A DNA stretch of 63,470 nucleotides, the filler included, from Reclinomonas americana ATCC 50394 (Eukaryota), in the NCBI GenBank assembly GCA_048213135.1. It is 12 parts of 11 records of this genome, joined end to end, with 100 filler letters (N's around TTAATTAATTAA, not from the genome) between each part and the next. Parts side by side here need not be neighbours in the genome. Positions count along the whole stretch, not along the records: positions 27,275 to 31,240 come from PS015964.1; positions 31,341 to 33,077 come from AFZH01016287.1; positions 33,178 to 38,308 come from PS015965.1; 9 more parts are not named here. One strand, written 5' to 3'. This document shows positions 1 to 63,470 of the stretch, piece after piece. Every line of letters begins with the position of its first letter. The stretch's first letter is position 1. A program made the translations under genes and the position numbers. The notes under the pieces are model-generated. The model saw only the letters and a program-made list of their open reading frames with translations, ran no database searches and was not told where the DNA came from.

Positions 1-27338: not shown

Positions 27339-28937
27339 GTACGGGATCCCCTCTAACTGTCGCCACACTGCATTCATTCGTTCTGAGCCTGAGATGAAAA
27401 GATGGTCTCATGCTGTATCTGTTCTAAGTGCGCATTTTGCCTGTTGGCACTGACATGCCTCTCTCGTTCCCTTCCTCCCCCTCCCCCTTTCCCTTCCCTC
27501 CCCCTCCCCCTTCCCCCATATCCACAGAGTCGCCTCGAATACGAACTGCGCTTCCAGGAGTACGTCGAGTTGATCCGCCGCGGACAGGTGATGGAGGCAC
27601 TCACCTACTTCCAGAAGCACCTGGCAGCCGGCGCGGTTCCGGTGGGCGGCGAGGGCGGTGAGGGCGACGACACCGCCATGCTGGTCGACTCGACGGGGGA
27701 GGAGTCGGCGGAGGTGGTGCGAGCCAGGGACATCAAGACGGCGATGGGATGCTTGGTGTTCTCGCCAGTGACATCGTGCCCCAAGTACAGGGTGTGTGTT
27801 GAGGAGAAGAGGGCGGGCGGGGGGAAGGGAGACAAATGATTCCATGCTCATTGTCCACTCTTCTTCTTCTCTTATCGCTTGTTTGTCGTTCCTCACCTCG
27901 CTTTTCTTCGTTCTCCTTGCTGTCAGGGCCTGCCGGATTCTCATCTCTTCAACTTTCTCCTTCCTGTTATCACATTCTTTTTCGTCGCCGCTCTTGTCAG
28001 TCCCTGCAGCGGTTGCTCTCCTACGCTCATTTTCCTTACTCGCCACCCTCTTCTTTATTTTAACGTCCTCCATGTTGCATCACTCTCTTGCATCCAGTCC
28101 AGTCGGCTTTCGTGATTCGTTGCTCTCTCGTTTCTATGCCTTCTCATTACTTCTCTCTTCTCCCTTCCCTCGACATCACCGCCACCTTTCCCCTCACCCT
28201 TCCCGCCAAATTCTCCTGCTAACTTCCTTCTTGCCTTGCTGTCTCATCCTTTCCTCCTGTCTCGCTTCGCGACTGCTCTGTGGTGTCGCACTCCCATTGC
28301 ATTTCCTTCTCTCTCCACCCTCGTGCTGTTTGCAGCCTCTCTTCCACTCTCTTCTCTTTGCTCCTTTCCCCACCCCCTCCCCTCCTTCCCCTTTCCCCTC
28401 ACCCTTCCCCTTTGGCCTCCTCAGGAAATCTTCGACGCCGACCTCCGCTGGGCGCGCCTGGTCTCCGTGTTCCAACGCGAAGTCTGCAGCATGTACGGCC
28501 TCAGCGACACCTCGCTGCTGGAGCTGACTCTGCAAGCGGGTCTGTCGGCACTCAAGACACCGTTGCGTGCCGCCACCAACCACCCTCCCCCCTTTTTCTT
28601 TCTGGCGCACTCATCTCCTCGCTCTCTCTCTCTCTTCAGTTTCTGTGTGCACGAGGACTCGCGCGAGGCCAACTGCCCCATGTGCAATCGCACTCTCGGC
28701 GCCCTCGGCGCCCCGCTTCCGTTTGGCCGGCACACGCACTCGGTGCTCATTTGCCACCTGAGTGGGCGGGCCATGGACGAGAACAACCCGCCCATGTGTT
28801 TGCCAAACGGGCACGTGTACTCGCATCAGGCGCTGCTGGAGATGGCGCAGTCGAACGCCGACGGGTGCATCACGTGCCCGCGCACGAATCAGCGGTATCG
28901 GCTGGCGGATTTGCGCAAGGTGTACATTACGTCGTAG
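26682..28937 (+). CDS. MAEA: CTLH/GID E3 ligase subunit MAEA/Gid9/Fyv10 (middle exons lost in gap)
   Basis: MELEGQSFRAPFESLQILFR N-terminus; SRLEYELRFQEYVELIR (CTLH); LQAGLSALKTP; C-terminal degenerate RING (CPMC...SVLICHLSGRAMDENNPPMCLPNGHVYS...CPRT...RKVYI). Confidence 0.9.
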
Positions 28938-29274
28938 ACATATACAGGGAAAGATGAGAGATATGAGTGTACAGAGTGCCTGTGGTAATTGTACAGAGTG
29001 CCAGCGGTGAGAAGGTGGGATGCGCCTTGTGCTCAGTGGATGTTGACCGCACCACTCACAACGGAAATGTTACGTCGATACCGCAGACGAGACGTGGAAG
29101 GGGATGTGGTTCAGAGATCGCCTGATGGGGGAGAGTGGCAATGGAGATCTGCCCAAGTGAGAAGTGAGGAAAGGGTGAGAGCGCCAACAATCGCTATCAT
29201 GATCCGTTTCAGTGGTACTCGGGTCCATGCGTCAGCAGGATCCAGAGAAGGCAGATGCAGTTGTCTGCACACAT

Positions 29275-30165
29275 TTCGATATCGACGTCGATCGAGGTCT
29301 TCTGCTGTTGCTTGTCTCACTCACGCACGGCTGAATGCTGCTGCTGCCTGTTACTGCGCTTGCTGCTTTGCTCCTGCTGTGTGCACTGTAGTTGCAAACG
29401 TACGACGCGCAAAGAGCGACTTGTCCCGCGTTCATTGTCATCAGTCACTCCAGCAGGCGCCACTATGCTTCCCTCTCTACTGCGGCGGTCCCCACTGCTG
29501 CAACAGCAGCAACAGTCGATCTGCTATGGTGCACTGCTGTTTCGGCGATGGCTGTGAGAGTACGTACATGATATCGATTTCTATTGAGGTCTTCTCCTGT
29601 TGGTTGTCTCACTCACGCACAACTGGATAACTATGCCATTGTTGTTGTTCTTGTGATGCTGCTGCTGCTACTGCTGCTGTACACTGTAGTTGTAGACTTC
29701 CGACGCCCACAGGACGATTTGCCGTCCATTGTCATCAGTCACTCCAGGCGCAAGCAGGTCCCCCACTTTTCTTCCCTCTCTGCTGCGGCGGTCCCCACTG
29801 CAGCAACAGCAACAGTCGATCTGCGTTGGAGCACTGCCGTTTCGGCGATGGAGAGGAACTGATATCGATTTCGAATTTCTATTGAGGTCTTCTCCTGTTG
29901 GTTGTCTCACTCACGCACAGCTGGATAACTATGCTATTGTTGTTGCTCTTGCTGCGGCTCCTGGCTGCTGCTGCTGCTGCTACACTGTAGTTGTAGACTT
30001 CCGACGCCTGCAGGACGATTTGCCGTCTTGTCATCAGTCACTCGAGGCGCAAACTGTGTTTGCCCACCATGCTTCCCTCTCTGCTGCGGCGGTCCCCACT
30101 GCTGCAGCAACAGCAACAGCAGCAGTCGATCTGCTATGGTGCACTGCTGTTTCGGCGATGGAGAG
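29275..30165 (+). repeat. Three tandem ~290-bp copies of the Xsc upstream region plus presequence start
   Basis: Unit gaggtcttctcctgttggttgtctcactcacgcac...ctgcggcggtccccactgc...tttcggcgatgg occurs three times with substitutions. Confidence 0.88.
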
Positions 30166-30428
30166 GCTCTGAGAGTGCCGCAAGCAACAGCAACAATGGT
30201 GGTGCCTCTGATGATCCGTTTCAGCGAAGACGATGCACGCCGAGTGAGGCGTTTGTGGAGACGCTGAGGTCGAGGGGGTGAGTGGTGAAGGGGAGGGAAA
30301 GGGGAGGAAAAGGGGAGGAAAAGGGGAGGGAAAGTGGGGGAAAGGGTGAGTGTGTGGGAGAAAGAGAGTGTGTGGGTGAGAGTGAGGAAGGGTGATGAGA
30401 AGTGTTCTCAGAGCGTTCTCTCTCTCTC

Positions 30429-30461
<33 letters not shown>

Positions 30462-30688
30462 CTGACGACGAGGAAGAGTGAGAGAGACTTTGAGTGCTTG
30501 TCTCTGTGTGTTTTGTGTGTGTTTTGAAGTTATTGTGTGCACTCACTGTGCGCTGATTGTTGAGACTCGTGTGTGTGTGTGTGTGCGTGTGTTCGCGGGA
30601 ATGACTGGAGATAAAGGTTTTCGACTCTCTCTCTCTGTCTGTCTTTATGAGTGCGTGCCTCCCTGTGTCTCTCTGTCTCGCTCACTCG

Positions 30689-30724
<36 letters not shown>

Positions 30725-33700
30725 TGCTCACTCTGCGTCTCTCACATTGATTCTCGTATTGTTTCCCAATCTGATGACACTCACACCCTCGCGCGCTGTC
30801 TCTCCCACCCACCCTGCTCTCTCCCTGTCTGTGTCTCACACTCTGACTGTCTCCACCTATCGTTCCCCACAGTCGCTTGTCACTGTCTCGCGCTGATGCA
30901 GTATCACTTATTTTTCCTCTGCTTTCTCTTTTCTTCCTCAGTGTGCGACACGTGTTTGGTCTCCCGGGATCGGCGTTCATGGACCCGTTGGATCTGTTCC
31001 CCGCAGCCGGCATCCGATTTGTCAGCGTGCAGCATGAGCAGGTGAATGACAGTCGCGTTTGTCATCGTCTTCTCCTCATTGTCTTCTTCTTCACCACCTC
31101 TTCCCCTTTGTGCTTGTTTTCTTGTCCTTGTTCTTTGTCTTGTTGCTCCTCCTCCTCCTTTTCCTCCTCCTCCTCCTCCTCCTGCTCCTCCTCCTCTCTC
31201 TCTCTCTCGTCTCTCTCTCTCTCGTCTCTCGTCGTCTACTNNNNNNNNNNNNNNNNNNNNNNNNNNNNNNNNNNNNNNNNNNNNTTAATTAATTAANNNN
31301 NNNNNNNNNNNNNNNNNNNNNNNNNNNNNNNNNNNNNNNNCTCTCTCTCTACGTCTCTACTCTCTCTCTCTCTCTCTCTCGTCTCTTCGTCTCGTCTCGT
31401 CTCTCGTCTCTCTTCTTCTTCTTCTTCTTCTTCTTCTTCTTCTTCTTCTTCTTCTTCTCTTCCTCCTCGTCCTCGTCTTCTGTGTTTCTGTTGGCCTCTT
31501 GGGCATCCCTCCATCCTGCTTCCACTCTGCCGCCCTGTCACTTTCCTTTTCTTGATCTTCTTGTCCGTGCTCTTTGTCTCCTGTTCCTCCTCCTTTCTCT
31601 TCTTCCTCCCTCCCTCCCTCTCCTTGTCTCACTCGCTCCTGCAGGCAGCAGCATTGATGGCCGACGGATACGCCAAGGTTCAGCCACACTCCAATTTCTT
31701 TCCTCCTTCCGCAACTCACCTGCCATCCCCTGCAGGCAAGCGGTCTGGTCGGCGTCTGCGTGGCGCAGAACGGACCCGGCGTGTCGAACATGGTCACGGG
31801 TGTGGCGGCGGCCAACATGTCGAACTCGCCAGTGTTGGCGGTGACGCCGGAGGTGGCCACTGGGCAGATCGGGCAGGGTGGCTTGCAGGTGCGGAGGGAA
31901 GATTGATGAAGGGTTTCTCACGCGTGTGCGTTTGTCGCGGGAGTCTGTCACTTGCTCAACTGGATGCTTGTTCCTTTTGTGTCTCCTCTCACACTCAACA
32001 CCCGCGGTTGTCTTGTCTCACTCGCAAGCCATTTTTAACAATCTGTCTTGTCACACTCTTCTCATGCGAGACTGTTTAATCCCTCTTTCGGTGTCTGGCA
32101 CTTGCTCACTCCCATGCTTCTTATGTCTATACGCGAGACTCGCAGGTGTCTGTCACCTGCTCAATCGGATGCTGCTTATCATACTCTTTCTCATGCACTT
32201 CTCATGCGCGACTGTTAATCTCTCTGTTGGTGTCTTGTTACTCACTAGCATGCTTATTCTGTCGTCTCTCTTCTCATTCTTTTTCATGCAAGACTGCTTA
32301 TTCCTTGCTTCTCGTGTTGCCTCTTCTCTTTCATGTGAGAGATTCACGTTTGTGTGTTACTTGCTGAATCGGATGCTTCTTCTGTTTGTCACTCTTCACC
32401 CTTCTCATTTCGCCTTCTCACTCTTTTCTGCCTCTCCTTTCCCCTTTCCCCACCAGGAACTCGACAACATGTCCCTCTACCGCCCCATCACCAAGTCGCA
32501 AGTGCACGTCAACAACCCCGCGCGCATGGCCGAGCTGACCGGCCTCGCACTGGATCGCGCCGTGCGTCTGCGTGGTGCCTCGCAGATCAACATTCCTCGT
32601 GACTACTTTTACGGGGAGTATGAGTTCGCCGTGCCGCGACCGGTGATGCCGGAGATCCCGGCAGGTGAGTGTGGAAAGGGAGAAATGGGGAAAGGATGGG
32701 AAGGGGGAGGGTGGATGGTGATTTCTCTCAGTTCCTCCCCCACTCTCTCTCCCATTCTCTCCCCCCAATCTCTCCCCTGGCTCTCGCCCATGGCTCTCCC
32801 CTGTCTCTCCCTGTCTCTACCTGTCTCTCCCCCGTTATCTCATTCTCTCCCCCAGTCTCTCTCCCAGTCTCTCCCCCAGTCTCTCCCCCAGTCTCTCCCC
32901 CAGTCTCTCCCCCAGTCTCTCCCCCAGTCTCTCCCCCAGTCTCTCCCCCAGTCTCTCCCCAGTCTCTCCCCAGTCTCTCCCCCAGTCTCTCCCCCAGTCT
33001 CTCCCCTGTCTCTCCCCCTGTCTCTCCCCCATCCTCTCCCCCATCCTCTCCCCCATTCTCTCCCCATTCTCTCCCCANNNNNNNNNNNNNNNNNNNNNNN
33101 NNNNNNNNNNNNNNNNNNNNNTTAATTAATTAANNNNNNNNNNNNNNNNNNNNNNNNNNNNNNNNNNNNNNNNNNNNATTCTGTCCCTGTCTGCCCCCCA
33201 TTCTTCCCCAGTCTCTCCCCCTGACGCTCACCACACCGCTACACCCCAGGTGGTCCCAAATCACTGGAGGCCGCCGCCGAACTCATCGTGGCCGCCAAGA
33301 ATCCCGTGCTGCTGGTGGGCAGCGGCATTGCGCAGTCGGCGACCGCCTACGTTGCGTGCACTTCTTTGGCGAGTCATTTCCTCTCTCCCTTCCGCTCATT
33401 CGCCATGCCCGCAGCGTGAGGCGCAAGCGCTGGCCTCGTTCCTCACCATTCCGGTGATGACCACGTACCTGCACAATGATGCCTTCCCGAGTGATCATCC
33501 GATGATGTGTGGTGCGTGTGGCACCGCCATTGCCTCTCTTGTTTTCTCGATCCTCAACGCGTTCGTTGGCGTCAGGCGCTCTCGGCTACATGGGCTCGCA
33601 GGCCGCCATGAAGATTGTCGCGCAGTCGGACCTGGTGATTGCCCTCGGCAGCCGCCTCTCGCCGATTTCGACGACTCCGCAGTACGGCTTCAACTATTGG

Positions 33701-34286
33701 CCGGAGGTGAGAGTGGGGGAGGAGGCAGGGGATGGGCGTGAAGGGTGTGAGAAGTGGAATCAGGCCTGTCTGTTTCTCCGTGAAATGGAGAGTGCAATCA
33801 GGTCTCTCACATGGAGAATGCCGTCTGCTCTCTATTTCTCTTTGCGAAATCGGGGAATGGAATCGGGTCACATTGTCGCTCTCTCTCTCTCTAATCGAGG
33901 TCGCAGTCTGGAGTCTTTCTTGTTCTCTCTGAAATGGAGAATGCACAATGCATCTCACCACCCTCCTGTCTCCCGCATAACGCAGAGAGCCAAGATCATC
34001 CAGATTGAGGCCGAAGAGCGCCGTCTGGGATTGACCCGACCAGTGGACGTGCCGATCAATGGCGACGCTGGACTAGCTGCGCGTGCCATTCTGGAGTACT
34101 TGATGGTGATCCGCGTGTGTGTGTGCTTAAAGTGATGAAAGGTGCTGTTCTCATGTGGAGTCGATACAGGTGCATCGCGATCGTGTGGCCTGCCTGCGTA
34201 CGCGTGAGTCGCGCGCTGCCGACCTTGCTCGCTTCCGCAATGCAGTTGAGTTGGAAGGGAGGGAGAGAGAGGACAGTGAGACGAGA

Positions 34287-34331
<45 letters not shown>

Positions 34332-36185
34332 TCAGGCTGGCTTGCAGGCACAAAGGAAGGCATTCAGATGGAGGGAGAACTGTCTGCGTGGTTGTTTCTG
34401 TGTTCTCTCTCTCCCTGGCTGTCTGTTTGCTGACATTACGTGCAGTGGGAGAAGGAGCTGGAGCGCATGACATTTGGACCTGGCCCGGCTGGACTCATCA
34501 AGCCGCGCCACGCGTTGAAGGAGTTGCAGCGGGGTGAGTGCGACAATTAACGTCCTCAGCTTCTCGCTTTGTCTCACACTACGTGCAGCCATTCCCGACA
34601 ATGCCATTGTGTCTGTGGACTCTGGTGCCGTGTGCGCGCTCTCCGCCAGGTTTGGTTCAAAATGCAGCGCGCTTCACAGCAAGATTGGCTCACGATGTCG
34701 TATCGCGCAGCTACCTGAGCTTCAAGCAGCCGCGTAGCATGCTGAGCTCGGTCTCGTTTGCCAATGTGGGCTACGCCTTCCCGGCCGCCCTCGGCGCCAA
34801 GGTAGCTATGGGAGACGAAGAGGATGCCCTTTCTCTCTCCCTCTGTATGTGTGTGTGGCGCTCTCTCTTTTGCTCTGTTGTACACCTGTCTTTTGCTGTG
34901 CTCGTCGCTCTTTCGTTCCTCTCTTCTCTCTCTCTCTCTCTCGCTGTCTTTGCTCCGCTTCTCTGTCATTTTCTCTTCTTCTCTCTCTGTCTTCTGCTCT
35001 GCTTGTCTCCCAGTCATTTGCTCTGCTCATCGCTCTGTCGCCTTTATCCTCTCGTCCTCCTCTTCATGCCTTTCTTCTCTCTCTCTCTGTCTCTCTCTCG
35101 GTCTCTCTCTATCGGTCTTTGCTCTGCTTCTCTGTCATTTTCTCTTCTTCACTCTCTGTCTTCTGCTCTGCTTGTCTCCTATTCTTTTCCTCTGCTCGTT
35201 GCTCTGTCACCTTCATCCTCTCGTCCTCCTTTTCATGCCTCTCTTCTCTCTTTCTCTCTCTCTCTCTCTCTGTCTCTCTCTATCTGACTTTTTCCCTGTT
35301 TGTCTCTCTGTCTTCTGCTCCGTTTGTCTCCCAGTCTTTTGCTCTGCTCTTCTTTCTATCACTCTCTCCCTTCTCTCTCTTTCCCCCGTGTCTCTCCGTC
35401 TCTTCTCTGTCTTTTGCTCTGTTCGCCTCTCTGTTTTTGTTGCCACTGTCTCTTTCGTTCTCTCTCTACTCTCTCCCCCCGTCCCTCTCTCCTTCTCCTC
35501 TTCTTGCCTAATTTGCCTCTCACGCAGATGGCCTCACCCGAGCGACCAGTGATCGTCTACGTCGGCGACGGCGCGTGGGGCATGAGTCTGGCCGAGACGC
35601 TGACTGCACTGCGCGAGAAGATTCCTGTCACCGTCGTCGTGTTGCGTCAGCTGCGAGTGAGGTGCGAGTGGCGGCCTTGACACTCATTTTCTGCTGTGCA
35701 GCTTCCGCAACAATCAGTGGGGCGCCGAAAAGAAGAACCAAGTCATGTGGTTTGGTGATCGGTGCGTGGATCAGAAACGAGGGCGCAAGTTGCTTCTCCT
35801 TCACCCATTTCTCCCTCCACAGCTACGTCGGCACGCAGCTCGACTCCAACCCCTCGTTCGCCGACATTGCGCACGCCATGGGTGTGCACGGCATCCAAGT
35901 CACGGCTGCCGACCAGGTCGGCGACGCCCTCCGCGACGGCCTGCGACACCAGGCGGATGGAGAAATGACGGGTTTGTGAGCGTGCGAGCACCGCGGAAGA
36001 GAATACCCTGCTCACTTTTATTGGCTCAAACAGTGATCGAGGTGTGCCTGACCAAGGAGCTCGGCGACCCGATGCTGCGCCGCGACGCCATCAAGCTGCC
36101 GGTGCGCCTGCTCTCCAGGTACAAGGAGTACACGGTGCCGGTGGAGTCCACGACCGGACAGCCGACTGATTTGCAGCGGTCGTGA
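30069..36185 (+). CDS. xsc: Sulfoacetaldehyde acetyltransferase (ThDP-dependent, Xsc family), 17 exons, putative mitochondrial presequence
   Basis: Spliced product contains [64 protein letters not shown], the ThDP motif GDGAWGMS...[10 protein letters not shown] and ELGDP..RRDA, which are characteristic of Xsc rather than acetolactate synthase. All introns are GT-AG. Confidence 0.88.
32845..33076. repeat. ~12-bp intronic minisatellite (ccccagtctctc)n
   Basis: Directly visible tandem array inside an Xsc intron. Confidence 0.9.
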
Positions 36186-36825
36186 GAAGAGGGGAGAGAG
36201 ACGGAGAAGGAGAGAGAGAGAGAATGAGGAATGGATCTGAGTGTGTTTGATAGGCAGGGTGGGAAGGGGGAGGAGAAGGGGAAGGGGAAGGGGAAGGGGA
36301 AGGAGAAGGAGTAGGGGAAGGAGAAGGGGAAGGGGAAGGGAAGAGAGTGGAAGGGTTGAGGAGGGAAAAGGAAAGGGCAGAGAGTCGCGATGAAAGAAGT
36401 GGATCAATAAGACGGCGAGGCGTGAAGGTTATGAGAATGGACGGGGCAGAGGGCAAAGGAAAGAGGTGAGTCGGAGGAGAAGAAGGTCAAGGATGAGAAG
36501 TACAAAGCTGATGTCGACGGGAAGAGTTGCATAAAGTATAAGTGCAGAAGGTGCTGGGCGAAAAGTATGAGTCGCAACAGGAGAACAAGAGCTGTGAAGT
36601 CAGATACTTGCAGGACACTCCTGCCAATTTGTGCCAAACTCCCAGTAGCTTTCGCGCACTCGAGAATACAACACTGCGGCACTCATTCTCACAAATGACA
36701 AATGACTCACTTGCATAATCACTGTCACCCTCGCAAACCACATTGCATCGACGTCGACGTTGTGTCCCAAATCACATTCGTTCAATCATTCACGGAGAGA
36801 CAGAGCGGAATCCGCAAACAAAAAG

Positions 36826-38138
36826 ATGGGTTGCTTCTTCTCCTCCTCCACTGAGAGCTTTCTCATCAAAGGCTCCAAGTTTAAGCTGGTCAAGGTGTGT
36901 GAGAGAAGAGTGTGTTTGTGTGTGTGAGATGCAGTTGTCATTCTCTCTTTGTGTGTGATTGTCAAAGTCTTTCTCTCACACTCTCTCTCTTCTGCTCACA
37001 GGAACTTGGAAAAGGTGAGTGATGGGCGAAGAGTAGAGGTTTTCTCTCACAATCACACTCATTCAACTATTGAATCAGTCGCTCTCTCTCACTCACTCTC
37101 TCTCTCTCTCACTCACTCACTCACTCTCACTCACTCACACACACTCAGTCACTTACTCTCTCGCACACTCACTCACTCACTCAGTCGCTCACACGCTCAC
37201 TCACTCTCACACTCACTCACTCTCACACTCACTCANNNNNNNNNNNNNNNNNNNNNNNNNNNNNNNNNNNNNNNNNNNNNNNNNNNNNNNNNNNNNNNNN
37301 NNNNNNNNNNNNNNNNNNNNNNNNNNNNNNNNNNNNNNNNNNNNNNNNNNNNNNNNNNNNNNNNNNNNNNNNNNNNNNNNNNNNNNNNNNNNNNNNNNNN
37401 NNNNNNNNNNNNNNNNNNNNNNNNNNNNNNNNNNNNNNNNNNNNNNNNNNNNNNNNNNNNNNNNNNNNNNNNNNNCACTCACTCACTCACTCACTCACTC
37501 ACTCACTCACTCACTCACTCACTCACTCACTCATCTCTCACTCTCTCTCTCTCTCTCACACTCTCTCTCACTCACTCACTCACTCCATTCCCTCCCTCCC
37601 TCACTCACTTGCACTCTCTCTCACTCACTCCCTCGCTCACTCGCTCACACACTCACTCTCTGTCACTCACTTAGTCACTCTCTCTCTCTCTCACTCACTC
37701 GCTCACACACACCCTCTCCTCTTTCTTTTCTTCTCTCTCTCTCTCTCACTCACTCACTCCCTCTCTCACACCCTCTCTCTCTCTCTCACTCACTCACTCT
37801 GCTTCCTTCTCTTCCCTCCCTTCCCCCTTGCTCTATCACAGGTGGATTCGCCTTTGTGTATGCCGTGGAGGGCGAAGACGGTCGCGAGTACGCCCTCAAG
37901 AAGATGATTTGTCAGGGCACTGAGCGAGTGGAAGTTGCGTGGATGCACAGAGAGAGAAAGGGGAGAAGGGTGAGCAAACCAGTGTGTGAGAGGCGACGCT
38001 GAGGTCCCAGAAGGTTGAGAGAGAGACTTTGTGGGAAGGGCGGGCGAGAGAGAGAGAATGGGGAGAAGGGCGAGCAGTGTGTGAGAGACAGCCACTGCGG
38101 TCCCAGAAGGTCGAGAGATAGACTTAGTGGGACGAGCG

Positions 38139-38183
<45 letters not shown>

Positions 38184-38478
38184 ACGAAGGAGAGGTGGGA
38201 GGAGGAGGAGGACGACGACCGACGTGAGGCGTCGTCGTCTTTACTATTAGTTACGTTTCCTCCTTACCTACCTTCCCGTTGCAGTCGTCCTTCGTCCGTT
38301 ACTTACTCNNNNNNNNNNNNNNNNNNNNNNNNNNNNNNNNNNNNNNNNNNNNTTAATTAATTAANNNNNNNNNNNNNNNNNNNNNNNNNNNNNNNNNNNN
38401 NNNNNNNNGGACGGAACGGACGACGGTACGACGGACGACGAGAGAGACGAGTGAGATCGAGAGACGAGAGAGAGAGAG

Positions 38479-38520
<42 letters not shown>

Positions 38521-41291
38521 CGAAGGAGAGTGGGAGAGGAGAGGCGAGACCACTGAGGCTCTCGCTTTCATTGTAGTTTCCTCTCCTACTCCCTTGCATG
38601 CCCTTGTCCGTCTTACTCCCCACACCCTTCTCTTCCTGTTCCCTTTCTCGCCCCCGAGGTTGAGAGTCAGACACAGGCGAAAGGGGAAAGCAGAACAGAA
38701 TGTCACGCTCACCGTTTTCACCAAGCGTCTCGTTTCACGCACACTCGCACACTTACACATGCTCCCATCCAACCACCCACACACACTGCTTCTGGGCTCC
38801 ATCTCTCTGGCTCTCAACACTTATTTCCCTCTCGTGCGCGCTCTCGTCTCGCTGTACTCCATCTTGTTCTCCGTCACTGTCTCTCTGAGTGAATTTATGC
38901 GTGAATGCTCACTCCTTGCTTGTCGTAGGCTGGACGCAAGGAAGTGGAAATCATGGCGCAATGCGCTGGCAATCACATTATGGTGCGTTCATGTGTTCAT
39001 GAGCAGCATCTGCTCTACGATCACTGAGCCTTCGATGAACAGCCACTGGTGGACTATGAGATGAAGAAGCGCAACAGCAAGGAAGACGATTGCATATTGT
39101 ACGTGCTAATGCCGCTGTTCAAGGTAACTATTCAGCCTGAGCGTGGAAATCATGTTGGTCGTGCTGACTTTATCACCACACAGCGAGGCACATTGGAGGA
39201 ACACTTGCAGATGCTGAAAGCGGAGAAGCGATTCCTGCCAGAACCCGAGGTCCTCTCGCTATTCATGCAGTTGTGTGAGGCCGTGAGGCCCCTGCACAAG
39301 GCCCGACCACAGATTGTACATTATGACTTGAAGGTAAGCTCTTGCACTCTCTCTTCTCAACTACCACTTTGCTCATCCGTGCCCCCTCCCCAGCCCCTCA
39401 ACATTCTCATGTCCGACGACCACCAATGCGGTGCGCAATACCAGATCTCCCCACCCCCTTTCCCTCTCCACCATCGCTCACCTCTTCCTCCTTCCGCTTG
39501 CAGTGCTTACCGACTTCGGCAGCTGCTACTACGGCGAGTGGAACGTGCAGTCGTCGACCGACGTCTCCAGCATCGACGAGTACGCCGAGCGGAATACAAG
39601 TCCCCCCTATCGCGCCCCGGAGCTGTTTGACCCACAACGAGGCACGATGATTGACGACCGTGTGGACATTTGGAGTCTCGGCTGCATGTTGTACGCACTG
39701 TGCTTCCACGAGAGTCCGTTCGAGAAGGCGTTCCAGCATCAAGGCGGCTCGATCAAGCTGGCCGTGTGTGCCGGCCGCATTGATTTCCCCGCTGCGCATC
39801 CGTACACGCCCGAGTTGGTGGAGATGATCAAGTGGATGTTGACCACGAGGCCGCACATGGTGAGTGGGCGAGGGGGAAGGGTGAAAAGGGGGGAAGGGTG
39901 ATAAGGGGGAGGGTGGGGGAAAGGGGAGGAGAGGGAGGGGAGGGGAGGGGAGGAGGGGAGAGGAGAGGAGAGTGGAGAGGAGAAGAGAGGAGAGGGGAGA
40001 GAGAGGAGAGGAGAAGAGAAGAGAGGAGAACAGGAGAGGAGAGGAGAGGAGAGGGGAGGAGAGGCTTAAGAAGTTGAAGGGTTTGTGTCAACTGTGAACA
40101 ATGGAAGAATGAGCAGAGTGAGAAACAGAAAAATGGGCAAGAAAACTGAGAATTGAGAATCGAGAAAGGGAAATGGACAGAAAAAGAGAATGATTTGGTG
40201 GAAAATAGAGATCTCTTTGTATTGAATGCACAACTGGCAGCGTGCGGCAAGAATAACGAGCTGTTTATATTAGCAAAAGTTAGAACGCGAATCATCGAGA
40301 ATGAGGCGAGGTTTCTGATTGAGAACGGCGAAGCGATGTTTTCCGGTTTTTTAAAGATGTGCAAGAGGCTAGCCTAGTCTTGCACTCTTAATTAACTCAC
40401 TGCACACACACAAAAGAGGTGAGAGCGCGCGAAATTCGGAGATTAGAATCATGCAGGAGTGGATGGAACACGTGATAGAATAGAAGGAAGTGTTTACGTG
40501 TGCGAAAGTTGGTGAAGCGAGAGTTCAAAGCTGCGAGAGCTTTGTGAAAGACGGGTTGCTCTCTCTCTCTCTCTCCCTTTCCTCTCCCTTTCCCTTTCCC
40601 CCTTCCCCCTTCACCTTCGCCTCATTGCCTTCCCGCGCAGCGCCCTCGCCTGGACGAGGTCATGCAACGAGCCACTCGTGTGCGCGCCATCACCAACAAG
40701 AACATTGTCGGCGACGGGGCGGCGCCCGCCTTTCTCAGTGCACGTGCTACCGGTGCCATCACCACCACCACCACGACCACCGCTTTCGCTGGTGGCAGCT
40801 CAAGACCAGGCTCGAGTGGCATTACCGCGTCACCACTACCATCCTCCGCGAAAATCGCACCAGCAGCAGCGGCTGAGGAGTTCGAGTTTGACGAAACAAT
40901 GGCCGAGTCGATCATGGCCGGCAACGCCGGCGCCTCCACAGCGGCCTCGTCGACGGGCGGCAGTCGCAAATCAGCGGTCAATGCACATCTGCGATCGCCC
41001 TCCTCCACCCTGCTGCTCTCCAGCAGCTCATCGTCGCCGTCCATGGCGCACGTTGGCGCCACCATTGGGCCCTCAACACCCGTCGACTCGTCGTCGTCGG
41101 CGTCGTCGTCGATGGGACGCGGTGCGCGTCTGTCGGAGCGGCTACTCGCCAGTGGCGGCGACAATTACTCGTCGGGCTCACCGTCGATCAATGGGCGCCT
41201 GAGCAGTGCCAGTGCGAATTCGCCGAGCACGCCGCCGGCGGCGGGGTCGCCGGGTGCGTCGCTGGGGTTCCGCCCGAACACGCGGTTGTAG
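36826..41291 (+). CDS. NAK-family Ser/Thr kinase, STK16/MPSK1-like, with Ser-rich C-terminal tail
   Basis: MGCFFS N-terminus (myristoyl/palmitoyl-type), 13-nt microexon 37002-37014 completing GKGGFAFVY, YALKKM, HYDLKPLN, DFGS, YRAPELF, DIWSLGC, GGSIKLAV. Confidence 0.88.
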
Positions 41292-42423
41292 TGAGGGAGA
41301 AGGGGAAGGGGGGGTAGCCAGGGAAAGGGTGGGGGAGATTGAACGGAGGAGGAATGAGAAATGAGTGGGAAGGGAAAAAAGAGAAGAGTGGGCAGGGGAA
41401 GAGAAGAGCGGGCAGTGAAAGAGAAGGGCCAGAGAGTGCACGAAGTGATGCCAGAAAGTGCACGAAGTGATGCAGTTCGAATGAGGAAAGTGACAGTCCT
41501 CACTGGTTCAGCTTCGGTCTTAGTGCAAGCGAGAGGCGAAGAGACTGCAAGAAGTTGAGTGACCATCAGCTGCAGCGAACATGCGTGTTGTCAAGTTGAT
41601 AGATGGGATGGCCTGAGAAAATTCGCACGTGGAGAGCTGGTGTGCGAAGAGTTCAGCAACAACGCATGCAGTCGAGTTGCTTGGAAAAGAGTGGCAACTG
41701 AGCGAAAAGATTTCTTCGGCGATTGGTATGAAGTGAGAAACGAGAGAAGATGGTGCCTTGGAGGACGTCGCGCCTGTGGAAGGTGTTATGCACAGAGTTC
41801 AGCTTGGAAAGAGTGGCAACTCAGCAAAAAAGGTCTCTTAGAAATCGCGATGCTGCAAAGTGAGAAACGGGAGAAGATGAAGTCTTGAAGGAGGCGGCGC
41901 ATGTGGAGAGCTGATGAGCTCGAGCGAATGCTTCGGAGCAGTCAGTTCCCGGAGAGGTCTGTGCAATTGCAAGTGCCTGCATGCTAGTTGATGATAACGC
42001 GATGCAGCGAGTCGATTGCGAGAAACGGGAAATGATGATGTCTTGCACCTTTGGAGAGCTGCGGTGTACATGTGTAGAGCTCAGCTACACAGCAAGCACT
42101 CAAGTTGCTCGGAAAGAGTGATAACTGCAAGCTCGATAAAGGCGATCGCCATGGAAGAACGATCGGATCACTGCCATTCCTCCGGATCCCAATATCTGCG
42201 ACAACTCTCTGAGCGCTGACTTACTCTCTCACATACCCACAGTTGTTGCTCGTTTGCTGTTGTACGTTATCTCTTGTAAAGCCAAAAAGGCGCCAAAGTT
42301 GGTCGCGAAAATTCCTCCATATCGGACATCCCAAAGAAGCACTCAATCTCACGCGCTCTCTCTCAGTGTGAGAGTGAGTGAGTGGAGTGAGAAGGAACGA
42401 ATGTCATCGCGAGTCGCCAAGCA

Positions 42424-45400
42424 ATGGGCGGCAGAGCATGCGCCTGTGAGAATATGTTGCGCATCTTCTCACACTGTCAAAATAAGAGAAACAAGAGAGA
42501 GAGAAACAAGAGAGAGAGAGAGAGAGAGAAGGGCGAAAAGAGAGGAGGAGGAGAGAGGGTGAGAAGTGAGAGTCATAATCACTCACTTACTCTTTCTTCA
42601 TTCACAATCCCACTCACACTGATTCACACTCACACTCACTCATTCACTCACTCACTCTCTCTCCCTCCCTCACTCACTCACTCTCTCACTCCTTCACTCA
42701 CACACACACACTCTCTCACTCACTCGCTCACTCACTCACTCACTCACTCTCTCTCTCTCTCTCTCTTTCACTCTCTCTCCCCCCTTCCCTCGCCCTCCCT
42801 CACCCTCCCTCACCCTCCCTTCACCCCTTCCCCTTCCCCCCTTTCCCCCTTTGCCCCTCCTCACAGTCCCCGAGGCCGCCGACGACTCCGACGCCGACTC
42901 CGCCCTCAACCCTCTCTCACGCATGACCACCCCCGCCCACGCCCTCCTCAGCGCCCACGGCAACCGCGCCTCTCCCGGCTCCCTCTCCCCCTCGGTCCTC
43001 CTCCACGCCGCCTCCAAGGCCGCCTCAGCGAGTGCCACTGGAGGAGCACCAGCACAAGGAGGCTCAGTGGAGTACCTCCTCGCCGAGGTGCATCGGCGAC
43101 TGGCCGACTCGACGCAGCATGTGGTCGCGCAGCTGCGATCGTGTGTCATGCATCATAACAGTCATCATCACAACCAGCATAGTCATCAGAGTGGAGCAGC
43201 AGCAGCGGAGAGACCGTACTCGAGCTTGCCGAGCAGTGTGCGACTGGTGACTCCACGCGCCTTGTCGCCGCAGCCGTTGCGGGGATCGTCGCCATCGCCT
43301 CCGCCACTGGTGACGCCGCCAAAGCAGGTGTTGCAGTGGGCGAGTCGACCGGCGGCGGAGGATCGGCCATTGTCGGCGCATGGTGGGGAGGATGGTGGTA
43401 CGCCAAAGACGAAGCGGCATGGAGGGAATGCGTGGTGGGCGCGTCGGCGGAATACGTTGGCGGTGCCGCCGTCGCCGTCGCAGATGCCGTTGGCGGGTGG
43501 GGAGGATGGGCCGCGTGGCTCGCCGTTCCAGTTCTCCAAGCAGGATGCGGCGGCGGCGGCGGCGGCGGCGGCGAATGGGCGGCGGGCGATGGCCGGCGTG
43601 CGTGTGGTCAGTCCGCCGCTGCGCGATGATTCCGACAAGGAGGAGGACACGGATTCGGTGCCGACACCGTTCCGCAAGGGTGGCAAGTCGGGCGGCTACA
43701 TTGGTGGCATGAGCTCGGCGGCTGCCGATATGCTGCGCAGCGTGGGCATGAAGGATGTGGCCGACGAGGCGTTGCGTGTTATCAACGCCGTCGGCAACAC
43801 GGCCTCGCGCTGCCAGTCGCCGGTGCAGGATGTGCCGTGGAGCCTGTCGGAGAGTGCCGGGCCGCTGTTTGCGCAGCAGCCGTCGGACGAGCAGCAGGAC
43901 ACGCTGCTGCGCGACTCGGGTCTCGACTGCGTGGTGGTCGACGGACGCACGACGGCCTCGTCGCTCCTCACCGAAATGCTGCTCACGATGCAGCAGCGCA
44001 TCAATGGCGCGCTGGCCGAGGCCATGACGGCACTGGCGCACAGCATGGTGCACCGGTCGCCGCTGGCGTCGCGCACGTCGCCGACGGGCGAGCTCGGCGG
44101 TCCCGTGGCGCACTTTACCAATCCGGAGGCGGCGGAGGATTTGGGGTTTGAGGTGGAGGAGGTGTTTGCGCTGCGCAATGAGGTCAAGGTGTTGTCGGCG
44201 CAGTTGGATGAGGAAAAGTCCATGCGCGAGTTGTCCAAGCAGAAGGTACGTAATAGGAAAAGGGGATAAAGGGAAAGGGAGATGAAGGGGAAGAGAAGAG
44301 AGGTGAAGGGGGATAAAGGAAGGGAGATGAATGAAGAGAGGTGAATGGGAAGGGAGATGAAGGGGTAGGAGGTAAAAAGTGATGTAAAGGAAAACGGAGA
44401 TGTTGGCGGGCGAGAAGGAGAGAGAACAAAGACAGAGGGAGGGAGGCTGATCGTATGTGGGGACAGGATAGGAATTGCATTGGGATGCGAGGAGAGTGAG
44501 AGATAGCGTTAGAGGTGACGCGAATGGCGGGTGAAACACATGAAGTGATGTGGAATCGCTTGCGATTGAGAGATACAGAGAGGGGGAGAAGAAGAGGGAA
44601 GTGTGAGTGAGAGAGGAGATCTGGAGAACAGACAGATATTGAAAGCGAGAAGAGCACTAGCACTATGAGAGACACGCAGTGTATGACGAGAGAGGAGAAT
44701 GGATAACCGAGAGAAAGGAGCGAATATGATGAGGAAAAGTACTTGGTGAGAGTCAGGAAGGAGAGAGCGAGTTGACTTCGATGAGTGAGGTGGGAGAAGA
44801 AGAGAAGCGAGTGAGAGAGGCGATTTGGAGAACAGAGAAATATAGAGCGCGAAGGTGATCATGAGCACGCAGTGTATGGCGAGAGAGAGGTGAATGGATA
44901 ACAGAGAGAAAGGAGCGAATATGATGAGGAAAAGAACTTGGTGAGAGTCAGGAAGGAGAGAGCGAGTTGACTTCGATGAGTGAGGTGGGAGAAGAAGAGA
45001 AGCGAGTGAGAGAGGCGATTTGGAGAACAGAGAAATATAGAGCGCGAAGGTGATCATGAGCATTTTGTGAGGCACGCAGTGTACGTCGAGAGAGAGAGAG
45101 GAGAATGGATAACGGAGAGAAAGGAGCGAATATGATGAAGAAACGCGTTGACTTTGTTGCTGATTTTCGTGTGCTTGCAGCTCCTGGTGCGCAAGAGCGG
45201 GTGGGACGAGGAGCGCGCCAAGCTGCTCAAGGAGATTGTGTGGCTGAAGACCAAGCTGCTGGGCGACAAGTTTGATCCGAGTATGCTTGGCTCTGGTTAT
45301 GGTGGTGACGACAGTGATGGGGAGGGGGAGGGGAGGTCGGAAGTTGCGTCAAATAAGGGAAAGGGAGAGAGAGGGAGAAGGGCGAAGGGCAAGGGAAAGA

Positions 45401-48400
45401 GAGGATTGGATGATAAGACAGGGTGAAATTTGAGAGAGAGAGAGAGAGAAAGAAAGAAAGAAAGAGAGAGGGAGTGTGTGTGAATACGTGTGTGCGTGTG
45501 TGTGTGTGAAGCGATGGAAGAATGATTCTGTTTTCGTGTTTCTTTGTCATTGCCCCCCACGCCTTTCCTCTCCCCCCTTCTCACTTCTCACCCTCTCTCA
45601 TCACCGCAGGAGGACACCACCCTCAAATACACCGAGGGCGACATGCAACGGGCGATTGCCAAATGGAAGGCCCTGCTGCAGTCACAACAAAAACCGCAGG
45701 CCGCCGCCAGTGGCCCCGATCTCGCCGAGTTGATGGCCAAGTTGAAGGCGCTGCAGGACGAGTTGGAGCGCAAGAATGGCGAGCTGGAGGAAAGCGAGCG
45801 TGCCCGTCGCCAACTGATGGACGAAGCGCAGCTGCAGCGCGACGCATTAAAGGCGGCGCAGGAGAAGGCCGACGCAGCCGCCAAGCGGTTGGCGGAGCAG
45901 GAGGCGTTGCGTGGCACTTTGTGTCAAGAGTCAGGAGAATCCGTTCGCACTCATCTGTTTGTCGCAGTGAGATGCTGCGCAACAATGCTCGCATGCGAAA
46001 GCTGGAGGCCGATGGTGAGAAGCTGCGCTCGTCGATGCGAGCGGCAGGACTCGATCCGGATGCTGCGCTCGCTGATGGTGGCCTGGTCAAGGTGCGTGTG
46101 GATGCGTCTCTCCAGGCATTCACTTCATTTGGGGAAGTGTGTCACCCTCTCTTTTTCGTTGCAGTTGAAGAAGGGCGGCCCAGACGGGTACGACACGGAC
46201 GAAGAGGGGCTGTCAGAGGAGGAGAAGCAGAGGAGACGGGAGGCGCGTGCCCGGGCGCAGGCCGAGGAGGATGCGAGGGTGGCGGAGAGCACGATGAAGG
46301 AGTGGGAGAATGAGCTGGTGCGTCAGAGGGAAGGGGAAAGGCAAAGGAGGAGGGGGTAGAAGGGGAAGGGGGAAGGGGGATAGGGGGAAGGGGTAGAAGC
46401 GAAAGGTTAATGGGAAAGGGTAAAAAGGAGATGGGAAGTTAAATCTGAGAATAATGAGTGGTACAAGGGGTGGATGGAGGAGGGAGAGGAAAGAGAAGGA
46501 GAAAGGGAGGATTGGAGGTCGAGGCAGTGGATGGACAAATGAAGGCGTGTCAGAGCGAATGGGGGATGTAGAAGCGAAAGGGTAATGGGAAAGGGAGGAT
46601 AGGAGGACGGGAAGTGAAAAGTAAGAAAACCGGAGGGAGCGGAAGGGAGGAAGGGAAGTGGCGAGTGAGAACGGGGAAGAGGAAAGGGAAAAGAATGCTG
46701 CAACGTGTTGTTGGATTCTGACGCCGTTAACTATTGAGAGGGACGAAGTGGGCAGTGCTTGTTGTACTGCACTGCGAATAATGTCTACCCGGCGTTTCTA
46801 AGCTTTGAAGAGAAGAGTTGAAGAAGAAGATGATAATGAAGAGAAGAAGGAGGAGGTGAAGTGGAGAGAAAGGAGAGTGCGTAGATGAAGATTTTTTGTA
46901 TATATCGTTTGGCGATGAGAGAGTGAGTGTGTGTATGTGTGTGTGAGAGAGAGAGATGAACAGAGCTGGTGTTGACGAAGACGAGATGAGCACGCAAGAT
47001 CGAGACTGGCTGCAGCAAGGATAGAGCAGCATGCATTATGCAGAGGACGAGAATCCATGTTCTCTTCTTCTCGACGCTCTGTCTTGCCATCTGAACGTAG
47101 TTGTGTGTGTGCTCTCTGCCGTTTGTTCTTTTTGTTCCGATTGCCTCGATTCTTTCTGTGCTGTGAACAACAGACTTTAGGCAAGCTATCTGTCTTGGGC
47201 AACATGGCTCAGGTTCTCTCGCTCTCTGTCGCTTGTCTTCATTCACTCTCGTCGCTCATTCCTCTCGCTCTCTGTCGCTCGTTTCCTATTGCTCTCTGTC
47301 ACTCGTTTCCTCTCTTCTTCCCGTCGCTCCTTCTACTCGCTCTCTGGCGCTCATTCCTCTCGCTCTCCGTTGCTCAGTTCTCTCTCTTCTCTCTCGCTCT
47401 CCATTGCTCATTTTCTCTCTTCTCTCTTGCTCTCCGTTGCTCATTCCTCTCGCTCTCCATCGCTCATTCCTCTCGCTCTCTGTCGCTCTCTCTCGCTCTC
47501 CATTGCTCATTTTCTCTCTCCTCTCTCTCGCGCGCGCTCTCTCTCTNNNNNNNNNNNNNNNNNNNNNNNNNNNNNNNNNNNNNNNNNNNNNNNNNNNNNN
47601 NNNNNNNNNNNNNNNNNNNNNNNNNNNNNNNNNNNNNNNNNNNNNNNNNNNNNNNNNNNNNNNNNNNNNNNNNNNNNNNNNNNNNNNNNNNNNNNNNNNN
47701 NNNNNNNNNNNNNNNNNNNNNNNNNNNNNNNNNNNNNNNNNNNNNNNNNNNNNNNNNNNNNNNNNNNNNNNNNNNNNNNNNNNNNNNNNNNNNNNNNNNN
47801 NNNNNNNNNNNNNNNNNNNNNNNNNNNNNNNNNNNNNNNNNNNNNNNNNNNNNNNNNNNNNNNNNNNNNNNNNNNNNNNNNNNNNNNNNNNNNNNNNNNN
47901 NNNNNNNNNNNNNNNNNNNNNNNNNNNNNNNNNNNNNNNNNNNNNNNNNNNNNNNNNNNNNNNCCCCCCTTCCCGCACATTCAGGGCGGTGTGTCCGGCC
48001 GCCGCAAAGGCGGCTTGGACGCGGCCGGTCGTAAACTCGGCCGCGGCATCAACGAAGCCGACCTCAGCGACGAGGAGAAACTGCGCCTGCTCATCGCGCG
48101 CATGTCGGTGTTTGAGCGACTCGAGTTGCGCGCGCTCATGCTGCTGGACAAGATTCGCACGCGCATCACGGCGCTGTACTCGGAGCGCGAGAGCAATCTG
48201 TCGCACGTGCTGTCGAGTGTGGGCCACACCACGCGACGCGCGCAGCGGCAAGACCTGCTGCGCCACTTGAGAAGAACAGTGTCGCCCACGGGCGCGGCGT
48301 CAGGCTCCGCGCAGCAGGACGGTGGGGAGGGCAGTGGCGCTGGCGGCGGCGGTGGTGCGCCTGCCGGTGACGCTGGCATGTCGCCGTCCAGTGGTGACTC

Positions 48401-48940
48401 GGATCCCTCCAAGCAGCTTGCTGCGCTGCAACAGCGATTGCATCAGGGAGGCGGGCTGGGTGGTGCGTCACTGACGAGGGGCGAGCATTCCGTCTGTATC
48501 TCACTCATCGCCTCAAATGCAGCGGCTCTGCAATCCGCGCGCTCGCCGCACGGCGGGCTACCGACGTCGCACGCCCCACTGCATGATATGCACGGCCGCG
48601 CGCCTCCACCAACCATGGCGACGCACCTGCCACCGATGGAGGAGGAGGATGTGCCGGTGCCGGAGATGGGTCTGCCGCCGGTGGTGTCGCGCGACATGGA
48701 GCGCGTCAAGTTGGTGAATCGGAATGGTCTGCAGCTCACGGATTTGTCGCCGAGGGGGTATTCGGGGCCGACCCGACCAGGTAAATAGGGGAAAAGAGGG
48801 GAAGGGTGTTAAAGGGGGAAAAGAGGGGAAGGGTGTTGGGAGTCGGGGGTAGGGAGAGAAGATGAGTGGCCCTTTGCGATTCTGTTGAAGAGGGAGAAAT
48901 GAGCTGTCGAATTAAGGAGTGAGAAGGAAAGAGAGAGAGA

Positions 48941-48978
<38 letters not shown>

Positions 48979-49982
48979 GTGCGTGAGGATGATGGTCACA
49001 TTCCAGTTTTGAGTCGTTCCGAGAGAGTCACCGTATGTGTACGAGAGAGAAAGAGATCTTGTTGTGGTTGAATAAGAAAAGGGTTGACGCAAGACAAGAT
49101 GATCACGAGCTACTGATGGAGAGTGAAAGCGAGTGTGCGATGAGGACGGGTGCGTGAGGATGATAGTCACATCCCAGTTTTGAGTCGTTCCGAGAGAGTC
49201 ACCGAATGCGTTGATATATAGAGAGAAAAAGATCTTGTGGTTGAATAGGAAAAGGGTTGACACAAGAAAAGATGATCGTGTGCTACATGGAGAGTAAATG
49301 CGAGTGTGCAGCGAGGACGGGTGTGAGAGGAGATGAGAATGTGTGTTTCATAGAAATACAGGTGCAGGACATGCAGGAATAGAGAGAGAAAGAGATAACG
49401 CACGACAGTGAGAGAATGCCAGTGTGTACACATGCTCTTCCTCGACTTCAAGCATTCTCTTGTTATGAGACTCACACCCCTCCTTCCCCTCCTGCTCCTT
49501 CCCCTTCTTCTCCTTCCCCTTCTTCTCCTTTTCCCTCCCTTTCCCGCTCAGGCCACGAACCCTGGCCCACCCAACAACTCTCACCACGCCTGCGTCGCGC
49601 GCGCTCCAACAGCGGTTCACAAAAACTTCCGGCTCTGTCGCCCAAGAACGGCGTGCTGCCGACGCCGCCACCACCGATGGTGCAGGCGCGCGAGCAAATG
49701 GAGAACTACCAGCATGTGACCTCGCCACGCGTGAGTGGCTGGGGCGCTGCGTTGCCGTCGCCAGCGAGCGAGGTGACTCCGTCGCCGCGCATGCGCTCAC
49801 AGTCGCTCAAGGGCGCCGGCTCGCCACCGTCGGCGTTCATGCAGCAGTCGCCGACCAATCCGCCACCACGCGAGGACACTCCCAGTGCGTGGGATAGCAC
49901 GAGTACCACTGGCGACAGCACGTCGTCACCGCACTCGCCGCCGCTGCGTGCTCGGCGACGCCGATATGGTGCCGCTGTGTAA
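42424..49982 (+). CDS. Large multi-exon low-complexity/coiled-coil hypothetical protein
   Basis: Coding exons at about 42868-44245, 45181-45342, 45610-45905, 45968-46091, 46165-46317, 47984-48781 and 49552-49982 with GT-AG borders and heptad-like segments. Start (MGGRACAF) is tentative. Confidence 0.6.
44680..45135. repeat. Intronic tandem duplication, unit ~195 bp, about 2.3 copies
   Basis: gagaaaggagcgaatatgatgaggaaaag...gaaggtgatcatgagca repeated almost exactly. Confidence 0.85.
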
Positions 49983-50113
49983 CAACTTTCGTAGAGATCA
50001 ACAAATCGATGTTGTATTTTCACTTCTTGTTATGTGCGATGATAAAATAAAAAAACCGTCGTGCAACGGGTATCGGCGGGCGGGCAAGTAGAAAAGGGAG
50101 GGCGAATGGGTGA

Positions 50114-63470: not shown

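What the first reader, a model, noticed from the sequence alone, without database searches (positions are those of the whole stretch)
30069..36185. Bacterial-type taurine-catabolism enzyme Xsc domesticated in a eukaryote (16 introns, mitochondrial-type presequence)
Seen: a complete spliced Xsc-like protein, preceded by a ~55-aa extension whose first ~33 residues ([12 protein letters not shown]...LLFRRWRGS) are Arg/Leu/Ser-rich and lack acidic residues. Known: Xsc converts sulfoacetaldehyde plus phosphate to acetyl phosphate plus sulfite, the desulfonation step of bacterial taurine/isethionate degradation. The introns rule out contamination. Inference: lateral acquisition enabling organosulfonate use, and acetyl phosphate production in a mitochondrion-type organelle.
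Basis: partly seen in the sequence, partly recalled or inferred. Interest (0 to 1): 0.78.

Follow-up and report, generated by a model that had tools for sequence, protein, structure and literature searches.

The report
Intron-rich eukaryotic Xsc gene, old clade
This is a real, 17-exon nuclear gene for a sulfoacetaldehyde acetyltransferase (Xsc)-type enzyme, but it belongs to a clade of such genes already present in many eukaryotes, so it is not a recent private acquisition from bacteria.

Summary
At 30069-36185 (+) there is a complete gene of 17 exons and 16 GT-AG introns that encodes 646 aa. Each exon-bearing ORF piece that matched any family matched Xsc best (9 of 10 pieces). A bacterial-Xsc HMM built here scores the spliced protein 764 bits, against 288 or less for 20 other ThDP paralogues.

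The "lateral acquisition" reading is only partly right. Xsc homologues occur in diplonemids, a dinoflagellate, amoebozoans, Thecamonas, Ancoracysta and a jellyfish, and in many marine eukaryotic transcripts. Two site-heterogeneous ML trees place the window protein inside this eukaryotic clade (99/99 and 100/99). It carries the clade's private characters:
- the W[FY]GDR motif (87 of 88 eukaryotic rows, 0 of 130 bacterial);
- a 14-residue C-terminal GQPxD tail.

An AU test did not reject a position basal to all Xsc (p 0.185).

The N-terminal extension is basic and acid-free, like those of its relatives. It is not detectably amphipathic, and it lies in a 301-bp tandem repeat. Mitochondrial import is therefore plausible but unproven. 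No pathway partner lies in the window. Verdict: a divergent new member of a known, already annotated but unstudied eukaryotic Xsc group.

The parts
30069..36185 (+). Whole Xsc-like gene from ATG to TGA: 17 exons, 16 GT-AG introns, 646 aa
   Evidence: Gene model, guided by tblastn and NCBIfam hits
30069..30277 (+). Exon 1: N-terminal extension (56 aa) plus the start of the Pyr domain ([14 protein letters not shown])
   Evidence: This piece alone had no NCBIfam hit; tblastn E 0.035
30069..30167 (+). First 33 codons (MLPSLLRR...FRRWRGS): basic, free of acidic residues, with a run of 7 Gln; putative targeting peptide
   Evidence: 5 R, 0 D/E; hydrophobic moment 0.49, not above shuffles
29460..30166 (+). 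301-bp tandem repeat (2.3 copies) that duplicates the 5' flank and the first ~100 nt of the CDS. Copy 1 keeps an ATG at 29465 and a 31-codon ORF; copy 2 has TTT in place of ATG
30942..31041 (+). Exon 2. It holds the conserved HEQ, with the Glu codon at 31036-31038 (the ThDP-activating Glu of this enzyme superfamily; that role is recalled)
31241..31340 (.). Scaffold join (N44-TTAATTAATTAA-N44) inside intron 2
31645..31677 (+). Exon 3 ([11 protein letters not shown])
31736..31888 (+). Exon 4
32457..32664 (+). Exon 5, the longest internal exon; used as query
33078..33177 (.). Scaffold join inside intron 5
33250..33350 (+). Exon 6
33415..33511 (+). Exon 7
33576..33706 (+). Exon 8
33986..34105 (+). 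Exon 9
34170..34244 (+). Exon 10 ([25 protein letters not shown]); placed by eye against bacterial Xsc; weak GTTGAG donor
34446..34533 (+). Exon 11
34589..34649 (+). Exon 12. It carries VDSGA where nearly all other Xsc have TDIGN
34711..34801 (+). Exon 13
35528..35640 (+). Exon 14. It starts the ThDP-binding motif (GDG at 35564-35572). The donor is GTTGCG; a rival GTGAGG donor lies 24 nt downstream
35702..35761 (+). Exon 15. NN at the end of the GDG-X26-NN motif (35709-35714); eukaryote-clade motif WFGDR (35748-35761, completed by base 35823)
35823..35971 (+). Exon 16
36034..36185 (+). Exon 17 with the stop codon. The last 14 codons (36141-36182, [14 protein letters not shown]) are the eukaryote-specific C-terminal tail
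27393..28934 (+). Upstream neighbour: a CTLH-domain gene (GID/CTLH-complex type), on the same contig piece (27275-31240) as exons 1-2

Best explanation
The locus is an intact, intron-rich nuclear gene of an unidentified eukaryote. It encodes a divergent member of a eukaryote-wide clade of sulfoacetaldehyde acetyltransferase (Xsc, EC 2.3.3.15) homologues.

Shown: the gene structure, Xsc-family membership, placement in the eukaryotic clade, and retention of the ThDP-binding motif GDG-X26-NN, the HEQ glutamate and 87% of near-invariant Xsc positions.

Inferred: the protein binds ThDP and Mg2+, adds sulfoacetaldehyde to the ThDP ylide, expels sulfite, and transfers the resulting acetyl group to phosphate to give acetyl phosphate. 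The basic N-terminal extension, which almost all eukaryotic relatives also have, sends it into the mitochondrion. There sulfite could be oxidised and acetyl phosphate used.

The gene was inherited within eukaryotes from an old acquisition, or from an ancestral gene, shared with diplonemids, dinoflagellates, amoebozoans, apusomonads, Provora and a cnidarian. This lineage did not take it up from a bacterium.
For: Structure: 17 exons, 16 of 16 introns GT...CAG, open 646-codon frame.

Family:
- 9 of 10 ORF pieces hit TIGR03457/PRK07525 best; the exon 1 piece hit nothing.
- The bacterial-Xsc HMM built here gives the window 764 bits, 10 eukaryotic homologues 841-982 (7 of them from named species), and 20 other ThDP paralogues of three bacteria 95-288.
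- 55-58% identity over about 590 aa to homologues.

Eukaryotic clade:
- Named eukaryotic homologues are listed, with lineages.
- Careful IQ-TREE (LG+C20 PMSF), 61 rows: 33 eukaryote-type rows plus the window form a clade at 99/99, sister to 12 bacterial rows (95/88).
- Second careful tree without far outgroups, 50 rows: clade at 100/99, window + P0098 at 97/76, that pair with the P0155/P0072/P0107 group at 94/95.

Rare shared characters:
- W[FY]GDR in 87 of 88 eukaryote-clade rows, 0 of 130 bacterial rows, and present in the window.
- C-terminal [GQ]QP[VTIL]D within the last 30 aa in 71 of 88 against 0 of 130. Of the other 17 eukaryotic rows, 16 show variants of the tail and 1 ends at the LGDP region without it. 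The motif is present in the window.
- Tail length from LGDP to the C-terminus: 41 in the window, eukaryotic median 41, bacterial median 27.

Function: GDG-X26-NN and HEQ are present. 167 of 191 columns that are at least 95% conserved among 218 Xsc are kept.

Nuclear origin: exons 1-2 share a contig with a CTLH gene, and all Pfam-recognisable neighbours are eukaryote-type.

Targeting: 5 Arg and 0 Asp/Glu in the first 33 aa. The extensions of 74 eukaryotic relatives average 5.1 R+K and 0.5 D+E in their first 30 aa or fewer.
Against: - FastTree on 239 rows put the window basal to all other Xsc (support 96 for the rest). The AU test did not reject that position (lnL 29.6 lower, p 0.185). The window's terminal branch is long (1.2 against a median of 0.39).
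- 24 of 191 near-invariant positions are changed, including TDIGN to VDSGA and GNCGY to ANVGY. Xsc activity is therefore not assured.
- The full protein could not be scored against the curated TIGR03457 cut-off of 676.4 bits. The nine exon pieces sum to 424 bits.
- The presequence shows no amphipathic signal (hydrophobic moment 0.49; 82% of 1000 shuffles reach it). It holds a 7-Gln run and lies in a tandem repeat.
- 73 of the 88 'eukaryote-clade' rows are unnamed. They are called eukaryotic only because they sit in that clade and because of their length (median 629 aa against 598 for the bacterial clade); many sit on contigs of about 2 kb.
- There is no RNA evidence for any splice site.
- No aminotransferase, Pta, AckA or sulfite-handling gene was found among 133 window ORFs scanned. 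The rest of the genome is not held.
Confidence: 0.72

Rival explanations
1. One reading: a lineage-specific lateral transfer of a bacterial xsc gene into this eukaryote, followed by intron gain and addition of a presequence.
For: FastTree put the window protein outside both the eukaryotic and the bacterial clades. The AU test does not reject that position (p 0.185). No relative closer than 61% identity exists for exon 5 among 1.84 billion representatives.
Against: Two careful trees nest it in the eukaryotic clade (99/99 and 100/99). It shares WFGDR and the GQPxD C-terminal tail, which none of 130 bacterial rows has. Sixteen introns and a long branch fit long residence in a eukaryotic nucleus.
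Confidence: 0.08
2. The gene descends from Xsc but its product no longer desulfonates sulfoacetaldehyde. A fast-evolving ThDP enzyme now acts on another aldehyde or 2-oxo substrate.
For: It has the long terminal branch and the lowest HMM score among the eukaryote-clade rows tested, apart from the two long-branch rows P0187 and P0236. 24 of 191 near-invariant positions are changed, several of them in the TDIGN and GNCGY loops of the PP domain. In those loops it resembles the deep-branching Xsc-like rows P0219 and P0241.
Against: 87% of near-invariant positions, the cofactor motifs and the clade-specific tail are kept. There is no frameshift or stop in 17 exons. No Xsc structure is solved that would show which residues contact the sulfonate.
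Confidence: 0.15
3. The enzyme is a genuine Xsc but is not mitochondrial. It is cytosolic or goes to another compartment, and the first 33 codons are an accident of the local tandem duplication or a mis-called 5' end.
For: The presequence lies in a 301-bp repeat whose other copies are non-functional fragments. It gives no amphipathic signal. It contains a 7-Gln run, which is unusual in presequences (recalled). The 5' end has no RNA support.
Against: There is no other in-frame ATG upstream of the conserved core. 75 of 85 eukaryotic relatives with a recognisable SEAFVE anchor have 20 or more residues before it, and these stretches are rich in R/K and poor in D/E. This fits a shared organellar location.
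Confidence: 0.3
4. Artefact: a bacterial contaminant, a pseudogene, or a chimaera made by joining three contigs.
For: The gene spans three contig pieces joined by artificial linkers.
Against: Introns interrupt the reading frame within each contig piece. Exon order and phase are consistent across both joins. The frame is open throughout. Eukaryotic genes flank it on the same pieces.
Confidence: 0.03

Closest known systems
Bacterial sulfoacetaldehyde acetyltransferase Xsc (EC 2.3.3.15; NCBIfam TIGR03457 / PRK07525), e.g. the copies in Castellaniella denitrificans, Comamonas testosteroni and Cupriavidus fetched here (L037, L060, L021)
   Same: The same three-domain ThDP enzyme, colinear over the whole length. 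Identity is about 51-54% to bacterial-type metagenomic homologues. HEQ and GDG-X26-NN are kept. It is the best-scoring family for every exon piece that matched anything.
   Different: The window gene has 16 introns, about 38 more N-terminal residues than the bacterial median, and a 14-residue C-terminal tail. It has WFGDRY where bacteria have DFY..RF. 24 near-invariant positions are changed. There is no adjacent pta or sulfite-exporter gene; the bacterial pta linkage is recalled and was not examined here.
Eukaryotic Xsc homologues annotated automatically in public records: Thecamonas trahens XP_013752668.1, Diplonema papillatum, Rhopilema esculentum ('sulfoacetaldehyde acetyltransferase-like'), and EukProt/MMETSP/MERC transcripts
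   Same: The same clade in two careful trees. They share the WFGDR motif, the GQPxD C-terminal tail (absent only in Thecamonas among the rows inspected) and basic N-terminal extensions.
   Different: Identity is only 52-58% to any of them and the branch is long. No close orthologue was found. The window protein has the most changed conserved positions among the named members (167 of 191 against 177 of 191 for Thecamonas).
Acetolactate synthase large subunit (IlvB/AHAS) and other ThDP enzymes of the pyruvate-oxidase family
   Same: The same fold superfamily. These are the closest solved structures to Xsc by sequence (BbmA 8x3x and AHAS entries).
   Different: They score far lower: exon 5 gives 63 bits for Xsc against 10 for AHAS, and paralogues score 288 bits or less against 764. 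They form the outgroup in the tree.

Membership tests
Xsc (sulfoacetaldehyde acetyltransferase, TIGR03457/PRK07525) | Best match to the Xsc models rather than to AHAS, pyruvate oxidase, IolD and the like | tested here: met
   9 of 9 exon pieces with any hit have an Xsc model on top; a tenth piece (exon 1) had no hit. The HMM built here gives 764 bits against 288 or less for 20 paralogues.
Xsc (sulfoacetaldehyde acetyltransferase, TIGR03457/PRK07525) | Full-length score above the curated equivalog cut-off (676.4 bits) | not testable with these tools
   The spliced protein cannot be handed to the library scan. Nine unspliced pieces sum to 424 bits and leave several exons out.
Xsc (sulfoacetaldehyde acetyltransferase, TIGR03457/PRK07525) | ThDP/Mg-binding motif GDG-X(24-27)-NN and the cofactor-activating Glu (HEQ) | tested here: met
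   [30 protein letters not shown] and VQHEQ are present in the model. The role of these residues is recalled from the enzyme superfamily.
Xsc (sulfoacetaldehyde acetyltransferase, TIGR03457/PRK07525) | Conservation of positions nearly invariant in the family | tested here: inconclusive
   167 of 191 columns that are at least 95% conserved in 218 Xsc are kept. The 24 changes include TDIGN to VDSGA.
Xsc (sulfoacetaldehyde acetyltransferase, TIGR03457/PRK07525) | Placement inside the Xsc clade of a ThDP-enzyme tree | tested here: met
   The core Xsc clade including the window has support 100/99. AHAS-like paralogues fall outside it.
Xsc (sulfoacetaldehyde acetyltransferase, TIGR03457/PRK07525) | Phosphate-dependent release of sulfite and formation of acetyl phosphate from sulfoacetaldehyde | not testable with these tools
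   This needs an enzyme assay.
Eukaryotic Xsc clade | Groups with named eukaryotic sequences to the exclusion of bacterial Xsc | tested here: met
   Support is 99/99 (61 rows) and 100/99 (50 rows). The AU test does not reject a basal position (p 0.185), and FastTree gave that basal position.
Eukaryotic Xsc clade | W[FY]GDR motif after the NN of the ThDP motif | tested here: met
   87 of 88 eukaryotic-clade rows, 0 of 130 bacterial rows; the window has WFGDR.
Eukaryotic Xsc clade | C-terminal extension ending in ES.T(G/E)QP.D-type motif | tested here: met
   71 of 88 rows match exactly, 16 more show variants and 1 lacks the tail; 0 of 130 bacterial rows match. The window has [13 protein letters not shown]. 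Tail length is 41, equal to the eukaryotic median.
Mitochondrial matrix-targeting presequence | N-terminal stretch rich in Arg/Lys, hydroxylated and hydrophobic residues, without acidic residues | tested here: met
   The first 33 aa hold 5 R, 0 D/E, 7 L and 3 S/T.
Mitochondrial matrix-targeting presequence | Ability to form a positively charged amphipathic helix | tested here: not met
   The maximum hydrophobic moment (11-residue window, 100 degrees) is 0.49. 82% of 1000 shuffles reach it. This is a crude test.
Mitochondrial matrix-targeting presequence | Positive call by a trained predictor (TargetP, MitoFates) or experimental import | not testable with these tools
   No such predictor is on hand.
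Acetolactate synthase large subunit (TIGR00118) | Best match to AHAS models and grouping with AHAS | tested here: not met
   AHAS models score 10-38 bits where Xsc models score 25-94 on the same pieces. AHAS-like paralogues form the outgroup.

The most novel reading that the evidence does not exclude
The window gene is one sample of an unrecognised eukaryotic trait: a mitochondrion-targeted Xsc clade with its own conserved C-terminal tail. It is spread over at least six major eukaryotic groups, including an animal (a scyphozoan jellyfish). That would mean many heterotrophic protists and some metazoans can themselves cleave the C-S bond of taurine-, isethionate- or sulfoacetate-derived sulfoacetaldehyde and make acetyl phosphate inside mitochondria. 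This step is treated as bacterial in the papers I could search.
Probability: 0.4. Interest if true: 0.7.

Novelty: new member of a known kind. Interest (0 to 1): 0.42.

Why it matters
For this window alone the result is modest. It is a correctly recognised but ordinary, divergent member of a gene group that public annotation already labels as Xsc in Thecamonas, Diplonema and a jellyfish.

The wider pattern is more interesting. The eukaryotic sequences form one well-supported clade with basic N-terminal extensions and a private C-terminal motif. Seven full-text searches found no paper that discusses eukaryotic Xsc. The only trace was a row in a table of eukaryotic transcripts (PMC5012681; the table passage was seen).

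If the enzymes are active, organosulfonate desulfonation and acetyl phosphate metabolism in mitochondria would need to be added to eukaryotic sulfur and carbon budgets, especially for marine heterotrophs that eat taurine-rich prey.

Tried and rejected
- Whole-genome search for pathway partners: no genome is held for this window.
- RNA support: no RNA holder was listed.
- Taxon of the window: a WD40 paralogue query gave only generic hits of 54% identity or less. There are no telomere-like TTTAGGG or CCCTAAA arrays. Earlier-findings look-ups returned nothing. The organism stays unidentified.
- Closer orthologues: exon 5 found nothing above 61% identity, either against 5.8 billion clustered proteins (longer proteins only) or against 1.84 billion representatives.
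- Intron-position comparison with other eukaryotic Xsc genes: the metagenome scan returned only uninterrupted matches in the 80 stretches kept (75 loci), so no intron-bearing locus was available. Eukaryotic genomes cannot be fetched with these tools.
- Solved Xsc structure to map the changed residues: none exists. The best matches are BbmA (E 3.5e-67) and AHAS entries.
- The FastTree topology with the window basal was set aside as probable long-branch attraction. Two site-heterogeneous trees and two rare characters disagree with it. The AU test did not reject it, and that is stated as evidence against my reading.
- My first C-terminal regular expression was wrong and gave 14 of 88. It was corrected.
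- N-extension lengths for bacterial loci are unreliable, because I chose their start codons roughly. Even the database-predicted bacterial proteins have a median of 20 residues before SEAFVE. The true excess of the window extension is therefore about 38 residues, not 55.
- Literature: searches. One search was badly posed, and none of its listed papers held 'sulfoacetaldehyde'. Only passages of PMC5012681 and PMC11293860 were read; all other papers were seen as search listings only. No supplements were opened.


Full report
**1. What is there**

The window is a draft eukaryotic scaffold. It holds 31 N-runs and 11 artificial joins of the form N44-TTAATTAATTAA-N44, many microsatellites, and coding CTG/CAG runs.

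tblastn with two Xsc proteins found colinear exon matches between 30069 and 36185 on the + strand. Ten stop-to-stop ORF pieces that carry these exons were scanned against NCBIfam. Nine had a sulfoacetaldehyde acetyltransferase model (TIGR03457 or PRK07525) as the best hit. Acetolactate synthase and other ThDP families scored far lower. The exon 1 piece had no hit.

I read the borders from the sequence and assembled a model of 17 exons. All 16 introns start with GT and end with CAG, and the frame is open for 646 codons. Both scaffold joins that fall in the gene lie in introns (2 and 5), and no exon is missing relative to bacterial Xsc.

Two donors are weak: GTTGAG after exon 10 and GTTGCG after exon 14. 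For exon 14 I chose the weaker donor because it restores the NN of the ThDP motif. No RNA run was available to check any junction (no RNA holder listed).

**2. It is a nuclear gene, not a contaminant**

Introns interrupt the frame inside each of the three contig pieces. Exons 1-2 share a piece (27275-31240) with a CTLH-domain gene at 27393-28934.

Among 133 ORFs scanned with Pfam, the recognisable neighbours are WD40 repeat genes, an actin-family gene, a protein kinase, an MBOAT and two RNase T2 copies. None is a sulfonate-pathway partner. The rest of the genome is not held.

**3. Family membership**

The spliced protein was used only inside the script box. It is 55-58% identical over about 590 residues to its best homologues.

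An HMM built from 82 bacterial Xsc proteins taken from named genomes gave these scores:

| Sequences | Bits |
|---|---|
| Window protein | 764 |
| 10 eukaryotic homologues (7 from named species) | 841-982 |
| Deep Xsc-like lineages P0219, P0241 | 714, 643 |
| Generic ThDP protein P0245 | 448 |
| 20 other ThDP paralogues from three bacterial genomes | 95-288 |

The cofactor motif GDG-X26-NN and the HEQ glutamate are present. Of 191 alignment columns that are at least 95% conserved among 218 Xsc sequences, the window protein keeps 167; Thecamonas keeps 177. The 24 changes include TDIGN to VDSGA and GNCGY to ANVGY in the PP domain.

No Xsc structure is solved, so I cannot say whether these residues touch the substrate. 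The curated equivalog cut-off could not be tested, because a spliced sequence cannot be handed to that tool.

**4. Where it came from**

A search with the best eukaryote-like hit (P0002) showed that Xsc homologues are common in eukaryotic data. Look-ups gave names, and lineages were checked:
- six diplonemids: Diplonema papillatum, D. japonicum, Rhynchopus euleeides, Lacrimia lanifica, Artemidia motanka and Flectonema neradi;
- the dinoflagellate Polykrikos kofoidii;
- the amoebozoans Copromyxa protea and Stereomyxa;
- Ancoracysta twista (Provora);
- Thecamonas trahens (Apusozoa; already annotated as sulfoacetaldehyde acetyltransferase);
- the jellyfish Rhopilema esculentum, where the gene lies on a 4.37-Mb contig;
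- MMETSP and MERC transcripts.

I added 80 bacterial loci from named genomes, 20 ThDP paralogues from three of those genomes as outgroup, and the full-length representatives found with exon 5.

FastTree on 239 rows recovered three groups: an Xsc clade; within it a eukaryote-type clade (88 rows, 15 of them tied to eukaryotic sources, median 629 aa); and a bacterial clade (130 rows, median 598 aa). It placed the window protein basal to both.

A careful IQ-TREE search under LG+C20 (PMSF) on 61 rows instead put the window protein inside the eukaryotic clade with support 99/99. That clade is sister to 12 proteobacterial, actinobacterial and spirochaete rows (95/88). A second careful tree on 50 rows, without the far outgroups and the two longest rows, gave 100/99 for the eukaryotic clade. 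It placed the window next to P0098 (97/76) and the MERC-containing P0107 group (94/95).

The AU test of the basal alternative gave a log-likelihood 29.6 lower, but p-AU was 0.185, so it is not rejected.

Independent of the tree, two rare characters tie the window protein to the eukaryotes:
- W[FY]GDR occurs in 87 of 88 eukaryotic-clade rows and in 0 of 130 bacterial rows.
- A C-terminal extension carries a GQPxD-type motif. It matches exactly in 71 of 88 rows, 16 more show variants and 1 lacks the tail; 0 of 130 bacterial rows have it. Tail length is 41 residues in the window, with a eukaryotic median of 41 and a bacterial median of 27.

I conclude that the gene is a fast-evolving member of an old eukaryotic Xsc clade. 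With this sampling the donor of that clade is not identifiable.

**5. The N-terminal extension**

Fifty-six residues precede [10 protein letters not shown], and no other in-frame ATG exists. Database-predicted bacterial proteins already have a median of 20 residues before the SEAFVE anchor, the eukaryotic clade has 42, and the window has 58.

The first 33 residues hold 5 Arg and no acidic residue. This resembles the extensions of 74 eukaryotic relatives, which average 5.1 R+K and 0.5 D+E. A simple hydrophobic-moment test found no amphipathic signal beyond shuffles.

The segment holds a run of seven Gln. It lies in the last copy of a 301-bp tandem repeat. The first copy of that repeat keeps an ATG and a 31-codon ORF that ends at a GTGAGA, and the second copy has lost the ATG.

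Mitochondrial import is the best guess because the whole clade carries such extensions, but it remains an inference.

**6. How it most likely works**

From established knowledge of Xsc (recalled, not from a call): ThDP adds to sulfoacetaldehyde, sulfite leaves, and the acetyl-ThDP intermediate is cleaved by phosphate to give acetyl phosphate.

Shown here: the cofactor motifs and most conserved positions are kept in an intact gene.

Inferred: the activity itself, the organelle, the source of sulfoacetaldehyde (taurine, isethionate or sulfoacetate), and the fate of sulfite and acetyl phosphate.

**7. Novelty**

Seven full-text searches found no paper that treats eukaryotic Xsc.
- PMC5012681 lists Xsc in a table of eukaryotic plume transcripts (passage seen).
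- PMC11293860 mentions only bacterial degradation (passage seen).
- The library lacks most subscription journals, so this is not proof of absence.

The window gene is a new, divergent member of a group that databases already label. The group itself looks under-studied.

**8. Verdict**

Interest is 0.42. The more novel reading is a eukaryote-wide mitochondrial desulfonation step, which I give a probability of about 0.4.

Noticed in passing
window 29460-30166: A 301-bp tandem repeat duplicates the 5' flank and the first ~100 nt of the Xsc coding sequence. Copy 1 (ATG at 29465) encodes [30 protein letters not shown], then a stop overlapping a GTGAGA that could act as a splice donor in the same phase as exon 1. 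Copy 2 has lost the ATG.
   Followed up: partly
window 7579-20786 (+): At least five tandem paralogues of a WD40-repeat gene. Each ends in a conserved non-WD C-terminal block (...RCLVEIVLRCFLVEDAE.IVYRCSTDSRLCL). The nearest database proteins are only 54% identical or less.
   Followed up: partly
window 56773-57546 and 59967-60464 (+): Two copies of a ribonuclease T2 gene lie about 3 kb apart and are separated by a scaffold join.
   Followed up: no
window, 11 places (e.g. 5720-5819, 31241-31340, 33078-33177): Artificial contig joins of the form N44-TTAATTAATTAA-N44 (stops in all six frames). Order and orientation across them rest on the assembler, not on sequence.
   Followed up: yes
L149:5941-7776: An intronless, N/K/I-rich Xsc of the eukaryotic type on a 23-kb metagenome contig packed with ORFs on both strands. 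It has the C-terminal ESSSGQPTDL and WFNNKY in place of WFGDRY. It falls inside the eukaryotic clade. It may be a compact eukaryote, an endosymbiont or a large virus.
   Followed up: partly
P0187 and P0236 (proteins): Two very long-branch Xsc-like proteins (about 40% identical to the window protein) nest inside the eukaryotic clade. P0236 lies on contigs of 119-161 kb. They may be a neofunctionalised paralogue.
   Followed up: no
P0067: An animal, the scyphozoan jellyfish Rhopilema esculentum, carries an Xsc-like gene on a 4.37-Mb contig. L105, a 2.5-kb metagenome contig, encodes a near-identical protein.
   Followed up: partly
window 838-2196 (-): A long ORF made largely of poly-Gln/poly-Ala tracts. 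CTG-type trinucleotide runs recur through the window (12 CTGCTGCTGCTG hits, 0 on the other strand).
   Followed up: no
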